Assembly: GCA_041661795.1 (NCBI GenBank) | Contig: JBAZTS010000002.1 | Location: 36,263-100,262, forward strand | Source of the DNA: Minisyncoccota bacterium | GTDB lineage: Bacteria > Patescibacteriota > Minisyncoccia > UBA6257 > JAGOQP01 | Direction: 5' to 3' | Length of the DNA: 64,000 nucleotides | Shown here: one piece after another, positions 1-64,000 of the stretch | Position numbering within the stretch: position 1 is the stretch's first letter | Layout of the letters: every line of letters starts with the position of its first letter | Notes under the pieces: model-generated | What the model saw: the letters and a program-made list of their open reading frames with translations, nothing else | Told to the model about the DNA's origin: nothing | Databases searched by the model: none | Translations under genes and position numbers: made by a program

Positions 1-1468
1 AGAAGTTGAGGAAAAAAGGGCTCATTTGATTGAAAAAATAGTTGAAAAAGATGAGGTCTCAATGGAAAAATATTTAAACGGCCAAGAGGTTGATTTGGAT
101 ACTTTAAGAAAAATTATGCGCAAGGCCACCATTGAAAATGAAATTTTTCCGGTTTACTGCGGTTCAGCTCTAAAAAATAAAGGAACTCAATTGGTTCTGG
201 ACGGAGTAATTGATTATTTGCCTTCTCCTCTGGACATAGGTCATTTAAAACCGATAAAAGGAACAAATCCGAGTACGGGAGAAGAAATAATAAGAAAACC
301 AAGCGATGAAGAACCGTTAACGGCTTTGGCTTTTAAAATAGCCACTGATCCATTTGTCGGAAATCTTACTTATTTTAGAGTCTACAGCGGAATAATAAAA
401 AAAGGGACTTATATTCTTAACTCTTCAAAAGAAAATCAGGAAAGAATCGGTAGAATAGTCCGTATGCATGCCAATCACAGAGAAGATGTGGAGGAAATGT
501 ACGCTGGAGATATCGGCGCTATTGTAGGATTAAAAAATACATCCACGGGGGACACTCTTTGTGACCCTGAAAATCCAATAATTCTTGAAAAGATCATTTT
601 CCCAGAACCGGTTATTAATCTTAAAATTGAACCTAAAACCAAAATTGACCAAGAAAAAATGGGCATGGCTCTTAGGCGTTTGTCCGAAGAAGACCCAACC
701 TTTAGAGTTACGGGAGATTCGGATACTGGAGAAACTATTATTTGGGGAATGGGAGAATTACATTTGGAAATTTTGGTGGAAAGAATGAAAAGAGAATTTG
801 GAGTTGAAGCCGACGTAGGAAGGCCTCGGGTTTCTTATAAAGAAACTATCAAGGGGTCTGCCGAAGCGGAAGGTAAATATATCAGGCAATCGGGAGGACG
901 TGGTCAATATGGACACGTTAAGGTAAAAATTAAACCTCTTGAAAGAGGTAAGGGTTTTGTTTTTGCTAATCAGATCAGAGGAGGTGTTATTCCTCAAGAA
1001 TTTATTTCAGCCGTTGAAAAAGGTATAAAGGAATCTATGGAAAAAGGAGTTGTGGCAGGATATACTTTAACTGACTTTGAAATAACTCTTTTTGATGGTT
1101 CTTATCATGAGGTTGACTCTTCGGAGGCAGCTTTCAAAATTGCCGGGTCTATGGCTTTGCAAGAAGCGGCTAAACAAGCTCAGCCGGTTATATTGGAGCC
1201 AGTTATGAAAATTCAGGTTACTATGCCCGCTGATTTCTTGGGAGACGTTACAGGGGACTTGAACTCAAAAAGAGGTAGAATAGAATCGTTGTCTGACAGG
1301 GCTTTTGCTAAAGTTATTGATGCCAAGGTGCCCTTGTCGGAAATGTTTGGATATGCTACAAAGTTAAGATCAATTACTCAAGGAAGAGGGTCTTTTACCA
1401 TGGAATTTGACCATTATGAAGAGGTTCCTAAAAGCGTTGAACTATTAATTATAGAGGGAAAAAAATAA
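1..1468 (+). CDS. fusA: Elongation factor G, C-terminal ~480 aa (5' end cut by window edge; reading frame continues from nt 2)
   Basis: Translation shows EF-G domain II-V signatures ([50 protein letters not shown]). The frame is open to the window start. rplM-rpsI follow. Confidence 0.95.
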
Positions 1469-1472
1469 ATTT

Positions 1473-1814
1473 ATGGAATATACAATTGATTGCAAGGGGA
1501 GGAGTTTAGGAAGAGTGGCTTCGGAAGTTGCCTCTATTTTGCAAGGTAAAAGGGATCCTTCTTATGAACCGAGATTAGTCGGGGACGATACGGTTGTTAT
1601 CAAAAATGTTGACCAAATTAAACTTACCGGCAATAAGGGTCAGCAAAAAATTTATTATTCTCATACAACTCAGCTGGGACATCTTAAAGAAAGAAAAATA
1701 AAAGACGTTATCCAAAAACACGGAATGAAATTTATTTTGAAAAAATCGATTGTTAATATGCTTCCTAAAAATAAATTGAGAGTTGCGAGAATTAAAAAGA
1801 TGTCATTTGAATAA
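1473..1814 (+). CDS. rplM: 50S ribosomal protein L13 (short form)
   Basis: 113 aa; GRVASEVASILQGK and the KMLPKNKL-type C-terminus are typical of L13. Classic rplM-rpsI pair. Confidence 0.9.
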   Translation: MEYTIDCKGRSLGRVASEVASILQGKRDPSYEPRLVGDDTVVIKNVDQIKLTGNKGQQKIYYSHTTQLGHLKERKIKDVIQKHGMKFILKKSIVNMLPKNKLRVARIKKMSFE

Positions 1815-1819
1815 AAAAT

Positions 1820-2245
1820 ATGGAAAAGAAAAAAACAACCAAAAAGGCGGAGAAATATTTTGAGGCGGTCGGGAGAAGAAAAACTTCTACAGCCAGAATC
1901 AGAATATATCTTTCTAAAAAAGGAGACGACGGGTTTTTGATAAACGACAAGAATATATCTTCTTATTTTCCCATAAAAAATCATCAAGATACTGTTTTGA
2001 GCCCATTTAAAAGGTTGGATAATTTAGGCGATTTTTCCTTAACCGTTAAAGTTTCAGGTGGAGGAGTTTCTTCACAAGCCCAAGCTATAAGGCATGGTAT
2101 TGCCAGAGCTTTAATAATATTCAACCCCGATTTTAGAAAAAAGCTAAAATCTCTTGGATACCTTAAAAGGGATCCTCGTATGGTTGAAAGGAAGAAATAT
2201 GGATTGAAAAAAGCCAGACGAGCCCCTCAGTGGTCAAAGAGATAA
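1820..2245 (+). CDS. rpsI: 30S ribosomal protein S9
   Basis: GGGVSSQAQAIRHGIARAL and C-terminal RDPRMVERKKYGLKKARRAPQWSKR are S9 hallmarks. Confidence 0.95.
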   Translation: MEKKKTTKKAEKYFEAVGRRKTSTARIRIYLSKKGDDGFLINDKNISSYFPIKNHQDTVLSPFKRLDNLGDFSLTVKVSGGGVSSQAQAIRHGIARALIIFNPDFRKKLKSLGYLKRDPRMVERKKYGLKKARRAPQWSKR

Positions 2246-2247
2246 TT

Positions 2248-2316
2248 GGTATCTTGTAGCTTGTGATGTGTATTTTGGATGATAACCAGATACGAGCTAC
2301 TAAATACTAGCTACTA
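2248..2316 (+). terminator. Imperfect hairpin built of GT-rich and AC-rich words after rpsI (probable terminator)
   Basis: ggtatcttgtagcttgtgatgtg ... cagatacgagctactaaatactagctacta. It shares words (agatacgagctacta, tagctac) with the 21519-21596 hairpin. Confidence 0.4.
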
Positions 2317-2321
2317 ATAAC

Positions 2322-2756
2322 ATGACTGTTTCCCTAAAACCAATAGTTATCTTTTTTGTTGTTGTATTTATCATCTATATACCCACAATGATTTTTCAGT
2401 GGTATGTAGATTTACCTTGGATTGATATCCCTTTGCACCTAATGGGTGGAGCTTGGGTAGCTTTGCTTTTCTTTCGTCTTTTTGGAGACCTGTTTTTTGA
2501 GAAACTCTATGAACACAAATATGAGGCGGCTAGAGTTTTAATTTTGGCTGTGGCCTTTAGTGTATTAATAGGAGTTTTTTGGGAATTCTTTGAATATCTA
2601 CTCACTCAATATACCCCCATTGAATTTCAAGGGAGCTTGACTGATACCATGGGAGATCTTTTAATGGATATATTAGGTTCTCTGGCTATGGCTTATTTTA
2701 TCCTTTTTTATCTTTTCCCCAAGAAGAGGCAGGTCGTCTCTCAATTAGAAGGATAA
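2322..2756 (+). CDS. Hypothetical integral membrane protein (4 predicted TM segments)
   Basis: 144-aa ORF with hydrophobic stretches; no family recognised. Confidence 0.5.
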   Translation: MTVSLKPIVIFFVVVFIIYIPTMIFQWYVDLPWIDIPLHLMGGAWVALLFFRLFGDLFFEKLYEHKYEAARVLILAVAFSVLIGVFWEFFEYLLTQYTPIEFQGSLTDTMGDLLMDILGSLAMAYFILFYLFPKKRQVVSQLEG

Positions 2757-4019
2757 ATTAACTGAAGAAATCTTTCCTTCCTTAAGAAGATAAACAACTT
2801 CTTCTTCTTTGTCGTAAACCCAGGATCCCGGGTTATTTTTTATAGTAAACTTGTTGGCCGGCTTATATATACTTAGGTCTGAAATATCCAGAGTTTTTGA
2901 GGAATAATCTATAATGAAATGAAACGAATCATCAAGCCACTCAATCTGCTTGGTTTTTAGGGCGTCTATTATCTCAATTTTCATAATTTCTCCTTTTTTC
3001 TTTTCCAGTGTTACAATTTCGTCTTCAATAAAATAAATAAACGACTTTCCGTCTTTATCCTGATAAAACACTTTCTTTTCGTCAGGAGATATTTTAGCTG
3101 TTTTACCTGAGTGAGCCAATTGGAAAAAATTCTCATCTTTATTATTATAAAACCATATGCTTCCGTCTTTTAATATAAACAGTTGATAATTTTGACTGAC
3201 ATCAATGTTTTCTATTTGATTTCCGTTGAACGGGAGTTTTATTCTTCTGGTTTCTTCAATTAAATTCAAATCAGTGGTGGTGATAAAAGAGTCGGTTGAT
3301 GTGGAATTTTTTTGTTTTGTTGGTAATTCCACCAAATAAAGATTATTTCTTGCCACTGTCATTTTTTCTAAAATTCCCTCTTTTATTGTTTTAAAACTCT
3401 GTTTATTTATGTCTATCCAATAAATCCCCGTAGAAGTCCTGACTATAATTTTGTTTTCTTCTTGAGGATAAATACGAATGTCTTCTATTTTTTGTCTAAA
3501 AAAAGAGGATATTTTTGAATTAAGATTTATTATATTCGGACTATTTAGATTGTATAAGTAATAAATATTCTTTTGGTCGTCCAGAACAATGATTCTCTTA
3601 TCTTTTTTATCTAAAATAATATTTCCCTTAACGTTGTCGATTAATTGTTGTTCATCTATTTTTTGAGGAGCAAGTATGACATTGGAGATTCTGGCAACCT
3701 GAGAAGGGAAAACTTCTATATTTTTTTCATAATCAAGATATCCCTCCTTTTTTAATTCAAGGCGGTATTTTTTAGGCAAGACATTGGAGATTAAAGTCCC
3801 TTTTTGGATTAACCCTAAAGAACTGTCGTATTTTTTATCATTAAGGAATATATCCAAAGATCTTGGTTGCGCCTCAACATAAACAGCCCCAGTTTTAGTG
3901 GCGCTTAGAGTGGAGAAATCAAATCTATATCCTTGGGAATAATAAATAACCCCGGTTCCTATCAATAGGAAAATGACCAAAAAAGAGTAAAAAAGTTTTC
4001 TTCTGAATGGCAGAGTCAT
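2745..4019 (-). CDS. Membrane-anchored PEGA-domain-like protein
   Basis: N-terminal TM segment (LFYSFLVIFLLIGTGVIYY). The segment LDIFLNDKKY...YRLELKKEGYLDYEKNIEV resembles a PEGA domain. The rest looks beta-rich. Confidence 0.55.
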   Translation of the reverse strand: MTLPFRRKLFYSFLVIFLLIGTGVIYYSQGYRFDFSTLSATKTGAVYVEAQPRSLDIFLNDKKYDSSLGLIQKGTLISNVLPKKYRLELKKEGYLDYEKNIEVFPSQVARISNVILAPQKIDEQQLIDNVKGNIILDKKDKRIIVLDDQKNIYYLYNLNSPNIINLNSKISSFFRQKIEDIRIYPQEENKIIVRTSTGIYWIDINKQSFKTIKEGILEKMTVARNNLYLVELPTKQKNSTSTDSFITTTDLNLIEETRRIKLPFNGNQIENIDVSQNYQLFILKDGSIWFYNNKDENFFQLAHSGKTAKISPDEKKVFYQDKDGKSFIYFIEDEIVTLEKKKGEIMKIEIIDALKTKQIEWLDDSFHFIIDYSSKTLDISDLSIYKPANKFTIKNNPGSWVYDKEEEVVYLLKEGKISSVNLSF

Positions 4020-4117
4020 GTTGTAAAGTTGGCTATTTATGAATATTATTAACTAATACAGTTTTAAGCATACCTTTAAGTTGGGCTGTTTTCAATGACG
4101 ATTTATTTGACATTTTT

Positions 4118-5374
4118 ATGAAATTTATAGTAAACGGTAATAAAAAACTCAACGGGAACGTTGATATTAAGGGAGCTAAAAATGCCGCCTTAAAAATAAT
4201 TCCCGCGTCTATTCTGGCTTCTTCTCTTTGTGTTATAAAAAATATTCCACAAATAACCGATATAGAAAAACTTCTGGAAATATTAAAAGGAATAGGGTCA
4301 AAAGTTGAATTTAAAGACGGAGTACTCAAGATAGGTAATAAAGACATTAATTCTTTCCATCCGGATGAAAAATTGGTTAATAAATTCAGAGGATCTATAG
4401 TTCTAATCGGTCCTCTTTTGGCGAGATTTGGCGAGGCAGTTCTTAGTGAACCGGGGGGATGTTTAATTGGTTCAAGACCGATTGATGACCATTTAGATCT
4501 TTTTGAGCAAATGGGAGTTGGTATTGAATATAAGGATAATAAATTTTATTTTCACGGGAAACCAAAAAGCGGTCACATAGTTCTAAAAAAGATGAGTGTT
4601 ACGGCAACTGAAAATGCCATTATGGCGTCAGTTTTTTCCAAGGGTATTACTAAAATTCATATAGCGGCGGCTGAACCGGAAATAAAAGATCTGGCTGATT
4701 TTCTCAATAAAATGGGAGCTAAAATAAAGGGAGCCGGAACCAATGAGATAGAAATAGAAGGAGTGGATGAATTAAAAGGAGCGGAGTATGAAGTTTTGCC
4801 GGACAGAATTGAGATGGGAACATATTTAATAGCCGGTATTTTGACTAACTCGGAAATTACAGTTGGTCCGATTATTTCTTGCCATTCTGACCTGTTTTTT
4901 AAAAAATTAAAGGATGTTGGGGCAAAATTTGAAATAATAGAGAAAGACGGCAAAAAATATGTAAGAACTTTAAAAAGAGGGGATTTAATTCCTCAAAACA
5001 TAGACCCAAGACCATATCCGGGATTTGCCACCGATCTTCAGCCCCAATACGCGGTCTTAATGACTCAGGCCCAAGGCAAAACGGAAATTTTTGATACTAT
5101 GTTTGAAGGAAGATTTAGGTATATTGAGGAATTAAAATTAATGAAGGTTGAAGCCGAAATTTTAAATCCCAATAAAGCCATTATAAATGGTCCCGCTCAT
5201 CTAAAGGGAGCCGAGGTGTCGTGTTTGGATATTAGAGCTGGAGTAGCAGTGGTTCTGGCTTCTCTTATAGCGGAAGGAAAAACAACCATAAATAACATTG
5301 AATTTATAGACAGAGGGTACGAGGATATAGATGGAAAGCTAAGAGAGTTGGGGGCGGATATTAAGAGGGAATAA
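4118..5374 (+). CDS. murA: UDP-N-acetylglucosamine 1-carboxyvinyltransferase
   Basis: 418 aa. N-terminus NGNVDIKGAKNAALKIIPASILA, plus GGCLIGSRPIDDHL and DIRAGVAVVLASLIAEG, are typical of MurA. Confidence 0.95.
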   Translation: MKFIVNGNKKLNGNVDIKGAKNAALKIIPASILASSLCVIKNIPQITDIEKLLEILKGIGSKVEFKDGVLKIGNKDINSFHPDEKLVNKFRGSIVLIGPLLARFGEAVLSEPGGCLIGSRPIDDHLDLFEQMGVGIEYKDNKFYFHGKPKSGHIVLKKMSVTATENAIMASVFSKGITKIHIAAAEPEIKDLADFLNKMGAKIKGAGTNEIEIEGVDELKGAEYEVLPDRIEMGTYLIAGILTNSEITVGPIISCHSDLFFKKLKDVGAKFEIIEKDGKKYVRTLKRGDLIPQNIDPRPYPGFATDLQPQYAVLMTQAQGKTEIFDTMFEGRFRYIEELKLMKVEAEILNPNKAIINGPAHLKGAEVSCLDIRAGVAVVLASLIAEGKTTINNIEFIDRGYEDIDGKLRELGADIKRE

Positions 5375-5378
5375 TAAG

Positions 5379-5990
5379 ATGATTGAATTAGTATTATCTT
5401 GGATTGCCAATATTGTCATAGTAATTATTAACTCTACTGGTTATTTGGGGATTTTTTTGTTAATGGCTTTAGAAAGCGCTAATATTCCAGTGCCTTCGGA
5501 AATTATTATGCCCTTTTCAGGATTTTTGGTTTTTGGGGGAAATTTTAGTTTTTGGTTAGTGGTTTTAGCAGGAACATTTGGAAATCTTTTTGGTTCTCTG
5601 GTTTCTTTCCGGTTTGCCGAGTGGATAGTGGCTAGTCGTTCCAAATTTAAATTAATATCCCATATTTTTTCAGAAAAGTTTTTGTACAAATCTCATGTTT
5701 GGTTTGAGAAGTATGGCTATTGGTCAGTATTTTTTTCCCGTCTCTTACCGGTAGCAAGGACTTTTATTTCTCTCCCAGCCGGATTGGCAAAAATGAACAT
5801 ATGGAAATTTTCCATACTAACTCTTTTCGGGTCGTTTATCTGGTCTTGGATTTTAACTTACATTGGCTTATTTTTAGGGGTTAATTGGCACACTTTGGGT
5901 AAATATTTCAGACAACTTGATTTATTGATATTAGTGATTGTACTTATTCTATTTTTTTGGTGGCTTTATAATCACAATAAACGACACTAA
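5379..5990 (+). CDS. DedA family membrane protein
   Basis: YLGIFLLMALESANIPVPSEIIMPFSGFLV and RLLPVARTFISLPAG motifs. Confidence 0.85.
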   Translation: MIELVLSWIANIVIVIINSTGYLGIFLLMALESANIPVPSEIIMPFSGFLVFGGNFSFWLVVLAGTFGNLFGSLVSFRFAEWIVASRSKFKLISHIFSEKFLYKSHVWFEKYGYWSVFFSRLLPVARTFISLPAGLAKMNIWKFSILTLFGSFIWSWILTYIGLFLGVNWHTLGKYFRQLDLLILVIVLILFFWWLYNHNKRH

Positions 5991-6043
5991 TGCTCGTGTC
6001 TAAACACCTTTTTTAAAACGATTCTTTCTGGTAAAATTAATAC

Positions 6044-6769
6044 ATGTCTAAATTGGTGGTTTTAAATTGGAAGATGAATTTGCCCGATCTGCCGTCTTGG
6101 AGTGAAGCTTTGAAATTTAAAGGGAATAATAGAATTGTAGTTTGTCCTTCTTTCACTCATATAAATAAGCTAAGGAATTTATTAAAAGGAAAGGGGATAT
6201 ATATTGGGGCCCAAAACGTTTCTTATAAAGAAAATGGAGCTTTGACTGGAGAGGTGTCGGTTGAGATGTTAAAAGATGTCGGCGCTTCATATGCAATTAT
6301 AGGACATTCTGAAAGAAGATATGTTTTTGGAGAAACCGATGAAATTATAGCTAAGAAAGCAAAAGTTGTTCTTGAAGGCAGAATTACTCCTATTCTTTGT
6401 GTGGGAGAAACAAAGAAAATGACTAGAGAAAAATCCTGGAATTTTATCCGCTCTCAACTTCAAAAAGACTTATCTCTTACCCCTTACCCCTTACCCCTTA
6501 CCACTAGTTTAGTTGTGGCTTACGAGCCGGTCTGGTCTATTGGGGGAAATAAAAATATTGATGCGTCACATTCGGCTCATCTAATCGACAGAATAAGAGA
6601 GTTTCTATATACTAACTACAAGATGCGAGCCACCATCTTATACGGCGGAAGTGTTAATAGTAAAAATATTAAATCGCTTTTGTCTGTTGGTGAAATTGAC
6701 GGATTTTTGGTCGGGTCCGCCAGTTTAAAAAAAGAAGAAGTTAAAAAATTATTAAAATTAATAAATTAA
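6044..6769 (+). CDS. tpiA: Triosephosphate isomerase (carries an in-frame CCCCTTA x3 repeat)
   Basis: NWKMN, IIGHSERR, AYEPVWSIG and YGGSV motifs. The extra LTPYPLPLTT segment is encoded by the 6476-6502 tandem repeat. Confidence 0.9.
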   Translation: MSKLVVLNWKMNLPDLPSWSEALKFKGNNRIVVCPSFTHINKLRNLLKGKGIYIGAQNVSYKENGALTGEVSVEMLKDVGASYAIIGHSERRYVFGETDEIIAKKAKVVLEGRITPILCVGETKKMTREKSWNFIRSQLQKDLSLTPYPLPLTTSLVVAYEPVWSIGGNKNIDASHSAHLIDRIREFLYTNYKMRATILYGGSVNSKNIKSLLSVGEIDGFLVGSASLKKEEVKKLLKLIN

Positions 6770-6773
6770 TAAA

Positions 6774-7553
6774 ATGAACGAACAATCAAAAAATTCTCTT
6801 TTCGGAGCGCTAACTTTATTTGTCTTGGTTCTCACTGTTATTTTTGTTTATTCAATTTTTTGGGGACCTCTTCACAGATATTCTCAATCTTTAATCTCCC
6901 CAAGAACAATGGCGGTTTCGGCCTCGGATAAAGTAACCGTAAAACCGGATATAGCCAATTTATCTTTTTCGGTGATTACCGAGGGGATGGATACAGCCAA
7001 AGTTGTTGATGAAAACAATAAAAAAATAAATTTAGCCATAGATATTATTAAACAAGAAGGAGTAAGCGAGGAGGATATAAGAACATCAGAATACAATCTT
7101 TCTCCCGTTTATACCTATCCTACCAGGAGCTCTTCTGGCGAGTTTGTCCCAAAAATTGCCAAGTATACTCTGACCCAGTCGGTTTCTTTAAAAATCAGGG
7201 ATTTTACAAAAATCTCTGTTGTTTTACAAAAACTTCCGGCGCTTGGTATAAACAAGATTGAAAATATCTATTTTAGCATTGATGATCCAGATATATTTCT
7301 TTCCAGTGCTAGAGAAGGAGCTTTTAAAAAGGCCTTTGAGAAAGCGGATAAAATGGCCAGACAAAACGGAGTTAGCTTGGGAAGAGTCGTAAGCATTTCG
7401 GATTATTCCAATAACTATTATCCTACCTATGAAAAATATGGAATGGGAGGGGATATGATGTCGTCTTCTGCGTCACCCATCAGCGCTCCTGATATTCAGC
7501 CGGGAAGCAAGGAGTTGACTGTTAATGTTAGTGTCGTTTATGAAATCAAATAG
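6774..7553 (+). CDS. SIMPL/DUF541 family secreted protein
   Basis: N-terminal TM/signal segment. KVTVKPDIANLSFSVITEG and the C-terminal GSKELTVNVSVVYEI pattern are typical of 26-kDa periplasmic SIMPL proteins. Confidence 0.75.
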   Translation: MNEQSKNSLFGALTLFVLVLTVIFVYSIFWGPLHRYSQSLISPRTMAVSASDKVTVKPDIANLSFSVITEGMDTAKVVDENNKKINLAIDIIKQEGVSEEDIRTSEYNLSPVYTYPTRSSSGEFVPKIAKYTLTQSVSLKIRDFTKISVVLQKLPALGINKIENIYFSIDDPDIFLSSAREGAFKKAFEKADKMARQNGVSLGRVVSISDYSNNYYPTYEKYGMGGDMMSSSASPISAPDIQPGSKELTVNVSVVYEIK

Positions 7554-8328
7554 GAAAAAATTTGGAGCTTCTGTTGTTGTTATTTTGGTTGGGTTAATGA
7601 CTATAATCGGACTTTCTGATATCATTTTTATTATTCCCAATCAAAATAACCAAACAGATAATCAAGCCAAAACAATGGAAGAATCCGGTTTCTTAAACGC
7701 CAGCGATGGCAAAAAGATTTCCTATCAATACTTTAAATCTCCAGACCCAAAAGGATGGGTTGTTTATCTACATATGATGCCTTCTACTAAGGAGTCATTT
7801 TTTGATTTAGCCGTAAAACTACAAACTCTTGGATATGAAGGGATAAGTATAGATTTTAGGGGGCATGGGCAATCGGAAGGAGGGCCTGACGGTTATTTGA
7901 ATTTTTCTGATAGTGAGCATCAAAATTATTATAATGATGTTTTGGGAACCGTTGATTTTCTTGTAAGCCAAGGAGCCAAAAAAGAAAAGATATATTTTGT
8001 GGGCGCTTCTATTGGAGCTAATGTTGCTCTAAAATATTTATCTTTAAATAAAGAAACTACAAAAGCAGTCCTGCTTTCTCCTGGGTTTAATTATCGTGGA
8101 ATTACCACAAAAGATTTAGTTGTTAATCTTAGCGAAACAAAAGACATTCTTTTTGTATCCAGCCAAGACGACGAATCTAATTCTGGCGAGGTTGAAGAGT
8201 TATTTTCCTTGGTTCCGCAATCTGCAAAAAAAGATAAAGTTATTTTTGAAAAGGCCGGTCATGGGACTGATATGTTCGCCGTCCAGTCGGATTTATATGA
8301 AAAAATAATTAGTTTTATTACCAATTAA
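7540..8328 (+). CDS. Alpha/beta hydrolase (membrane anchored)
   Basis: GHGQSEG, nucleophile elbow GASIGAN (GxSxG) and C-terminal GHG. Start moved to the ATG at 7540 (MKSNRKKF), which overlaps the upstream stop. Confidence 0.7.
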   Translation: MKSNRKKFGASVVVILVGLMTIIGLSDIIFIIPNQNNQTDNQAKTMEESGFLNASDGKKISYQYFKSPDPKGWVVYLHMMPSTKESFFDLAVKLQTLGYEGISIDFRGHGQSEGGPDGYLNFSDSEHQNYYNDVLGTVDFLVSQGAKKEKIYFVGASIGANVALKYLSLNKETTKAVLLSPGFNYRGITTKDLVVNLSETKDILFVSSQDDESNSGEVEELFSLVPQSAKKDKVIFEKAGHGTDMFAVQSDLYEKIISFITN

Positions 8329-8341
8329 ATTAAAAAATAAG

Positions 8342-8956
8342 ATGGCCATAAAAAAGGATTACTTGTTGGTGTCTCTTATTGGACTGCTCTTTGGGTTGTT
8401 CTCGGCTCCTATTATAAAAAATCTAAATCTCTCATTTTTACCTTTTAGCTGGGTCGCTGTCATTGTTATTGTTGTATTGTTTACTTTGGGAGCTCCCGTT
8501 GCTCTTTTTATAGCGTCTTTTGTCGGCAAGAAAATTCCTGTCATTTTTCAATTTGCCAAATTTGCGGCTGTTGGAGCATTAAATACATTCGTTGATTGGG
8601 GAATATTGAACTTTTTAATATTACTAACTGGAACTGTTACCGGAGTAGGTTTTAGTATTTTTAAAGGAATTTCTTTCCTGTTTTCTGCGTCTAACAGTTA
8701 TGTTTGGAATAAATTTTGGACTTTTGGAGCAACTAATAAAGAAAATTCAGGAAAAGAATTTGGTAAGTTTATTATTATTAGTTTGATAGGATTTCTAATA
8801 AATGTAGGAGTGGCTTCTTTCATAGTAAATTATATATCTCCCTTCGGTGGCTTTTCTTTGACTCAGTGGGCTAACTTAGGAGCTTTGGTGGCTACTTTAG
8901 TGGCTCTTGTCTGGAATTTTGTGGGTTATAAGTTCTTTGTGTTTGACAGTAAATAA
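8342..8956 (+). CDS. GtrA family membrane protein
   Basis: FAKFAAVGALNTFVDWGILNFLI and the C-terminal WNFVGYKFFVF are GtrA-like. Confidence 0.8.
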   Translation: MAIKKDYLLVSLIGLLFGLFSAPIIKNLNLSFLPFSWVAVIVIVVLFTLGAPVALFIASFVGKKIPVIFQFAKFAAVGALNTFVDWGILNFLILLTGTVTGVGFSIFKGISFLFSASNSYVWNKFWTFGATNKENSGKEFGKFIIISLIGFLINVGVASFIVNYISPFGGFSLTQWANLGALVATLVALVWNFVGYKFFVFDSK

Positions 8957-8967
8957 AAAAGAGAGTA

Positions 8968-9067
8968 TAATGCCTCTTGAGTGAAGTGCCGAGCAGCCCT
9001 CTGCGATGATATCGATAGAGGATTGCCCTTTCGTTTCCCTCCGCCCTCGGGCGGAGGGTTTTGTTTT
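8968..9067 (+). ncRNA. Candidate small structured RNA or leader with its own -10 box and intrinsic terminator
   Basis: TATAAT at 8966-8971, then a locally GC-rich stretch with nested stems (cctct...agagg, gcgatgatatcga). Hairpin ccctccgccctcgggcggaggg (9037-9058) is followed by a T-run. Confidence 0.3.
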
Positions 9068-9175
9068 CATATATGTTTTTTGTTATTATATTAGTGGTGG
9101 TGGGAGAGCACTCACTCATAATAAAAAAACGGAGGTCACCCCCGCCACCATGAAATATAAGGTTCTCATTTAGTT

Positions 9176-10078
9176 ATGTTTATTAGGAAAAATGTTTTGT
9201 TGAAAAATTACAGCGGTTATAAGATCGGAGGACCAGCCGATTTTTTTTGTGAACCCAAATCAAAAAAAGAGCTTTTAACGGCTCTTAATTTTTCACTTAA
9301 AAAAAATATTCCGGTTTATATGTTAGGCGGAGGATTTAATATTTTAATTTCGGATAGTGGTTTTAGAGGTTTGATAATAAAGCCGAAAATAAATTATCTG
9401 GCTGTTAAAAAGAATGGTATGATCGCCGGAGCTGGTGTTGATTTAGGCAGGGCAATTAAATTTTCTTTGAAAAACGGATTGCTTGGACTTGAAGAATTCT
9501 CTGGAATTCCTGGAACTATTGGTGGGGCTCTTTACATAAATATTCATTATTATCAGGCGCTTTTAAATAATTTTGTAGAATGGATTGAATGTGTCGATAA
9601 TAAATTGAATTCGTACTTAATTAAAGCCAAGAACGAAAATTGGAAATATGAATTCTCTCAAATTCAAAAAAGCGGACTTATTGTTGTCAGGGCTTGTTTT
9701 AAACTAAAGAAAGTTAACCAGGAACAAAAATGGAAAGCAATTGGTAAGGCCGAAGAAATTATCCGGACTCGCTTTTACAAATACCCGCAAGAACCGTCGG
9801 CTGGCAGTGTTTTCCAAAACATTGATTCTAAAAATTTTTATGGGGCTCCTTCAATATCAGCGGCTCATTATATTGATCGCTTGGGTATGAAAGGAACGAG
9901 GGTGGGTGGAGCAGAAATTTCCGGGAGGCACGCAAATATGATTATAAATAAAGGCGGAGCTACCGCTAAAGATGTTATTAAGTTAGCTTCTTTAATCAAA
10001 AAACGAGTGAAGAATAAATTTGGAATTGAGTTTAAGCCAGAAGTTCAGTTTATTGGATTTAAAAGTGATCCTTTTTAA
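9176..10078 (+). CDS. murB: UDP-N-acetylenolpyruvoylglucosamine reductase
   Basis: YKIGGPADFF, LGGGFNILISD, GAGV, SAGSVFQN and HANMIIN motifs. Confidence 0.9.
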   Translation: MFIRKNVLLKNYSGYKIGGPADFFCEPKSKKELLTALNFSLKKNIPVYMLGGGFNILISDSGFRGLIIKPKINYLAVKKNGMIAGAGVDLGRAIKFSLKNGLLGLEEFSGIPGTIGGALYINIHYYQALLNNFVEWIECVDNKLNSYLIKAKNENWKYEFSQIQKSGLIVVRACFKLKKVNQEQKWKAIGKAEEIIRTRFYKYPQEPSAGSVFQNIDSKNFYGAPSISAAHYIDRLGMKGTRVGGAEISGRHANMIINKGGATAKDVIKLASLIKKRVKNKFGIEFKPEVQFIGFKSDPF

Positions 10079-10276
10079 GAAAAAAGTTTAAAAAAGAAAA
10101 AATTTTTAACTGTCGTGAAAGTTATCCACAGTTTTGGTTTCCATTTTGTTGTAAAATGTTCTAAAATTAGATTAGTAAAAGGTTAAAAACTTTTTCAACA
10201 TCATAGTTGAATAGTCGGCGGCTCTGGTGTTGGTAAAATTTATTTTTCTTCCATTAATCTTGGGAGAAATCATAAA

Positions 10277-10363
10277 ATGGCTAAGAAAAAAGCGGCCAAG
10301 AAAGGCAAGAAAGTTGCCAAAAAGGCCAAAAAATCAAAAAAATCAAAGAAATCAAAAAGATAA
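10277..10363 (+). CDS. 28-aa lysine-rich micro-ORF (MAKKKAAKKGKKVAKKAKKSKKSKKSKR)
   Basis: GGGAGA lies 8 nt upstream of the ATG. A clean terminator follows (aaaaccccttttggggttttt). Sits just upstream of hpf. Confidence 0.45.
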   Translation: MAKKKAAKKGKKVAKKAKKSKKSKKSKR

Positions 10364-10420
10364 ATTTTTGAACTAATTTTTAAGATTTACAAAAACCCCT
10401 TTTGGGGTTTTTGTTTTTTT

Positions 10421-10451
10421 ACCCCCACACTAATGGAATTAGTGTGGGGGT
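10421..10451. repeat. GC-clamped palindrome CCCCCACACTAAT-gga-ATTAGTGTGGGGG (family copy 1)
   Basis: 13-bp perfect arms. It ends about 9 nt before a TATACT box upstream of hpf. Related copies at 15334-15362 and 37311-37369. Confidence 0.8.
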
Positions 10452-10469
10452 TTATGGTAATATACTGGG

Positions 10470-10787
10470 ATGAAGATAATAGTAAAATCAACAGGTTTAG
10501 AGCTTTCTGAGGCGCTAAACGAATTTATAAGTATTAAGCTATCTTCTCTGTCTAAATTTATTGTAAAATTTGAGAAGAAATCAGAAGCTATTTTAAAAGT
10601 TGAAGTGGCTAGATCCACTAAGCATCGCCATAAAGGGGATGTCTATTACGTGGAGTTGTCATTAGCGCTTCCAAAAAATGATTTAAGAATAGAACAATAC
10701 GATGAAGATATAAGATCGGGAATTGATAAAGCCAAAAGAAAAATGGCTCTTGAAATAAAAAAGATTGATGACAAGCATTTTAGATAA
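10470..10787 (+). CDS. hpf: Ribosome hibernation promoting factor / RaiA family (short form)
   Basis: 105 aa; the N-terminus (MKIIVKSTGLELSEALNEFISIKL) and overall pattern are typical of HPF/YfiA. Confidence 0.85.
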   Translation: MKIIVKSTGLELSEALNEFISIKLSSLSKFIVKFEKKSEAILKVEVARSTKHRHKGDVYYVELSLALPKNDLRIEQYDEDIRSGIDKAKRKMALEIKKIDDKHFR

Positions 10788-13350
10788 AATTTTTTCTCCT
10801 CTTGGTTCTTACCGTAAGAGAGTGGTTAAGATAAATGATTTTGAAAAAGAATTGTCTTTGCTCTCTGATGAGGAAATTAAGAATAAATCTCTTAAATTAA
10901 AAGAGGGTTTTTCCGGTGATCAAGAATATCTGGAAAACAACCTTGAATTGGCTTTTGCTTTAGTTAGAGAATCCTCCAAAAGAAATTTAAAGCAAAGACA
11001 TTTTGATGTCCAGCTTATTGGAGGTTTGGCAATGTCAGATGGAAAAATAGTTGAAATGGCAACGGGAGAAGGAAAAACTTTATCAGCCACACTGCCGGCT
11101 TATCTTTATGGAATCAGTGGAAAAGGAGTTCATGTTATTACTGTCAATGATTATCTTGCCAAAAGAGACGCTGTCTGGATGGGACAGATATATGATTTTT
11201 TAGGATTAACAGTTAGTTGTTTAGTTCATGACGGGGCGTATGTGTATGATTCTAAATATACAAATGAAATTCAAAGTGAAGAAGTGGCAGATGAAAAAAG
11301 AGATGTTGTTGGGGGTTTTAAAGTAATTCAAGAGTTTTTGAAACCAATATCAAGAAGAGAGGCCTATTTGTCAGATATAGTTTATGGAACTAACCACGAG
11401 TTTGGTTTTGATTATCTTAGAGATAATTTGGCTTACAATTCTAAAAATCAGGTCCAACGAGAGCATTATTTTGCTATTATTGACGAGGTAGACAGTATTT
11501 TAATAGATGAAGCCAGAACTCCTTTGATTATTTCAGCTCCAGACGTTGAAGCGGCTCAATACTACAAGGTTTTTGCCAAAGTAGTTAGTTCTTTGGAGAT
11601 TGAAAAGGATTATACAGTTGAAGAGAAAGATAGATCGGCCGTTATGACAGATGATGGTATTGCCAAGGTGGAAAAAATGCTGAATATAGAAAATATTTAT
11701 GATGCTCAATCTGCTTCCCTAGTTCACTATCTTGAAGAATCTTTAAAAGCCAAAGCTCTTTTTAGAAGAGACAGGCATTATGTTGTTAAATCCACTCCTT
11801 CTGGCGAGGGAGAAATTATTATAGTTGATGAATTTACCGGTCGCTTAATGCATGGAAGAAGGTATTCTGGGGGACTTCACCAGGCCATTGAAGCCAAAGA
11901 GGGGGTGAGAATTCAAGAGGAATCAAAAACGTTTGCTCAAATAACTATACAAAATTATTTTCGTCTTTATGAAAAAATAAGCGGAATGACGGGAACCGCC
12001 AAAACCAGCGCTGAAGAATTTAGGAAGGTTTACGGATTGGAAGTTGCTGTTATTCCATCCAATAAGCCCAGAGTAAGAAACGATAAATCGGATTTGATTT
12101 TCAAAACAAAAGAATCCAAATATCAGGCCATCGTGGGTGCTATAAAAGAAATGGTTGAAAAAGGCCAACCGGTTTTAGTTGGCACAACATCAATAGATGA
12201 GAACGAACTTTTATCCTCATATTTTTCCAATGCGGGAATAAAACATGAAGTGCTTAATGCCAAAAACCACGAAAGAGAGGGAGAAATAATTGCTCAGGCC
12301 GGAAGGTCGGAAGGCGTAACTTTAGCCACCAACATGGCTGGAAGAGGAGTGGATATAGTTTTAGGAGGAAATCCTCAAGATGTTTTGGATGCGCAAAAAG
12401 TTAAAGATGCCGGAGGACTTTTTGTTTTAGGAACTCAAAGAAATGAAGCCAGAAGAGTTGATAATCAGTTAAGAGGGCGCTCGGGAAGACAGGGGGATCC
12501 CGGAGAAACACAATTTTTTCTTTCTTTGGAGGATGATATGTTAAGAATTTTTGGAGGAGACAGAATCAAGTCAATGATGAATAGAATGAATATGCCCGAT
12601 GACGTTCCCATAGAATCATCTTTAATCGGAAAAGTAGTGGACGAAGCCCAAAAGAAAGTTGAAGGAATGAATTTTGATATCAGAAAACACCTGTTGGAAT
12701 ATGACGATGTTTTAAACAAACAAAGAAAAGCTGTTTATAGGAAAAGACAAAATATCTTAGAAAGGTTAGAAAAAGGGGAGTTGGAAGATGTTTTAAAAGA
12801 ATTGATTTTAGACGTCCTTAAATTTATTTTTTCAAATCCAACCAAGGATTTGGATTCTATAAAACAATGGTTTGAAGAAGTCGGGTTGGTTAGTAAAGAA
12901 GAAAAAGACAGTTTTAACGTTGAACAAGTGGAAAGCTCAATAAATCAGGGAGTGTTGGATGAATTTATTCTATCTAAAATAAATAACGTCTGTCAGGACC
13001 CGCAAGTTGGATTAAAAATACTTGGGTCCTTGGACGGGTTTTGGACTAATCACTTGGAAAATCTGGAGGCCTTATTGGAATCGGTAAGGATGAGAGCTTA
13101 TGGTCAAAAGGACCCACTGGTTGAATATAAAAGAGAAGGCCATCAGCTTTTTAAGGATTTAATAATTAACGCTCAAGTTTGGGTTGTCTCTAATGTTTTT
13201 AAGGAAATTCAAATCAATCCCAACAAAAATGTTTCTCAGAAATCTTTAGATACGATATACGATATACGAAATACGGATTCCAAATTAGGCCGTAATGACC
13301 CTTGTTATTGCGGAAGCGGTAAAAAATATAAAAAGTGCCATGGAAAATAA
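10765..13350 (+). CDS. secA: Preprotein translocase ATPase SecA
   Basis: MATGEGKTL Walker A, IIDEVDSILIDEARTPLIIS, TNMAGRGVDI, and the C-terminal zinc motif CYCGSGKKYKKCHG. Confidence 0.97.
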   Translation: MMTSILDKIFSPLGSYRKRVVKINDFEKELSLLSDEEIKNKSLKLKEGFSGDQEYLENNLELAFALVRESSKRNLKQRHFDVQLIGGLAMSDGKIVEMATGEGKTLSATLPAYLYGISGKGVHVITVNDYLAKRDAVWMGQIYDFLGLTVSCLVHDGAYVYDSKYTNEIQSEEVADEKRDVVGGFKVIQEFLKPISRREAYLSDIVYGTNHEFGFDYLRDNLAYNSKNQVQREHYFAIIDEVDSILIDEARTPLIISAPDVEAAQYYKVFAKVVSSLEIEKDYTVEEKDRSAVMTDDGIAKVEKMLNIENIYDAQSASLVHYLEESLKAKALFRRDRHYVVKSTPSGEGEIIIVDEFTGRLMHGRRYSGGLHQAIEAKEGVRIQEESKTFAQITIQNYFRLYEKISGMTGTAKTSAEEFRKVYGLEVAVIPSNKPRVRNDKSDLIFKTKESKYQAIVGAIKEMVEKGQPVLVGTTSIDENELLSSYFSNAGIKHEVLNAKNHEREGEIIAQAGRSEGVTLATNMAGRGVDIVLGGNPQDVLDAQKVKDAGGLFVLGTQRNEARRVDNQLRGRSGRQGDPGETQFFLSLEDDMLRIFGGDRIKSMMNRMNMPDDVPIESSLIGKVVDEAQKKVEGMNFDIRKHLLEYDDVLNKQRKAVYRKRQNILERLEKGELEDVLKELILDVLKFIFSNPTKDLDSIKQWFEEVGLVSKEEKDSFNVEQVESSINQGVLDEFILSKINNVCQDPQVGLKILGSLDGFWTNHLENLEALLESVRMRAYGQKDPLVEYKREGHQLFKDLIINAQVWVVSNVFKEIQINPNKNVSQKSLDTIYDIRNTDSKLGRNDPCYCGSGKKYKKCHGK

Positions 13351-13354
13351 AAAC

Positions 13355-13376
13355 CCCGACACTGTCGGGATTTTTA
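13355..13376. terminator. Bidirectional intrinsic terminator between secA and the convergent pilin-like gene
   Basis: cccgac-act-gtcggg stem with an A-run before and a T-run after. Confidence 0.7.
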
Positions 13377-13387
13377 TTGATAGAATA

Positions 13388-15280
13388 TTATTGTTCTATA
13401 CAGTAAAGTCTATTAGTCAAGTTGCATGCCTCAATACCAGTGTAAGCCCAGCCACCGATAGCAGTGTTGGTGTATCCATAAGCTCCGTATCCACCCGCAG
13501 AGTTAGTTGTCCAGTTTGAACAGTCACTTGCCCCCTTGTAAAGTCCGGTAAAATCAAAATCTGTCCATACATAATCATTAACAAGAGTTCCATTTTCATC
13601 ATACTCTACTTTATTCATTAGATAATTTGTGCCATCAAATCTTACCCACGGCATTACGTATGGAGAAGTTGTTGTTGCCAAGCTAGAATCGGCGACAACA
13701 TAACCACCCATATTAATTAAACGTATCCAGTTATATCCTATTGTTGTTATTGGTTCTACGGTTGTACTGTATTGTCCAATAATTGCCTCCCACGTTCCGC
13801 CTAAGCTAGCAGCGTTTGCTCGTGCCTGACACTTAGCATGAGCTCCAGAAACTCCACCAAGATTTCCGTCATATAGAGCGGATGTTACAAATACTCTTTT
13901 TGTGAGAGTTGTTGTTGCCGATCCAGAAGCAACAGCCGCGTCAACATAGGCCTTTGTAGTGGCATCGGAATCAGCTGTGGGAGCAGCTAAGTTGGTTAGT
14001 TTGTATGTCGGCGTTGCACCAGTAAGTTTTATATTACCTTTAACTTCAAGCGCTTCTGTTGGAAGAGTTGAAGAAGATAATCCTATCCCAACTTTTGAAT
14101 TAGTTAAGTCCAAAGTCAGTGTTGATGTATCGGATAAAACTTGATAACCGGCAATACAAGGATTTCCAAGACAGATGTCATCTGTAAGAAGAAATTGAAC
14201 ATTTTTTCTACCATAAAATATCATATCATTAAGGGAACTTACTGCCGAAGATGCTCTGCCAAACCACCCTACCGCATAACCTTCATCATCTTCATTGCCA
14301 AAAGAACTTTTTGCTCTACTGGATGAGAATCCATATTGTGGTTCCGATGATACTCCTTCTGCCCACCAATATCCAAAATTATAAGGAGCTCTTGCAGACA
14401 AAACTGATCCGGCCACATCCAGTTTCGCTTTATATGCTGCTGACGTTGATGTTCCTATAACAACTTTATCTCCACTATTACCAACGGTAAAAACAGAAGT
14501 GCTTGAAGCTTTTATTCCCCCTGCGGTTTCTAAACTATAAGACGGAGCTGTTGTGCCTATTCCCACATTTCCTTGCACAATAAGTCCGTTTGAAGGAGCT
14601 GTGCTAGCTCCGGCATATGAAGACCCGATAGCCGCGCCTCCTGCTACGTCCAATTTATTTATTAAAGTTGAAACCCCTATCCCAACGTTTCCGGAAAATG
14701 CAGCGTTCTTCCATCTGGTTGGATTTATTCCAACAGAATATGAGTTGTCCGTTCCGGGAAGCAAATCGGAATCAAATGTCGCTGCCGAAGCTCTGGAAAC
14801 AGCTGATCTCAAACTTCTTGTTACGTTATTTCCTCCAACGTCTTGAGCAGATGATAAAGCCAAATCAATTTGAACCACGTCTTTTCCGGGATATTGAGTT
14901 AACTTCTTAAATTCTAAAGAATCAACCACCACTTTTTCATTAGTAAGCGCTTGAGCTGAATTATTTCCTTCTCTTATGTAAATTTGTCCTCCAGAAAGAT
15001 AAATTGTGGATGTGGTCGTATCTTTCATTCTTAGAACTAAGGAATCAGTGCTGGCTCCCGCTCCTATTTCTATTACGCTGGACTCTTTAACTAATCTTTG
15101 AATGGTATTCATCACAAAATTCAATTGACCCGATAACTCATTTTCAGCAGATTGCTCGACTTGGGTTTTTGTTACCGTTGTCATTATGCCAGTAATAATT
15201 CCTGTAGATATTGCCAAAATACCCACATAAATAAGCACCTCGGTTAAAGTAAAACCTTTGTTTTGTTTGTAGATTCTCAT
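13388..15280 (-). CDS. Giant type IV pilin-like protein with C-terminal DUF1554-like Cys-containing domain
   Basis: Prepilin N-terminus KGFTLTEVLIYVGILAISTG (G-1, F+1, E+5). C-terminus FVTSALYDGNLGGVSGAHAKCQ...RLYCIEQ resembles DUF1554. Confidence 0.75.
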   Translation of the reverse strand: MRIYKQNKGFTLTEVLIYVGILAISTGIITGIMTTVTKTQVEQSAENELSGQLNFVMNTIQRLVKESSVIEIGAGASTDSLVLRMKDTTTSTIYLSGGQIYIREGNNSAQALTNEKVVVDSLEFKKLTQYPGKDVVQIDLALSSAQDVGGNNVTRSLRSAVSRASAATFDSDLLPGTDNSYSVGINPTRWKNAAFSGNVGIGVSTLINKLDVAGGAAIGSSYAGASTAPSNGLIVQGNVGIGTTAPSYSLETAGGIKASSTSVFTVGNSGDKVVIGTSTSAAYKAKLDVAGSVLSARAPYNFGYWWAEGVSSEPQYGFSSSRAKSSFGNEDDEGYAVGWFGRASSAVSSLNDMIFYGRKNVQFLLTDDICLGNPCIAGYQVLSDTSTLTLDLTNSKVGIGLSSSTLPTEALEVKGNIKLTGATPTYKLTNLAAPTADSDATTKAYVDAAVASGSATTTLTKRVFVTSALYDGNLGGVSGAHAKCQARANAASLGGTWEAIIGQYSTTVEPITTIGYNWIRLINMGGYVVADSSLATTTSPYVMPWVRFDGTNYLMNKVEYDENGTLVNDYVWTDFDFTGLYKGASDCSNWTTNSAGGYGAYGYTNTAIGGWAYTGIEACNLTNRLYCIEQ

Positions 15281-15333
15281 ATGAGATTATTATATCACAA
15301 TGGTGATTTTTATTCACTAAGATTGTGGATAAA

Positions 15334-15362
15334 TCCCCACACTAATTCTATTAGTGTGGGGA
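15334..15362. repeat. GC-clamped palindrome TCCCCACACTAAT-tct-ATTAGTGTGGGGA (family copy 2)
   Basis: 13-bp perfect arms between the lepB-like stop and the pilin-like start. Adjacent to a TGTGGATAA box at 15324-15332. Confidence 0.8.
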
Positions 15363-15367
15363 TAAAC

Positions 15368-15973
15368 TTACCAGACAACCTTGCCTATGATGTTTTCTTT
15401 GGGTATTAAACCAAATCTGGTGCTATCCAAACTTCCTTCCGGAATGTTTCCTAAAATCAAAAAAGTGTCTTTTGGAATAATGGGATAATCTTTGGTATAC
15501 AACTTGAGCATGGCAGATTTTTGAGTAGATAAAACATAAGGAATAGATTGCTGGTTTCTCAATACTTTTTCGTTAACTATTATTTGATATCCGCTGTTTA
15601 TTTTTTTTAAGTTCCAAGAATCTCCATCTATGGCTTTTACTGTTTTTATGAGCGGTTCAGGATTGCCTGCATATTTGTATATGACAATATCATCTCTTTT
15701 GACTGGATTACACTTATAATATCCTTCCAAAACTTTTATTTTAGTTCCCGACTCTATTAATCCGCTCATGGAAGAACCAACTACGATGTCTTCTTTTTCG
15801 TCGTACGCGCAAGAAGAATTATTGGCAGAAACTATTTGTTTATCAGGGTGTTGGTTAATCTGAATCAGCTGGTCCGTGTTGCTTGATATGTTGAAAATAA
15901 TAATCAACAAAAAAATAACCGAGACGAGAACAAATATTTTGAATGTTTTTTTAAAAATCTTTGAATTTATCAT
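15368..15973 (-). CDS. lepB: Signal peptidase I-like S26 family serine peptidase
   Basis: GSSMSGLI (Ser box), RDDIVIYKY, IKTVKAIDGD, and LILGNIPEGSLDSTRFGLIPKENIIGKV (the GDN..S.DSR box). Divergent from lepA. Confidence 0.7.
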   Translation of the reverse strand: MINSKIFKKTFKIFVLVSVIFLLIIIFNISSNTDQLIQINQHPDKQIVSANNSSCAYDEKEDIVVGSSMSGLIESGTKIKVLEGYYKCNPVKRDDIVIYKYAGNPEPLIKTVKAIDGDSWNLKKINSGYQIIVNEKVLRNQQSIPYVLSTQKSAMLKLYTKDYPIIPKDTFLILGNIPEGSLDSTRFGLIPKENIIGKVVW

Positions 15974-16012
15974 AAATTGAACTTGATGCCTATTTAAATT
16001 ATACTTCTTTGT

Positions 16013-18334
16013 ATGTTAAGCGACAATATACGCAATTTTTGTATTATAGCCCACATAGATCACGGCAAATCTACATTGGCTGATAGGTTGCTTGAAATTA
16101 CAGGAACTATAGATAAGAGGAAGATGAAGAACCAATATCTTGATCAATTGGAATTGGAAAGAGAAAGAGGGATAACTATCAAAATGGCTCCTGTCCGCAT
16201 GCTCTATGCGCTGACTAACGCCGACTCTACGCCGACTGACGCAGACAATAAGAAATTAGATAATGCGAGTAGTCAATTATTGTATGAAGATTTAACCTAT
16301 AAAATAAGAGGAGTGTTGTTTGGCGTAAAGAAAAAAATAGGACTTGGTCATAAAGAAGTTATTTACCAAAAGGCCATAGAAGAAGAATTGACAAAAGAGA
16401 ACATACCTTTTGAAAAAGAAAAAATAATTAATATAGAACTTGATAATAAAAGTCTTGGCGTATACAGACCAGATTTTGTTATTGATAATAAAATTATATT
16501 AGAGATAAAATCTTTGCCTTTTATTGGAGATGTTGAGAAAAGGCAAGTTTGGACATATCTTAAGGGATCAGAATATAAATTGGCTTTATTAGTCAATTTC
16601 AATTCTAGAGATATTGATATTAAAAGAGTTGTGTATGATACAGCCAGAGAAATTCAGCGTGAGTCAGCGTTTAGTCAGCGTAAGTCGGCGCAGGTTGAGC
16701 AGTATGTGCTCAACCTGATAGACACTCCCGGGCATCCGGATTTTGGTTATGAAGTTTCCAGAGCTTTGGAAGCGGTTGAGGGGGCAATTTTGTTGGTTGA
16801 TGGAATGCAAGGAATACAAGCACAAACGTTATCTAATTTTTATGCTGCCAAAAAAGCCGGACTTACAATTATTGGCGCGGTTAACAAAGTGGATTTAAAT
16901 ATTCCTGACATAGATAAAGTTGTAATGGAAACAGCGGAGCTAATTGGTTGTGGGCCAGAACAAATTCATAAAATATCAGGAAGAACAGGAGAGGGAGTTC
17001 AACAGCTTTTGGGAGCAGTTATTCTTAGAATCCTACCTCCAAAAGCTGTAATTCCCAATTTCCAATTCCCAATTTCCAATTTTGGAAGGGCATTAATATT
17101 TGATTCTTTTTATGACGACCACAAAGGAATTATAGCCAGTGTCAGGGTATTTAATGGAGAATTTAATCAGTTTGATGATGTGGTTTTGGTGGCTGCTAAA
17201 GAAAAATTTAAAACAAAAGAAGTCGGATATTTTTCTCCGACCCTAAATCCTTCAAAAAGAATTTTAGAGGGAGAGATAGGTTATTTGGTTACCGGGATAA
17301 GAGACCCGTATAAAATAAAAATCGGTGACACGGTAATAGGTCACAAATCACAAGTCGCGCATCACGAATCGTATGCTTTGCCCGGATACAAAGAACCAAA
17401 GCCGGTGGTGTTTGTTTCTTTCTATCCAGACAATCCGGATGAATATGATGATTTAAAAAAATCTTTGGAAAGATTAAAGCTTAACGACTCTTCTTTTGCT
17501 TTTGAGCCGGATTTAAATGAAGTGTTGGGCAGGGGATTTAAAGGAGGATTTTTGGGAAAGCTTCATTTTGAAATAATTTCTCAGCGTCTTGAAAGAGAGT
17601 TTGGAATAAAAACAATCACATCTTTTCCTTCGGTCAGTTATAAAATAAAAACTTCTTCCAAACACTTAGCTCATCTAAAATTGGACGAAGATGGATTTTT
17701 CATAGCGTATAATCCCAAAGATATTCCTGAAGAATTTGAAAAGATATTAGAACCGATGATAAAAGTTGAAATTGTTTCATCACAAAAAATATTGGGAACA
17801 GTTTTGGGACTTAAAGATGCTTTTCGTTGGGAATACATAGAGACCCAACAATTGGGAGAAAAAGTTATTATTAAAACCAGAATGCCCTTGGCTGAGCTTA
17901 TCTCGGATTTTGACGACCAGTTAAAATCGGTTTCAGGTGGATTTGCTTCTTTTAGTTATGAAGAAGACGGCTATCAACAGGGCGATTTAATTAGGATGGA
18001 TATTTTAGTGGCAGACGAAATAGTTCCTGGGCTTTCTAGAATTCTTCCCAAAAAAGACATAGAATATCCGGCCAGGAAAATGGTTGTTCGCTTAAAGGAA
18101 GTATTGCCTCATCAGCAATTTACCCAAGCTATTCAAGCCAAAGTCGGAGGGAGAATTATAGCCAGAGAAACTATTGCGGCTTTAAGAAAAGATGTGACCG
18201 GATATCTTTATGGAGGAGACAGAACAAGAAAAATGAAACTTTGGAAAAAACAGCAAAGAGGCAAAAAGAAACTTCTTTCTATGGCCAAAGTGACCATATC
18301 TCCAGAAAACTTCAAGAAACTTCTTTCAAAATAA
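16013..18334 (+). CDS. lepA: Elongation factor 4 (LepA) interrupted in frame by a 162-codon nuclease cassette
   Basis: IIAHIDHGKSTLADRLL, RERGITIK, LIDTPGHPDF, NKVD and the C-terminal LepA domain (YGGDRTRKMKLWKKQQRGKKK). 773 aa versus about 600 aa for canonical LepA. Confidence 0.95.
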   Translation: MLSDNIRNFCIIAHIDHGKSTLADRLLEITGTIDKRKMKNQYLDQLELERERGITIKMAPVRMLYALTNADSTPTDADNKKLDNASSQLLYEDLTYKIRGVLFGVKKKIGLGHKEVIYQKAIEEELTKENIPFEKEKIINIELDNKSLGVYRPDFVIDNKIILEIKSLPFIGDVEKRQVWTYLKGSEYKLALLVNFNSRDIDIKRVVYDTAREIQRESAFSQRKSAQVEQYVLNLIDTPGHPDFGYEVSRALEAVEGAILLVDGMQGIQAQTLSNFYAAKKAGLTIIGAVNKVDLNIPDIDKVVMETAELIGCGPEQIHKISGRTGEGVQQLLGAVILRILPPKAVIPNFQFPISNFGRALIFDSFYDDHKGIIASVRVFNGEFNQFDDVVLVAAKEKFKTKEVGYFSPTLNPSKRILEGEIGYLVTGIRDPYKIKIGDTVIGHKSQVAHHESYALPGYKEPKPVVFVSFYPDNPDEYDDLKKSLERLKLNDSSFAFEPDLNEVLGRGFKGGFLGKLHFEIISQRLEREFGIKTITSFPSVSYKIKTSSKHLAHLKLDEDGFFIAYNPKDIPEEFEKILEPMIKVEIVSSQKILGTVLGLKDAFRWEYIETQQLGEKVIIKTRMPLAELISDFDDQLKSVSGGFASFSYEEDGYQQGDLIRMDILVADEIVPGLSRILPKKDIEYPARKMVVRLKEVLPHQQFTQAIQAKVGGRIIARETIAALRKDVTGYLYGGDRTRKMKLWKKQQRGKKKLLSMAKVTISPENFKKLLSK
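16208..16693 (+). mobile_element. In-frame cassette encoding a GxxExxY / PD-(D/E)XK nuclease domain, flanked by imperfect inverted word-repeat arms
   Basis: Arms 16208-16246 (gcgctgactaacgccgactctacgccgactgacgcagac) and 16655-16693 (cagcgtgagtcagcgtttagtcagcgtaagtcggcgcag) are about 80% complementary. Cargo carries GHKEVIY and PDFVI...LEIK. No stop and no in-frame ATG. Confidence 0.7.
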
Positions 18335-18362
18335 TTTTTATTTGTGTCTTTTTTTAAATAAG

Positions 18363-18459
18363 CTTTAGGAAAGATTTTGAGGCCATGCGGAAGACGGCGG
18401 TCTGAGCTAGAGGGATTTTTCAGCAGAAAAATACCCGTGCCTAAAAATTTTTTCTAAAG
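18363..18459 (+). repeat. 97-nt structured motif, copy A (three-helix element between lepA and the ftsB-like gene)
   Basis: 81/97 identical to the reverse complement of 46834-46930. The central 32 nt are identical. Five compensatory pair changes between the copies. Confidence 0.75.
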
Positions 18460-18511
18460 CGGATTAGTATTATTGGTTGTAAGTTATTGGCTGTCTTGTT
18501 ATTATTTACTT

Positions 18512-18787
18512 ATGAGTGTTAAGAGGGCTGTTTGGCTGACGGTTTTTGGTTTGTTTTTGCTACTTTTGTGGGTTAATTTATTTGTCATATTTAAAGAATT
18601 AAGAAAGTTGTCTTTGGAATACAAGCAAGTGAGTGAAGATTTTGTGAAACTGGAAGATGAAAACAAGATGATAGAAAGAGATATAGCTTTTTATTCTTTT
18701 CCGGCTAATTTAGAAAAGAATTTAAGAGAGAAATTTAATTATAAAAAAACGGGGGAGAAAATGATTATTGTTGTTCCGGGAAATTAA
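18512..18787 (+). CDS. Septum formation initiator (FtsB/DivIC-like) protein
   Basis: Single N-terminal TM segment followed by a coiled coil (LRKLSLEYKQVSEDFVKLEDENKMIERDI). Start placed at the ATG at 18512. Confidence 0.6.
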   Translation: MSVKRAVWLTVFGLFLLLLWVNLFVIFKELRKLSLEYKQVSEDFVKLEDENKMIERDIAFYSFPANLEKNLREKFNYKKTGEKMIIVVPGN

Positions 18788-18789
18788 AT

Positions 18790-19374
18790 ATGATTTTGTT
18801 TTTAAACAAGTACAAAAAATTGACCATTATTTTGTTAATAATGGCTCTTGTTGCGTTCGTTTTTATTTTAATTATCGGATTTGGAATTTATCCTTTGGCT
18901 ATAGCTGATGGAAAAATAATCACATCTCGCCAATACTACAAAAGCTATAATTTGGCTTACAATTATTTTAGCTATTTTAATAATTTTTACGGAGTCAAAG
19001 ATTCTCCCGAATTTGAAAAAGAAATGAAATTAACAGTAATGCAAGGATTAATTGACGAAATTATTGTTGATAAAAAACTTGCGCAGGAATTTAAAAAATC
19101 TGAATTACAGCAAAAAGTGAATGAGAAAGTAAATCAGATGTATGAGGGTGAAAACTTCAAAAAGATATTATCTGAAATCACCAAAGTTTCCGAAGATGAT
19201 ATAAAGAATTATTTTATTGAAAATCAGGCAAAAAATGATATATTGGCCGGTAGGCTGGATTTAGAAGGAAAAAACGTTGTCTCTTGGTTAGTTGAAAAAA
19301 GAAAAGAGATTAAAATTTATCTGTTGGCTCCACATATGAAATGGGAGAAAGGAGAAATAGAATGGAAAGATTGA
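18790..19374 (+). CDS. Hypothetical membrane-anchored protein (SurA-N-like helical region)
   Basis: 194-aa ORF with an N-terminal TM segment; no confident family. Confidence 0.45.
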   Translation: MILFLNKYKKLTIILLIMALVAFVFILIIGFGIYPLAIADGKIITSRQYYKSYNLAYNYFSYFNNFYGVKDSPEFEKEMKLTVMQGLIDEIIVDKKLAQEFKKSELQQKVNEKVNQMYEGENFKKILSEITKVSEDDIKNYFIENQAKNDILAGRLDLEGKNVVSWLVEKRKEIKIYLLAPHMKWEKGEIEWKD

Positions 19375-19385
19375 TATATAATTTG

Positions 19386-19456
19386 AGCGGGATACGGGAA
19401 TCGAACCCGCGCTTCAACCTTGGGAAGGTCGTGTATTACCACTGTACTAATCCCGC
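19386..19456 (-). tRNA. tRNA-Gly (anticodon CCC)
   Basis: Reverse complement GCGGGATTAGTACAGTGGTAATACACGACCTTCCCAAGGTTGAAGCGCGGGTTCGATTCCCGTATCCCGCT folds as a cloverleaf. The anticodon loop is TTCCCAA. Confidence 0.9.
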
Positions 19457-19477
19457 ACTAAGCATCTAGATAAGTTT

Positions 19478-20668
19478 ATGAAATATCTTAGAAATGTCAA
19501 AATAGAAAAGATAAGAAACAAAACCTGCGTTTTAAGGTTGGGTTTGGATATAAAGGATGGTGAGTTAAAAAATTCGTTGAGAGTTATAAAATCTATCCCG
19601 ACACTCAAATTTCTATTAAAAAACGACTGCAAAGTAGTGATAATTTCACATCGAGGTAGACCTCAAGAGGGGAAAGAGGAAAGTGAAAAGAGGAAAGTGA
19701 AAAGAGAAGAAACTTTAAGATCATTTGTGGAGATTTTTGAAAAACTACTAAAAACAAAGATTAGTTTTGATGACTCTTTTGATTTTAAAAAGATGAGTGA
19801 AAAGATTAAAAAACTTCACTCAAAATCTATAGTTATTGTTGAAAATATAAGATTAGTAAAAGGAGAAAAGGATGATAACGATAAGCTAGGGAGAGAATTG
19901 GCTTCTTTGGGAAATTTTTATGTGAATGATGATTTTTCTACCAGTCACAGAAAAAACGCTTCTTTATGTGCGATAACAAAATTCACACCTTCTTATGTTG
20001 GCCTGCAGTTTGAAGAAGAAATAAAGAATTTAGACAAAGTTCTTAAAAATCAAAGGAAGCCAGTTGTTCTGATTGTAGGGGGAGTTAAATTGTCGGACAA
20101 AGTTGGCGTAATAAAAAATTTCTTAAACAAGGCAGATTATGTTTTGACCGGTGGGGGAGTTTCCAATACTTTCTTTGCTGCTAAAGAAATTCCAGTTGGT
20201 GATTCGTTAATTGATAAAGAAATGATGAAAATGGCAAAAACCTTACTTAAATCAAAAAAAATCATTTTACCCCAAGACGTTAGGATAAAAGGAAAATCTA
20301 TATTGGATATAGGGGATAAAACCATTGAAGAATATAAAAAAATAATAGAAAAAGCAGGGACTATTATTTGGGGTGGACCGTTAGGATATTTTGAGGACAA
20401 AAAATTTGCCAAAGGAACATTTGAAATAGCCAGAGCGATTTTAAAATCAAAAGCTTTTTGTGTTATTGGCGGCGGAGAAACTACAGTCGCCTTTCTTAAG
20501 GCAACTCGCGGACTTACACGGACTTCACGCAGAACTACGCGGAAAACAGTCAGCGTCAGTCAGCGTTCAGTCGGCGTTGGTCAGCGCTTGTTTCTGTCTA
20601 CTGGTGGAGGGGCAATGTTGGAATATCTAGCAGGTAAAAAATTACCGGCTTTGGAAGCGCTTAAATAA
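19478..20668 (+). CDS. pgk: Phosphoglycerate kinase (two in-frame repeat insertions)
   Basis: ISHRGRP, NIRL, VNDDFSTSHR, GGVKLSDK and LSTGGGAMLEYLAGKKLPALEAL. Extra segments are encoded at 19687-19714 and 20504-20587. Confidence 0.93.
   Translation: MKYLRNVKIEKIRNKTCVLRLGLDIKDGELKNSLRVIKSIPTLKFLLKNDCKVVIISHRGRPQEGKEESEKRKVKREETLRSFVEIFEKLLKTKISFDDSFDFKKMSEKIKKLHSKSIVIVENIRLVKGEKDDNDKLGRELASLGNFYVNDDFSTSHRKNASLCAITKFTPSYVGLQFEEEIKNLDKVLKNQRKPVVLIVGGVKLSDKVGVIKNFLNKADYVLTGGGVSNTFFAAKEIPVGDSLIDKEMMKMAKTLLKSKKIILPQDVRIKGKSILDIGDKTIEEYKKIIEKAGTIIWGGPLGYFEDKKFAKGTFEIARAILKSKAFCVIGGGETTVAFLKATRGLTRTSRRTTRKTVSVSQRSVGVGQRLFLSTGGGAMLEYLAGKKLPALEALK
20504..20587 (+). repeat. 84-nt in-frame insertion in pgk made of reverse-complementary 10-nt words (empty version of the lepA cassette arms)
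   Basis: Left words are gacttacacg gacttcacgc agaactacgc. The spacer is ggaaaac. Right words are agtcagcgtc agtcagcgtt cagtcggcgt. It encodes TRGLTRTSRRTTRKTVSVSQRSVGVGQR just before the conserved STGGG. Confidence 0.7.
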
Positions 20669-20673
20669 TTATT

Positions 20674-21522
20674 ATGAAAGATATTGTTGTTTTATATCAT
20701 AAAGATTGCTGGGACGGATTTGGAGCTGCTTGGGCGGCTTGGAAAAAATTTGGCGATAAAGCTCAATATATCCCAGTTGGCTACGAAGAAAATCTACCCA
20801 AGGGTTTAATTAATAAGGAAATATATCTAGTTGATTTTTGCTATGAAGATAATTTAATGAAGAAGATTATTGGTAATAATAAAAAAGTTATAGTTATTGA
20901 CCATCATTTTAGTAGGGAGAAATTTATAAAAAGTGTTAAGGGTTGTATTTATGGAAGAAATAATTCTGGGTCAATTCTCTCTTGGAAATATTTTCATCCA
21001 AACAAAAAAGTTCCCATATTTTTGAAACACATAGAAGACATTGATCTATGGAGTTTTAAATTAAAAGATTCTTACGAAATTATGCTGGCGGTTGATTTAA
21101 AAACTCGCGATTTTAATAGTTGGAGTAAAATTGCCAAAGATTTAGAAGATAAAAAAACAAAAGGTAAATATATAAATGAGGGTAAGATAATTTTAAATTA
21201 TACCAATAGAATCGTAACTGATATTGCAAAAAAAGCTGTTCCTGTTTTGATTGACGGTAAAAAAGCCATGGCGGTTAATGGACCTCATTTTATACATTCA
21301 GAAATAGGAAATGTTTTACACAATAATGAATATCCAATCGGTCTGATTTGGCGAGCGGAAGGAAACAACATTTTTGTTTCTTTGAGGTCAAAAAAAGGAG
21401 GGAAAACAGATGTTTCTAAAATTGCCAAAAAATATGGTGGCGGGGGACATAAATCGGCATCGGGATTCGGGATAAAAAATGGGTTAGGTAAAAAACTTCC
21501 CTGGCGTATTATTAAGCAGTAG
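20674..21522 (+). CDS. DHH/DHHA1 family phosphoesterase (NrnA-like)
   Basis: DCWDGFGAAWAA, VIDHH and C-terminal GGGGHKSASGF motifs. Confidence 0.8.
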   Translation: MKDIVVLYHKDCWDGFGAAWAAWKKFGDKAQYIPVGYEENLPKGLINKEIYLVDFCYEDNLMKKIIGNNKKVIVIDHHFSREKFIKSVKGCIYGRNNSGSILSWKYFHPNKKVPIFLKHIEDIDLWSFKLKDSYEIMLAVDLKTRDFNSWSKIAKDLEDKKTKGKYINEGKIILNYTNRIVTDIAKKAVPVLIDGKKAMAVNGPHFIHSEIGNVLHNNEYPIGLIWRAEGNNIFVSLRSKKGGKTDVSKIAKKYGGGGHKSASGFGIKNGLGKKLPWRIIKQ

Positions 21523-21596
21523 CTTGTATATAGTAGCTCGTATCTTGTATAAGAGAAGATTGTATGCCAACTACTAGCTACAAGATACTAGATACA
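21519..21596 (+). terminator. Word-built imperfect hairpin after the DHH gene (probable terminator)
   Basis: gtagcttgtatatagtagctcgtatcttgtataag ... ccaactactagctacaagatactagatacaa. The arms are about 75% complementary by eye. Confidence 0.4.
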
Positions 21597-21604
21597 ATTT
21601 TATT

Positions 21605-22030
21605 ATGAATAAAATTATCATTTATACTGATGGAGGTTCTCGGGGGAACCCCGGGCCTTCGGCTCTGGGGGTTTATTTTAAGGATTTAAACAAAAAATAC
21701 TCCCAACATCTTGGCAAAGTCACTAATAATGAAGCTGAGTATCAGGCCATTGTTTTTGCTTTAAAAAAATCCAAACAATTAATTGGGAAGAAAAAAAGCG
21801 ATAAATCTCATATTGAAATTAGGTCCGATAGCCAGCTCATAGTCAACCAGTTGAGCGGAGAGTTTAAGTTGAAAGAAAAAGGCCTATGGAAATATTTTAT
21901 AGAAATTTGGAATTTAAAGCAGGAATTTGAGAAGGTGGATTTTGTTTATATTCCACGGGAGGAAAATAAAGTGGCCGATAGATTAGTTAACGAAGAATTG
22001 GATAAAGCGGGTGCCTCTAAATTATTTTAA
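21605..22030 (+). CDS. rnhA: Ribonuclease HI family protein
   Basis: IYTDGGSRGNPGPSA, NNEAEYQAIVFALK, DSQLIVNQ and IPREENKVADRL carry the DEDD residues. Confidence 0.85.
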   Translation: MNKIIIYTDGGSRGNPGPSALGVYFKDLNKKYSQHLGKVTNNEAEYQAIVFALKKSKQLIGKKKSDKSHIEIRSDSQLIVNQLSGEFKLKEKGLWKYFIEIWNLKQEFEKVDFVYIPREENKVADRLVNEELDKAGASKLF

Positions 22031-22073
22031 TTTTAGCTTTGACTTTTTCGATGTTGAGTTGTATTATCTTAAA

Positions 22074-22424
22074 AGATAAGTGAGTGATTGCCCTGACATT
22101 TGTTGGGGAGGAAAGTCCGGACTCCCATCTCCGACGTAACGTCGGAGTAAACGTATTCGCTAACAGCGAACTATCGCAAGATAAGAGGTGCGAACAGAGA
22201 CGAGTCCTAATGGAAACATTAGGGGTGAAACGGTCCCGACGCCTATTTCGGGTTAGGGACTCCGACATCCGCAAGGATCGTCGGAGCTAAATCCTTGCGG
22301 GGTGCAAGACCGTATCCGCCCAGGGCGGGTGAGTCGCTTGAACCTGAGAGTAATTGAAGGTCCAGACAAATAATCACTATCCCGACGTAACGTCGGGACA
22401 CAGAATCCGGCTTATAGCTTATCT
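22074..22424 (+). ncRNA. rnpB: RNase P RNA (bacterial type A)
   Basis: GGAGGAAAGTCCGGACTCC near the 5' end and ACAGAATCCGGCTTA near the 3' end. P1 pairs agataag with cttatct. GC-rich island followed by a terminator. Confidence 0.9.
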
Positions 22425-22506
22425 AAACATATCAAGAATCTCTCCTTAACGGGGGGATTTTTGATTGATTTATTAAGGGTTTTTTGATACTTTTAACAAG
22501 TTGCTT

Positions 22507-23556
22507 ATGTTTAAAAAATTTCAAGAAACTCTAAGTTTTGATGATGTTCTGCTGGTTCCGATTTATTCTGAAATTGTTTCCAGAAAAGAGGTTTTGTTAC
22601 AAACCAATCTTTCTTTAAAAAGAAAATTTATTTTAGATATTCCTATTTTTTCGGCTGCGATGGATACTGTTACCGAAAGTAAGATGGCAATTGCTTTAGG
22701 GAAAATGGGCGGGATAGGAATAATTCATCGTTTTATCACAACCGAAAAACAAGTAGTTGAAGTCAAAAAATCTAAATCCGCTGGTGTTAGAGTCGGAGCG
22801 GCGGTAGGAGTTAAAAATGGAGAAATGGAAAGAGCTAAGGCATTGGTCAACGCTGGAGTTGACCTTTTGGTTTTAGATATAGCTCATGGGCATTCCAAAT
22901 ATGGACTTGAAAAAACGAAATTGTTGAGAAAAATGTTTCCTAAAACTTTTATTATTGCCGGAACCGTGGCAACAGGAAAAGGATTTTTGGATTTAGCTAG
23001 AGCTGGAGCTGACGCTGTTAGAGTTGGAATTGGAGCCGGTTCCATATGTACTACTCGCATAGTTACCGGATTTGGAGTTCCTCAAATTTCGGCTATTTTG
23101 GATTGTCTTAGCGCTTCTAAAAAAACGGGAGTGGGTCTAATTTCTGATGGAGGAATAAAAAATTCCGGTGATATTGTTAAGGCCTTGGCAGCTGGGGCTT
23201 GTGCGATAATGACCGGAAATATTTTAGCTGGGACCGACGAAGCGCCCGGCAAGTTAATTACCTATCAGGGAAAGAAATTTAAAGTTTATAGAGGAATGGC
23301 TTCTTTACAAGCCAACCTTTCCAGGTTCGATAAAAAGAATAATAAAAATGAAATTATTGCCGAAGGAGTTTCGGGAGCAGTTCCTTATAAAGGAAGTGTT
23401 GTTGATGTTATTAAAAAAACGATCGGAGGCATCAGGTCGGGCCTAAGCTATGCTGGCGCCAAAGACATAAAAACTTTTCAGAAAAAAGCGTCCTTTATTA
23501 GAATTACTCCTTCTGGGTTTAGGGAAAGTAATTTTCATGATATATTTGTTAAATAG
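22507..23556 (+). CDS. IMP dehydrogenase / GMP reductase family protein (no CBS pair)
   Basis: [56 protein letters not shown] and YRGMAS motifs. ATG at 22507 preferred over the TTG at 22501. Confidence 0.85.
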
Positions 23557-23564
23557 TAAAAATT

Positions 23565-23975
23565 ATGAACAATAACAGTGATAAAAACAGTCCATTTTTT
23601 TCAGACATTTTTTGGAGGTATCTTACTCATATTTGGACAGTTGTTTTCATAATTTTAGTTGTCTGTGATTTTTTATACACCGGTAAATTTGAATATCTTC
23701 TTACTCCATTTTCCATTATCTATGGAGCGATTTTAAGCATTTTTGTTGGTACCAAGGAATTTGATAGATGGTATAACGTTTATAAATCAAAACAGCATCC
23801 TGGGGAATTATTTGTCATAGCTTGGAGCATTGTCGTTTTTGGCCTAGTTATCGCTTCTTGGGCTTTAGGGAAGAATTATCAAATTTCTTCCGATGTAATT
23901 TCCGTCTACATAATGGTACTGACAGTTTTTGCTATTACCCAAGGTTCAAAGAGGTTGCATCACAAAAGGAGGTAA
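23565..23975 (+). CDS. Hypothetical membrane protein (4 TM)
   Basis: 136-aa hydrophobic ORF; no family recognised. Confidence 0.45.
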   Translation: MNNNSDKNSPFFSDIFWRYLTHIWTVVFIILVVCDFLYTGKFEYLLTPFSIIYGAILSIFVGTKEFDRWYNVYKSKQHPGELFVIAWSIVVFGLVIASWALGKNYQISSDVISVYIMVLTVFAITQGSKRLHHKRR

Positions 23976-23979
23976 ATTT

Positions 23980-25950
23980 ATGAGTATTTTAAAAAGAACA
24001 TTAATTTTTCTTTTTGGGGCGTTTATTCTTTTTTCTGTCGGAAATTTTGCCTATGCTCAAGGGGCTGATTCTTTAAAATATTACTATTACAAATTAATAG
24101 ACGTTTCTTTGTTTGTTAATTCCGACTCAAGCGTTAATGTAACGGAAAAACAAACGTTCAGTTATCAAGGGAATTTTCATAAAGGATGGAGAAGTATCAA
24201 CTTAGACGGGATTGGCGAAGTGAGTGACGTTTCTATTGTAGATGGAACTACTGGAAAGGCGCTAGAATATTCATATTCAAAACTCAGCCCCGAGGATTCA
24301 TCCAGCTGGGGGAAATTTACTCATTATAAATCTAGTGGAGACGAAGGAGTTTATCAAAATATTGAGTGGTACTATAATCTCTCCGATACTGACCACGATT
24401 GGATTATAAGATATAAAATTGCGGATTCAGTTTCTTTTTATGATAATTATGATCGTCTTTATTTGGATATTTTTTCTGACAGTGCTTATAACGTTCCGAT
24501 AGATCAGGTGGATGTCTCTGTTTATTTCCCCGGGCATACTTTGGACCAAAATTATCAGGCATTATATTACAGGTCTTTTGGCAAAAACGGAGATTTTACA
24601 CTAAATCAAAATAGTAATACTCTCGTGTCAAAGGCCTCCAATTTTTCTTCAAAGGAATTCTTAACTGTTGATGTTAAATTTCCAAAGGGGATTGTTGTTG
24701 AAATTTTTAGACCCAAGGCGTCTTTAGGAGATCTTTGGGGAATATTTGCGTCCATAGCTATCTCAATTATTTGTCTTATCATCGGATTTTTCTATTGGCT
24801 TTTTCAGGAGAAATTTAAAAAGGGCAAAGGAGTTATAATTCCGCAATATGAACCGCCAAAAGGCATTAAGCCGGCCATGGCCGAGTTTGTGATAAAAGAA
24901 TCGGTTGGACCCAAAGGAATATCTGCTACTATTGTGGATTTGATTGTCAGGAAATATATAGAGATTGAAGAAATGCCCGTAAAAAAATCAAAGATGCTTC
25001 TTCTCAAGATATTTGTGGGGATTATTCCTCTTGCTGTTTTAGCATCCTTTCTCGTATCTGTTTTGCTTTCTGACGCCGGAAGTGTTTTTTTTGGACTGTG
25101 GCCCTTCTTTGCCATTATAATTGTTATTTCTTTGGCTAAAATATTTTTCTCTTTTGGAAAGAATTTTTCTAAGACGCGTAAGTCATTTAAAATGATTTTA
25201 ATTAAGGACTATCAAAATGATCTACATTTAAACCATTATGAAAAGAAACTTCTTGATACGATTTTCTCTGAAAATAACAGTTTAATGTTTGGATGGGGTA
25301 TTCCTTTTTCAGAATCCGCAAAGTTTAGAAAAATGTATAGCGGAATTTTGGAATTTAAAAAAGAAGTTGGAGAAGAGTTGGAAAAAATAAGCGGAATATA
25401 CACGGCTTCTCCATCCAAGGAATACAGGTGGAAAGTCAGAGTTTTTCTTTCTTATATATTAGCTACCGGAATATTCATATTTGGTTCGTTCTTTTCTGTC
25501 TTTGTGGGCGGAGTGGAATATTCTCATCAGATGGTAATGTTTTGGGCTTATGGTTTTGCCGCCATTTATTCATTGCGTTCTTTTATAAAATACGAAACCC
25601 GGCTTTCTCACGAGGGGAATATTTTAAAAGAACATCTCTTGGGTTTTAAATATTTTTTGGAAACGGTTGAGGGAAGAAGAATACAGGATCTAACTCCGGA
25701 AATGTTCCAGACATTTTTTCCTTACGCGGTTGTTTTTGGAATAGAAAGCAAGTGGACTAATCATTTTTCATCTTTATTTATTCAAGACCAGCAACTTTCA
25801 GGCGGGTATATTAATCCGTCCATAGCGGTTGGACTTTCTTCGTCTTTGTCGTCTGCTTTTAATGTTGGCGCAACTGGAGGAGGAAGTGGTGGATTTGGAG
25901 GCGGAGGCGCAGGTGGTGGTGGAGGAGGCGGTGGCGGTGGAGCCAGTTAG
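23980..25950 (+). CDS. DUF2207 domain membrane protein with poly-glycine tail
   Basis: Signal peptide, then the N-terminal beta domain (VNVTEKQTFSYQGNFHKGWRSI), several TM segments, and a C-terminal GGGSGGFGGGGAGGGGGGGGGG tail. AAAGGAGG lies 8 nt upstream of the ATG at 23980. Confidence 0.8.
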   Translation: MSILKRTLIFLFGAFILFSVGNFAYAQGADSLKYYYYKLIDVSLFVNSDSSVNVTEKQTFSYQGNFHKGWRSINLDGIGEVSDVSIVDGTTGKALEYSYSKLSPEDSSSWGKFTHYKSSGDEGVYQNIEWYYNLSDTDHDWIIRYKIADSVSFYDNYDRLYLDIFSDSAYNVPIDQVDVSVYFPGHTLDQNYQALYYRSFGKNGDFTLNQNSNTLVSKASNFSSKEFLTVDVKFPKGIVVEIFRPKASLGDLWGIFASIAISIICLIIGFFYWLFQEKFKKGKGVIIPQYEPPKGIKPAMAEFVIKESVGPKGISATIVDLIVRKYIEIEEMPVKKSKMLLLKIFVGIIPLAVLASFLVSVLLSDAGSVFFGLWPFFAIIIVISLAKIFFSFGKNFSKTRKSFKMILIKDYQNDLHLNHYEKKLLDTIFSENNSLMFGWGIPFSESAKFRKMYSGILEFKKEVGEELEKISGIYTASPSKEYRWKVRVFLSYILATGIFIFGSFFSVFVGGVEYSHQMVMFWAYGFAAIYSLRSFIKYETRLSHEGNILKEHLLGFKYFLETVEGRRIQDLTPEMFQTFFPYAVVFGIESKWTNHFSSLFIQDQQLSGGYINPSIAVGLSSSLSSAFNVGATGGGSGGFGGGGAGGGGGGGGGGAS

Positions 25951-25965
25951 TTTATTATAAAAAAA

Positions 25966-26000
25966 TCCCGTCCCGACAATTCTATCGGGACGGATTTTTT
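25966..26000. terminator. Bidirectional intrinsic terminator
   Basis: tcccgtcccga...tcgggacgga stem flanked by an A-run and a T-run, between convergent genes. Confidence 0.8.
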
Positions 26001-26002
26001 GA

Positions 26003-26257
26003 TTACATCTTTTCCTCTTCTTTTTTGTCTACTTTACACTCTGGGCAATCTTTGCAATCTTTCCAACTCTTACAGCTTTTACATCCGCACCATGAGCAAC
26101 CCCAACCACTTTTACACTTATGTTTGAAGCACAAACTAATTCCAACAACTATCAAAGCTATGGGCCAAATAAACCCCCAAACGCTTCCGGCCACTATTCC
26201 CAATGTTTCCAAAAGGAATACAGCTCCGATGATAACTAATATCAATCCTAAAACCAT
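26003..26257 (-). CDS. Small 2-TM membrane protein with cysteine-rich tail
   Basis: LiaI/DUF5668-like N-terminus (LGLILVIIGAVFLLETLGI...WPIALIVVGISL) followed by CFKHKCKSGWGCSWCGCKSCKSWKDCKDCPECK. Confidence 0.6.
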   Translation of the reverse strand: MVLGLILVIIGAVFLLETLGIVAGSVWGFIWPIALIVVGISLCFKHKCKSGWGCSWCGCKSCKSWKDCKDCPECKVDKKEEEKM

Positions 26258-26371
26258 ATTTTTATTTGCTATTACAAACCGCGACCTTTTCTGTTACAAT
26301 ACGTCTAATCTAATGTAGTGATTATACAGAGTCGTCTGTATAAATCAATTATCAATAATAAATAAACAAGT

Positions 26372-27334
26372 ATGAGAAAATTATCAGTATTATCATTAGT
26401 TTTAGCGGGTCTTTTGATGGGAACTTTGGCTTTTGCCCAAAATTCTACCGGTACCAATCCGGCTATTTGGGGCATAAAGCAGGATATAAAAGAAGAAAGG
26501 GAAGATTTTAATGACGATACAAATAAGTTGCGGGAGCAAAACAGGGAGGAAATTAAAAATACTCTCAAAAACTCTATTGAACAAAACAAGGAGTTAAAAG
26601 AACAGTTTAGAGAGAAATTTCTTAAAACTGCTACCGCTACAATTGAAGAGATAAAAGATCAAAGAGAGCAGATGACGAAAGTATTAAAGGATAATAGAGA
26701 AGACGCTAAACAGTTTATTGAAGAAAAGAGAGAAGCTCTTAAGGAAAGTTTTGAAAACAGAAGAGAGGCCTTTAAACAAATGGTTGAACAGAAGAGGGAA
26801 GAAATAAAAGATTTAATAGAGCAACGCCGAGAAGAGTTTAAAAATAAGCTTGAAGGATTTAAAGATGAAAAGAAAAAAGAAGTAGCCCAAAGAGTTGATG
26901 ATAATTTGGACAAAATAAACAAAAATCGTTCCGATCATTTTGCCTCAGTTGTTGATAGGTTGGAAAAGATTTTGGCTAACATTGAATCAAGAACTGACAG
27001 GGCTCAAAGTGCTGGTCTTGATGTGACTTTAGTTAGAACCGCAATTACTGAAGCAGAAAATGTTATAGCTTCTGCCCGAACAGCCATAGAAAAACAAGCG
27101 GGAAATACTTACGTAGTTACTTTAACTACCGAAAACAGCTTGGGTCAGGATTTGAAAACTGCCAGAGAGAAACTTTACAACGACTTAAAAGTTGTTAAAG
27201 AGGCGGTGGAAAAAGCTCGTGACGCTGTCCATAAATCAGCCACCACTCTTGGACAAGTTCAGGGAATAAATGATTTGGATGATGACGATGATGATGACGC
27301 AACTGCAACTTCAACAGCTACATCAACAAATTAA
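26372..27334 (+). CDS. Secreted coiled-coil repeat protein with poly-Asp / Ala-Thr-Ser tail
   Basis: Signal peptide (LSLVLAGLLMGTLAFA), repeated EQ/KREE heptad-like units, and the tail DDDDDDDATATSTATSTN. Confidence 0.6.
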   Translation: MRKLSVLSLVLAGLLMGTLAFAQNSTGTNPAIWGIKQDIKEEREDFNDDTNKLREQNREEIKNTLKNSIEQNKELKEQFREKFLKTATATIEEIKDQREQMTKVLKDNREDAKQFIEEKREALKESFENRREAFKQMVEQKREEIKDLIEQRREEFKNKLEGFKDEKKKEVAQRVDDNLDKINKNRSDHFASVVDRLEKILANIESRTDRAQSAGLDVTLVRTAITEAENVIASARTAIEKQAGNTYVVTLTTENSLGQDLKTAREKLYNDLKVVKEAVEKARDAVHKSATTLGQVQGINDLDDDDDDDATATSTATSTN

Positions 27335-27357
27335 AATTAATCAACTCAAATAAAAAT

Positions 27358-27654
27358 ATGGAACAGATGCAAAATCAAACTCCTAATATGGAAAATATGT
27401 CATCGGGAGAAAAATCAAAGTCATGGGTTTATGTAGTTGTTGCTGTAATTGCGATTCTTGTTTTTTGCTGGTTTTTCTTTGGAGAAAGGATAAAGACCTA
27501 TGACTTTAACAACCAATCACTTCTTCCTTCGGAACAGAGTCAGAACACCTCTCCTGATTCTTTAACTTCTATAAATGGTGATTTACAGAGTATTGATTTG
27601 GGAGATTTGAACGTAGAATTTCAGGCGGTGGATAAGGATATAAATTCGTTGTAA
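27358..27654 (+). CDS. Hypothetical single-pass membrane protein
   Basis: 98-aa ORF with one TM segment (WVYVVVAVIAILVFCWFFF). Confidence 0.4.
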   Translation: MEQMQNQTPNMENMSSGEKSKSWVYVVVAVIAILVFCWFFFGERIKTYDFNNQSLLPSEQSQNTSPDSLTSINGDLQSIDLGDLNVEFQAVDKDINSL

Positions 27655-27781
27655 TTGGTAGAGGAAAGAGATAAGAGAAAAGGGAAAAGTAATAAGTAAT
27701 AAGCAACAAAACAAGACGCTCTAAACGGGTGTTTTGTTGATATTTATCGGGTTTTGATGTAAATTTTGAAAGGTAACTAAT

Positions 27782-27852
27782 TGGGAGATCGTCTAATGGT
27801 AGGACAGCGGCCTTTGAAGCCGTGAATCGGGGTTCGAATCCCTGTCTCCCAG
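27782..27852 (+). tRNA. tRNA-Gln (anticodon UUG)
   Basis: TGGGAGATCGTCTAATGGTAGGACAGCGGCCTTTGAAGCCGTGAATCGGGGTTCGAATCCCTGTCTCCCAG folds as a cloverleaf. The anticodon loop is CTTTGAA and the T-loop is GGTTCGAATCC. Confidence 0.9.
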
Positions 27853-27856
27853 CAAT

Positions 27857-28315
27857 ATGAACATTGTAGATAAGGCCGAATTGTTTGCTAAAGAAAGATA
27901 TTTAGCAAACGACCCAATTCATCAGTGGAGACATATTCAGAATGTAATGGAAAGGGCTCTTTTGATTGCTCAGAATTTTGATGACATTGATTATGAAACT
28001 CTTAAGTTAGCAGTAATTTTTCATGATATAGATTATCGGTCATATGATACACATGTTGATGCAAGCGCAAAAGTTGCAGAGAAATTTCTAAGTGAGAATA
28101 ATTATCCTAGGGAAAGAATTAATAGGGTGAAGGAAGTTATATTTGATCATTCAACGCCACATCGCGAAAAACAAGGAGAAGCGGAGTCTTTAGAAGGAAA
28201 GATAATTTATGATGCGGATAAATCTATATTTATCACTGACAAAAAAACGTACGATAAATATTATCCAAAATTATATTTAAAAGAAACCAAAAATTTGGTT
28301 GTTATCTATAAATAA
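27857..28315 (+). CDS. HD domain phosphohydrolase
   Basis: HQWRHIQNV ... IFHDIDY ... YDADK (the H...HD...D pattern). Confidence 0.75.
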   Translation: MNIVDKAELFAKERYLANDPIHQWRHIQNVMERALLIAQNFDDIDYETLKLAVIFHDIDYRSYDTHVDASAKVAEKFLSENNYPRERINRVKEVIFDHSTPHREKQGEAESLEGKIIYDADKSIFITDKKTYDKYYPKLYLKETKNLVVIYK

Positions 28316-28414
28316 ATTATTAACCAAGACGCGTCGGGGTTTTTGTTGGAATGTATTTAAAAAAGCTTTATAATACTTACGTATTCTAGTCCTAAACTGG
28401 AATACACCGTAATT

Positions 28415-28918
28415 ATGACAAATAAAATATCACATGATAGTGAAACTTTAGCTGATGGACAGCAGGTTATAACTGCTTGTGCTTTTATCCATCAAAAATT
28501 TAATGGAATTGAAAAAGTTTTTTTACCAAAAAGAGCAACGACAAAAAAGTTTTTGCCGGATGTATATGAACTGCCTGGTGGTCACATTAACTACAGAGAA
28601 GATATTGTTGACGGTCTTAAGCGTGAAATAATGGAGGAATTTAATATGAAAGTAAGAGTTGGTGATCCATTTGCTGTCTTTACATATAATAACGACATCA
28701 AAAAATCTCATTCTATTGAAGTTATTTATTTTGCTGAGTTTTCCGATCCAATAGAAAATATCAAGATTCATCCGGAGGACCATTCTTGTTTTGATTGGGT
28801 TGGAGAGAACGAATTGGATAAAGTTTATACAGAGAATAAGAAATCCGATGACCCGGAAATGCAATCTATACAAAAAGGATTTAAAATTCTAAACGGAGAA
28901 TCGCCAGCGTTTAATTAA
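28415..28918 (+). CDS. NUDIX hydrolase
   Basis: Nudix box LPGGHINYREDIVDGLKREIMEEFNM. Confidence 0.8.
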   Translation: MTNKISHDSETLADGQQVITACAFIHQKFNGIEKVFLPKRATTKKFLPDVYELPGGHINYREDIVDGLKREIMEEFNMKVRVGDPFAVFTYNNDIKKSHSIEVIYFAEFSDPIENIKIHPEDHSCFDWVGENELDKVYTENKKSDDPEMQSIQKGFKILNGESPAFN

Positions 28919-28920
28919 AT

Positions 28921-29634
28921 ATGAAAAACATCAAAACAAAAAAGCAGAGTTTAAAAAAAATTGGTCCTGACCGCATGACCACAGAGGGGAGAAAAAAATT
29001 CTTTGGTTTTTATAAAACTAATAGATCAAGAGCTCTAATAGGTTTTTTAAAGGATATTGCAAAAAGCAAGACCAACAGAAAAAGAATTTCTGCTTATTTA
29101 GGAAATAGAGAAAAAATAAACTGTTTGATTATGGGTTGTTCACATTGGGCTAATCCTAGAGACACGGCGAATTTTTTGAAAAGTTTTAATAAAAATTTAA
29201 ATATTAATCTTGCGGTTCTGGACGTATTACCCGATGCTCTTTTGGAAAGTGTTAGACATAATATTGATTGTTTGCCCATCATAACTCCCGCGCAAAAAAC
29301 TCCGTTTTTGGATAATTATTTTGATATTATAATCTGTGACTGTCTTTTGACTTGTTGTAGTTTTGACCAGCACGAACCAGTAATCAAAGAAATGAGTAGG
29401 GTCATAAAAAGAAAGGGTCTACTTATACTGGGAATTGTGCATTCTAAACGTAATATCACTTTTAAAATGACGGAACGACCTATTGTGAACTATTGCAGAC
29501 CGTTTAAGGATTATCAGAAACTTTTTGGTAAATATAACTTCATATTTCCGCCAAACTCTTCGGTTGAAACGCAACTTCCGGGAAAATGGAGCCAGATGAA
29601 AATCGCAAATGGTATTGTGATCAAGAGAAAATAA
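28921..29634 (+). CDS. Putative class I SAM-dependent methyltransferase-like protein
   Basis: LIMGCS..., DIIICDCLL and RVIKRKGLLILG resemble methyltransferase motifs I, II and post-II. This is a weak call. Confidence 0.45.
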   Translation: MKNIKTKKQSLKKIGPDRMTTEGRKKFFGFYKTNRSRALIGFLKDIAKSKTNRKRISAYLGNREKINCLIMGCSHWANPRDTANFLKSFNKNLNINLAVLDVLPDALLESVRHNIDCLPIITPAQKTPFLDNYFDIIICDCLLTCCSFDQHEPVIKEMSRVIKRKGLLILGIVHSKRNITFKMTERPIVNYCRPFKDYQKLFGKYNFIFPPNSSVETQLPGKWSQMKIANGIVIKRK

Positions 29635-29648
29635 TTAAAAGATTCGTT

Positions 29649-29900
29649 ATGTTCTTTGTTTATATTCTCAAATGCTCCGATAAATCTCTTTACGTAGGAT
29701 GTACCAATGACCTTGAGAAGAGATTAAAACAACACAACGAGTCAAAGCAGGGAGCGCATTATACTAAAATCAGAAGGCCGGTCACGTTAAAATATTCTCA
29801 AAAATTCAGGACTCTGGCTCAGGCAAGAAAAAGGGAAGCCGAAATAAAAACATGGCGCAGAAGCGAAAAAATTAAATTAATAAATTCTATAAAAAAATGA
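29649..29900 (+). CDS. GIY-YIG nuclease family protein (small, stand-alone)
   Basis: FFVYILKCSDKSLYVGCTNDLEKRLKQHN...REAEIK. Start placed at the ATG at 29649. Confidence 0.85.
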   Translation: MFFVYILKCSDKSLYVGCTNDLEKRLKQHNESKQGAHYTKIRRPVTLKYSQKFRTLAQARKREAEIKTWRRSEKIKLINSIKK

Positions 29901-30015
29901 TTATCCTTGGCCGTATCCCGCGTTAGCGGGTAGACTACAACAACGAAATGTTCACCCCCTGACATTTTTATAAAAATTTATGAGGGTTAACAAAGTGATA
30001 TAATAAGAATTAAAT

Positions 30016-30579
30016 ATGAAAAAGGTTTTATTATTACCAGGGTGGATGAGAACTCTTAGATTATACAAAGCTCACAATGATTTTGATGTGCGCATAGGAA
30101 AACTAGATGATGAATCTGTACTAGCTGATTATGTTATTGGTTTGAGTTTGGGAAGTTTAGCTGTATTGCAACAAGTTGAAAGTATCAAAGGAAAAATAAT
30201 TTTAATAAATCCTCCTCTTCCAAAAAAAAGCATTCTAATTTGGTTTGTTAACTGGCTGAAGTTTATTGTAACCGAGGGTCTATTTTTTGAAAGACAAAAA
30301 TTTACCAGAAATCCGATCAAGTTTATTTCCGCGTTAATTGTCTGTGTAAAATTACTTAATGTAGATTTTTCAAAAACGTTGGACAGCATAAAAGGGCGGT
30401 TATTGATAATTAGAGGAAGAAACGATAGATTTTTCTGTAATGATAAGACTATAAAATTTCTGAGTGCCAGGGAAATTAGAATTATAGAAATTAATGGAGG
30501 ACATAATTGGTGTGAAGAAATAGAAAAAACAATAAACGATCTGACTAAAGACACCGGTTCAGAATTATTGCCAAAGTGA
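30016..30579 (+). CDS. Alpha/beta hydrolase-like protein
   Basis: GLSLGS nucleophile elbow and a C-terminal NGGHNW His region. Weak call. Confidence 0.5.
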   Translation: MKKVLLLPGWMRTLRLYKAHNDFDVRIGKLDDESVLADYVIGLSLGSLAVLQQVESIKGKIILINPPLPKKSILIWFVNWLKFIVTEGLFFERQKFTRNPIKFISALIVCVKLLNVDFSKTLDSIKGRLLIIRGRNDRFFCNDKTIKFLSAREIRIIEINGGHNWCEEIEKTINDLTKDTGSELLPK

Positions 30580-30591
30580 TATAATAAACTT

Positions 30592-30903
30592 ATGAGTTTC
30601 ATAAAAAACTACATTAATTATCTGAAAGATAATCCTAATAAATATTGGTTTAAGAGAAAACTGTATGGATGGGGATGGGTGCCGGTTAGATGGCAGGGAT
30701 GGGTTGTTATATTGGCTTTTATTCTTTTTATTGTATTGAGCGGAATGGATATGGAGTCCAATATAACTCCCACAGACGGCCAGTTAATATTGTTTTTTGT
30801 AAAAATTGTTTTATCTGTAGCGGTAGTGATGTGGATTTGCTACAAAACCGGAGAAAAACCCAAATGGCAATGGGGACCGCCTCAAAATTCAAATCAAAAA
30901 TAA
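30592..30903 (+). CDS. Hypothetical 2-TM membrane protein
   Basis: 103-aa ORF with two hydrophobic segments. Confidence 0.4.
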   Translation: MSFIKNYINYLKDNPNKYWFKRKLYGWGWVPVRWQGWVVILAFILFIVLSGMDMESNITPTDGQLILFFVKIVLSVAVVMWICYKTGEKPKWQWGPPQNSNQK

Positions 30904-30906
30904 ATT

Positions 30907-31602
30907 ATGCAAATAAAAATTCTTTCTTGGAATATATGGTGGGATTGTCAATTTGAGCAAGTTGCCGAGTTTTTGAATTCTTCCAATGCCGATATTATCG
31001 GTCTGCAGGAAGTATCTCCAGAGGATAAAAATAGGGATGTTATCGGCTATCTAACAAAACTTGGTTATCAATATGTATTTTCTCCAATTGTAGATATACA
31101 AAACAAAGGTTATAAAAAAGAACCTGTAGGGAACGCTATTTTTAGCAAGTTTGATATCTTAAAAAGCGAAACCCATATTTTGTCTGAAGTGGATAGTAGG
31201 ATTGCCATAGAGGCAGATTTCAAAATAGGAGATAAAGAACTCAATGTTTTCAACGTTCACTTGCTCCATACTCATCAAAATCCATCAGAGATACAAGCTC
31301 TTCAAGCCGAAAATCTTATCAAAATTCTTCCTGATAAAAATACTGTTGTTATGGGCGACTTTAACGCCACACCAGAAAGCGATGCAATAAAAAGTATGAA
31401 CAGTGTTTTAAAAAATGTTGCTGATGATTCAAATCCGACCTGGAGTTTGGATGAGAAGGGTTGCCCTGTGTGTAAGGTGGGGGACTTAAAATATTGTTTG
31501 GATTATATCTTTGTTAGCAAAGATATCCAATCACACTCATTCAAAATCGAAAATCCTAAAGGATCTGATCATTTGCCGATTTCGGTTATGATTGAAATAT
31601 AA
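30907..31602 (+). CDS. Endonuclease/exonuclease/phosphatase (EEP) family protein
   Basis: ILSWNIW, IIGLQEV, VMGDFN and C-terminal GSDHLPI. Confidence 0.8.
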   Translation: MQIKILSWNIWWDCQFEQVAEFLNSSNADIIGLQEVSPEDKNRDVIGYLTKLGYQYVFSPIVDIQNKGYKKEPVGNAIFSKFDILKSETHILSEVDSRIAIEADFKIGDKELNVFNVHLLHTHQNPSEIQALQAENLIKILPDKNTVVMGDFNATPESDAIKSMNSVLKNVADDSNPTWSLDEKGCPVCKVGDLKYCLDYIFVSKDIQSHSFKIENPKGSDHLPISVMIEI

Positions 31603-31640
31603 GAATTTTGTCATATCTTAAAACAGAGTCAAAAATAAAA

Positions 31641-32186
31641 ATGGAAAAAATAACTCACCAGGGGAAAATAATAGAAGTTGTTCAAAAAGAAGTTGAGCAA
31701 AACGGGAAAGTTAAAACTTTTGAATTTGCGCGCCGTTCTCCCGGGACACGTCTGATTATCCCAAAGGAGGACAAAATTCTCTTGTCAAAAGAATTTAGAC
31801 ATGAAGTAGAAGGATATGACTACCGTCTCCCGGGAGGGAAAGTGTACGACTCTTTGGAAGAATACAATTTGGCTCTTCAATCGGGTGTGGATATTGGCGA
31901 AATGGCAAAAAAGGCGGCCATAAAGGAAGCGCGAGAAGAAACCGGAATTGAAATAAAAGATATTTCATTTATACATAAGTCGGTTTGCGGAGCAACTGTG
32001 GTTTGGGATTTGTTTTATTTTGTTGTAAACGACTTTAGTGAAACATCCAGACAGTTGGAGGATGGCGAAGATATAGAGGTTGAATACGTTTCTCGCGACA
32101 AAGTGAAAGAGATGTGTCTAAACGGAACAATCGGAGAGGAGCGATCCGCCCTTGTTTTGATTAGATATTTGGGTGGTGGATTCTAA
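31641..32186 (+). CDS. NUDIX hydrolase (ADP-ribose pyrophosphatase-like)
   Basis: LPGGKV...AAIKEAREETGI Nudix box. The ATG at 31641 is preferred over the TTG at 31608. Confidence 0.8.
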   Translation: MEKITHQGKIIEVVQKEVEQNGKVKTFEFARRSPGTRLIIPKEDKILLSKEFRHEVEGYDYRLPGGKVYDSLEEYNLALQSGVDIGEMAKKAAIKEAREETGIEIKDISFIHKSVCGATVVWDLFYFVVNDFSETSRQLEDGEDIEVEYVSRDKVKEMCLNGTIGEERSALVLIRYLGGGF

Positions 32187-32236
32187 AATGACTATTATAG
32201 AGCTTGTGGAGGTCCAATGTTAGTAGATAAAGATTT

Positions 32237-32863
32237 ATGAGTAAAGAACTATCACATAAAGAAATAACAGACTATTTCCGATCTAATATTTATGAGGCTA
32301 TTTCTTCATATAATGCTTGGAAAATGTTGTCGTATTCTAAATCTAATAAAGTGGTTTCTGATGATATGGCAAAAAGATATCTTGAAATACAAAATTACCA
32401 TCCGGGATTTTTTGCGACAGCAGAGCGTGCCTTTTTAGTTGATTTTGTGATTATGTCACTACATCCATTTGACCACAGAGATGATTCTTATTCACTTTAT
32501 AAAATAAACAAGGAAGATACAGAAGATTTTATTAATAACAATGAGAGTGTGGTAGCCGCTTTACGGAATTTAAGGAATAAACTTTTTGCACATAGAGATG
32601 CTGATATAAATAATACAAAAAACTTAATAATTCCTTCGGTTGTTAATCAAAATAAATATTTTGAAAATTTAATTGATTTTTATAATAAGCTTACTTCTGT
32701 GGTTGACGAGTCATCAACAAATTTCGTTAATGCGAAGGAGATTAAATTAGATATAGAGAATTTATTTATGAATTTATATCGAGGCGAGGCTATTAGGAAA
32801 AAACAAATTGATATTGAATGGTTGTGGGAGAAAGACAATAAAAAAGCTTCAGATATTTTATAA
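32237..32863 (+). CDS. HEPN-like (AbiU2-type) protein
   Basis: All-helical 208-aa ORF with LRNLRNKLFAHRD, which contains an R-x5-H HEPN-type motif. Family assignment is by eye only. Confidence 0.45.
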   Translation: MSKELSHKEITDYFRSNIYEAISSYNAWKMLSYSKSNKVVSDDMAKRYLEIQNYHPGFFATAERAFLVDFVIMSLHPFDHRDDSYSLYKINKEDTEDFINNNESVVAALRNLRNKLFAHRDADINNTKNLIIPSVVNQNKYFENLIDFYNKLTSVVDESSTNFVNAKEIKLDIENLFMNLYRGEAIRKKQIDIEWLWEKDNKKASDIL

Positions 32864-32868
32864 ATTTG

Positions 32869-33309
32869 ATGAATTTAAATAAAATCCAAGAATTCGCTAA
32901 AAAGATATTAAGAAATTCAACTAAGACAAAGAATTCTTTGTCTAGCTTGGCAAAAGATAATTGTAGTGAACTGACTAGATTAGTGGGGTGTTTTATTCTA
33001 AAATCACAAAGTGGAGTTACTGTATATGTGTTAAAAGGGGACAGAGTTTTTGGTAAGAAACAATCTCATGATATATTGGCTTTACATGATAAAAACGGGG
33101 TTTTTGTTATAGACCCATCCGTTTGGCAGTTTTTTCCAAACAAGAAGAGTATTCTTATATCCAACAGTAAGAATATAAAGGACGCTATTAAATCAGCAGA
33201 AAAGATATATGGCGGAAAGTGGAAAGTATCCGAAAAACTGTCGCTGAAGAAATGTTTGAAAAATCAAAAAAAGTGGATTTCTGTCATCCGTAAAAATAAT
33301 CAAAAATAA
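32869..33309 (+). CDS. Hypothetical protein (possible partner of the HEPN-like gene)
   Basis: 146-aa ORF that starts 3-6 nt after the upstream stop; no family recognised. Confidence 0.4.
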   Translation: MNLNKIQEFAKKILRNSTKTKNSLSSLAKDNCSELTRLVGCFILKSQSGVTVYVLKGDRVFGKKQSHDILALHDKNGVFVIDPSVWQFFPNKKSILISNSKNIKDAIKSAEKIYGGKWKVSEKLSLKKCLKNQKKWISVIRKNNQK

Positions 33310-33311
33310 TC

Positions 33312-33878
33312 ATGAAAACAGCCGTAATCATTCACGGGAGTCCGACTAAAAAAGAATATTTTACACGCAAGAAACCAAGTCAGTCCAATAAACACTGGTT
33401 GTCCTGGATACAAAAAGAACTCAATTTGAAAGGTATTCTTGCTCAAACTCCTGAATTTCCGGAACCCTACAAACCTGTTTACGAAAAATGGTGTTCTGTT
33501 TTTGAGCAATTCAAAATTGATGAAAACACCATGCTTATAGGTCACAGCTGTGGCGGGGGATTTTTGGTAAGATGGCTAAGTGAAAACAAAGTAAAAGTTG
33601 GAAATGTAGTTTTAGTAGCTCCTTGGATAGACCCAAATCATTATTTAAAAACCAATTTTTTTGATTTTAAAATAGACCCAAATTTAGCGAAAAGAACCAA
33701 AAAGCTGATCATTTTTGAATCCAATAATGATTTTAAAGAGATACAGAAAAGCATTGATATATTAAGAACCAAGCTAAAAGGCGCCAATTTTAAAAAATTC
33801 AAAAATATGGGGCACTTTATATCAAGTAGTATGAAAACCGACAAATTTCCTGAATTATTGAAAGAGCTTATAAAATGA
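33312..33878 (+). CDS. YdeN/RBBP9-like serine hydrolase
   Basis: IIHGSP..., GHSCGG nucleophile elbow, C-terminal GHF. Confidence 0.7.
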   Translation: MKTAVIIHGSPTKKEYFTRKKPSQSNKHWLSWIQKELNLKGILAQTPEFPEPYKPVYEKWCSVFEQFKIDENTMLIGHSCGGGFLVRWLSENKVKVGNVVLVAPWIDPNHYLKTNFFDFKIDPNLAKRTKKLIIFESNNDFKEIQKSIDILRTKLKGANFKKFKNMGHFISSSMKTDKFPELLKELIK

Positions 33879-33891
33879 AGTATATAAAAAT

Positions 33892-34470
33892 ATGAACAAA
33901 TTATTTGATAAAAACAAAACTGCGTTAGTTATTATTGATCTTCAAAAAGGAATAATAAACCGACAAACTTATCCACGTAAATCTTCCGTTGTTGTCTCAA
34001 ATGCCACTAAATTAGCCGACGTATTCAGAGAAAATTCTATGCCTGTATTTTTGATTCGGGTTACTGCATCTCCAGATATGAAGGATGGCTTAAAGCCAAT
34101 TACTGACAGTCCGACTGGAACGGAAAATAAAAAAGATCCTGATTGGGCGGACATTGTTTCGGAGCTCGTTCCAAAAGAAGACGATTTTGTAATAACTAAA
34201 AGGCAATGGGGTGCTTTTTATAACACAGAGCTGGATCTTCAGCTAAGAAGACGTAAAATTGAAACCATTGTGCTTTGTGGCATTTCAACTAATATCGGAG
34301 TAGAAAGCACGGCTAGATTTGCCTATGAGTATGGCTATCAGCAAATTTTTGTAGAAGACGCTATGGCATCAGGAAAATCAAAAGAAGAACACGAAGCAAC
34401 AATAAAGTATATTTTTCCAAGAATAGGGCGTGTACGAAAAACCGACGAGATTATCAATGAGTTTAAGTAA
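33892..34470 (+). CDS. Isochorismatase family cysteine hydrolase
   Basis: TALVIIDLQKG, ITKRQWGAF and VLCGISTNIGVESTAR (catalytic Cys). Confidence 0.85.
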   Translation: MNKLFDKNKTALVIIDLQKGIINRQTYPRKSSVVVSNATKLADVFRENSMPVFLIRVTASPDMKDGLKPITDSPTGTENKKDPDWADIVSELVPKEDDFVITKRQWGAFYNTELDLQLRRRKIETIVLCGISTNIGVESTARFAYEYGYQQIFVEDAMASGKSKEEHEATIKYIFPRIGRVRKTDEIINEFK

Positions 34471-34515
34471 ATTACATATAAAAATTTATGAAACGGGTTA
34501 TTATAGTCCATTGTT

Positions 34516-35196
34516 ATGCTGAATAAGATATTTAATAGAATCCCCAAACTTCCATTATCCGCTTTAATATTTTATTTGGTTGTTCTTTTGTTTTGGAAAC
34601 TTGGTATTATTCCCAGCCCAGCCAATGCCCTTACCTTTCTTGAGGGGTTGTATGAATCTTACGGATTGGTAGGTCTTTTTATTGCTTCGTTTCTTGAGGG
34701 AGTAGTTTATCTTGGGCTTTATTTCCCTGGTTCTTTTATAGTTGCTTTGACGGTTATTTTGTCCAACGGTTCGTTTCTGTCCTTGCTTTCCATAAGTTTG
34801 GTCGTAGCTTGCGCGCTAACCATAACTTCTCTGATTAATTATCTTATTGGAAAAAGCTTAACCAAAAATAAACCAAATAGTAGTTCGTTGACAGTCAACA
34901 AACAAATTGTATCTAAAGGTTTAGTCGCTTCTATGCTACACCCCAATTCTCTGGCTTTTTATTTTTTAAACTTGGGAATAAAAAAGGAAAATTTACTAAA
35001 AATAGTATTTGTTCCTATTTTTATGACTCTTTACGGTCTTGCTCTGGGGTACCTGCTTTATTCAGTAAAAGAACCTCTAAAAAGAGCGGCCGATAGTCCC
35101 TACGCTCTTATAACCTTAATTTTTATCTGGATAATAATCGCTTTTATCGTGGAGAGTCGCAGAAATAAAGATCTTGAGAAAGATAAACAATTATAA
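34516..35196 (+). CDS. Hypothetical multi-pass membrane protein (DedA/VTT-like N-terminus)
   Basis: LFIASFLEGVVYLGLYFPGS resembles the DedA core; otherwise unassigned. Confidence 0.45.
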   Translation: MLNKIFNRIPKLPLSALIFYLVVLLFWKLGIIPSPANALTFLEGLYESYGLVGLFIASFLEGVVYLGLYFPGSFIVALTVILSNGSFLSLLSISLVVACALTITSLINYLIGKSLTKNKPNSSSLTVNKQIVSKGLVASMLHPNSLAFYFLNLGIKKENLLKIVFVPIFMTLYGLALGYLLYSVKEPLKRAADSPYALITLIFIWIIIAFIVESRRNKDLEKDKQL

Positions 35197-35201
35197 AACA
35201 T

Positions 35202-35921
35202 ATGAGAAGCATACTAATCAAATCTATTAACGGCAGAAAAATGCCTCTTGTTATGGCGCATATGGGGGGATTGTCTCATGGGAGACCAAATTCCATTCAA
35301 GCTATTAGAAATAGTACAAAATACAATCCTGACATATTTGAAATTGATGTTAGAAAAAGCAGAGACAATATTCTTTTTTGTCACCATGGTTCTTTGCCAT
35401 TCGGTATAATATTTTCTCAAATCCTCTTTCTCTTTCGGTTCAATTTTATAGTTAAATTGCTTGGACAGATAAATACTCTTGATGAGATATTGGAAGCTAT
35501 TCCCCAAAACATTATTGTGTATTTGGATATAAAAAGCGGTTATATTACAAGTGATGACTTATTGAAAGTTATTAACAAATATCCAGCTCATCAAATATGG
35601 ATGGCTGCATATAACTTGAATTATTTAAAAAGATTGCGCGCAAAACTCGGAGAGAATTATGTATATGTTTTTAATCGTCCCATAGTTTTCTTAAATCACT
35701 TTTTAAACAACTCAAAAGGCATTGCTGATATTGTTCAATTGTTTATATGGCAGTGGAAAGAGCGTGTTGTCCAAAAAGTAAACAGTAACGGTATTGAAGT
35801 TCATTTGGCTCACTGGTTCGTTCCTCTGTCCAGAAAATATATAATTGGTAAGAAATATAATAATATATGGCTCACTTATGATGATCTTCGTTTGACACAA
35901 ACATCAAAGCAACTTTCTTAA
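35202..35921 (+). CDS. Glycerophosphodiester phosphodiesterase-like protein
   Basis: VMAHMGG...NSIQAIRN...FEIDVRKSRDNILFCHHG matches the GDPD N-terminal pattern, with HMG in place of HRG. Confidence 0.6.
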   Translation: MRSILIKSINGRKMPLVMAHMGGLSHGRPNSIQAIRNSTKYNPDIFEIDVRKSRDNILFCHHGSLPFGIIFSQILFLFRFNFIVKLLGQINTLDEILEAIPQNIIVYLDIKSGYITSDDLLKVINKYPAHQIWMAAYNLNYLKRLRAKLGENYVYVFNRPIVFLNHFLNNSKGIADIVQLFIWQWKERVVQKVNSNGIEVHLAHWFVPLSRKYIIGKKYNNIWLTYDDLRLTQTSKQLS

Positions 35922-35979
35922 TTTATTGAATAAAAAATCAACTATTCTTACAATGTCTTCTTTGCCTCTTTTATAGATT

Positions 35980-36627
35980 TTAGTATCTTAATACCTTATT
36001 AATTCTCTCTACCGCCAAATTCATATTCCTCATTCCCTGACCGACAGGATAGTAGGTTGGATAAACTAAAAACTTTTTGTTTCTGACATTTAAAGTTTCA
36101 CCTTCTTTATTTTTATAATTGCTTACTTTTATTTTTTTATCCAAAAGAATCGAACTTACTTGATTCCCAAAGGTTATAATTTTTTTGGGATTGACCGACA
36201 AAATTTCTCGGAACATCAAATCCAGATATTCTCTAAAAATTCTATCATTAAGGGAATGAGCGTCTATTTGGGTGCACTTTGCTAAATTGGTTATATAAAC
36301 TTTGTTTTCGTTAATTTCTTGATAGATATTTTTTGAAAAGTCATAAGTCCAGTCACCAAACTTGATCTTTTGCGTTTTGTCAAAACTGCTTTTGGAAATA
36401 AACTCTAATTTATATAAAAGCTTCCATATATTTTTTGTTCCCAGCCACGGAGCTCTCAACCCTTTCCAATTTTTATCGGCGGATATGTTCCTTGCCGTGG
36501 GATTCATAAAAATAAGCATAATCTGGGGACTTCTAATACACCCGGCTCCGTATACGGAATTGAGATTAGAATGGCCGTGTAGAACCTGTAGTCGGTCAAA
36601 TCTTTTATGTAGGTGCTTTAACTGCAT
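35980..36627 (-). CDS. Uracil-DNA glycosylase superfamily protein (divergent)
   Basis: IMLIFMNPTARN, YITNLAKCTQ and a UDG-like length and layout. Weaker match than the family-4 UDG at 43325-43930. Confidence 0.5.
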   Translation of the reverse strand: MQLKHLHKRFDRLQVLHGHSNLNSVYGAGCIRSPQIMLIFMNPTARNISADKNWKGLRAPWLGTKNIWKLLYKLEFISKSSFDKTQKIKFGDWTYDFSKNIYQEINENKVYITNLAKCTQIDAHSLNDRIFREYLDLMFREILSVNPKKIITFGNQVSSILLDKKIKVSNYKNKEGETLNVRNKKFLVYPTYYPVGQGMRNMNLAVERINKVLRY

Positions 36628-36861
36628 TTGTTTTATTATATACTATCAGTGTACAATATCCCTATGGACCAATTGGACCCAAAAATAACAGAAACACTTG
36701 AACAGAAAATAGATAAACTTCAGCGTTCAATAAGCAGATTAAATAAAATATTTCTTTGGACACTGATAATAGGTGTTGTCTTGTTTGTCTTGCCTTTGAT
36801 TGGACTTTTGTTTGTGATACCTCAGCTGTTTTCAAGTTATAGTAATGTATTGAATTTTTAA
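36628..36861 (+). CDS. Small membrane protein (start uncertain)
   Basis: A helical N-terminus followed by one long TM segment (IFLWTLIIGVVLFVLPLIGLLFVIP). Confidence 0.35.
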   Translation: MFYYILSVYNIPMDQLDPKITETLEQKIDKLQRSISRLNKIFLWTLIIGVVLFVLPLIGLLFVIPQLFSSYSNVLNF

Positions 36862-36864
36862 TAT

Positions 36865-37176
36865 ATGAAAATAATAAAAAATGCTTTAGTGAGCGCGGTG
36901 CTGGCGGTTTTGTATATAGGATTAGTCGCCACAGTAATGACCAACATAGAAAAATTATTTGGTGAGGGAGATCCAAAAACTGTTTTGGTTCCGATGTCAT
37001 TTTTGATTTTATTCGTATTCTCAGCGGCCTTGATGGGAATAATTATTCTTGGAAAACCGATTTTGTGGTATCTGGACGGATTTAAGAAAGAGGCGGTTAA
37101 ACTTGTTTTTTATACATTAGGATTTCTGTTCATGTTTCTTGTTGTGGCTTTTCTTGTTCTTGTTTTGTTTTTTTAG
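36865..37176 (+). CDS. Hypothetical 3-TM membrane protein
   Basis: 103-aa hydrophobic ORF. Confidence 0.45.
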   Translation: MKIIKNALVSAVLAVLYIGLVATVMTNIEKLFGEGDPKTVLVPMSFLILFVFSAALMGIIILGKPILWYLDGFKKEAVKLVFYTLGFLFMFLVVAFLVLVLFF

Positions 37177-37310
37177 CCATACTATTCTTTTTACACCATC
37201 CTCTCTGCGCTTTTTATCAGCTCTTCCTTTTTTCTTTTGTTTATTGTATACCCTAATCAGTACTAAAAGAGAGCGATAAGGGCTCTTTTTACAGCTCTTT
37301 GACAGATACA

Positions 37311-37369
37311 CCCCCACACCAATTTTGCTTATTATCGTCAAGTGCGTGTTGGCAGAATTGGTGTGGGGG
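37311..37369. repeat. GC-clamped inverted repeat CCCCCACACCAATT ... AATTGGTGTGGGGG (family copy 3, 31-nt loop)
   Basis: 14-bp perfect arms that share the CCCCCACAC clamp with copies 1 and 2. Upstream of the 37419 gene. Confidence 0.75.
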
Positions 37370-37418
37370 TAAATAGCGACTCTGCAAATCAGATTTAATA
37401 GAGTTTTAATGCAAAAAT

Positions 37419-38006
37419 ATGAAAAAAATAGCTTTTCTTACGGCTTTTTTGGTCTTGGGAGTAATCTTAGTATCCGGCGTAGCTAAAGCCGAATCTACTG
37501 ACGGAGTAGTAACAGTTGTAAGTCAGGAAGAGGTTTTAACTCCAGAGCTTTCTCAAATTCTTAAAGATGGATTGGATGCTTTGGAAATTACCTTAAATCA
37601 GGTAAAAGCTCGTCTTGACTCTCAGTTGATCTCAGAAGAGAAAAAACCGATTGTTGACCAAAGTTTGGTGATTATAAAAAATAGCTTGGTAACTATTGAT
37701 TATACTCTTGAAACTTTAAGCTTAGCTCCGTCTGCCGATTCGTCCGTTGCTTCCGATGTAAATCTTTCTCCGATTGTTATTAATCCGGCGGAAAATCAAG
37801 AAACATCCAATGTCGCATCTAAAGATAACTTGCTGACAGGAACAGTGTCTAATAAAACAACTTTGACTGTTGTGGGAGCGATTGTGGGATTAGCGCTGAT
37901 AGGACTAATAATGTGGTTTATTATGCGGAAACCAAAATCTAAAACCCTTCAAACAGTTCAGACGCATCAAACTCAAGAATCTTCAGATATTCCAAAACAG
38001 GCCTAA
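37419..38006 (+). CDS. Secreted protein with C-terminal TM anchor
   Basis: Signal peptide (FLTAFLVLGVILVSGVAKA) and a C-terminal TM segment (LTVVGAIVGLALIGLIMWFIM). Confidence 0.5.
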   Translation: MKKIAFLTAFLVLGVILVSGVAKAESTDGVVTVVSQEEVLTPELSQILKDGLDALEITLNQVKARLDSQLISEEKKPIVDQSLVIIKNSLVTIDYTLETLSLAPSADSSVASDVNLSPIVINPAENQETSNVASKDNLLTGTVSNKTTLTVVGAIVGLALIGLIMWFIMRKPKSKTLQTVQTHQTQESSDIPKQA

Positions 38007-38141
38007 AAATAAATCCTCTCATTTCGAGAGGATTTATTTTTATAATATTTTGTGTAATTTTTATATCTATCATTTCTTGCTACAGCAACCAGATTTATAT
38101 ATAACCGGTACTTAATATGTAATTTTTTGTATATAGTATTT

Positions 38142-38167
38142 GGTATACGGTATACGATATTCGGTAT
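38142..38167. repeat. 26-nt word repeat (ggtatacggtatacgatattcggtat), inverted copy of 51147-51172
   Basis: 24/26 identical to the reverse complement of 51147-51172. Lies immediately after the dnaX stop. Confidence 0.7.
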
Positions 38168-38168
38168 T

Positions 38169-39272
38169 CTATTTTAGATTCTCTATTATAGCTATCTCAA
38201 AGGGCACCAAGGGGAAAGGATTGTATTTCATTTGGGAGTAGGCGGTGATGAGCGCTTTTATAAGTTTTATCTGCTCGTCCGTATCTATTTTAGCCGAATG
38301 TTTTTTTATTTCTTTTATTTGGCTTTCGGCCAATTCCTTTTCAAATATCTTTTCCAGTTCCGGATTAAGATGTAAAGAAAGAACCCTTCTTAAATATTCT
38401 GTCAGATCTTTGTTAAATTGAAAAAGATTGTATCCCTGACTGTTTATTTCGTATAAAAATTCCAGCGACTTTTGTAAGTCCTTTTTTATGACCAAATCGG
38501 CCATTTTTATTGTTTTTAGAAAATCAACTTTTCCCAAGATGCTTTCCACGTATTCAACGGTAATATTCTTGCCCTTCATGGAAACAATCTGGTCAAAAAG
38601 AGATTCGGCATCTCTTAAACTTCCTTCAGCTAAAAAGGCAATCATTTCCAAAGCTTCTTTTTCGTATTCTACTTTTTCTTCTTTGGCGATAAATGAAAGT
38701 TTTTTTATAATCTCCTGTAGTGTCAGCTTTCTAAAATGAAATCTCTGGGTTCGGGAAACAATAGTGGGAGGGAGCTTGTCGTATTCGGTGGTGGCTAATA
38801 TAAAAACGGCATGGGCTGGCGGTTCTTCTAAAGTTTTTAAAAGAGCGTTAAATGCCTGTGGAGTGAGCATGTGAACTTCATCTATGATAAAGATTTTGTA
38901 TTTAAGATAAGAGGGGAGTGTTTTTATGTTTTCTTTGAGATTTCTTATTTCATCTATTCCTCGGTTGGAAGCGGCGTCAATTTCAACGACATCCAAAGCT
39001 CTGCCTTCTTCAACTTGTAAACAGGCGTGACATTCTCCACAGGGCTCTCCTTGCTTGGCAAAGTTTTCGTCCTCTTGTCTTTTCTGGCAGTTAATTATTT
39101 TGGAAAAGATTCTGGCGATAGTTGTTTTGCCGGTTCCTCTTGAACCGTAGAAAAGATAGGCATGAGAAATTTTACCTTCCTTAACTGAATTTTGAAGTAT
39201 GGTAACCGTATTTTCCTGACCGTAAATATCAGCAAGTTTTTTTGGTCGGTATTTTCTATAAATAGCTAACAT
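38169..39272 (-). CDS. dnaX: DNA polymerase III subunit gamma/tau (short form)
   Basis: YRPKKLADIYGQ, HAYLFYGSRGTGKTT, the zinc module CGECHACL, IFIIDEVHMLT and SRTQRF. Confidence 0.93.
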   Translation of the reverse strand: MLAIYRKYRPKKLADIYGQENTVTILQNSVKEGKISHAYLFYGSRGTGKTTIARIFSKIINCQKRQEDENFAKQGEPCGECHACLQVEEGRALDVVEIDAASNRGIDEIRNLKENIKTLPSYLKYKIFIIDEVHMLTPQAFNALLKTLEEPPAHAVFILATTEYDKLPPTIVSRTQRFHFRKLTLQEIIKKLSFIAKEEKVEYEKEALEMIAFLAEGSLRDAESLFDQIVSMKGKNITVEYVESILGKVDFLKTIKMADLVIKKDLQKSLEFLYEINSQGYNLFQFNKDLTEYLRRVLSLHLNPELEKIFEKELAESQIKEIKKHSAKIDTDEQIKLIKALITAYSQMKYNPFPLVPFEIAIIENLK

Positions 39273-39278
39273 ATCAAT

Positions 39279-39309
<31 letters not shown>

Positions 39310-39325
39310 TAAAGAGCTATGAAAT

Positions 39326-39923
39326 AAAAAAAGCCCGCCGGTGTCTTCCGAGGAAGTCCTGGCGGGGTGGAACAGGTGGTGCGACCTTAGCTCACTCGGT
39401 GCTGTCGAGTTCGCTCGCCCGATATACTCTCCGGGTGATACGAGAGCTCGAATCTGCCGAGACGTGACGCGTGGTCACTTTTTGCTAAGGTTTTTTGGGG
39501 TGCTGCTCCTCTTCCTGTTCGGTACTTTCTAAGAACGGTTCCCACACCGTTCTCGCCGGCGAGCTTAGCTCGCGCAGGGTAGAGGCGCCTCCTAAAGGAG
39601 GCAAAACATGAGTACAAATTCGGAATTGGATTTTTGTGAGTTTCCGGACTCACTATCTCGTTTGGTGCACCTCCCGAGAAGTCCTTTTCCTTCCACTTAT
39701 TATTGGGCCAGTTTGAGATCAGCGGTGGACACTCAAACTGTTTGCGTGCTTTCACCGAGCTTGCCGGATTTACTCGGATCTTTGGTGAGATGGCGCAACC
39801 CCACAGTTTTGACCTCCCTCAGCTGCGCGCGCAACTGAGTTGTCAGCTCACCTAGTGACAGAGGCCCCCTTTTTGACCGTTTTTTCTTCTTGGTCCGGAA
39901 GGGTTTCCGTGCTACATTTTTAT
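39326..39923 (-). ncRNA. GC-rich ~600-nt transcription unit of unknown identity (large structured RNA candidate)
   Basis: It runs from a near-consensus promoter (39930-39957) to a strong terminator (cccgccagg...ccggcggg plus U7). It is dense in local hairpins (gcgagc-tta-gctcgc, gcctcc-taaa-ggaggc, cagtttgag...ctcaaactg, gtgagt...actcac). Only composition-type ORFs are present. Confidence 0.4.
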
Positions 39924-39929
39924 GCCTGT

Positions 39930-39957
39930 ATTATACTCCTTTTGTTTTATTTGTCAA
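39930..39957 (-). promoter_or_regulatory. Sigma-70-type promoter TTGACA-16-TATAAT driving the GC-rich unit
   Basis: The minus strand reads ttgacaaataaaacaaaaggagtataat. Both hexamers are perfect. Confidence 0.6.
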
Positions 39958-40020
39958 GTACCCATAATAAAGTTCTAAAAACCTTGGAATTTAGTGTTTT
40001 TGGCTATATAATTAATTAGT

Positions 40021-40737
40021 ATGTTTGAAATGAAGTCGGTTGAGTTCTCTGGGCCCCTGGACAAGCTTTTGGAACTTATTGAGGGGAAAAAAATGGATAT
40101 AACCAGAATCAGTTTAGCCGAAGTGACGGCTGATTTTTTGACATATCTTAAAGACCTAACGCAGGCAAATCAAGAAAATAAAAATGACTCTCTTTCAAGA
40201 ATAATAGCTGATTTTTTAGTGGTGGCTTCTCAATTGATTTTGATAAAATCTAAAGCTATACTGCCCGAGATAGAACTTTCTGAAGAGGAAGAGGAGAGCA
40301 TTCAAGATTTGGAGAAACGCTTGGAGCTTTACAATCAAATCAAACCGATGTTGGCTGTCTTAAAAAAATCGTGGAAAGAAAACAGTCCCTCTTTTTCAAG
40401 AGAAATGTTTTCTTCAATACAACCGGTTTTCTATCCTCCCTTAAAAATTTCAATAAATGACTTAAAACTTTCACTGCAGTCGCTGGTTGATTCGCTGGGA
40501 TCATTTATTCTGGAAACGGAAAAGATAGAAAGACAAATATTTACGCTGGAGGAAAAAGTGGCAGAACTTTCCCAAAGAATTACAGATGGGATTTCAAAGT
40601 TTTCCCAGGTTATTTCAAAGAAATCAAGACAGGAGGCGATTGTTATGTTTTTAGCCCTGCTTCACTTGTTAAGAGATCAGGTTCTAAGAGTCAAACAATC
40701 GGAAATTTTTAAAGAAATAGAATTAGAAAGAGTATAA
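40021..40737 (+). CDS. scpA: Segregation and condensation protein A
   Basis: FSGPLDKLLELIEGKKMDITRISLAEVTADFL is typical of the ScpA N-terminus. scpB follows. Confidence 0.9.
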   Translation: MFEMKSVEFSGPLDKLLELIEGKKMDITRISLAEVTADFLTYLKDLTQANQENKNDSLSRIIADFLVVASQLILIKSKAILPEIELSEEEEESIQDLEKRLELYNQIKPMLAVLKKSWKENSPSFSREMFSSIQPVFYPPLKISINDLKLSLQSLVDSLGSFILETEKIERQIFTLEEKVAELSQRITDGISKFSQVISKKSRQEAIVMFLALLHLLRDQVLRVKQSEIFKEIELERV

Positions 40738-40746
40738 AATAATTTC

Positions 40747-41325
40747 ATGGAAGAAAATAAACAAAATCAAAATAATGTGGCGGCTTTGGAGGCGGTAATG
40801 TTTTTATACGGGGAACCGATGGATTTGGAAAAATTGTCCAAGGTTATGAAAATTTCTACAGAGGAAGCCAAGACGGCTCTGGAGGAATTGAAAAATAATC
40901 TCTTGTCGGAAAATAGGGGACTTATCCTTATTGAAAAAGGAGGGTCTTTTGTCTTGGCCACTAAGCCGGAGTTTTCATCTTTTTTGGATAACTTTGTCAG
41001 AGAAAATTTAAAAGAGGATTTAACTCCCGCGTCCTTGGAAACTCTCTCTTTAATCGCTTATTTTTCTCCAATTTCCAGAGCTCAAATTGATTATATCAGA
41101 GGAGTCAATTCCAGCTTTATATTAAGAAACCTACTAATAAGAGGTCTTGTGGATAGAAAAATGAAAGGTAATATGTATCTTTACGAACCAAGTTTTGATT
41201 TCTTAAAACATCTTGGACTGGAGAACATTTCCCAGCTTCCAGAATTTGTTCGCTTCCAACAGATAAAAGATAATTATTTTTCTGCAGAATCAAGTAAATC
41301 CGAAAATCAACCAGCATTCATATGA
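40747..41325 (+). CDS. scpB: Segregation and condensation protein B
   Basis: LEAVMFLYGEPM, LSLIAYFSPISRAQIDYIRGV and LLIRGLV winged-helix repeats. Confidence 0.9.
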   Translation: MEENKQNQNNVAALEAVMFLYGEPMDLEKLSKVMKISTEEAKTALEELKNNLLSENRGLILIEKGGSFVLATKPEFSSFLDNFVRENLKEDLTPASLETLSLIAYFSPISRAQIDYIRGVNSSFILRNLLIRGLVDRKMKGNMYLYEPSFDFLKHLGLENISQLPEFVRFQQIKDNYFSAESSKSENQPAFI

Positions 41326-42269
41326 AATTACAAGCTCTTATTTTAATATTTGTCATTGTGATTTCTTTTTATGTATTAAAGGAAGGATCGTCCATATCCC
41401 AAGGCAAATCCGAAATTGACCAGTCGGTCGGCATGGCTTCTTTGGGGGAAATTAATAATGGTGAACCAATAGTGGTAAAAGAAGAAATTACTGTTATCCC
41501 TGCCAACGCTGTTGTTGAGTCGCCTAAAATAGAAAAAGATGAAGAGCTTCCGATAAATTGCCGGTCGGTTAGTTCTAAAATTTTTGCCATAAAAGATTTG
41601 GATGATAATAAAGTTATTTTAGAAAAAAATCCTGATAACCATTGGCCGGTCGCTTCTATTACCAAGTTGATGACGGCCATAGTTGCTTTAGAAAATCTTA
41701 ATCTTTCCAGTGTCGTGGAAATAACTCAGGAAGCTATTTTGTCGGCTGACGGTTTTAGTACGCTGGCGATAAAAGAAAAGTATTCAGTTGAAGATTTATT
41801 GGAGGCCTCTTTGGTTTTTTCCAGTAACGACGCTTCTTATGCTTTAGCGCAGGGGTTAGGGCAAGATATATTTGTTCAAAAGATGAACGACAAAGCCAAA
41901 GAAATAGGTATGAGTCAAACATCTTTTGTTGAGCCGTCGGGACTCTCTTATCTTAATCAATCAACCGCCAATGATCTGGCTACACTACTATCATATATAT
42001 ACAGAAACCATCCTCTTATTTTAAATATGACCAGGCAGAAAACCGCTTCAATAAAAGAAAGAGTTTCTGGGAAAACAAAAAAGTTTTCCAATATAGATTT
42101 GTTTGCCGGACAATCCAACTTCTTTGGAGGAAAAACTGGGTTTATAGACCAGTCGGGAGGAAATTTGGTTACTTTATTTCAGAAAGGTGGTAAGATGTTT
42201 TTTGTAGGAGTTTTGGGAAGTCAGGACAGATTTGGAGAAGTGAGTAAATTATTAGAGTGTATTGAATAA
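41322..42269 (+). CDS. D-alanyl-D-alanine carboxypeptidase (S11 family)
   Basis: SxxK motif ASITKLMTA, SxN motif SSNDA, and KTG in GGKTGF. Confidence 0.8.
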   Translation: MKLQALILIFVIVISFYVLKEGSSISQGKSEIDQSVGMASLGEINNGEPIVVKEEITVIPANAVVESPKIEKDEELPINCRSVSSKIFAIKDLDDNKVILEKNPDNHWPVASITKLMTAIVALENLNLSSVVEITQEAILSADGFSTLAIKEKYSVEDLLEASLVFSSNDASYALAQGLGQDIFVQKMNDKAKEIGMSQTSFVEPSGLSYLNQSTANDLATLLSYIYRNHPLILNMTRQKTASIKERVSGKTKKFSNIDLFAGQSNFFGGKTGFIDQSGGNLVTLFQKGGKMFFVGVLGSQDRFGEVSKLLECIE

Positions 42270-42271
42270 TT

Positions 42272-43321
42272 ATGTTAAGTTCCCAGGTCATAAGAGTTTT
42301 AATGTTGATGGGCGTGTCGTTCGTAACGGCTTTGCTTTTAACACCCTTGGTAACCAAGTTTCTTTATCGTTACAAAATGGGAAAGCAAATCAGGCAAAGT
42401 GCCGAAACCCCCATATTTTCCGCTTTACATAAAAACAAAGAAGGAACGCCAACTATGGGCGGAATAATAATTTGGGCAACCGTTCTTGGTTTGTCTCTTA
42501 TCTTTTTTATTCTTAATCTTATTTTTGACGGATTTTGGGATTATTTTAATTTTGTTGACAGAGCGCAAACTTATCTTCCGATTGCAGCTATGTTGATTGC
42601 CGCTATCTTAGGACTAGTAGATGATTTGTTTGGAGTTTTTAAAAGAGGGCCTAATGGCGGGGGAATGTCTGCTAAAAGAAAGTTAATAATTTATCTTGTT
42701 ATATCTTTGATTGGTGCTTATTGGTTTTATTTCAAACTTAACTGGACGATTCTTCATATTCCTTTTTTAGGGAGCTTTGAAATTGACGGATGGTATATTC
42801 CCTTGTTTATATTTATTATTTTTGCCTCGGCTTTTTCGGCTAACGAAACTGATGGCTTAGACGGGCTTTTGGGCGGAGTTTCTCTTTTTTCATTTGGCTC
42901 GTTGGCGGTTGTCTCTTTTGCTTTGGGAAGATACGAGCTGGCGGCTTTTTCTACTGTAGTGGCTGGAGCCCTGTTGGCTTTCTTGTGGTTTAATATTTAT
43001 CCGGCCAAGTTTTTTATGGGGGACACTGGTTCTATGGCTCTTGGTATTACCATGGGAGTTATAGCTTTGCTCACCAATACCATTATATTCTTACCTTTAT
43101 TTGCTCCGATATTGGTTATTGAATCGCTGTCCGTAATAATTCAGATGATTTCTAAAAAACTTTTTAAAAAGAAAATATTTCTTTCCACTCCCATTCACCA
43201 TCACTTTGAGGCCTTGGGGTGGCATGAATCCAAAGTAACAATGAGATTTTGGATTATAACGGCCGTCTCCAACGGCCTGGGACTAGTCCTGTTTTTCCTT
43301 TCAAGAATCGTGTTGAGATAA
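42272..43321 (+). CDS. mraY: Phospho-N-acetylmuramoyl-pentapeptide transferase
   Basis: GTPTMGG, VDDL, NETDGLDGL, MGDTGS and PIHHHFE motifs. Confidence 0.95.
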   Translation: MLSSQVIRVLMLMGVSFVTALLLTPLVTKFLYRYKMGKQIRQSAETPIFSALHKNKEGTPTMGGIIIWATVLGLSLIFFILNLIFDGFWDYFNFVDRAQTYLPIAAMLIAAILGLVDDLFGVFKRGPNGGGMSAKRKLIIYLVISLIGAYWFYFKLNWTILHIPFLGSFEIDGWYIPLFIFIIFASAFSANETDGLDGLLGGVSLFSFGSLAVVSFALGRYELAAFSTVVAGALLAFLWFNIYPAKFFMGDTGSMALGITMGVIALLTNTIIFLPLFAPILVIESLSVIIQMISKKLFKKKIFLSTPIHHHFEALGWHESKVTMRFWIITAVSNGLGLVLFFLSRIVLR

Positions 43322-43324
43322 ATA

Positions 43325-43930
43325 TTAAAGAAATTCTTTTAGAACTTTAAAATCCTCTTTTAAAGTGTCTTTTGTTTTATTGTTGTAGATAGCAACTGCC
43401 GGGTGGTAGAGAGGAATAATAGTTATTAATCTTCCCGAAAGTGAATTTGTTTTAAAAACTTTCCCATGAAGTTGGCTTATCGGTCCAAGCTCGTTGTGGA
43501 GTCCCATCTTTTCCATTATATAAGCCATAGAAAATCTTCCCAAAGAAGCAATAACTTCTGGTTGAATAATTTCAATTTGTCTGTCTAAAAAAGGTCCATA
43601 TATTTTTATTTCTTCTGGTAACGGGTCTCTGTTTTGTGGGGGTCTGTCTTTAACGATGTTGGTTATGTAAACATTTTCTCTTTTAAGACCTATTGAATCG
43701 CAAAGCTCATCTAAAATCTTTCCTGCCGCTCCGCAAAATGGATGACCTGTTTTTGCTTCGTTTCTTCCTGGACCTTCTCCTACAAACATTATTTTGGCAT
43801 AGTGGCTCCCTTGCCCGATAACGGGAAAGTAATTATTGTCTACCCGATATTGGTAGAGAGGAGAGTCCTTTAAGTCAATTACCTCATCTCTTATCTTTTT
43901 TAATTCTTCATCTCTATTTGTGTCTTTCAT
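43325..43930 (-). CDS. udg: Uracil-DNA glycosylase, family 4
   Basis: IMFVGEGPGRNEAKTGHPFCGAAGKIL, YITNIVKDRPPQNRDP and LYHPAV. Confidence 0.9.
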   Translation of the reverse strand: MKDTNRDEELKKIRDEVIDLKDSPLYQYRVDNNYFPVIGQGSHYAKIMFVGEGPGRNEAKTGHPFCGAAGKILDELCDSIGLKRENVYITNIVKDRPPQNRDPLPEEIKIYGPFLDRQIEIIQPEVIASLGRFSMAYIMEKMGLHNELGPISQLHGKVFKTNSLSGRLITIIPLYHPAVAIYNNKTKDTLKEDFKVLKEFL

Positions 43931-43992
43931 ATTTTGGACAAATGCTATTTTTTATGTAATTATACCAGAAAGAGTTCTTTTTCAAAATTTTT

Positions 43993-44721
43993 ATGTATAA
44001 AAGAAGTGATCCTTTCAAACAAGGAGAAGATTTCAAATTAAGCCGAAGCAAACTTGAAGCATTTACACAATGCCCAAGATGTTTTTATTTGGACAGACGT
44101 TTAAAAATTCCTCAGCCCTCAGGGCCGGCCTTTACTCTTAATTCGGCAGTTGATGCTCTTTTAAAGAAAGAATTTGATATTCACAGGGCTAAGGGTTCTA
44201 CCCACCCTCTTATGAAGGAGTATGGAATAAAAGCAATTCCTTTTTCCCATGAAAATATAAATATTTGGAGAGAGAATTTTAAAGGTGTGACTTTTTATCA
44301 CGAGCCCACTAAGTTAACAATTTCAGGGGCTATTGATGATATTTGGCAAGACGATTCTGGAAAACTTTTTATAGTTGATTATAAAGCCACCAGCACTACC
44401 GCTGAACTTTCTTTGGATACCGAATACCGTCAGGCCTATAAGAGACAAATGGAAATATATCAGTGGCTTTTTAGGAGAAACGGATTTGATATTTCTGATA
44501 TCGGATACTTTGTTTATGCCAACGGAAGAAAGGATAAGGAGGCCTTTGACGGCAAACTGGAATTTGACGTTCAAATCATTACTTATCATGGAAATGATTC
44601 ATGGGTGGAAAAAACGATAATTGATGCCAGAAAATGCCTTGATTCAGATGATCTTCCTCAAAGTTCTCCAACTTGCCAGTTTTGTGAATATAGGAAAAAG
44701 GCCGTCAAAGTAGAAGAATAA
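43993..44721 (+). CDS. PD-(D/E)XK nuclease family protein (Cas4/RecB-like Cys cluster)
   Basis: CPRCFYLD at the N-terminus, IDDIW...FIVDYKAT core, CQFCEY at the C-terminus. Confidence 0.75.
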   Translation: MYKRSDPFKQGEDFKLSRSKLEAFTQCPRCFYLDRRLKIPQPSGPAFTLNSAVDALLKKEFDIHRAKGSTHPLMKEYGIKAIPFSHENINIWRENFKGVTFYHEPTKLTISGAIDDIWQDDSGKLFIVDYKATSTTAELSLDTEYRQAYKRQMEIYQWLFRRNGFDISDIGYFVYANGRKDKEAFDGKLEFDVQIITYHGNDSWVEKTIIDARKCLDSDDLPQSSPTCQFCEYRKKAVKVEE

Positions 44722-44730
44722 ATACATGAC

Positions 44731-45426
44731 ATGAAAGTGCATCGATTTTTTATTGACAAAGATCTGTCGGAATACAATCTAAATCTTTCCGATTCAAAAA
44801 TTATTAATCAAATAAAAAATGTTTTGAGATTGAAAATTGGAGAGGAAGTGTCTTTTTTTAATGGCCGAGATGAAGTTTTGGCAAAGATAAATTCATTGGA
44901 AAAAGATAAAATTCTTTTTTCGTGCAAGAAGATATCCATCAAAAAAGACAGAGGAATTATAGTTTCTTTGTACTGTTCCGTTGTCAAAAAGGACAAATTT
45001 GAATGGATTGTGGAAAAAGCATCCGAAGTGGGGATTTTTAAAATTATTCCTGTCATATCTTCCAGAACAATAAAAACATCTCTTAATCTAAAAAGATTGA
45101 ACGATATATCCAAAGAAGCGTCCGAGCAGTCAGGAAGGATAACCTTGCCTCTTATTAGCGATATAATGACTTTTAGCCAATCCATAGAAGATGCCAAATT
45201 CAATAAAATGAATGTTTTTTTAAACACCGATATTGATGATCGAAAAATTCCCAAAATCGGAGATGGAGAAAGTATTGGAATATTTGTAGGTCCAGAAGGC
45301 GGATGGACTCAAGAAGAATCTGATCTTGCCAAAAAGAATGGGTTTTTGGAAAAGTCCTTAGGGAATAATATTTTTAGAACCGAAACTGCTGCTATTGTTG
45401 CTTCCTATTTATTTGCCAATAGCTGA
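44731..45426 (+). CDS. rsmE: 16S rRNA (uracil1498-N3)-methyltransferase
   Basis: The HRFFI N-terminus, KFEWIVEKASEVG and FVGPEGGWTQEE. Confidence 0.85.
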   Translation: MKVHRFFIDKDLSEYNLNLSDSKIINQIKNVLRLKIGEEVSFFNGRDEVLAKINSLEKDKILFSCKKISIKKDRGIIVSLYCSVVKKDKFEWIVEKASEVGIFKIIPVISSRTIKTSLNLKRLNDISKEASEQSGRITLPLISDIMTFSQSIEDAKFNKMNVFLNTDIDDRKIPKIGDGESIGIFVGPEGGWTQEESDLAKKNGFLEKSLGNNIFRTETAAIVASYLFANS

Positions 45427-45448
45427 AGTTTTGTATTAGAATACAGAC

Positions 45449-45901
45449 ATGACAAGAAAAAAATACTTTATGTTGGCGGGCGTGGTGGTGGTTATTTTAG
45501 TAGGTGTTTTTCTGTTTTTAAATAAAGACGGAGGATTTACGGTTTTGGCTTCTTATAATAATCCGATTTATAAATATAGTTTAGGTATACCCAAAGAGTG
45601 GCAGGGAAAATATGAAATTCAAGAATCGTCAGATTTTAGGACGGCCTCTTTTATTTATTCCAACGACCAAAAAAAGAGTCCTATTATGACTTTGGTTATT
45701 TTTAATAAAAATGAATGGGATTTAATTCCGGATAAATCTGGGGCCGGGACAGAGCTTGGAACAAAAGATAATAATGTCTTTCTATATTTGGCTTATCCTA
45801 TTTCTCAAGGCAATCCTTATGAAGGCCAGGCAGGAAAAGAATTTTCTTCTTTTGTAAAACAAGCTAATTTGGTAGCTAAAACATTTAAATTTGCTGAGTA
45901 A
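45449..45901 (+). CDS. Hypothetical secreted/anchored protein
   Basis: 150-aa ORF with an N-terminal TM segment. Confidence 0.45.
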   Translation: MTRKKYFMLAGVVVVILVGVFLFLNKDGGFTVLASYNNPIYKYSLGIPKEWQGKYEIQESSDFRTASFIYSNDQKKSPIMTLVIFNKNEWDLIPDKSGAGTELGTKDNNVFLYLAYPISQGNPYEGQAGKEFSSFVKQANLVAKTFKFAE

Positions 45902-46328
45902 TTTTATGTGGCTTTTATACGCTTTTTTGGCATCTGTTTTCGCTGCTTTGGTGGCTGTTTTGGGAAAATTAGGCCTGAAAAATATAGACCCGATTTTGGC
46001 AACTACAGTCAGAGGGATAATTATGGCGATCTTTCTTTTTGTTGTAACTTTAGGTTTGAACAAAATAAATCTGACTAATATTAAATCAATTTCTACAAAA
46101 GATTGGGGGTTTATAGCTGCATCGGGAATAGCCGGAGCTTTGTCTTGGCTTTTCTATTTTGTGGCTCTTAAAAACGGCAGCGCTTCAAAAGTTTCGGCTA
46201 TTGACAGGACCAGTATAATTTTTGTCATTTTTTTGTCCGCCTTATTTTTAGGAGAAAGTTTTGGATGGAAAAGCGCTTTCGGGGCTTTGTTTATAGCTTT
46301 GGGAGCGATTCTTATTACTCTTAGATAA
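45891..46328 (+). CDS. EamA-like small DMT transporter
   Basis: Five hydrophobic helices. GKLGLKNIDPILATTVRG and ISALFLGE are EamA-like. Confidence 0.7.
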   Translation: MLSNFMWLLYAFLASVFAALVAVLGKLGLKNIDPILATTVRGIIMAIFLFVVTLGLNKINLTNIKSISTKDWGFIAASGIAGALSWLFYFVALKNGSASKVSAIDRTSIIFVIFLSALFLGESFGWKSAFGALFIALGAILITLR

Positions 46329-46331
46329 TTA

Positions 46332-46817
46332 TTATTTTATCTTCTGTATTGAAACATCATCTTCTTTTTGAATGGACAATTTGTCTATAGTTCCGGCATT
46401 TATTTCTAAGACCATATCAATTAATTGCTGAGGTAAAATTGTTATCGGATCTTCTCCGTTTTTTGGGTAATCAACATTTTTATCTACTCTCACCACTTTA
46501 TTGTTATTAATCCAGACAAAGTCCAGCGGGAATTTCATTTCTCTCATTGAAAATCCAACCGCCTGGCTTGTTCCAAAAATGAATAACATTCCTTTATCTT
46601 CTTCCATGAAAACTACTCCAGAAAGGCCTTGCGCTTTTTTATATGAAGAAGCCGAAACTTGAGCTTCTATTTCTTTTCCGTTGATTGATATTATGGCCGT
46701 GTTTTCGTCGTTCCATTCTATTTCTCCCTTTTGATAATAATTACTTACGATAAACCAAATCAAAAACAGCAAAGCAACGGAGATTATTATGATGAATAAA
46801 ATAGTAATCATTTTCAT
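46332..46817 (-). CDS. DUF192 domain protein
   Basis: GLSGVVFMEEDKGMLFIF...MREMKFPLDFVWIN...VLEINAG matches the DUF192 pattern. Confidence 0.75.
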   Translation of the reverse strand: MKMITILFIIIISVALLFLIWFIVSNYYQKGEIEWNDENTAIISINGKEIEAQVSASSYKKAQGLSGVVFMEEDKGMLFIFGTSQAVGFSMREMKFPLDFVWINNNKVVRVDKNVDYPKNGEDPITILPQQLIDMVLEINAGTIDKLSIQKEDDVSIQKIK

Positions 46818-46833
46818 GGGTTTTATTATTTCG

Positions 46834-46930
46834 TTTCAGAAAAGGTTTTGGGGCACGGGTATTTTTCTGCTGAAAAATCCCTCAAGCTCAGCCCGTCGGC
46901 TTCCGCACGGTCCCAAAACCTTTTCTAAAA
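46834..46930 (-). repeat. 97-nt structured motif, copy B (ends 16 nt upstream of the DUF192 start codon)
   Basis: Its reverse complement aligns without gaps to 18363-18459 (81/97). Changes in the outer stem and the inner hairpin are compensatory. Confidence 0.75.
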
Positions 46931-46955
46931 CTACAAATATGTTAAAATCATTATT

Positions 46956-47384
46956 ATGAAAAATTATCTATATATAGCAATTGTGTTGGTTTTAGTTATC
47001 GGGGGAATCGTATATAATTCTTATAATAAAAATAACATAAATAATATGAGTAATACACAAGAGGGACTTATTATTGAGGACTTGATAGTTGGCGGTGGAA
47101 AAGAGGCGCAGGTTAAAGATAGTGTGGTGGTGAATTATGTAGGCACTCTTACCGATGGAACTAAGTTTGATAGCTCTTATGATAGAGGTCAGCCATTTCC
47201 TTTTATACTGGGAGCGGGCGACGTCATAAAGGGTTGGGACAAGGGAGTTTTAGGGATGAAAGTCGGTGGTAAAAGAAAATTAACAATTTCTCCCGAACTG
47301 GCTTATGGCGACAGTGGAGCCGGGTCAATTATCCCTCCCAACGCCACCTTGATATTTGAAGTTGAGTTATTAAAAGTTGAATAG
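46956..47384 (+). CDS. FKBP-type peptidyl-prolyl cis-trans isomerase
   Basis: [37 protein letters not shown]...[14 protein letters not shown]. Confidence 0.9.
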
Positions 47385-47386
47385 AA

Positions 47387-48235
47387 ATGAAAATGAGGAT
47401 TGGGGCTCATGTTTCTGCTTCCGGAGGTTTAGGAGAAACGATAAAGAGAGCTAAAGAAATAGGTGCTAACACCATTCAAATTTTTGGCGCTTCTCCTGTC
47501 AGATGGCAAGCGTCTTTACCGGATAAAAAAGAGGCGGAAAAATTTTATTTAGAAGCAAAAGAAAACGACATCTTACCTATTTTTCTTCATGCCCCCTATC
47601 TTATTAATTTACCCAGTCAAAAAGAAAATTTACCCTCTCTTTCAAAAAATCTTTTAAAAAAACATTTGGAAATATCAAATGCCATTAAAGCCAATGGTGT
47701 TATTTTTCATATAGGTTCTAGGGGAGACAGGGAAGAAAAAGAAGGTCTAAAAATTGTAATTGATTCAATTAAACAAATATTAGAAGACGTTAAAGAAGGA
47801 AATCTTCTGATAGAAAACAGCGCTGGAGCTGGAAATTTGGTTGGTGACACCTTAGAAGAGATATCGGAAATCATAAAGAGTGTGAAAAGTAATCGCTTAG
47901 GAATGTGTTTGGATACGGCTCACGCTTTTGAATCGGGAATACTTCCCGACTATTCCAAAAAATCCATTGATGAATTTTCAAAAAAAATTGATAAGTTAAT
48001 CGGATTTGATAAGATTTTGGCTGTCCATCTTAACGACAGCAAAACGCCCTCTTTCTCAAACAAAGACAGACATGAAAATATAGGGGAGGGAATGATAGGA
48101 AAAGAGGGTATAAAGAATTTTATTAACCATAAGGACTTTAAAAAACTCCCATTTCTTCTTGAAGTTCCCGGGTTTGACGATAATGGACCGGATAAAAAGA
48201 ATATTGATATAGTCAAATCTCTCGTGGTAGAATAA
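47387..48235 (+). CDS. nfo: Deoxyribonuclease IV (endonuclease IV)
   Basis: IGAHVS, FLHAPYLINL, IENSAG, CLDTAHAF, HLNDS, DRHENIG and LLEVP. Confidence 0.9.
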   Translation: MKMRIGAHVSASGGLGETIKRAKEIGANTIQIFGASPVRWQASLPDKKEAEKFYLEAKENDILPIFLHAPYLINLPSQKENLPSLSKNLLKKHLEISNAIKANGVIFHIGSRGDREEKEGLKIVIDSIKQILEDVKEGNLLIENSAGAGNLVGDTLEEISEIIKSVKSNRLGMCLDTAHAFESGILPDYSKKSIDEFSKKIDKLIGFDKILAVHLNDSKTPSFSNKDRHENIGEGMIGKEGIKNFINHKDFKKLPFLLEVPGFDDNGPDKKNIDIVKSLVVE

Positions 48236-48240
48236 GCAAG

Positions 48241-48321
48241 ATGAATAAGAAAAGAAAAATTGCCGGCAGGAAACACGCTAAAAAAGCTGGCAAGAAGATA
48301 AAGTCAATTCGTAACCGTTAA
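48241..48321 (+). CDS. 26-aa basic micro-ORF (MNKKRKIAGRKHAKKAGKKIKSIRNR)
   Basis: ATG-initiated ORF that fills the nfo to HAD gap. No SD visible. Composition resembles the 10277 micro-ORF. Confidence 0.3.
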   Translation: MNKKRKIAGRKHAKKAGKKIKSIRNR

Positions 48322-48326
48322 GGTTT

Positions 48327-48998
48327 ATGAAACCCCTGGCTATATTTGATATAGACGGAACTATATTTAGAAGCTCTTTAGTTATAGAACTTAACAGGGC
48401 TTTAGTTAAATATGGTGTTTTTCCTCCGATAGTGGAAAAGGAGATAGAACATCATTATATAAAGTGGGTGAATAGAAAAGGTGACTATGATGATTATATC
48501 AATCAAGTTATTAAGGCATTTGATAAAAGGATAGAGGGATGTTCGGTGGAGGATATAAAAAGAGTCAGTGAGGTTGTTATCAAGGAACAGAAAGATAAAG
48601 TATATCGTTTCACTAGAGATCTTATAAAAGAAATAAAAAAGAAGTATGTTTTGGTGGCTATTTCCGGGTCTCCTATTGAAATTGTAAAGATATTTGCAAG
48701 AAAATGGGGATTTGAAGTTTTTTATGGAACTTTCCATTATTCTAAAAATGGAAGATATACCGGTGAAATTAACGTGCCGGCAAGAAACAAAGAGAAAGTA
48801 GTTCTTGATTTGAAAAATAAAACTGGTTGGAGTTTAAAAAACTCTATTGGTGTAGGGGATACTGAAACTGATATCGGATTTTTGAAATTAGTTTCTAAAC
48901 CAATTTGTTTTAATCCCAACAAAAAACTTTACAATATCGCTAAAAAGAACGATTGGAAGATTGTTGTTGAAAGAAAAGACATGGTCTACAAAATATAA
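48327..48998 (+). CDS. HAD-IB family hydrolase
   Basis: FDIDGTIF motif I, SGSP motif II, GVGDTETD motif IV. Confidence 0.75.
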   Translation: MKPLAIFDIDGTIFRSSLVIELNRALVKYGVFPPIVEKEIEHHYIKWVNRKGDYDDYINQVIKAFDKRIEGCSVEDIKRVSEVVIKEQKDKVYRFTRDLIKEIKKKYVLVAISGSPIEIVKIFARKWGFEVFYGTFHYSKNGRYTGEINVPARNKEKVVLDLKNKTGWSLKNSIGVGDTETDIGFLKLVSKPICFNPNKKLYNIAKKNDWKIVVERKDMVYKI

Positions 48999-49663
48999 TG
49001 TTATACGTTGTTTCTACTCCAGTCGGTAATTTAAAAGATATTTCGGAACGTGCTTTAGAAACATTGAAAAATGTTGATTTTATAATTGCTGAAAGTCCGA
49101 CCGACTCAATAAAACTTCTTAACGCTTATTCTATAAAAAAAGAAATAGTTAAGTATAACGACAAAAATAACAAGTTGGTTGTTAATAAAATTGTTGAACG
49201 GCTGGAGAATGAAAATGCCGCTTATATAACGTCTGCTGGAACTCCTGGCATAAGTGATCCTGGTGCTGATTTGGTTAAAAAAACAAGAGAAACTGGAGTG
49301 ATAATAAATATAATTCCTGGAGCATCGGCTTTAGTTAGTGCCGTTGCCGTTTCTGGAATAAGAGCCAAGCTGTTTACATTTATTAGTTTTCCGCCAAAAA
49401 AATCGGGGCAGATGAAAAATTTTTTTGATGAATATAAAGAAAGAAAAGAAGTTTTGGTATTTTTTGAATCAACCCATCGTATATTAAAAACTTTAAATAT
49501 TTTAAAAGAAACAGTGCCTGATTGTTATGTTTGTGTAGCCAAAGAAATGACCAAGATATTTGAAAATTATTTTACCGGAAGTCCACAGGAGGTTATTGAT
49601 AAAATTAGTGAATTGCCTAAAAACGTAAGAGGGGAGTTTACGATTGTGATTGACTTTAAATAA
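48998..49663 (+). CDS. rsmI: 16S rRNA (cytidine1402-2'-O)-methyltransferase
   Basis: LYVVSTPVGNLKDIS, AGTPGISDPG and FESTHR. Confidence 0.9.
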   Translation: MLYVVSTPVGNLKDISERALETLKNVDFIIAESPTDSIKLLNAYSIKKEIVKYNDKNNKLVVNKIVERLENENAAYITSAGTPGISDPGADLVKKTRETGVIINIIPGASALVSAVAVSGIRAKLFTFISFPPKKSGQMKNFFDEYKERKEVLVFFESTHRILKTLNILKETVPDCYVCVAKEMTKIFENYFTGSPQEVIDKISELPKNVRGEFTIVIDFK

Positions 49664-49698
49664 ATAAAAAGATATTTTTCTGTTAAGGGGGATGGATA

Positions 49699-49926
49699 AT
49701 GGCTAGAAGAAAACCGGCAAGATCGATAACCATAGATAGGATGACAAGGATGATTTGCGGAGTGCTGATTCCGTCAATTATCCTTCCTCGACTACAAGAG
49801 GCGGAAGACATCGCCCTTCGGACTCTGGGGGCTTTAGGAAAGTCCCAGAGTGAAGCTCGTCATCTTTTCTGGGTGGCTATTGAGACACTCGCCAAGAGTG
49901 AGCAGATTTCCAACGGCACGCAATAG
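49699..49926 (+). CDS. GC-rich 75-aa hypothetical protein (compositionally foreign island E)
   Basis: AAGGGGGA lies 6 nt upstream of the ATG. A GC-clamped terminator (aggcgcggaac-ttg-ttccgcgcct) follows. The sequence is visibly more GC-rich than its flanks. Confidence 0.45.
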   Translation: MARRKPARSITIDRMTRMICGVLIPSIILPRLQEAEDIALRTLGALGKSQSEARHLFWVAIETLAKSEQISNGTQ

Positions 49927-49975
49927 ACAGCTCTTTCCAACTATAGGCGCGGAACTTGTTCCGCGCCTTCTGCAT

Positions 49976-51133
<1,158 letters not shown>

Positions 51134-51146
51134 TTATAATAATCAT

Positions 51147-51172
51147 ATACCGAATACAGTATACCGTATACC
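51147..51172. repeat. 26-nt word repeat (ataccgaatacagtataccgtatacc)
   Basis: 24/26 identical to the reverse complement of 38142-38167. Related words (cgatatacggtctacggtttacagt) recur at 51226-51250, inside the 5' end of the next gene. Confidence 0.7.
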
Positions 51173-51178
51173 GCAAAA

Positions 51179-52666
51179 ATGACTAAGTATATTAAATCTA
51201 AATTAAATAGTTGCTTTTCTTATCCCGATATACGGTCTACGGTTTACAGTTCCCGTTCCTTCACCCTTGTAGAACTCCTCGTCGTCATAGGTATCCTAGC
51301 AGTCCTTACTACAGCAGTCGTTATCATCCTCAATCCTGCTGATTATCTTGCTCAATCTCGTGACTCTAGAAGAATGAATGACCTCTCTCTCCTCAATAAC
51401 TCTCTCCAGAACTTAGAAGCCATAGACCCTACCATATCTTTTGGAACATCTCTTACCGTCTATATCTCCATCCCAGACGATGCTTCTTCTACCTGTGGAA
51501 CCTTAGGATTACCCAATCTTTCTTCAGGATATACATATAACTGTGTCTCTACAGCTAATCTCACCAAAACAGATGGTACAGGTTGGGTTCCTGTCAACTT
51601 TACTACTCAATCTATTGTTCAATTATCTGCTCTTCCTATAGATCCTACTAATACCCCTACAGATGGACTTTATTATACATATACTCCTGGAGGGAGTTGG
51701 CATCTAAGATCTATTCTTGAATCATCTAAATATCAATCCAAAGCTCTAAACGATGGAGGCACATCAGACAACGCCTTTGAAACAGGAACGAACATGGCTC
51801 TTGCTCCAGCAGTATTCCCCAACAACTGGATAAAGGTTCCCGGAAGCTCCACATACAATACCTCTGATTTTTGGGTTATGAAGTATGAGGCCAAGTATGA
51901 CAAGGATAATGATGGAAAAGGAGATGCAACATCATATTGTAGATACGGTGGTTATAATTCAATTTCTATTGGTTGTGTTACTGGTGGCAGTTTTATATCC
52001 TCAGCTTATGGTTTTCCTGTTGCTACCGCTTATTCTGCTTCTGACGCTAACAATGCCTGTTCTTCTACCGGTGCTCATCTTGTTACAAATAACGAATGGA
52101 TGACGATCGCCAGAAATGTAGAACAAGTTGATTCCAACTGGACAGGCGGTTCTGTTGGTTCCGGAAAATTATTTATTGGCAACTATGGTTATTGTTATGG
52201 AGTTAGTAATTGCTATACCTTTAGTGGCACGTTTCAAGATTATGGAACTAATAGAAACTCAAGAGCAAAGTTGACTCTTTCCAATAAGGAAGAAATATAT
52301 GACTTTTCTGGTAATATGGCCGAAAATGTAAAACTCGGATCTTCTTTTGCTATTACCGAAGCAAATCATCCGGATGCGATCAGTATAGGAGATTGGGCCA
52401 ATAATGATTTTTTATCTCTTACTAGTTATGGAGATTTTTCTTCTTATGATAATCTAGGACCATCTGATGACTCATGGACTAATGCCAGTCAAGGAGTTGG
52501 ATATATGTATCATTGCGATGGATGTTCTTCTGGTGGCGCCTCAACAATAATTAGAGGAGGATCAGTTGATTCTCAAGCCGCTGGAGCTCCTGGAATATAT
52601 ACGATTCGTCTGCGTTATATAGGTGGCGATTATAATGCTTATAGTGGTTTTCGCTGCGCTAAATAA
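51179..52666 (+). CDS. Type IV pilin-like protein with C-terminal FGE/SUMF1-type (C-type-lectin fold) domain
   Basis: SFTLVELLVVIGILAVLTTAVV pilin helix. The C-terminal domain carries FWVMKYE, GAHLVTNNEWMTIAR and RGGS...GFRCAK. Confidence 0.75.
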   Translation: MTKYIKSKLNSCFSYPDIRSTVYSSRSFTLVELLVVIGILAVLTTAVVIILNPADYLAQSRDSRRMNDLSLLNNSLQNLEAIDPTISFGTSLTVYISIPDDASSTCGTLGLPNLSSGYTYNCVSTANLTKTDGTGWVPVNFTTQSIVQLSALPIDPTNTPTDGLYYTYTPGGSWHLRSILESSKYQSKALNDGGTSDNAFETGTNMALAPAVFPNNWIKVPGSSTYNTSDFWVMKYEAKYDKDNDGKGDATSYCRYGGYNSISIGCVTGGSFISSAYGFPVATAYSASDANNACSSTGAHLVTNNEWMTIARNVEQVDSNWTGGSVGSGKLFIGNYGYCYGVSNCYTFSGTFQDYGTNRNSRAKLTLSNKEEIYDFSGNMAENVKLGSSFAITEANHPDAISIGDWANNDFLSLTSYGDFSSYDNLGPSDDSWTNASQGVGYMYHCDGCSSGGASTIIRGGSVDSQAAGAPGIYTIRLRYIGGDYNAYSGFRCAK

Positions 52667-52668
52667 TT

Positions 52669-54618
52669 TTATGAAGATGCTTTTTTAATTGCCTCCATTT
52701 CTTTTTTTATTTGAGTAGCTTTTTCAAACTGTAAATTTCTCTGTGCCATTTCCAGTTTTTGCCTTAATTCTTTCAAATAATCCCTCTTAAATTCACTGCT
52801 GATATTTTTGAACTCTTCGCTTTTCTCTTCTTTATTATCTAATAATGTATTTTTTATTTCTTTTATTATGGCCTGTGGCTTTTTATTGTGTTTGCGATTA
52901 TATTCCTGCTGAATTTTTCTTCTTCTGTCCATTTCGGATATTGCTCCTTTCATTGATTTAGTAGTTTTGTCGGCATACATAATCACATGGCTGTTTAAGT
53001 TTCTGGCAGATCTTCCGGCAATTTGAATGAAAGAAGTTTTATCTCTTAAAAATCCTTCTTTGTCGGCGTCTAAAATAGCTATTAATGAAACTTCAGGTAA
53101 ATCCAATCCCTCTCTTAATAAGTTTATCCCAACCAGAACATCAAACTTTCCGGTTCTCAAATCAAAAAGAATTTTTGGTCTTTCCAATGTATCAATTTCG
53201 GAATGTAAAAACTCAGCTTTTATTTTTTTATCCTTAAAATGTTGAACTAGGGCTTCTGACAAGCGCTTGGTAAGAACAGTTACTAAAACTCTTTCTTTCC
53301 TTTTTATTCTTTCTTCTATTTCTTTTATTAAGTCAGGGATTTGATTTTCCGTGGGGCGAATCTCAGTTTCCGGGTCCAAAAGATAAGTTGGTCTGACAAT
53401 CTGTTGGGCAACCAAAGATGATTTTTCCAATTCATATTCAGCTGGGGTAGCCGAAGCAAACAAACATTTATTTATTTTTGAATGAAACTCGTTAAATTTA
53501 AGAGGTCGATTATCTAAGGCCGATGGTATGCGAAATCCGTGTTCTATAAGAGTTTCTTTTCTGGCTTTGTCGCCGTGATACATCCCTCTTACCTGAGGAA
53601 GAGTCATGTGGGACTCGTCTATAATCATCAAAAAATCTTTAGGAAAATAATCAATCAAAGTGAATGGGGGACTGTCTGGTTTTCTTCCCTCAAAATAACG
53701 GGAATAATTTTCAATTCCTTTACACCAGCCAACTTCAGATATCAAAGCCATATCATAATTAGTCCTTCTCTTGAGACGCTCGGCTTCTATCATTTTTCCT
53801 CTTTCCTGAAGTTTTTTAACTTGTTCTTCCAAATCCAAACGTATATTGGATATGGCTACTTGTCTTACACTCTCTTCCGATGACCAGAATTTTGCCGGAA
53901 ATAAATTAATTTCTTTTATATCTTTACTTTTTCCAAACGGCGCTTCCATTTCCACTATTTTCTCAATTGATTCGTGGTTTATCTTAAATCTGTATAAAAT
54001 ATCTCCTCCCGGGGGCCAAACATCTATAAACTCGGCCCTCTGTCTAAAATTTCCTCTCCAAAAACCAAATTCGTTTCTCTCAAACTGTAAAGTTAGTAAT
54101 TTTTTTAGAAGTTCTCTTTTAGTTGTTTTTTGACCCACTTTTATTTTTAAAGAAAGATTTTTGTATGCCTCTGGAGAACCCAAATTATAAATACAGGAAA
54201 CAGAAGCCACGATTATGGTGTTTGGATTTTTTAAAACTGATTGGACGGCCGCGTGTCTTAGTTTGTCTATCTCTTCATTAATTTGAACTTCCTTTTCTAT
54301 ATAAGTATCGGATGTGGGTAAGTAGGCCTCTGGTTGGTAGTAGTCGTAGTAGGAAACAAAATAATGGACATTGTCTTTAGGAAATATCATTTTAAATTCT
54401 TCATAAAGCTGGGCGGCTAAAGTTTTGTTATGGGAAATAACTAAGGTGGGCTTGTTAAGTGCCTGAATGGTGTGGGCCATAGTAAACGTTTTACCGCTTC
54501 CGGTAACTCCCAAAAGTGTCTGGAATTTATTGTTTTTACGGAACCCAGAAACTATCTGTTTTATAGCTTTGGGTTGATCGCCAGCTGGCTTTAGTTTTTT
54601 TGATATATTAAATGGCAT
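52669..54618 (-). CDS. uvrB: Excinuclease ABC subunit B
   Basis: PAGDQPKAI, GVTGSGKTFT, DESH, LREGLDLPEV and the C-terminal UVR domain. Confidence 0.97.
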   Translation of the reverse strand: MPFNISKKLKPAGDQPKAIKQIVSGFRKNNKFQTLLGVTGSGKTFTMAHTIQALNKPTLVISHNKTLAAQLYEEFKMIFPKDNVHYFVSYYDYYQPEAYLPTSDTYIEKEVQINEEIDKLRHAAVQSVLKNPNTIIVASVSCIYNLGSPEAYKNLSLKIKVGQKTTKRELLKKLLTLQFERNEFGFWRGNFRQRAEFIDVWPPGGDILYRFKINHESIEKIVEMEAPFGKSKDIKEINLFPAKFWSSEESVRQVAISNIRLDLEEQVKKLQERGKMIEAERLKRRTNYDMALISEVGWCKGIENYSRYFEGRKPDSPPFTLIDYFPKDFLMIIDESHMTLPQVRGMYHGDKARKETLIEHGFRIPSALDNRPLKFNEFHSKINKCLFASATPAEYELEKSSLVAQQIVRPTYLLDPETEIRPTENQIPDLIKEIEERIKRKERVLVTVLTKRLSEALVQHFKDKKIKAEFLHSEIDTLERPKILFDLRTGKFDVLVGINLLREGLDLPEVSLIAILDADKEGFLRDKTSFIQIAGRSARNLNSHVIMYADKTTKSMKGAISEMDRRRKIQQEYNRKHNKKPQAIIKEIKNTLLDNKEEKSEEFKNISSEFKRDYLKELRQKLEMAQRNLQFEKATQIKKEMEAIKKASS

Positions 54619-54626
54619 AATTTTCT

Positions 54627-54654
54627 GCCACCTTTTTGGTCAGAAAAAGGTGGC
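54627..54654 (-). promoter_or_regulatory. Perfect 11-bp hairpin that sequesters the uvrB Shine-Dalgarno
   Basis: Minus-strand RNA reads GCCACCUUUUU-cugacc-AAAAAGGUGGC followed by agaaaauu and AUG. The AAGGUGG SD is fully paired. Confidence 0.5.
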
Positions 54655-54842
54655 GCCAAAACTGACAACCCTGTATATCCTCTCAAACAAATGAAACAAA
54701 TATCTCGCTTTGTCTTGAACTCGTATCTGCTATACTCACACACTCAAGACACTAAAAGCTCATATTTGCTTTATTTGTTAGTGTTCGGACATACGGGTTG
54801 ATATTTAGCTAATAATAGCCCTAAATCTAGTGTTTGTTAATA

Positions 54843-54871
54843 TTGACTTATTAGTAATAATATGATATACT
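54843..54871 (+). promoter_or_regulatory. Sigma-70-type promoter TTGACT-17-TATACT for GC-rich island A
   Basis: ttgacttattagtaataatatgatatact. The AT-rich promoter abuts the GC-rich transcribed region. Confidence 0.55.
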
Positions 54872-54962
54872 CAAAACAAGTTTCGAAACCGCTTCACTGC
54901 CGTGAACAACACTACAGAAAGAGCGGTCGGAGCACTGCTCTTTCACAGAAAGGGGAACTTCG

Positions 54963-55361
54963 ATGAGTGGGATCGCTTGGTTTTTCGAGGTGTTCGCTCT
55001 GCTGTTTTTCGTGGGGACTCTGGGCGTTGCTTTCATCGGACGCCGCATCCTCAAGGCGGAGCAGGAGTCGTCGGTTCTGATGTCTTTCCTCCAGATCTGC
55101 AGTGGAGCGCTCTTCATCTTCTACGTTTTCGGACTGGGTCAACTCATGGCTCTGTCTGGACTGGAAGGTGCAAGGGCGCCCCGGTGGCTGATTCCGGGCA
55201 CCTACATCACTCTCACCATCTTCAGCGCGTTGACTCGGCTGGCTCTTCCAAGGTGGGGCAGTGACAACAAAGCGATGCAACTCTGGAGTGTCGTCAGCGT
55301 CCTGACGTTCCTACTCGGCACGTTCTGCCTCGGGGCGTACTCGTCCAACTACTTCGAGTAG
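54963..55361 (+). CDS. GC-rich 132-aa four-TM membrane protein (compositionally foreign island A)
   Basis: AAAGGGGAA SD. Four hydrophobic helices (WFFEVFALLFFVGTLGVAFI, LQICSGALFIFYVFGLGQLMAL, GTYITLTIFSALTRLAL, LWSVVSVLTFLLGTFCLGAY). Own terminator. Confidence 0.65.
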   Translation: MSGIAWFFEVFALLFFVGTLGVAFIGRRILKAEQESSVLMSFLQICSGALFIFYVFGLGQLMALSGLEGARAPRWLIPGTYITLTIFSALTRLALPRWGSDNKAMQLWSVVSVLTFLLGTFCLGAYSSNYFE

Positions 55362-55386
55362 GTCTCCTTCTTCAGCTCTTCAACTG

Positions 55387-55420
55387 GCGGCGTCTCTCAC
55401 GAGGCGCCGCACTGCTTTTT
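55387..55420 (+). terminator. Intrinsic terminator of island A
   Basis: gcggcgtctc-tcac-gaggcgccgc followed by a T-run. Confidence 0.7.
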
Positions 55421-55467
55421 ATATGGTTATAAAATTTATATAAATTTCCCCGTCAATATAAATCCGC

Positions 55468-56607
55468 TTAATCGGTATATGTCCGTGACCGACGTAGTCG
55501 GTGGTATCGTATAGCAAATCTGTGGGCTTCGTTTCTTAACGAAAGTAATGTATTTTTAACATCTTCGGGGATTTGGCTCAAGCTGATAGGGGATTTTGAA
55601 TAGGGACTGTAAATCAATCCTTTTGTTTGTGATCTTTTATATTTCTTGCCAACATCGTTAATTAACTTACCATTACAATTAGAACGATCGTTGTAATTGT
55701 AATGGTGTGGATTATTACCCACAGATTGCAATTTGCCCACGTTTAGTTTTGCTAGAGCTATCATCGGAATCTTAATTGTTTTGAGTTGTGAGATTTGTGA
55801 TTTTCCTCCGTCAATGATAATTAAATCCGGATATTTCCATTCTTTGTGGTTAAGGCGTCTTTCTATAATTTCTTTTATTGAAGCCGGGTCATTGGCTCCT
55901 TTTATCGTTTTTATTTTAAATTTTCTGTAAAGATTTTTATTAGGTTTATTTCCGATAAACGTTACCATTGAGCCAACTGACAAACTACCTTGGGTATTGG
56001 AAATGTCGTAGCACTCAATATGTGTTTTTTCTCCATTATATAAACGAAGAAAAGTTTTTAATCCATTAACCACCTGGATGTATTTTTTTACTTCGATATT
56101 ATGAGCGGAACATAACCCTAAGTGATAATACAAGCACGGCTTTTCCGGTTTATTTTTACATGTGCGATAGGGGAATATTCTTCTGATTATCAATAAGAGA
56201 TGCTTAATCTCTTTTGCGTCTACAAACGGGCCAACAAAATCGGCTTTAAATTTTTTTGTTTGGTGTGTTAAAAGCACTCTGGGGTACTTTTCGTCGGTAA
56301 AAGCTATATACAAAAAATCCTTGTCATCTTTAAGTTCAATGTTATATTTTGGCTGATACTGTCTAACTAATTTTCTTTCTAAAATCAAGGCGTCTTTTTC
56401 AGATGGGGTTTCTATAAAATCTAAGTCAGCTACTTGTTTGTAAAAATTAATAGAAGCATTCTCTTGTCTAGAAAAATGCGATTCTATTCTCTTTTTTATA
56501 TTAATAGCTTTTCCGATATACAAAATCTTCTCATTCTTATCTTTGAAAATATATACTCCCGGTTTCTTAGGAAGTGCTTTTATCTTATTCTTCAGGATTG
56601 TTTTCAC
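55468..56607 (-). CDS. uvrC: UvrC-like excinuclease subunit, short form (GIY-YIG plus RNase-H-like endonuclease region; no UVR or HhH2 domains seen)
   Basis: PGVYIFKDKNEKILYIGKAINIKKR (GIY-YIG), IECYDISNTQG, PDLIIIDGGKSQ, IALAK and RNEAHRFAI. 379 aa versus about 600 aa canonically. Contains the palindrome at 55669-55706 in frame. Confidence 0.8.
   Translation of the reverse strand: MKTILKNKIKALPKKPGVYIFKDKNEKILYIGKAINIKKRIESHFSRQENASINFYKQVADLDFIETPSEKDALILERKLVRQYQPKYNIELKDDKDFLYIAFTDEKYPRVLLTHQTKKFKADFVGPFVDAKEIKHLLLIIRRIFPYRTCKNKPEKPCLYYHLGLCSAHNIEVKKYIQVVNGLKTFLRLYNGEKTHIECYDISNTQGSLSVGSMVTFIGNKPNKNLYRKFKIKTIKGANDPASIKEIIERRLNHKEWKYPDLIIIDGGKSQISQLKTIKIPMIALAKLNVGKLQSVGNNPHHYNYNDRSNCNGKLINDVGKKYKRSQTKGLIYSPYSKSPISLSQIPEDVKNTLLSLRNEAHRFAIRYHRLRRSRTYTD
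55669..55706. repeat. Palindromic element copy a (inside uvrC, in frame)
   Basis: accattacaattagaacgatcgttgtaattgtaatggt. On the minus strand it encodes part of NNPHHYNYNDRSNCNGKL. Confidence 0.85.
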
Positions 56608-56644
56608 TGTTTTTTTATTTTTATCCTTATCTTAATCTTAATCT

Positions 56645-56682
56645 ACCATTACATTTAGAACGATCGTTCTAAATGTAATGGT
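56645..56682. repeat. Palindromic element copy b
   Basis: accattacatttagaacgatcgttctaaatgtaatggt is a perfect 38-nt palindrome. It ends 2 nt from the stop of the 56685-57245 gene. Confidence 0.9.
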
Positions 56683-56684
56683 GG

Positions 56685-57245
56685 CTAGATTTTCTTTATA
56701 GTCCCCATTTTTCCTATTTCCAATATCTCCACGTATTCGTTTATTCTCATTTTTTCTAAATCTTCCACAAACTTTTTAGGAATTTTTATTTTTCCTATCC
56801 AGACACTTTTTTGCAACATTTCAAATCCAATATTCTTTACAGCTGATCTTAACCAAGCCCTCTTCCTTTTAAATTTTTCCGGAACATCAAAAGCTATCAA
56901 AATAACATTGTTTCCGGCTTCTTTCTTATAATCTAAAGCTGGAGATTGATTATTGGATACCCGGTTAATAAGTTTTTTGGCTTTTTTAGTAATCTTGATA
57001 ATCAACCCCTCTTTTTGTTCTATGAGTCCGTCTTTCTTAAGACGATAAATCATTACCCTATATCTGTTTCTTATTTTTTCTTTCTCTGTTTTGATAGTCT
57101 CATTTTTAGTGCCGATTCTATTTAAATTGTCTCTTAATATAGACGTTGAGCCCCAAGAGAATAAAAACGCTTCAAAAGCATTAGAGTATGTTTGTCTATC
57201 TACATTATTTAGAAAACTTATTGTTTCTCTATTTCTTGCCCTCAT
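56685..57245 (-). CDS. PaaX-like / Cas2-fold-like putative regulator (wHTH plus ferredoxin-like C-terminal domain)
   Basis: wHTH-like RVMIYRLKKDGLIEQ. The C-terminus VILIAFDVPEKFKRKRAWLRSAVKNIGFEMLQKSVWIG resembles the PaaX C-domain or Cas2 beta-alpha-beta core. Bracketed by palindrome copies b and c. Confidence 0.55.
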   Translation of the reverse strand: MRARNRETISFLNNVDRQTYSNAFEAFLFSWGSTSILRDNLNRIGTKNETIKTEKEKIRNRYRVMIYRLKKDGLIEQKEGLIIKITKKAKKLINRVSNNQSPALDYKKEAGNNVILIAFDVPEKFKRKRAWLRSAVKNIGFEMLQKSVWIGKIKIPKKFVEDLEKMRINEYVEILEIGKMGTIKKI

Positions 57246-57269
57246 AACAATATTATATCATCATTTATT

Positions 57270-57306
57270 ACCATTACAATTAGAACGATCGTTCTAATTG
57301 TAATGG
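57270..57306. repeat. Palindromic element copy c
   Basis: accattacaattagaacgatcgttctaattgtaatgg lies 24 nt upstream of the 56685-57245 gene start. Confidence 0.9.
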
Positions 57307-57417
57307 AGGGAGTATATATGATTAAGAATATTAAATAATTATCATAGAGTTATTATGATTATAGATTGATTTTATCGTTTTAATTAAAGAGTGCCTTATA
57401 AATTAGCACGGACCGCT

Positions 57418-57570
57418 TTATGGGCGGTCCGGGATGGGTGGAGCGGGTGCGGGCTTGACCACTTTGGCCACGAGGCCGATTAATATGGTCAGCATTGAAA
57501 CGGGTACTACGGTGGCGATGATGACGGACGATTCCACCACCACCAGAGACCACTTGACTAGGTAGTGCAT
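57418..57570 (-). CDS. GC-rich island B gene 4: 50-aa hydrophobic protein (not in the ORF track)
   Basis: AAAGGAGGU lies 4 nt upstream of the ATG. Product is MHYLVKWSLVVVESSVIIATVVPVSMLTILIGLVAKVVKPAPAPPIPDRP. The start overlaps the gene 3 stop. The stop codon sits in the loop of the ggaccgc...gcggtcc hairpin. Confidence 0.55.
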   Translation of the reverse strand: MHYLVKWSLVVVESSVIIATVVPVSMLTILIGLVAKVVKPAPAPPIPDRP

Positions 57571-57689
57571 TCAACCTCCTTTCTTCTGAGAATCTTGGTG
57601 ATCCACAGATAGAGGTTGTATCCTGTTTGAATAACGTGGGCCATCTTTTGGCCCAGTATTGTCGTCCGATGAAACGTTGTTGTAGACAT
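57558..57689 (-). CDS. GC-rich island B gene 3: 43-aa protein
   Basis: AAAGGAGA lies 4 nt upstream of the ATG. Product is MSTTTFHRTTILGQKMAHVIQTGYNLYLWITKILRRKEVECTT. The longer 100-aa track ORF in this frame lacks an SD. Confidence 0.45.
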   Translation of the reverse strand: MSTTTFHRTTILGQKMAHVIQTGYNLYLWITKILRRKEVECTT

Positions 57690-57703
57690 CACGTCTCCTT
57701 TGG

Positions 57704-57949
57704 TTAGGCGATGGCGCCGGGGTATTCTTCGGAGATCTTCTCGATCTCTTTTTCCTCTTTCTTCACTTGGTCTGTGAGCACAAGGAAGAAAAAGATGATG
57801 GCCATGATTCCCACAAGAGTGGCAAAGGCCCATGAAAAGCTCTTGGGGAGTTGGAACCATCGTGATAAGTGATATCCTCCAAAAGTGAGAATTACCACGG
57901 CCACGGTCGCTCCAACTTTACGGAGCAAGTTGAGTAGTCCCGGGAACAT
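57704..57949 (-). CDS. GC-rich island B gene 2: 81-aa two-TM protein with acidic/basic tail
   Basis: AAGGAGGAG lies 4 nt upstream of the ATG. TM segments are VGATVAVVILTFGGY and WAFATLVGIMAIIFFFLVL, followed by the tail KKEEKEIEKISEEY. Confidence 0.65.
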   Translation of the reverse strand: MFPGLLNLLRKVGATVAVVILTFGGYHLSRWFQLPKSFSWAFATLVGIMAIIFFFLVLTDQVKKEEKEIEKISEEYPGAIA

Positions 57950-58193
57950 TACTCTCCTCCTTTTTGGTGTACATCTTTCGAAGTTTCTCCTGTAGAGCGT
58001 TGAGCCCCGTGAAGACCAGGGCTCCGGTCAGAAACCCGATACAAGCCAACGATCCTCGGATCTCCAATCCTGGAGGCAGTGGAACTCGGTCTGCCCATAG
58101 GACCGTGAAGAAACAGGAAGCAGCAGTTGAAAGGCCAACGAAAGTGAACCAAACCACTCTTGCGATCAACTCCAGAACTTTTCCGATTTTCAT
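57918..58193 (-). CDS. GC-rich island B gene 1: 91-aa two-TM protein with charged tail
   Basis: GAGGAGGA lies 6 nt upstream of the ATG. TM segments are VVWFTFVGLSTAASCFFTVLW and LACIGFLTGALVFTGLNAL, followed by the tail QEKLRKMYTKKEES. The layout is holin-like. Confidence 0.65.
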   Translation of the reverse strand: MKIGKVLELIARVVWFTFVGLSTAASCFFTVLWADRVPLPPGLEIRGSLACIGFLTGALVFTGLNALQEKLRKMYTKKEESNVPGTTQLAP

Positions 58194-58280
58194 GCTCTGA
58201 TCCTCCTCTGTTTTTCACATTATAATAATCATTGAATTTTGTCCATGTTTGATTTAGAATAACCCTTTGGTTGGCATTTT

Positions 58281-61193
58281 ATGAAAAAAGAGAATCAATC
58301 AATAGAAATAATCGGGGCGCGTGTCCACAACTTAAAAAATGTGGATGTTTCTATACCTAAAAATAAATTGGTAGTTGTTTGCGGAGTTTCTGGTTCCGGA
58401 AAATCATCTTTAGCTTTTGATACTTTATACGAAGAGGGACAGAGAAGATATTTAGAAAGTTTGTCCTCTTATGTCAGACAGTTTTTAGGAGGATTTAAAA
58501 AACCAGATGTTGAAAAAATAATCGGCTTGTCTCCGACTATCGCCATCAACCAAAAAAGCGTTTCTTCCAATCCGCGTTCAACTGTGGGCACAATAACTGA
58601 AATTTACGATCATCTCCGTCTTCTCTTTGCTCGAGTTGGAATTCCTCATTGTCCAAATGACAACATTGTCATAACCGCTCAGACACCACAAGAAATCGCC
58701 AATAGAATTATTGACTTGGCTCATAACAACGAAATTGTTTTGCTGGCTCCAATAATCTCGGGGAAAAAGGGTCAGCACCAGGCGATTTTTGACGAGATTG
58801 AGAGGGGCGGATATTCACAGGTCAGGGTTGATGGGTATTTTTATCCCATTGCCGAAGCCAAAAATATTTCTCTGGATAAAAATAAAAAACACGATATCGA
58901 AGTTACCGTAGGTAAGTTTTTTACTGGAGTAAAAATAGATATCCAAAGAAATATATCCAAAATGGAAAGAGAGGCATTGAAAAACAAAAATAAAAAGATA
59001 GATAAGTTGATAAAAGAAGAAAAGTTAGAACTTTTAGAAAACATCAGAAAAGGACTGGCCATGGGGCAGGGAAATATTGTTGCTCATACCAAGGGGAAGG
59101 ATTTTTCCTTTTCCGAGAATTATTCCTGTTCTAAATGCGGATTTTCTTTACCCAAAATTGAACCCAGAACTTTTTCATTCAACAGTCCTTTTGGAGCTTG
59201 TAAAAATTGTCAGGGATTGGGAACTAAACTTGAAATAGATTTGGATTTGATAATCAACCCGGAAATCTCTTTGGAAGCGGGAGCTATAAAGCCCTGGTTT
59301 TCTTTAAGCCGTATGGGAAGAAGAGCTCTTGGCGCCAATTGGCAGAGATTTGTTACTGAGACCATTATTAGGGATTCTGGGCTGTCCCCAAGAACTCCTT
59401 TTGGAAAACTTCCCAAAGAAGTCCAGGATAAAATTTTATATGGTGATAAAGAAAATTATACTCATCTTAAAGACGGCGATTGGGAAGGAAAAACTTTATT
59501 TGAGGGAATTATTCCTCGCTTGGAGCGACTTTATTACGAAACTGAATCTGATTTTATCAGACAGGAACTTTCTAAATACATGCTTGAAAAAACCTGTCCC
59601 GTTTGTAATGGGTCGCGTTTAAGAGAAGAAGCATTGGCGGTAAGAGTGGGAGGAAAGAACATTTCTGAATTGACTTCAATGGCGGTTTTGGATTTTGTTA
59701 GTTTTTGCCAAAAACATATTTATGAAAAAATGTCGGAAAATCAAAAAACGGTTGCTGTTTCAATAATCAAAGAAATTTCCACTAAATCAAATTTTTTAAT
59801 TAACGTTGGTTTGGAATATATGAACTTGGGAAGGTCAGCGACTACTTTGTCAGTAGGAGAAAATCAAAGAATCCGCCTGGCTACCCAGTTGGGTTCTGGA
59901 TTGTCTGGAGTGATTTATGTTTTAGACGAACCGACTATTGGGCTTCATCCTCGCGACACTGACCGTCTCATAAAAACATTAAAAGAACTTAGAGATTTAA
60001 ATAATACCGTGATTGTGGTGGAACATGATGAGAGGGTTATAGAAAGCGCCGATTGGGTTATTGAAATTGGACCATTAGCCGGAGAAGAAGGTGGCAAGGT
60101 TGTTTTTGAAGGAACGCCATCAGATTTGAAAAAATCAAAAACGTTAACTGGATTATATTTTGCCGGCAAGAAAAAAGCGCAATCGGGACTTTCTAAAAAT
60201 AATTCTGAAAATAAAGAATTTATAAAACTGTATGGCGCTTCACAGTTTAATTTAAAAAACATAAATCTTTCCATTCCTTTAAAAAAATTTGTCTGTGTGG
60301 CAGGAGTTTCGGGCTCGGGTAAAAGCACGTTAATGTTAGATGTTTTTGCCAAGGCCCTTCAGAAAGAAGTTCTTAGGATGAGCGTGGCTGTAGGTGAATA
60401 TAAAAAACTTGAGGGGGAAAGAAATATAGACAAAGTGGTTATTATTGACCAAAGTCCTATCGGCAGAACCCCTCGTTCCAATCCGGCTACTTATACGGGA
60501 ATTTTTACTCCCATTAGACAATTTTTCACTCGCTTGGAAGAGTCGCAGATAAGGGGATATGGGCCATCATATTTTAGTTTCAACGTTAAGCCGGGAAGAT
60601 GTGAGGCCTGCAGAGGGGAAGGATTTAAAAAGGTGGAGATGTATTTTTTGCCGGATATGTACGTAGAGTGTGAAGTTTGTAAAGGCACCAGATTTTCTCC
60701 CGAGGTTTTGGATGTTAAATATAAAAACAAAAACATTGCTGATGTTCTTTCTATGAGCGTTAAGGAAGCGCTGGCGTTTTTTCACCAGTTTCCTTTTATT
60801 GGCGATAAGTTAAAAATTCTTGATGAAATCGGTCTTGGATATATGAAACTGGGACAGCCGGCGACAACTTTGTCGGGAGGAGAAGCTCAAAGGATAAAAC
60901 TTTCCGATGAACTTGCCAAAAGAGCTACAGGAAGGACTATTTATATTTTAGACGAACCGACTGTGGGACTTCACTTTGAAGACACAAAAAAACTTTTATA
61001 TATTTTGCGCTCGTTGGTTCTAAAAGGTAATACGGTTTTAGTTATAGAACACAATCCTGATGTTTTAAAAGAATCGGACTGGATTATTGAACTTGGTCCC
61101 GAAGGTGGAGACAAGGGAGGAAAAATAATTTTTGAGGGAACACTGGAAGAGATAAAAAAGAAAAAAACAATGACGGGGAAGTATTTAATATGA
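58281..61193 (+). CDS. uvrA: Excinuclease ABC subunit A
   Basis: Two ABC modules ([15 protein letters not shown] and [10 protein letters not shown]; LSGGEAQR signatures) plus zinc modules (CSKCGF...[14 protein letters not shown]...CEVCKG). Confidence 0.97.
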
Positions 61194-61411
61194 AGATAAT
61201 AATCATCGTAAAACCAAATAAAAAAGAAAATAAGGTTGTGAAAATAGGAGAGAACATTTTTGAAATTTATACGAATCAACCGGCTAAAGAAAATAAAGCC
61301 AATTTGGATATTATTCAACAAATGTCCAAGTATTTTAAAGTATCAAAATCAAAGGTTTCTATATCTTCCGGATTAAAGTCAAAGAAGAAAATTTTGGAAA
61401 TAAATATATAA
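61190..61411 (+). CDS. DUF167 (YggU-like) protein
   Basis: IIVKPNKKENKV...NQPAKENKANLDII...SKVSISSGLKSKKKILEI matches the DUF167 pattern. Confidence 0.8.
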   Translation: MKIIIIVKPNKKENKVVKIGENIFEIYTNQPAKENKANLDIIQQMSKYFKVSKSKVSISSGLKSKKKILEINI

Positions 61412-61941
61412 AAAAAGGGGGCTCCCGGTGTTGCTGGGAGCCCAAAGTGCGGTAAGGAGGTCAATGTACGATGCGGTGCCTGCCGTGCGTCGCTTCGCTC
61501 GTTCGGGTCTTGGTGGTTCAGATCAGGGCCAGTCGTGCCCGAAAACTTAACTTTCTGGCCCATTGCTTCTCGGCACGCATGGTTTCTCCTTGCATGGATT
61601 TTTGGTCCACGCAGCTCTGCCCTCAGCGCTTGACGGTGGCCTCGTCGTTGGTGCGGTGGTTGTTCTGACGCTGTTGCATGGGATTTCTCCTCGCGTGAAC
61701 GTCGTCGGTTGTTGGTGCTAGCTATGGCTCAAGTCAAGCTTTCTTTTCGGTGAGCTTGACGAGCAGTGCTAGCGCCTGTTCTGGGTTTCGTTTTTTATCG
61801 GTATAACCTTCACAAGGTTATACCAGGGTTTCCTTCCTGATTGGCGGTCAAGAAGGTTGTTTAATCATCCAGCATTGTCCTAACTAACGGAACGGCGGTT
61901 CGACGTCCACGTGCATCGCTTTCCTCCTTATGTAGTTTACT
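61410..61941 (-). ncRNA. GC-rich ~530-nt transcription unit (large structured RNA and/or SD-led micro-ORF cassette)
   Basis: Promoter at 61948-61976. Terminator gggctccc-agcaacac-cgggagcccc plus U7. The 5' uaaggagg...cgaugc can pair with the 3' gcaucg...ccuccuua. It contains an 11-bp GUGA-capped hairpin (ggtataacctt gtga aggttatacc). No ORF over 25 aa has a plausible start. Confidence 0.4.
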
Positions 61942-61947
61942 TATTTC

Positions 61948-61976
61948 AGGATAAAACAAAAACGGCTATTAGTCAA
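61948..61976 (-). promoter_or_regulatory. Sigma-70-type promoter TTGACT-17-TATCCT for the GC-rich unit
   Basis: The minus strand reads ttgactaatagccgtttttgttttatcct, located just after the SDR stop codon. Confidence 0.45.
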
Positions 61977-61991
61977 ATATTTTTGTGAAAC

Positions 61992-62693
61992 TTACTTTTG
62001 ATGCTGAAACACATCTATTATCAAATTTTGGTCGGGGATAATTTCTTTTTTTAATGCTTTGACAATGACCTGAGCAACTTGATTTGGAGTATGTTTTGGT
62101 TCATGGTCGGGAAAACATGTTTTAAACATTCCAGTATCGGTTGAGCCGGGAGTAATTGTAAAAACGTCTATATTGTATTTGGAAAGTTCGTCTTTTAACG
62201 ACTGAGAAAGATTTATAATCGCCGCTTTAGTTAGAGAATAAATAGAGAGTCCTTCAATCCCGTAAAATCCGGCTCCAGAAGAAATATTGACGATTAATCC
62301 GGATTTCTTTTCTTTCATAATTTCAAGAACCCTTTTTATAACATTTAAAGTTCCTTTGATGTTAACGTCTATAATAAAATTCCAGTCAGGATAATCGGTT
62401 TCTTCAAAATTTTTATTCTGGGCAACAGCCGCATTGTTTACTAAAATATCTATACTTCCGAATTTATCAATCGTTTCTTCAATAACTTTTTCAACATCTT
62501 CTTTTGTTCTTATATCGCCTTGAGTAACTAAAAAATTGGGATTTTTTAAAATCACTTCCGTATCCAAATTATCGGGGATATTAATGGAAACCGTAGAAAC
62601 TTTACATCCTTGGTCAAGCAAGAGTTTGGCTGTTTCAAGACCTATTCCCGACGTTGCTCCAGTTATAAATACAACTTTATTTTTTATGTCCAT
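61992..62693 (-). CDS. SDR family oxidoreductase
   Basis: TGATSGIG, NNAA and the S...YSLTKAA catalytic triad region. Confidence 0.9.
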   Translation of the reverse strand: MDIKNKVVFITGATSGIGLETAKLLLDQGCKVSTVSINIPDNLDTEVILKNPNFLVTQGDIRTKEDVEKVIEETIDKFGSIDILVNNAAVAQNKNFEETDYPDWNFIIDVNIKGTLNVIKRVLEIMKEKKSGLIVNISSGAGFYGIEGLSIYSLTKAAIINLSQSLKDELSKYNIDVFTITPGSTDTGMFKTCFPDHEPKHTPNQVAQVIVKALKKEIIPDQNLIIDVFQHQK

Positions 62694-62743
62694 AAGATTA
62701 GTATATAGTATTTAGTAGTTAGTATATAGTATAATAGAAACAA

Positions 62744-63790
62744 ATGGATACCCAAAGCTTTGTAATTCTCATAATTATCCAAGCCGCTTTTCTTGCGGGT
62801 ATTTATTTTGTATTTAAAAAATTATCTACAAAAAAGCCGGAGGATTCTTCTTTCTTGATGATCCAAAATCAGCTTAATGAGCTGACTAAAAATATGGACT
62901 CTAAACTGGGGGAATCACATAAGGCCGCTCAGCACCAATTCTCCGAGAGCGCCAAAATTATTCGCGATGTTACCGAACGCTTAACCCGTCTTGATGAAAC
63001 CAATAAGCAGGTTATTGATATCACCGACCAGCTTAAGAATCTTCAAGATATTTTAAAAAATCCAAAACAAAGGGGAGTTCTTGGGGAATATTATCTAGAA
63101 ACAGTTTTAAAAAATGTTTTGCCTCCCGGAGTTTTTCAAATGCAATACGAATTTGCCGACGGCAATATCGTTGATGCGGTAGTTTTTGTGAAAGACAAAA
63201 TAATTCCCATTGATTCCAAGTTCAGTTTGGAAAATTACAACAGAATTCTGGAAGCTAAAACGGATGAGGACAGAAAAAGATTTGAAAACGCTTTTTCCCA
63301 AGATTTAAAAAACAGAATTGATGAAACATCCAAATATGTTCGTCCGGAAGAAAAAACGACCGAGTTTGCTTTTATGTTTATTCCATCCGAAGCGGTGTTT
63401 TACGACTTATTAATAAACAAGGTTGGAGTAATGCAATCCAACACCAGGAGCTTGATTGATTATGCTTCGGGAGAAAAGAAAGTGGTAATTGTTTCTCCAA
63501 CAACATTCTTGGCTTATTTACAAACTGTGCTTCAGGGCCTTAAAGCCATGCAGATAGAAGAATCGGCTAAAGAAATCAAAAAAAGAGTTATTGATTTGGG
63601 AAAACATCTGGCCGGTTACGACAGTTATTTTAGTAAGCTTGGAAATCATCTTTCTACGACCGTTAATGCTTATAACTCGGCTTATAAGGAACTGGGAAAA
63701 ATTGACAAGGATGTTTTGAAAATCTCTGGCGTAGCTCCGGGGATAGAAGTCAGCCAGATAGAAAAACCAAGAGAAGAAGAGGAGGAATAA
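62744..63790 (+). CDS. rmuC: DNA recombination protein RmuC
   Basis: N-terminal TM segment, coiled coil, then GVLGEYYLE, DAVVF...IPIDSKF and FMFIPSEAVF...SPTTFLAYLQTV. Confidence 0.9.
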   Translation: MDTQSFVILIIIQAAFLAGIYFVFKKLSTKKPEDSSFLMIQNQLNELTKNMDSKLGESHKAAQHQFSESAKIIRDVTERLTRLDETNKQVIDITDQLKNLQDILKNPKQRGVLGEYYLETVLKNVLPPGVFQMQYEFADGNIVDAVVFVKDKIIPIDSKFSLENYNRILEAKTDEDRKRFENAFSQDLKNRIDETSKYVRPEEKTTEFAFMFIPSEAVFYDLLINKVGVMQSNTRSLIDYASGEKKVVIVSPTTFLAYLQTVLQGLKAMQIEESAKEIKKRVIDLGKHLAGYDSYFSKLGNHLSTTVNAYNSAYKELGKIDKDVLKISGVAPGIEVSQIEKPREEEEE

Positions 63791-63899
63791 ATTTTTGTTG
63801 ACTTTGTTAAGAATTTGAATAGAATTTTGACTGTAAAGAGCAGGGTCGAAAGCTTAACTTTACAAACCTTTAACTTTATAAACTTTAATAACTAATAAT

Positions 63900-64000
63900 A
63901 TGAATTTAAAACCACTTTCTAATCGTATAGTTCTTGAGCCGGTAGGCGAGGAAAAAGTAACTCAATCGGGGATAGTTCTTCCCGAAAGCTCGGAGGCAAA
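63900..64000 (+). CDS. groES: Co-chaperonin GroES, N-terminal 33 codons (3' end cut by window edge)
   Basis: MNLKPLSNRIVLEPVGEEKVTQSGIVLPESSEA matches the GroES N-terminus. TTGACT-16-TAGAAT promoter at about 63799-63826. Confidence 0.85.
   Translation, partial: MNLKPLSNRIVLEPVGEEKVTQSGIVLPESSEA

Follow-up and report, generated by a model that had tools for sequence, protein, structure and literature searches.

Island A is a short GC-rich segment that lies between uvrB and uvrC in the window (the whole stretch of 64,000 nucleotides analyzed here). The genes of this region are, in order, tgt (−), a pilin-like gene (+), uvrB (−), island A (+), uvrC (−), a gene for a PaaX_M/Cas2-like regulator (−), island B (−), uvrA (+), and a DUF167-type gene (+). 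The names uvrB and uvrC, which the original prediction had given to the two neighbors, are correct as judged by their Pfam domains. Island A itself comprises a predicted promoter, a leader, a Shine–Dalgarno site, a single open reading frame termed A132, and an intrinsic terminator (Table 1).

Table 1. Positions in the window of island A, its neighboring features, and the other GC-rich islands.
Feature	Position	Strand	Remarks
GC-rich block of island A	54880–55415		47–70% GC in the fine GC profile
Sigma-70-type promoter of island A, TTGACT-17-TATACT	−35 54843–54848, −10 54866–54871	+	TG of the extended −10 at 54863–54864
Candidate uvrB promoter, TTAACA-17-TATTAT	54812–54840	−	10/12 in the consensus scan; putative function
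GC-rich 5′ leader, ~85 nt	54878–54962	+	transcription start placed from the −10 position
Leader hairpin, GAAAGAGCGGU/ACUGCUCUUUC	54917–54944		11 bp
Shine–Dalgarno site, AAAGGGGAA	54949–54957	+	7 nt before the ATG at 54963
A132 coding sequence, 132 aa	54963–55361	+	orphan family, two known members
Intrinsic terminator	55387–55420	+	10-bp stem (55387–55410), 8 GC pairs, 4-nt loop, then ACTGC and T5
uvrB leader hairpin, CCACCUUUUU/AAAAAGGUGG	54628–54653	−	perfect, 10 bp, 9 nt before the start codon
uvrC	55468–56607	−	short form, 379 aa
Palindrome ACCATTACAATTAGAACGATCGTTCTAATTGTAATGGT, three copies	55669–55706, 56645–56682, 57270–57306		perfect, 38 nt, only here
PaaX_M/Cas2-like regulator gene	56685–57245	−	
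Island B	57380–58200	−	apparent operon of ORFs of 91, 81, about 42, and 50 aa
Island C	49699–49975		75-aa non-hydrophobic ORF, ~50% GC, own terminator
Island D	39330–39957	−	~600-nt GC-rich transcript candidate directly upstream of dnaX
Island E	61411–61960		downstream of the DUF167-type gene, 52–57% GC, strongly A-poor on the plus strand
65-aa ORF in island E	61471–61668		GC3 0.74, not rated credible
GAACGGCGGTTC box in island E	61890		

As the GC content shifts abruptly across ~535 bp of a metagenome-assembled genome, island A could have been an assembly chimera or a contaminant fragment. We regard this as extremely improbable. The Candidatus Paceibacterota MAG GCA_041664185.1 (contig JBAYLG010000001.1) is 99.98% identical to the window, the only three SNPs lie outside island A, and both island borders are present. 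A 2.3-kb Logan contig from an independent assembly (SRR6484324) matches positions 54409–56674 with 100% identity and likewise spans both borders. In addition, the A132 protein has two NCBI accessions, and the promoter, the Shine–Dalgarno site, and the terminator are coherently placed across the borders.

The GC content rises from 17–23% (54820–54879) to 47–70% (54880–55419) and returns to 20% (55420–55459), in a window of 36% GC overall; the GC content of island A is 0.57. The limits of the block coincide with those of the predicted transcript, from the start to the terminator, and the promoter lies outside in host-type DNA. The segment of foreign composition is no larger than the predicted transcript, a point that the original prediction had not made. 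The A132 reading frame has a GC3 of 0.74 compared to ~0.31 in host genes, and its CAI against the host gene set is 0.34 compared to 0.65–0.76 for host genes. Both GC and codon usage are far off the host values, and the unit is compositionally foreign as had been proposed.

The expression signals that had been read from the sequence before, that is the promoter in AT-rich DNA, a GC-rich 5′ UTR of about 90 nt with a hairpin, the Shine–Dalgarno site, and a GC-clamped terminator, were all recovered at the positions in Table 1. Together with the reading frame they make up a self-contained expression unit. The promoter is embedded in DNA of 17–23% GC. Promoter-like matches of at least 10/12 occur 34 times on both strands of the whole 64-kb window, and six such matches carry the TG extension; the chance that such a promoter precedes a given ORF by no more than 150 nt is ~0.05 and, with TG, ~0.007. 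The folding z-score is −3.9 for the terminator and −1.6, which is not significant, for the leader.

The candidate uvrB promoter and the promoter of island A are arranged back to back. Since island A separates uvrB from uvrC, uvrB would need a promoter of its own. The leader of uvrB has a hairpin whose 3′ arm is the uvrB Shine–Dalgarno sequence AAGGTGG, and this hairpin may be a translational control element.

The adjoining uvrC gene codes for a short form of the protein with GIY-YIG and RNase H-like domains, in which no match to the C-terminal helix–hairpin–helix region was found; relatives also have a short UvrC of 356–357 aa. One copy of the palindrome ACCATTACAATTAGAACGATCGTTCTAATTGTAATGGT forms an in-frame insertion of ~23 aa in UvrC, and the UvrC of the related locus L085 is without this insertion. 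Of the other two copies, one immediately precedes uvrC and one the gene of the PaaX_M/Cas2-like regulator. The core of the palindrome, GAAC-N4-GTTC, resembles the Gram-positive SOS box, and the palindrome could be either the operator of the PaaX_M/Cas2-like regulator or a mobile palindrome of the RPE type.

The GC content of A132 at codon positions 1, 2, and 3 is 0.53, 0.44, and 0.74, and T makes up 0.41 of the second positions, values characteristic of a gene for a membrane protein that evolved under a GC-rich regime. A coding pattern is seen in the 132-aa frame only. The overlapping ORFs (54851–55117, 54902–55264, and 54912–55280) show the same pattern merely shifted, in agreement with their earlier dismissal as composition artefacts.

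We searched 1.84 billion representative proteins exhaustively with HMMER and obtained one true homologue, P0003 (E 4e-6), and a second match, P0002, which was rejected as a spurious repeat protein. P0003 has 131 aa and is 29% identical to A132 over 123 residues (pairwise E 2e-14), and both proteins have the motifs ALFxxYVFGxGxL and WxxPGxY in common. In the codon alignment of both genes the identity is highest at position 2 (0.52), followed by position 1 (0.43) and position 3 (0.35), and the synonymous sites are saturated; this order points to divergence as in proteins under selection. Given the codon periodicity, the homologue, and this pattern of divergence, we conclude that the A132 reading frame is real. 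The P0003 gene is located on a 1.9-kb contig beside a DUF5663 gene; its neighborhood is unlike that of island A, and it is not next to uvrC. The locus is an islet of 55–63% GC within DNA of 30–40% GC, and the gene has a GC3 of 0.68, its own Shine–Dalgarno site, and a strong GC hairpin terminator. A GC-rich islet within AT-rich surroundings is a feature that the sole homologue has in common with A132, and one that the original prediction had not mentioned. When 5.8 billion proteins were searched through a word index, the single sequence and the two-sequence profile alike retrieved A132 itself only, and scans of metagenomes and IMG/VR gave no further member. Among ~15 billion proteins no member was found in a GC-rich genome, and both known members reside in AT-rich contexts.

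AlphaFold2 predicts for A132 the helices 3–29, 34–65, 76–94, and 103–130 with a low-confidence mean pLDDT of 61. The original prediction of four hydrophobic helices agrees with this model; the hydropathy peaks back helices 1, 2, and 4 as transmembrane (TM) helices, and helix 3 stays under the threshold used. Sequence searches with A132 and P0003 against Pfam (E up to 1), NCBIfam (E up to 1), PHROGs, PADLOC, and PDB gave zero matches, so that the profile search and the topology prediction leave us with a protein of no matching family and four helices predicted at low confidence. A Foldseek comparison of the A132 model with PDB returned generic helical bundles with E above 0.3 and was disregarded. 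A132 has no enzymatic signature. We expect the product to be a small four-helix protein integral to the membrane and, most likely, a structural or oligomeric component of the envelope.

We compared the uvrC–uvrB junction in UvrB-anchored loci from metagenomes. In L087–L091, whose UvrB is 65–71% identical to that of the window, uvrC and uvrB abut or overlap (gap 0–60 nt), likely reflecting an ancestral operon. The loci L084, L085, and L165–L167 (UvrB identity about 75% in L084 and L085) have a gap of ~560 nt with a gene for a 120-aa four-TM protein on the opposite strand; this gene has 34% GC, its own Shine–Dalgarno site, and a terminator shared with uvrC. In L003 (UvrB identity 63%) a 60-aa two-TM ORF is found at the same place and in the same orientation. 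This graded series shows the junction to be a variable slot that small multi-pass membrane genes occupy; in this lineage the occupant is A132. The recurrence of the slot across relatives goes beyond the original prediction. As uvrC and uvrB are directly adjacent in five relatives, A132 is not a housekeeping membrane protein, and with the junction closed in these five and other occupants elsewhere the distribution is patchy.

The A132 protein has no detectable homology to the 120-aa slot protein (BLASTP E 0.16; hhalign probability 0.2%). The latter evolves fast: its copies in L084 and L085 are 69% identical, and by eye the UvrB proteins of these two loci differ very little. The exact borders of island A could not be located by aligning the intergenic flanks with L084 and L085, these sequences being too diverged. 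The relatives of the same clade span 30–51% GC, with a GC3 of uvrB of up to 0.59. Some of the sister loci have a further gene, for a secreted protein of 245 aa that ends in ...SYSF and has a weak Gcw_chp match (L085 98–835, L165 5289–6026, L167 1985–2722). The gene immediately precedes uvrC in the sister lineage, has 44–47% GC in loci of 35–37% GC (L085, L165), and possesses its own consensus-like promoter and terminator in L085. This protein looks like an outer-membrane-type beta-barrel, which would be unexpected in Patescibacteria.

The whole transcript of island A folds with a z-score of −4.0, compared to −5.5 for RNase P. Could the island then be a structured non-coding RNA and the 132-aa ORF an untranslated by-product of an A-poor, GC-rich sequence? 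In favor of this, RNase P and the ORF-less islands D and E have z-scores in a similar range, the block of high GC has the same limits as the transcript, and several frames stay open in A-poor sequence. Nevertheless, we consider this very unlikely, as the codon periodicity is strong and confined to one frame, the alignment to the homologue over 123 residues is at the protein level with position 2 more conserved than position 1 and position 1 more than position 3, and a Shine–Dalgarno site precedes the ATG by 7 nt. Moreover, the Rfam 15 covariance models gave nothing at the gathering score and only chance-level matches at E up to 10.

The folding is more pronounced than the encoded proteins would require. 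Compared to synonymous-codon shuffles A132 has a z-score of −3.18 with 0 of 120 shuffles as stable, and P0003 has −2.57 with 1 of 120. The respective values for host genes and for the AT-rich 120-aa gene are −0.7 to −1.3, and a control set of 22 GC-rich segments from GC-rich loci gave a mean z of −0.29 (sd 0.9, minimum −2.0). The folding of A132 is strand-specific (z −2.7 sense, +0.6 antisense). An RNA structure conserved between A132 and P0003 was not found in the codon alignment (alifold z −1.7, not significant). The excess folding of both family members hints at selection acting on the RNA, and the GC-richness may therefore be selected rather than inherited from a donor.

These observations lead to a second explanation, in which A132 is a resident gene of the slot, a fast-evolving positional orthologue of the four-TM gene of the sister loci, and its GC-rich folded mRNA is no leftover of transfer but is kept by selection, possibly for a benefit such as transcript stability in an AT-rich cell. 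Position, orientation, size, and the four-TM layout are the same as in the 120-aa gene of L084, L085, and L165–L167, and the fast evolution of that family could have made orthology unrecognizable at 75% UvrB identity. The match of the GC-rich block to the transcript limits would also fit, as would the GC3 of 0.68–0.74 that is kept in A132 and P0003 despite saturated synonymous sites, and the over-folding of both members relative to the shuffles and the GC-rich controls. On the contrary, there is no detectable homology to the 120-aa family, P0003 is not adjacent to uvrC, no RNA structure is common to both homologues, and the family has two members only. On balance we think that a resident gene is unlikely.

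Further GC-rich islands are present in the window. The original prediction had placed islands A and B in the same class. This is defensible as a description of composition and layout, with small hydrophobic ORFs in GC-rich DNA, but not as a family or a shared element, as island B is polycistronic and has no similarity to island A in DNA or protein. Island B has ~50% GC, and its ORFs have a GC3 of 0.52–0.71, a host-relative CAI of 0.46–0.50, and each a GGAGG-type Shine–Dalgarno site; the ORFs of 91, 81, and 50 aa are hydrophobic, and none of the island B ORFs matched a family. Islands B, C, D, and E combine elevated GC with strongly negative folding z-scores, and several have host-type promoters and hairpin terminators. 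For the mRNA of island C the z-score against synonymous shuffles is −3.4. Island D has no credible ORF, a z-score of −5.2, a clean terminator, and the promoter TTGACA-16-TATAAT, a perfect 12/12 match with only one counterpart in the window; Rfam gave no match up to E 10, and we list the island as a candidate for a new large non-coding RNA. Island E has a z-score of −4.6 and also no match in Rfam. A short-word blastn search across islands A–E and L083 found no shared sequence, and hence the islands are not copies of one element.

Outside the window, genes with outlying GC3 are found in other AT-rich loci of Patescibacteria type (73 aa in L090, 175 aa in L039, and 238 aa in L072). The gene of L090 (8628–8900) encodes a 73-aa two-TM protein in the uvrA/uvrC gap of a relative with 42% GC. 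It has a GC content of 0.59, a GC3 of 0.74, its own Shine–Dalgarno site, and a hairpin terminator with the tail CACTGCTTTTTA that is identical to that of island A; the protein has no similarity to A132 or to the ORFs of island B.

The GC-richness could be a selected and heritable trait of short transcription units in AT-rich Patescibacteria, including mRNAs of small membrane proteins as well as ORF-less RNAs. This reading draws on the agreement of the block with the span from start to terminator, on the excess folding, and on the persistence of the trait across homologues with saturated sites; we put it forward tentatively and regard it as doubtful at present. If it is true, the GC-rich units could be “armored”, long-lived, or dual-function transcripts. 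These bacteria would then have a strategy, acting at the level of RNA, by which small membrane proteins are expressed, and there would be a simple composition-based route to such units and to new non-coding RNAs in poorly understood genomes. Alternatively, an undiscovered pool of GC-rich mobile genes that is specific to these bacteria could carry the GC-rich units as its cargo. In the literature on GC-rich islands in genomes of the candidate phyla radiation we found nothing relevant.

The explanation that we favor, with moderate confidence, is that island A is a monocistronic orphan accessory gene that was acquired horizontally and sits in a variable slot. The foreign composition, the patchy distribution, and the presence of two members in different contexts suggest transfer, and given its GC3 and CAI the gene has probably spent little time under the AT-biased regime of the host, which argues for a recent acquisition. 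In the ancestral state uvrC and uvrB would have been abutting and presumably co-transcribed. In this sub-clade the junction has become a variable slot, taking up on the opposite strand small genes for multi-pass membrane proteins. The A132 gene, coming from a gene pool that is richer in GC and has not been sampled so far, plausibly that of higher-GC Patescibacteria or their mobile elements, would then have been inserted into the slot or have displaced an earlier occupant. By this insertion the coupling of uvrB to uvrC would have been lost, and the divergent promoter in the AT-rich spacer now appears to serve uvrB. The unit itself would be driven by the extended −10 promoter of housekeeping type in host-like AT-rich DNA, giving a GC-rich transcript of ~540 nt with a structured leader of ~85 nt, the 132-aa ORF, and the intrinsic terminator.

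As the clade spans 30–51% GC, the donors need not be distant. Nevertheless, the finding that no member occurs in GC-rich genomes sits uneasily with plain transfer, and a GC-rich block that ends at the transcript limits beside a host-like promoter is not predicted by random insertion of foreign DNA. A donor lineage of matching composition was not found, the sole homologue being in another AT-rich contig. At island A there is no integrase, flanking direct repeat, or nearby tRNA, and no mobility gene among the neighbors. The comparison also shows variable slots at the junctions between genes of the uvr cluster.

Among known proteins, SMR/EmrE, CrcB/Fluc, and GtrA are similar to A132 in length (about 110–130 aa) and in having four helices. 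Membership of A132 in the SMR family (PF00893) was rejected, as there is no Pfam match at E up to 1 and the glutamate E9 in TM1 is not conserved in P0003.

The mRNAs of type I toxins (hok, tisB, dinQ, zorO) resemble island A in coding for a hydrophobic product, in being stable and folded, and in having a long structured leader able to occlude the Shine–Dalgarno site, an ability that is predicted for island A. TisB and DinQ are SOS-induced small membrane toxins of E. coli in a DNA-damage repair setting, to which the repair genes next to island A can be likened. A132 could accordingly be conceived as a membrane-active effector or protector (type I toxin-like, holin-like, or an immunity protein) that is silenced by an anti-Shine–Dalgarno sequence in the leader. 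The small hydrophobic protein, the highly structured GC-rich mRNA, and the long leader are in line with this idea, and the 3′ arm CUCUUUC of the leader hairpin is predicted, in the MFE versus the centroid fold only, to pair with GAAAGAG or, alternatively, with the Shine–Dalgarno sequence GAAAGGG. However, type I toxins have less than 60 aa and one TM helix, and A132 with 132 aa and four helices is far above this size. The consensus scan revealed no convincing antisense promoter inside island A. Moreover, the promoter is without a GAAC-N4-GTTC box, the folding of the leader is not significant, and there is neither a phage context nor a match in PHROGs or PADLOC. We thus judge such an effector to be improbable.

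Phage “morons” are, like island A, self-contained units of atypical composition inserted between genes that abut in relatives. Island A differs from them by its location in a chromosomal DNA-repair cluster without a prophage, and no phage relatives were found: a test for a phage holin or moron gave no PHROGs match, no tblastn match in phage and plasmid records, and no relative in IMG/VR. An integron gene cassette was also considered and rejected, as the 3′ hairpin region is by eye without the RYYYAAC/GTTRRRY cores and no integrase is among the neighbors.

Returning to the favored reading of a horizontally acquired orphan gene, the comparison is with the single-gene ORFan islets that arise by horizontal transfer. 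Unlike these, island A is without a mobility gene, tRNA, flanking repeats, or an identified donor lineage, and its foreign block coincides with the transcript. Furthermore, foreign DNA is mostly more AT-rich than its host, and island A is GC-richer. On the other hand, island A shares with the ORFan islets the deviant GC content and codon usage, the patchy presence, the position between conserved genes, the own promoter and terminator, and a product without a known family, and would thus represent the single-gene islet in clear-cut form, within a reduced genome of the symbiont type.

Follow-up and report, generated by a model that had tools for sequence, protein, structure and literature searches.

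A Cas2-like, predicted winged-helix protein family of Paceibacterota and the CGATCG-centred palindromes that flank its genes, with a probable role as operators

Small proteins that combine a predicted winged helix-turn-helix (wHTH) with a Cas2-like domain are encoded in Paceibacterota beside long, spacerless palindromes, most of them centred on CGATCG. Here, we describe one such gene, named mini-PaaX, in a 64-kb window (the whole stretch of DNA that was analysed) and weigh what its palindromes may be for. The anatomy of the unit, its association across the family, the covariation between the palindrome arms and the overlap with a promoter-like site were demonstrated directly. The reading that we favour, with a probability of roughly 55%, is that a dimeric mini-PaaX autorepressor recognises the palindromes as its cognate sites on double-stranded DNA, both binding and repression being putative. 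We found no description of this combination of gene and palindromes in the literature searched. The features concerned are the following.

55468-56607, minus strand: uvrC, 379 aa, of the short CPR type, with GIY-YIG and UvrC RNase H-like domains
55669-55706, no strand: palindrome copy a, inside uvrC, 19-nt arms, 95% complementary (inverted-repeat finder)
56645-56682, no strand: palindrome copy b, 38 nt, 19-nt arms, 100% complementary (inverted-repeat finder)
56685-57245, minus strand: mini-PaaX gene, 186 aa, predicted wHTH and Cas2-like (PaaX_M) domains without the C-terminal effector domain of PaaX
57252-57279, minus strand: promoter-like site, sigma-70-like TTGTAA-16 nt-TATAAT with a TG extension, a consensus match only
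57270-57306, no strand: palindrome copy c, perfect over 57271-57306, 18-nt arms, 100% complementary (inverted-repeat finder)

The palindrome is 36-38 nt long, has no spacer between its arms and is present three times in the window. Its 18-nt core TTAGAACGATCGTTCTAA lies at 55679, 56655 and 57280 (one of them with 1 mismatch) and did not appear in any of 100 dinucleotide-preserving shuffles; the chance expectation for the three copies is none. The core search and the inverted-repeat finder thus both recovered the three copies noted in the initial annotation, which had taken all of them to be perfect; this holds for copies b and c, but not for copy a, where G55693 faces G55682. The coordinates also agree with its placing of copies b and c on either side of the 186-aa gene, 2 nt after the stop and about 24 nt before the start: copy b lies 2 nt 3′ of the mini-PaaX stop codon and precedes the uvrC GTG start by 37 nt, and copy c is located 24-25 nt upstream of the mini-PaaX ATG. 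The copies are 625 and 976 nt apart, with b and c enclosing the gene. These two differ at a single position, an A/T swap mirrored across both arms, while the likeness among all three copies stops at the palindrome edges, the flanks being unrelated. Because the UvrC protein recurs in NCBI, JGI, ENA and Logan (in versions that differ only in the translation of the GTG start) and the identical 186-aa protein in NCBI, JGI and ENA, an assembly artefact is excluded. A separate family of hairpins with CCCCACAC stems, at 10421, 15333 and 37310, is intergenic and unrelated in sequence to the palindromes.

That the bracketed gene is PaaX/Cas2-fold-like, as first proposed from the sequence, was confirmed at the level of profiles and of the predicted fold. 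Residues 116-178 match Pfam PF20803 (PaaX_M) with E = 9.6e-12 and 45.3 bits (cut-off 24); the Cas2 profile TIGR01573 scores 27.4 bits (cut-off 24.5), covering its positions 3-43 of 96 only, and the PaaX equivalog profile TIGR02277 reaches 12.9 bits against a cut-off of 264.55. For the wHTH half, Pfam yields just Mrr_N, whose 20 bits fall short of the 29.5 cut-off. The AF2 model (mean pLDDT 86.5) consists of helices over residues 6-71, a beta-hairpin (wing) at 75-85 and a ferredoxin-like domain. Its top fold match in the PDB is E. coli PaaX (8a39; E = 0.012, Foldseek probability 0.99), and many Cas2 chains match it with probabilities of 0.9-0.99, PaaX and the best of these chains scoring 0.97-0.99 and no fold match reaching E <= 0.001. 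The NCBI pipeline annotates the protein as Cas2. The family comprises about 750 clusters at 50% identity (E <= 1e-30), is confined to Paceibacterota/Parcubacteria as far as seen, and often has several paralogues per genome. Invariant columns fall mostly in the Cas2-like half and the LKKDGLI wing, and the N-terminus is variable. The Asp of the Cas2 'xDIxE' motif, D120, is invariant across the family, and, given its retention, mini-PaaX may have nuclease activity beyond any role as a repressor.

The pairing of gene and palindrome extends far beyond the window. At 79 Paceibacterota loci with homologues, a palindrome (arms >=12 nt, <=2 mismatches) was found upstream of the gene in 49, downstream in 59 and on both sides in 44, further loci carrying degenerate palindromes beyond those counted. 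Palindromes of the family measure 30-52 nt and are centred on CGATCG or CGAYCG. Among 121 long zero-spacer palindromes recovered from 1.2 Mb of loci, 96 have a CGATCG centre, and nearly all of these 96 are found beside a mini-PaaX gene; CG[AC]CG or CG[GT]CG centres are present at a minimum of 15 further loci. Whereas the centre is invariant, the arms differ between genomes and between paralogues, as illustrated by locus L034, where a second paralogue has a palindrome pair of its own. Elsewhere the unit lies beside type IV pilus genes, the gene for ribosomal protein L25 or a secreted nuclease operon, and, because the neighbouring genes vary in orientation, the palindromes belong to the mini-PaaX gene. 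Three functions had been suggested for the palindromes in the initial annotation. Binding sites for the bracketed wHTH protein are the best supported of them, given that homologues in dozens of other genomes have their own, different palindromes of like design; recombination sites are possible; and RNA processing stems gained no support, as mismatches on the sense strand show no G.U bias. In line with the first option, conservation runs in parallel in protein and DNA, with the Cas2-like half and the palindrome centre conserved and the N-terminus and the arms varying, which we count in favour of operators.

Two observations suggest that the symmetry belongs to DNA rather than to RNA, and these too are counted for the operator reading: the centre is self-complementary, and mismatches on the sense strand comprise 30 G.T and 23 A.C. 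When the upstream and downstream copies of a locus are compared, 90 of the 144 differing arm positions are mirrored in both arms, which tells against simple operators. Covariation between the arms is strong, with a pairing percentage that is partly circular, the alignment having been chosen for palindromicity. The hexamer CGATCG itself occurs 5 times in the 64 kb, close to its frequency in shuffles, and HIP1-like abundance or restriction avoidance was rejected accordingly; an apparent deficit of GATC is likely a counting artefact, since this palindromic word was scored at precisely half its mean in shuffles.

Copy c holds the -35-like hexamer TTGTAA of the promoter-like site. With 10/12 matches to the consensus, this site ties for the top score in the region and ranks first on its strand, in a region where promoter-like matches are no more numerous than in shuffles. 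Its -10 ends 6 nt before the mini-PaaX ATG, suggesting a leaderless mRNA or one with a very short leader. Across 49 loci, 47 -10-like hexamers were counted towards the gene, at distances of 15-39 nt from the palindrome centre, versus 17 in the corresponding interval on the mirror side, which served as control. E. coli PaaX, a repressor of its own promoter, recognises the 39-bp site TGATTC-N27-GAATCA (PMC9493321), and the geometry of a 36-38 bp palindrome with a -35 hexamer is compatible with an operator of this kind, binding by mini-PaaX being putative.

By analogy with PaaX and Cas2, the Cas2-like domain would mediate dimerisation. The dimer would sit on the dyad with its conserved Cas2-like core towards the invariant CGATCG centre, each of the variable winged helices reaching out some 15 bp from there to read the lineage-specific outer arms (often of TTAC type). 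Binding at copy c, across the -35 and the spacer of the gene's own promoter, would then autorepress mini-PaaX; copy b would be a second site that could strengthen repression through a loop spanning the 625-bp gene and might influence the adjoining uvrC as well. Copy a may be a stray site in a variable surface loop of UvrC, persisting because the change of TAG to TAC leaves the frame readable and merely adds 12 residues of hydrophilic character. The palindrome occurs only 3 times along about 82 kb of source contig, a copy number in keeping with a few operators and not with a dispersed repeat. Several features nevertheless speak against the operator reading: exact symmetry over arms of 18-26 bp exceeds what a dimeric repressor needs, most loci have a copy directly after the stop codon, an unusual place for an operator, the Cas2-type Asp is retained, and promoter-like matches do not outnumber those in shuffles. 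Since protein contacts alone would not explain the mirrored differences between copies, the exact symmetry could stem from hairpin-mediated template switching that 'corrects' quasipalindromes during replication, or from a need for cruciform extrusion.

The copy inside uvrC deserves separate consideration. It is translated in frame, as initially noted, as ...NNPHHYNYNDRSNCNGKL... within the UvrC ORF, bases 55669-55704 corresponding to H302-G313 (HYNYNDRSNCNG), in a variable loop between IALAK and RNEAHRFAI. Comparison with orthologues identifies the stretch as an insertion, missing in 19 UvrC homologues. Copies b and c read TTCTAA where copy a reads TTGTAA, and the G at 55693, the sole mismatch of copy a, makes codon 305 TAC (Tyr), whereas a perfect palindrome in this frame would give TAG. 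A fourth copy, on a related metagenome contig, lies inside murF with palindrome, frame and TAG-to-TAC change all as in copy a, to which it is identical at 37/38 positions. The palindrome is therefore not restricted to the three sites in the window, a restriction that the initial annotation had regarded as telling against its proposal. The gene murF is presumably essential. The 12-aa peptide of copy a is also present in a MurF fragment, and alignments of MurF to solved (PDB) structures end before the insert site. All four copies resemble one another only within the 38-mer, and no partial arms or larger element were detected beside the in-gene copies, flank alignments being no better than shuffles (p = 0.11-0.99). 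A protein search for HYNYNDRS[NK]CNG with a 48-aa artificial query returned 36 word-sharing candidates, none at E <= 10. The exact 26-nt palindrome pattern had 0 matches in 185,579 species-representative genomes, among which the source genome is not included, and one match in JGI metagenome contigs (L002). The TAG-to-TAC change common to uvrC and murF suggests that the 38-mer itself spreads by copying between sites, something that a merely passive operator leaves unaccounted for.

This last point leads to an alternative in which palindrome, gene and palindrome form a selfish, mobile or recombining cassette akin to RAYT/REP, whose wHTH targets the palindrome and whose Cas2-like domain nicks or joins DNA at CGATCG. 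We regard such a cassette as unlikely, and equally so the copying of the 38-mer or of the whole cassette to new places, uvrC and murF included. The same stop-removing codon in two different genes would nonetheless suit it well, because a TAG-bearing insertion would truncate MurF about halfway, and the shared codon looks like the copying of a variant that was already 'coding-competent'. The window palindromes sit within a uvrA-uvrC-uvrB cluster, and the uvrA-uvrC gap measures 53-133 nt in syntenic relatives that lack the cassette but 1673 nt, cassette included, in the window. The gene is bracketed on both sides whatever the orientation of its neighbours, paralogues within a genome each have their own palindromes, and the Cas2-type Asp is invariant. 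At locus L009 the unit of gene and palindromes is inverted relative to a conserved neighbour when compared with L024, L018, L023, L049, L010 and others, and at L005 the contig breaks exactly within a palindrome; a palindrome, being the same in both orientations, could drive inversion or excision between flanking copies. Against mobility, however, stand the three copies in some 82 kb and the scarcity of solo copies at other loci, together with the absence of any target-site duplication or conserved flank at the palindromes. Many loci share the same neighbouring gene, which implies long vertical residence. Gene calls covering about 58 kb of source contig, limited to the two ends of the window and the sequence outside them, included no transposase, integrase or Cas1, and no mini-PaaX homologue was found among 2.9 million viral contigs of IMG/VR, where three 18-mer matches were discarded as chance, lacking the extended palindrome. 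Libraries of defence systems gave a partial Cas2 match only, and PHROGs nothing meaningful.

A bolder variant, which we consider rather improbable, is that the wHTH-Cas2-like protein and the CGATCG palindromes constitute an unrecognised, self-contained DNA-transaction module of CPR bacteria, in which a Cas2-fold nuclease or joining enzyme is steered by the winged helix to the palindrome centre and copies, inverts or excises the DNA between palindromes. Such a module, if real, would explain the exact symmetry of the arms, the cassette-like bracketing and the 'stop-free' 38-mer in uvrC and murF; it would amount to a REP/RAYT-like system on a Cas2 fold and possibly open a view of Cas2-fold roles outside CRISPR.

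It is improbable that the palindromes act as RNA hairpins, with stems of 17-19 bp and GAUC as the loop, whose role would be to insulate, terminate or stabilise the mini-PaaX mRNA or to tag it for processing, and which the Cas2-like domain would perhaps cut or bind, even though some Cas2 proteins are reported as RNases (titles of PDB 3exc and 4mak). The hairpins are predicted to be stable (-10.6 to -15.6 kcal/mol as DNA, z-scores -4.7 to -9.3), covariation is strong, and the median distance from the stop codon to the downstream copy is about 22 nt, this copy occupying a terminator-like position between convergent genes in 23 loci. An RNA hairpin has, however, no need of a self-complementary, zero-spacer loop, and G.U pairs are not in excess over A.C on the sense strand. 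Copy c, overlapping the promoter-like -35, would lie outside mini-PaaX's own transcript. Copy b is followed on the minus (sense) strand by AGAUUAAGAUU and, as had been noted before, lacks a U-run. A terminator scan had no match on the minus strand and flagged copy b on the plus strand only, with a weak tail, CTAGATTTTC, and 6/19 GC pairs; an intrinsic terminator was rejected, since a G+C-rich stem with a U-run is not present on the sense strand. Rfam families in the window are limited to RNase P and two tRNAs, with none at the palindromes.

Generic elements unrelated to the gene, be they ordinary terminators, LexA (SOS) boxes belonging to the uvr cluster, HIP1-like repeats or assembly artefacts, are highly improbable and already contradicted by the comparative data, for, despite the location in a uvr cluster and the HIP1 core CGATCG at the centre, the palindrome design follows mini-PaaX into unrelated contexts in other genomes, syntenic uvr clusters without the gene also lack the cassette, CGATCG is no more frequent than in shuffles, and the sequences recur across independent assemblies.

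To our knowledge, recognisable regulators are scarce in CPR/Patescibacteria, and hardly any of them has a known site. As an operator-binding autorepressor, mini-PaaX would represent a sizeable protein family whose probable DNA target can be read from genome sequence, and its recognition code and any regulon are testable with a 38-bp oligonucleotide. Invariant centres, variable arms and several paralogues per genome provide a natural data set of protein and site covariation. The family would exemplify a Cas2 fold working outside CRISPR and counsels caution with automatic 'Cas2' annotation, while the uvrC and murF copies would be cases of a regulatory palindrome turned coding by one stop-removing substitution. 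Should the mobile or nuclease reading prove true instead, the unit would be a new kind of palindrome-associated genetic element.

Among known systems, PaaX of E. coli and Pseudomonas shares with mini-PaaX the Cas2-like middle domain (PaaX_M; 8a39) and has an N-terminal wHTH of the kind predicted for mini-PaaX, but at about 305-316 aa it also has a C-terminal phenylacetyl-CoA-binding domain, whereas mini-PaaX ends after the Cas2-like domain and has no paa genes nearby. The PaaX operator, too, is long (about 39 bp), has inverted half-sites at its outer ends and lies across the promoter of its own regulator, giving autorepression (PMC9493321); the mini-PaaX palindrome, a putative operator, differs in being exact, in its invariant CGATCG centre and in its second copy directly after the stop codon. 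With CRISPR Cas2, mini-PaaX has in common the ferredoxin-like fold and the Asp of the xFDIPE motif. Its QKSVW is, in our judgement, similar to the Q-SVF motif of Cas2. Unlike in CRISPR systems, the Cas2-like domain is fused to a predicted wHTH, and the 'repeats' are two or three palindromes that enclose a gene rather than spacers; repeat finders show no array but the three palindromes alone, at intervals of 625 and 976 nt.

The in-gene copies recall the Rickettsia palindromic elements (RPE), which reportedly also lie in frame in housekeeping genes and are tolerated as an extra surface peptide; as with RPE, a repeat in frame in a conserved gene is absent from the orthologues, here the 19 UvrC homologues. 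RPE are, however, said to be about 100-150 nt long with dozens of in-gene cases, compared with 36-38 nt and two cases here, where the palindrome is tied to the gene of a specific DNA-binding protein and the open frame depends on a stop-removing point substitution. REP/RAYT (REPIN) systems reportedly resemble the present one in a single-copy gene flanked by its own cognate palindromic repeats (here on both sides at 44/79 loci), in a lineage-specific repeat that covaries with the gene and in extra solo copies elsewhere. Mini-PaaX is not an HUH/Y1 (IS200/IS605-like) transposase, Pfam and NCBIfam giving PaaX_M and Cas2 only, and its palindromes, in contrast to the many dispersed extragenic REP copies, are few, perfect, spacerless and built on a universal centre, with no conserved GTAG-type cleavage tetranucleotide. 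Finally, cyanobacterial HIP1 (GCGATCGC), whose core is reported to be CGATCG (PMC4390886), shares that core, and some mini-PaaX loci even contain GCGATCGC; yet HIP1 is an 8-mer that is hyper-abundant genome-wide, whereas here CGATCG occurs at chance frequency and lies in the middle of infrequent palindromes, 30-52 nt long, next to a single gene family.

Inverted-repeat finding returned three zero-spacer palindromes in the window, a stretch of ~36% G+C within a 156-kb contig (ENA ERZ27249449 k141_214873) from a Candidatus Paceibacterota MAG:

55669-55706, copy a, inside uvrC, 19-nt arms with one mismatch
56645-56682, copy b, 19-nt arms, perfect
57271-57306, copy c, 18-nt arms, perfect

The initial annotation had described three perfect copies, which holds for b and c, whereas copy a carries a G at 55693 where symmetry needs a C. 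Its spacings for the bracketed ORF at 56685-57245 on the minus strand (copy b 2 nt after the stop, copy c 24 nt before the ATG) were right, as was its in-frame translation of copy a as ...NNPHHYNYNDRSNCNGKL... within the UvrC ORF (55468-56607, minus strand). Shuffling the window 100 times never produced the 18-nt core TTAGAACGATCGTTCTAA, of which the real sequence has three instances, one with a single mismatch. When the copies are aligned with 60-nt flanks, their likeness is confined to the 38-mer ACCATTACA...TGTAATGGT.

The 186-aa product of the bracketed ORF matches the Pfam profile PaaX_M ('PaaX central Cas2-like domain', 9.6e-12) and clears, on a partial match, the cut-off of the Cas2 profile TIGR01573; it fails the PaaX equivalog profile completely. 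In an AF2 model from 20 homologues (pLDDT 86.5), helices and a beta-hairpin wing make up the N-terminal domain and are followed by a ferredoxin-like domain; the best-matching PDB entries are those of E. coli PaaX (8a39) and numerous Cas2 chains. Given these profile results, the modelled fold and its structural matches, the predicted product is a 'mini-PaaX', combining a wHTH with a Cas2-like domain and having no effector domain. Searched with a profile, 1.84 billion representative proteins yielded 750 clusters at E <= 1e-30, the best 150 of which are all 174-225 aa long (mostly 185-215). The family is named Cas2 by the NCBI pipeline and PaaX by JGI; PADLOC and PHROGs added nothing further, and a search of viral contigs turned up no homologue.

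Among homologues on long contigs, the two nearest lie in unrelated neighbourhoods, one with type IV pilus genes and the other with ribosomal protein L25. Each has a pair of palindromes of its own around it, and the sequences differ (TCTTACATTATTATC-CGATCG-GATAATAATGTAAGA and GGTTACATCACTCA-CGATCG-TGAGTGATGTAACC). We surveyed 79 homologue loci from species-representative genomes, all of Paceibacterota/Parcubacteria lineages, several of these genomes holding 2-3 mini-PaaX paralogues; start codons were assigned mechanically. A census of zero-spacer palindromes (at least 13 matching arm pairs, at most one mismatch) over 1.2 Mb of these loci found the centre CGATCG in 96 of 121, nearly all of them within ~300 nt of mini-PaaX gene ends, and at least 15 further loci have the near-identical centres CG[AC]CG or CG[GT]CG. 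Requiring arms of at least 12 nt and at most two mismatches, we found a copy upstream at 49 of the 79 loci, downstream at 59 and on both sides at 44; some of the loci counted as negative carry degenerate palindromes. Upstream, the distance from the end of the copy to the start codon is usually 4-125 nt; downstream, the copy starts a median of ~22 nt past the stop. Because co-directional and opposed neighbours are similar in number (30 versus 23 downstream, 31 versus 16 upstream), the palindromes belong with the mini-PaaX gene and not with its neighbours. Additional solo copies at the surveyed loci are few and intergenic. Four contigs carry a giant secreted-protein gene (1300-1770 aa) beside the palindrome-gene-palindrome cassette:

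L015, 3856-10520
L069, 4951-10510
L074, 2433-9371
L034, 2501-10452

The adjoining operon is bounded by a third, identical palindrome on L015 and L069, and on L015 that operon encodes a giant secreted SNase/lamin-tail-domain protein; on L074 one palindrome lies just past the homologous giant gene; these boundaries hint that the mini-PaaX and giant-protein genes may be co-regulated. On L034, an extra pair brackets a second mini-PaaX paralogue. Separately, contig L037 starts exactly with a perfect 142-nt palindrome (1-142, 71-nt arms, GCGATCGC centre), perhaps an assembly artefact that arose by fold-back at a family palindrome, and one end of contig L005 falls exactly within a palindrome; the family palindromes seem to break assemblies.

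Across 101 distinct palindromes the centre alone is fixed, its C and G being invariant and the base before CG being A in 77; arm information is low and peaks weakly at distances of ~10, 15 and 19-20 nt from the centre, where a TTAC(A/T) motif is often seen. The most economical reading of the sequence data is that each palindrome would be the cognate duplex-DNA site of a mini-PaaX dimer. The conserved Cas2-like core would then pair with the invariant centre, leaving the variable arms to the likewise variable N-terminal domain, an arrangement that mirrors how conservation is distributed in the protein alignment. The upstream site could serve autorepression. By consensus match only, the top minus-strand promoter-like site (TTGTAA-16-TATAAT, 57279-57252, 10 of 12, tied with one plus-strand site) has its -35 within copy c and its -10 ending 6 nt before the ATG; across the 49 loci that have a palindrome upstream, a count of -10-like hexamers at 15-39 nt from its centre gave 47 on the gene side and 17 in the mirror-image control. 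The downstream site might act as a second operator, through looping or by control of the next gene, which beyond copy b is uvrC, starting 37 nt away.

Three observations sit less comfortably with an operator: the constant copy straight after the stop codon, the retention of a Cas2-type Asp (D120), and the presence in two genes of a stop-free 38-mer that seems to have been copied there. In the uvrC frame, a perfect palindrome would read CAT TAC AAT TAG and introduce a stop; with G at 55693, codon 305 is instead TAC (Tyr), and the 36 nt of copy a encode HYNYNDRSNCNG (UvrC H302-G313). One of the other two frames has a TAA, and the other is open but hydrophobic (ITIRTIVLIVM). When 20 UvrC proteins of the short CPR type are aligned (identity to the window protein 51-60%), the peptide falls in a variable-length loop between IALAK and the conserved RxEAHRFAI block; it is missing from all 19 homologues aligned, and the window loop is the longest of the 20 by at least four residues. 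The sole match to the 26-nt palindrome pattern in JGI metagenome contigs, on Ga0172379_10011626 (L002), sits within a MurF-like gene (PDB matches are MurF ligases, E-values down to 1e-18) in the same frame as in uvrC, with the identical TAG>TAC change (product ...INDHYNYNDRSKCNGEE...) and 37/38 identity to copy a. As TAC is common to both genes and MurF would be cut short near its middle by an insertion with TAG, the sequences suggest that the stop-free variant was copied, rather than the stop repaired twice. No mini-PaaX gene was found on L002 (10.4 kb), which shares no DNA with the source contig besides the palindrome and a 31-nt intergenic motif; G+C content and this TAGTA/GTAT-rich motif (e.g. 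TTAGTATATAGTATTTAGTAGTTAGTATA, 90% over 31 nt) point to a related organism. The motif, possibly serving this lineage as a promoter or UP-like element, occurs at:

21523-21551, 38126-38154 and 62698-62726, window
~820-860, 1450-1490 and 8972-9002, L002

A similar GTAT-rich repeat lies at 10855-10983 on contig L006.

Synteny marks the cassette itself as a gain at the uvrA-uvrC site. Two relatives, L086 and L087, share the uvrA | uvrC-uvrB arrangement, and L087 also matches the window in its flanking genes (Cpn60-Cpn10-RmuC-SDR-uvrA | uvrC-uvrB-...-TGT); each relative has uvrA and uvrC as divergent neighbours 53-133 nt apart and a uvrC-uvrB gap of 1-28 nt. The corresponding spacers in the window are 1673 nt, holding the cassette and a four-ORF operon, and 849 nt (54% G+C). 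With protein identity between the genomes at ~55%, insertion junctions are undefinable. The spacers contain:

57410-58230, minus strand, the four-ORF operon, G+C-rich (~48%) and with small ORFs of 91, 81, 43 and 50 aa, between uvrA and the cassette
54619-55467, between uvrC and uvrB, second G+C-rich island (54% versus ~36% in the window)

The operon has a strong GGAGG-type ribosome-binding site at each ORF, at least three products that look hydrophobic and membrane-like, and a terminal GC-rich hairpin (~57412-57432); missing in both relatives, it looks like acquired DNA. The island holds a hydrophobic 132-aa ORF (54963-55361, plus strand) with no Pfam match. Comparable G+C-rich islands lie near 39000-40000, 49500-50000 and 61500-62000, and ~7 kb past the window end the source contig carries a gene for an N6/N4 DNA methyltransferase and, after it, a DUF6996/DUF6997 gene (L093 17991-19587), possibly a restriction-modification pair.

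A REP/RAYT-like, nuclease-driven cassette is kept alive by the copy after the stop, by D120 and by the stop-free 38-mer in two genes, yet we consider it unlikely: many other loci have their neighbouring gene in common, only three copies occur in ~82 kb of the source contig, and neither target duplication nor conserved flank was found, all of which speaks against frequent mobility. At L009 1227-2960, the gene-plus-palindrome unit is inverted relative to the conserved neighbour (reference L024, L018, L023, L049 and L010), an arrangement that recombination between flanking palindromes would yield.

That the palindromes are RNA hairpins is weaker still, and we regard it as improbable. The symmetry looks DNA-level, since the centre is self-complementary and G.T mismatches on the sense strand (30) are no commoner than A.C (23).

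Despite the variable arms, symmetry is close to exact: among 84 centred 40-mers, 93.6% of cells are paired versus 53% in shuffles, a percentage partly circular as the input was chosen as palindromic; the covariation score is 0.979 versus 0.205, and shifting partners by 1-3 columns leaves 35-44% paired. In the less biased comparison of upstream and downstream copies within a locus, 90 of 144 differing arm positions are changed on both arms with pairing kept, and copies b and c likewise differ by an A/T swap mirrored across both arms. Under the operator reading, the surplus symmetry could plausibly be maintained by template-switch correction of quasipalindromes, an established mutational mechanism. 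Reading the palindromes as generic, whether as terminator, SOS box, HIP1 or artefact, is contradicted by the comparative findings. A separate intergenic hairpin family, with A(C/T)CCCCACAC...GTGTGGGG(G/A)T stems, probably corresponds to the other hairpin of the initial annotation and may be a terminator or repeat family:

10421-10451, 15333-15363 and 37310-37370, window
4481-4510 and 7269-7296, L019, another Paceibacterota genome

Full-text literature searches on PaaX, Cas2-like proteins, palindromes and CPR groups turned up no account of the gene-palindrome module. We rate it as a probable PaaX-type regulator with a long palindromic operator, of a kind already known and in a new form, with a smaller chance of something more unusual. 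The E. coli PaaX target is a 39-bp TGATTC-N27-GAATCA with outer inverted half-sites, through which the protein's own promoter is repressed (PMC9493321), and the mini-PaaX palindromes agree with this operator in length and layout.

Follow-up and report, generated by a model that had tools for sequence, protein, structure and literature searches.

A GC-Rich Islet of Four Small ORFs of Apparently Foreign Origin between Core Repair Genes of a Candidatus Paceibacterota Genome

Introduction

What is a block of GC-rich DNA with strong SD sites of its own doing among the repair genes of a Candidatus Paceibacterota genome, and are the small proteins that it could encode ever made? Little is known of gene gain and host interaction in the Paceibacterota and other ultra-small bacteria of the CPR (Candidate Phyla Radiation); in Patescibacteria, cases of horizontal gene transfer and of genomic islands have been documented (PMC12455944). 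The locus described here is a clean, unaltered piece of foreign DNA located between core repair genes, and its translation signals are at odds with the apparently SD-independent initiation of the host. It can serve as a test case both for the ability of such lineages to express SD-led foreign genes and for the identity of their DNA-exchange partners. Should the four small membrane proteins be made from it, they would represent a new family to which no relatives are known; should they not be, the locus is a measure of the intact but silent foreign DNA that a streamlined genome tolerates. Below, the window denotes the whole 64-kb stretch of DNA that was analysed.

Composition of the Island and Its Junctions

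The G+C content of the island is 0.503, compared with a mean of 0.359 (sd 0.034) for every 813-nt segment of the window. It is the highest-G+C segment of this length in the window, with 0.02% of the segments matching it, all of them located here. The flanks have G+C contents of 0.263 and 0.323, and the steepest composition change points lie at ~57409 and ~58208. The abrupt composition switch reported in the first-pass annotation is thus confirmed by the windowed profile and the change points, and the hand count on which it was based, 34/60 G+C at 58021-58080, proved exact on recount. The codon profile proposed alongside the G+C profile also sets the island apart: the GC3 of its ORFs is 0.52-0.71 (0.60 in ORF2 and 0.71 in ORF4), versus 0.30-0.33 in the adjoining host genes.

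The NCBI MAG to which the window belongs, an ENA contig of 156 kb, and two Logan assemblies from different runs (SRR18595301 and SRR6484324) are 100% identical across both junctions of the island; a fifth assembly, a second NCBI MAG, is known only through identical protein records. In its contig the island is internal, with host genes on either side. A chimeric assembly, named earlier among the findings that would overturn the annotation, is excluded by this comparison of assemblies.

Probable Insertion between uvrC and uvrA

The neighbours of the island are uvrA, a DUF167 gene, a PaaX-like gene, uvrC, and uvrB. In three related loci the divergent uvrC and uvrA genes are separated by 38 nt (L008, with a UvrA 72% identical), by ~50 nt (L012), or by a truB-like AT-rich gene (L011), and none of these loci carries the GC-rich island. 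The relatives compared are distant (UvrA up to 72% and UvrC up to 54% identity), so that the timing of the insertion is loosely constrained; a UvrC scan of metagenome contigs for nearer relatives returned distant ones only, at most 46% identical. The PaaX-like gene is likewise missing at the uvrC-uvrA junction of the relatives. It was considered as a synteny anchor and rejected, its homologues being at most 51% identical and located in unrelated contexts.

Neither terminal repeats nor target duplications were detected at the ends of the island, and neither an integrase nor a tRNA is present there as a mobility signature. The perfect 36-bp palindrome at 57271-57306 is one of three copies in the vicinity.

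The foreign origin of the island is well supported. In the first-pass annotation it was taken for a cassette of foreign composition, possibly derived from an SD-using organism of higher G+C content. This view agrees with the GC3 values, the confinement of the strong SD sites to the island ORFs, the missing CCUCC anti-SD in the 16S rRNA of a related genome, and the island-free loci of the relatives. Horizontal transfer would be the route of entry, and the searches found neither a donor nor a homologue.

The window contains three further GC-rich islands, a point left out of the earlier annotation, and three of the four in all occupy gaps between or beside the uvrB, uvrC, uvrA, and DUF167 genes. 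The island at 54963-55361 encodes a membrane protein without known relatives, and those at 39330-39900 and 61420-61950 have a non-coding look, with folding z-scores of -4.6 and -7.1, respectively. The possibility that the four are copies of one element was rejected, as there is no sequence similarity among them.

Four ORFs and Their Start Sites

The minus strand of the island contains four consecutive ATG ORFs (Table 1) that cover 776 of the 826 nt of the block, i.e., 94%. They have the lengths of 91, 81, 43, and 50 aa and the overlaps described in the first-pass annotation: the overlap is 32 nt for the ORF1/ORF2 pair and 13 nt for the ORF3/ORF4 pair. The gap between ORF2 and ORF3 is 14 nt. 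In 2000 dinucleotide shuffles of the sequence the number of SD-led ORFs with a length of 40 aa or more never exceeded two, versus four in the island, and the largest ORF coverage was 525 nt, versus the 776 nt observed. A generic 3-periodic model of coding sequence, for which genes of ~52% G+C served as the training set, ranked the proposed frame top of six for ORF1, ORF2, and ORF4; for ORF3 one reverse frame scores no worse. The exact sequence of ORF3 is absent from the protein collection. As noted before, the two smallest ORFs are missing from or misrepresented in the ORF track, ORF3 being contained in a 100-aa ORF that starts upstream and ORF4 falling under the default length cut-off. Alternative ORFs of 89, 100, and 78 aa in other frames were rejected as real genes; they have no correctly spaced SD, no TM segments, and poorer coding scores.

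Table 1. Features of the GC-rich island and its immediate surroundings (positions in the window).
Feature	Position	Strand	Description
GC-rich island	57400-58212 (813 nt)	minus	50.3% G+C; presumed transcribed unit
Putative sigma-70-type promoter	58219-58245	minus	TGGACA (58245-58240), N15, TATAAT (58224-58219); read from the sequence
SD of ORF1	58208-58201	minus	GAGGAGGA; 7 nt before ATG; -12.0 kcal/mol
ORF1	58193-57918	minus	91 aa; predicted two-TM helical hairpin and charged C-terminal tail; best of six frames
SD of ORF2	57962-57954	minus	AAGGAGGAG; 4 nt before ATG; -11.6 kcal/mol
ORF2	57949-57704	minus	81 aa; predicted two-TM helical hairpin and acidic/basic C-terminal tail; clearly best frame
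SD of ORF3	57701-57694	minus	AAAGGAGA; 4 nt before ATG; -8.7 kcal/mol
ORF3	57689-57558	minus	43 aa; basic non-membrane peptide; least coding support of the four
SD of ORF4	57582-57574	minus	AAAGGAGGT; 3 nt before ATG; -12.3 kcal/mol
ORF4	57570-57418	minus	50 aa; hydrophobic residues 3-40, then proline-rich tail KPAPAPPIPDRP
3' GC hairpin	57431-57409	minus	CGGACCGC-loop-GCGGUCCG; 8 bp; -15.4 kcal/mol; z -4.6; ORF4 stop codon in the loop
Perfect 36-bp palindrome	57271-57306		In the space that separates the PaaX-like gene from the island; overlaps a promoter-like site of that gene
PaaX/Cas2-like gene	56685-57245	minus	AT-rich, host-like composition; downstream of the island, same strand

The strength of an SD was expressed as its pairing energy to the anti-SD. 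Of the 23 ATGs that the island contains, the starts of ORF1-4 rank 1st, 2nd, 3rd, and 5th by this measure. The strong SD that had been described before each ORF is indeed present, but not the spacing of 4-6 nt throughout, as the measured distances are 7, 4, 4, and 3 nt. Among the long host ORFs an SD at or below the cut-off of -6 kcal/mol precedes 4 of 54 (7%), compared with 9.5% of random ATGs. The host genes thus show no enrichment over chance, in line with the earlier remark that most of the neighbouring ones have no visible SD. The 3' end of the 16S rRNA of one related Paceibacterota genome reads ...GCGUGAAACAAUUAAUUA and has no CCUCC anti-SD. If the host lacks the anti-SD as this relative does, the SD sites of the island would be unable to work and the proteins are perhaps not made; on that condition, expression and translation of the island ORFs in the Paceibacterota host are doubtful. 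A literature search on anti-SD loss in Patescibacteria, and on the accessions, turned up nothing relevant.

The putative promoter lies within the AT-rich divergent region that it shares with uvrA and may be the ancestral uvrC promoter. The promoter scan accepts spacers of 16-18 nt only, and this site, with its 15-nt spacer, was therefore not listed by it. On the plus strand, opposite ORF4, positions 57495-57522 give a weak 9/12 promoter-like match. At the other end the GC hairpin said to close the operon is present, yet it is not a canonical terminator, as no U-tract follows it and no terminator was called.

Predicted Products and the Search for Relatives

TM-like segments are predicted at residues 13-32 and 48-67 of ORF1 and at residues 5-23 and 36-63 of ORF2, both products having charged tails; ORF3 has no TM segment, and throughout the island such segments are confined to the proposed frames. 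AlphaFold models both larger products as helical hairpins, with helices 4-36 and 43-81 in ORF1 (pLDDT 71) and helices 3-32 and 36-75 in ORF2 (pLDDT 76). The holin-like topology attributed to the 91- and 81-aa products, two TM helices followed by a charged C-terminal tail, is borne out by both kinds of prediction. The 50-aa product proved hydrophobic and proline-tailed, as described.

No family could be assigned to any of the products. An exhaustive HMMER search of ORF1 against 1.84 billion representative proteins returned the self-match and four spurious matches to multi-repeat proteins; one of these, to an FN3-like repeat protein, was rejected as a summed weak motif, not homology. ORF2 matched itself alone. 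A search with the concatenated ORF1-4 proteins came back empty, missing the known self-matches as well, and is given no weight. Scans of Pfam, PHROGs, NCBIfam, and PADLOC gave sub-threshold noise only, the best such match being that of DUF3021 to ORF2 (E 0.004, under the family cut-off). The PDB sequence search returned no matches, and the ORF1 model, compared by fold with BFVD, matched generic helical hairpins, none with E <=0.001. At the nucleotide and translated levels there were no matches in blastn and tblastn searches against phages and plasmids, in the IMG/VR scans, or in a tblastn comparison of every ORF of the island with 167 loci. Of the checks suggested by the first-pass annotation, TM prediction upheld the topology and sensitive profile searching yielded no family; the search for the cassette in other genomes recovered it in assemblies with the same junctions, with no homologue elsewhere and no donor.

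Origin and Possible Function of the Island

The island is best read as a recently acquired foreign operon of four cistrons with membrane-acting products, transcribed from a host-type promoter, and this reading as a whole is considered probable. A membrane-acting function of the products, taken by itself, is a tentative and rather doubtful proposal. The island appears to be a horizontally acquired islet of ORFans.

The course of events could have been as follows. Foreign DNA would have been inserted into the ancestrally short divergent uvrC-uvrA intergenic region of this Candidatus Paceibacterota genome. Transcription would begin at the AT-rich host-type promoter, ~7 nt upstream of the start of the GC-rich sequence, and the transcript would run through ORF1-4 to the 3' GC hairpin; as this hairpin lacks a U-tract, transcription may extend into uvrC as well as the PaaX-like gene, both located on the same strand. 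The ORF1/ORF2 and ORF3/ORF4 overlaps correspond to the translational-coupling arrangement of SD-using bacteria, and the SD sites and the GC-rich codon usage would be an inheritance from the donor, not traits of the host. Two 2-TM hairpin proteins, a hydrophobic proline-tailed peptide, and a small basic peptide would most plausibly form a small membrane-embedded complex, akin to the accessory cargo of phages and mobile elements, such as holin/antiholin-like, toxin/immunity, or exclusion modules. The analysis establishes the composition, the layout of ORFs and SD sites, the lack of the island in the relatives, and the lack of homologues; the promoter, the expression of the ORFs, the formation of a complex, and its action at the membrane are all predicted features.

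The island could instead be inert DNA captured from an SD-using, GC-richer organism or its phage, e.g., by way of DNA uptake, intact only because it is young and translated little or not at all, as SD-dependent initiation would not be used by the host. This explanation, unlikely as it is, accommodates the absence of SD enrichment at the host gene starts, the related 16S rRNA without an anti-SD, the lack of homologues and of any sign of selection, and a composition that shows no drift toward the host's. Random capture, however, usually brings truncated genes, and the neat, complete unit found here, reaching from the first SD to the closing hairpin, free of gene fragments and placed directly behind a host-type promoter, counts against it; so does, weakly, the identity of the sequence across samples sequenced years apart.

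A native, fast-evolving, lineage-specific set of genes for small membrane proteins, with a possible role at the symbiont-host interface and a composition shaped by selection, is an improbable alternative to the acquired operon. Products without relatives and a host-type promoter would be expected of such genes, and the island at 54963-55361 also codes for a membrane protein without known relatives. Nevertheless, a GC3 of 0.52-0.74, against ~0.31 for the genome, is hard to reach by selection on the protein sequence, the SD sites are otherwise not used by the host, and the island is missing at the syntenic locus of the relatives.

That the block is a structured non-coding RNA gene, GC-rich as a result of folding and with incidental ORFs, is still less credible. 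The presumed transcript and the GC-rich block occupy the same stretch, the G+C content of the block equals that of the RNase P RNA of the same genome (0.50), its minus strand has a folding z-score of -3.35, and two of the sister islands look non-coding and fold well. Against this, four SD-led ATG ORFs tile the block to an extent unmatched by the shuffles, the coding signal and the TM segments are found only in the proposed frames, and the z-score lies inside the range of the host coding controls, which reach -3.9; Rfam covariance models gave no match at the gathering threshold and nothing meaningful at E <=10.

A far-fetched extension of the acquired-operon reading would make the island and its sister GC-rich islands the record of, or a vehicle for, DNA exchange with the partner organism that this bacterium lives on, the proteins being derived from the partner or meant for SD-using ribosomes and acting at cell contact. 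It is suggested by the retention of donor-type signals (strong SD, GC-rich codons, hairpin ends) in an episymbiont without SD-dependent initiation. Chimeric assembly or contamination during binning, for which the abrupt composition switch and nothing else speaks, is almost certainly not the explanation, given the identical junctions in two Logan runs, the ENA contig, and the MAG, inside a contig between host genes.

The Island among Known Systems

ORF1 and ORF2 are similar in size to the class II holins and pinholins (S21-type, ~70-100 aa, two TM) and share with them two TM helices, a short loop, and a charged hydrophilic C-terminal tail; as in holin-antiholin pairs, the genes are small, tightly packed, overlapping, and SD-led. 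In contrast to holins, the island gives no profile match in Pfam, PHROGs, or NCBIfam, the fold matches of ORF1 are non-significant hairpins, the ORFs have no dual-start motif, and the tail of ORF2 is net acidic. No endolysin, spanin, or prophage genes are found near the island, and no lysin or phage genes within 10 kb on either side. Of the lysis or holin-like module suggested earlier, the topology stands, but holin profiles, an endolysin, and a prophage context are missing.

ORF4 also resembles the type I toxins of the Hok, TisB, and Fst types and other small peptides of this sort in being a short hydrophobic membrane peptide behind a strong SD; in size, ORF1 and ORF2 do so as well. The island differs from type I toxin-antitoxin systems in being a four-cistron operon instead of a single toxin ORF and in having no family match, and its sole hint of an antisense RNA is the weak promoter-like match at 57495-57522. 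Like integron gene cassettes, it is shorter than 1 kb, has no known relatives and no promoter of its own, is foreign in composition, and relies on an external promoter; unlike them, it has no attC-type imperfect inverted repeat, only the 8-bp hairpin, and neither an integrase nor a cassette array.

The last comparison is with morons and genomic islets, small accessory gene units gained by horizontal transfer that have an atypical composition and expression signals of their own; genomic islands of this general sort are reported in Patescibacteria (PMC12455944). The island differs from these in having no prophage, integrase, tRNA, repeat boundaries, or donor, and in carrying SD signals that the host apparently does not use. 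It shares with them a sharp composition break, a self-contained unit of genes without known relatives, a position between conserved housekeeping genes, and absence from the syntenic site in the related genomes.

The GC-rich block and its four reading frames

The island at 57400–58212, located between a PaaX-like gene and uvrA, has a G+C content of 50.3%, against a mean of 35.9% (sd 3.4%) over window stretches of equal length, and its flanks have 26% and 32%. The first-pass annotation had described an abrupt composition switch here, and in the windowed GC profile that it proposed the island is indeed the highest-GC 813-nt stretch of the window. Its four consecutive minus-strand ORFs, each led by a Shine-Dalgarno (SD) site, were all recovered with overlaps of 32 nt and 13 nt between starts and stops, while the spacing of 4–6 nt that it gave for the SD sites holds for ORF2 and ORF3 but not for ORF1 and ORF4. 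Overall, the original observation stands with small corrections.

Coordinates of the GC-rich islands, the four ORFs and associated elements
Feature	Position	Strand	Description
ORF1	58193–57918	-	91 aa; SD -12.0 kcal/mol, 7 nt before ATG
ORF2	57949–57704	-	81 aa; SD -11.6 kcal/mol, 4 nt before ATG
ORF3	57689–57558	-	43 aa; SD -8.7 kcal/mol, 4 nt before ATG
ORF4	57570–57418	-	50 aa; SD -12.3 kcal/mol, 3 nt before ATG
Putative promoter	58245–58219	-	TGGACA-N15-TATAAT; read from the sequence, not listed by the promoter scan
3' hairpin	island end	-	8 bp GC, -15.4 kcal/mol; ORF4 stop codon in loop; no U-tract
Second island	54880–55420	+	between uvrB and uvrC; G+C 0.53–0.58
Third island	61420–61950	-	downstream of SDR gene; converges with uvrA-DUF167
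Fourth island	39330–39900		directly upstream of dnaX
Palindrome copy	57271–57306		perfect palindrome
Palindrome copy	56645–56680		perfect palindrome
Palindrome copy	55670–55705		perfect palindrome

When the SD-ATG pairs at the island's 23 ATGs are ranked, ORF4, ORF1 and ORF2 start at the top three and ORF3 at the fifth. In 2000 dinucleotide-preserving shuffles no more than two SD-led, ATG-started ORFs of at least 40 aa ever occurred, compared with the four observed, and such ORFs cover 776 of 826 nt against a shuffle maximum of 525 nt. G+C at third codon positions (GC3) exceeds that at second positions (GC2) in every ORF (GC3/GC2 of 0.52/0.45, 0.60/0.34, 0.55/0.41 and 0.71/0.39 for ORF1 to ORF4), and a generic three-periodic Markov coding model, trained on 220 long genes with ~52% G+C drawn from unrelated loci, ranks the proposed frame first of six for ORF1, ORF2 and ORF4, ORF3 being ambiguous. 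By hydropathy, ORF1 and ORF2 have two TM-like segments apiece, as had been claimed, and ORF4 has a single long hydrophobic stretch (residues 3–40), whereas ORF3 and the alternative-frame ORFs have none; single-sequence AlphaFold models of ORF1 (pLDDT 71) and ORF2 (pLDDT 76) are helical hairpins.

Host translation signals and proposed expression of the island

Host genes adjoining the island have a GC3 of 0.30–0.33. They were said to have few SD sites, and the long host ORFs show no SD enrichment: a site of -6 kcal/mol or stronger precedes the first start in 4 of 54 (7%), versus 9.5% of random ATGs. In about a quarter of the long ORFs (13 of 53) a -10-like TAnnAT hexamer ends 4–12 nt ahead of the start codon, the distances peaking at 6, 8 and 11 nt (for example, starts 15280, 30016, 36627, 57245 and 62744), which suggests that leaderless mRNAs, or mRNAs with a very short leader, are widespread in this host. 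The 16S rRNA 3' end was available from only one fetched related Paceibacterota locus (L005, GCA_021837745.1, positions 1–677); in the Rfam alignment it reads ...GCGUGAAACAAUUAAUUA, without the CCUCC anti-SD core, and no CCTCC occurs within 250 nt after it. The usual bacterial sequence at the corresponding place is GGAUCACCUCCUUU. None of the papers in the collection searched connects anti-SD loss with Patescibacteria. Since the host lacks SD enrichment and its relative lacks the anti-SD, the SD sites of the island are a trait of another kind of organism, and this SD-dependent design in a host apparently not using SD sites gives the island additional interest.

The GC-rich sequence begins ~7 nt downstream of the putative promoter, which lies within an 87-nt AT-rich region common to the divergent uvrA. 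In relatives the corresponding short region would drive uvrC, so the insert appears to have separated uvrC from its old promoter; ORF1–ORF4, the PaaX-like gene and uvrC all run in one direction. The GC hairpin said to end the operon is present but lacks a U-tract, so transcription may read through it. With these SD sites and overlaps, a cell that uses SD initiation would translate the four small proteins in a coupled way; three of the products are probably membrane-embedded. A serious rival is that the island DNA was gained recently and is not expressed in this host. Most likely, the island is an accessory module of membrane proteins that came from a mobile element; that it acts like a holin, a toxin-immunity set or an exclusion system is no more than a guess from topology, the only one of the testable features of such systems to be found here.

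Coding or RNA, junctions and origin

That the island is an RNA-only gene rather than a coding operon is a weak alternative, since it has no match in Rfam and its minus-strand folding z-score of -3.35 lies inside the range of host coding controls (down to -3.9). A chimeric assembly is excluded, as the segment 57.25–58.30 kb, which spans both composition junctions, shows 100% identity to two Logan assemblies of separate runs (SRR18595301 and SRR6484324) and to a 156-kb ENA contig. The same region is carried by contig JBAYLG010000001.1 of GCA_041664185.1, a Candidatus Paceibacterota MAG (Candidate Phyla Radiation), identical proteins are present in a second NCBI MAG, and no sequence difference was found between assemblies.

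Annotation of 57418–58193 differs between records of this one identical sequence. One NCBI MAG record calls ORF1 alone and the other ORF2 alone, JGI has ORF2 in a 66-aa form named DedA-like, the Logan calls comprise ORF1, ORF2 and ORF4, and the ENA record has none; ORF3 is called nowhere.

In the nearest available genome (locus L008; UvrA 72% and UvrC 54% identical) uvrB, uvrC, uvrA and DUF167 are contiguous, with uvrC and uvrA divergent and 38 nt apart; this adjacency is shared by L012, and in L011 an AT-rich truB-like gene occupies the uvrC-uvrA position. Neither a GC-rich block nor the PaaX-like gene is present at this locus in any of the three, and the collections scanned held no closer host relative. 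A search of ORF1 against 1.84 billion representative proteins returned only itself and four spurious repeat-protein matches, and that of ORF2 only its own cluster, where the gene is present twice, once under a shorter call; the clusters of the island ORFs hold this organism's sequence only. The island has no matches in Pfam, PHROGs, NCBIfam, PADLOC, PDB, phage and plasmid collections or IMG/VR, and its borders have no terminal repeats, target duplications, integrase or tRNA. The proposed search for the cassette in other genomes thus yielded neither donor nor homologue in these collections. The reading of the island as an islet gained by horizontal transfer, its genes having no known relatives, was anticipated as a foreign cassette; it has good support but, with no donor found, is not proven.

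Other GC-rich islands and palindromes at the uvr genes

The window contains four GC-rich islands with no mutual sequence similarity. The second has a promoter-like TTGACT-N17-TATACT (54843–54871), followed by a GC-rich leader of ~80 nt, an SD-led ORF for a predicted 132-aa membrane protein with 3–4 TM segments (54963–55361; GC3 0.74) and a strong hairpin with a T-run terminator (55387–55420); the protein matches no family and is the sole member of its cluster. A class A bacterial RNase P RNA at 22072–22430 (138.8 bits; G+C 0.50 versus 36% for the genome) serves as an internal yardstick for structured RNA genes. The third island contains only SD-led micro-ORFs (10, 18 and 20 aa), is non-coding by the generic model, has a minus-strand folding z-score of -7.1, beyond that of RNase P RNA, ends in a hairpin with a T-run (61443–61408) and matches nothing in Rfam; it is a candidate for a new structured RNA. 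The fourth also folds unusually well, with z-scores of -4.6 (plus strand) and -3.2 (minus strand), and has no Rfam match even at E <= 1 and no convincing ORF, its 76-aa SD-led ORF (39608–39838) scoring as non-coding. SRP RNA is frequently found upstream of dnaX; this block is far longer and is not recognised as SRP RNA. The dnaX start codon is preceded, at a distance of ~10 nt, by four tandem copies of TATAAAG (39282–39309).

Three of the four islands fill gaps between or beside uvrB, uvrC, uvrA and DUF167 (52669–62000), an otherwise conserved cluster whose gaps also hold the palindromes and the PaaX-like gene, and ~17 kb of further sequence of the same genome has no such island; the cluster therefore looks like a local insertion hot spot. 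The perfect palindrome of ~40 bp (CCATTACAATTAGAACGA|TCGTTCTAATTGTAATGG) occurs in three copies within 1.7 kb and nowhere else in the window. The PaaX-like gene has one copy on either side, and in one of these two AATT is changed to ATTT in both arms so that symmetry is kept. The third lies in frame inside uvrC, in a ~35-aa insertion absent from the UvrC of relatives, and resembles the Rickettsia palindromic elements, which insert into coding sequences.
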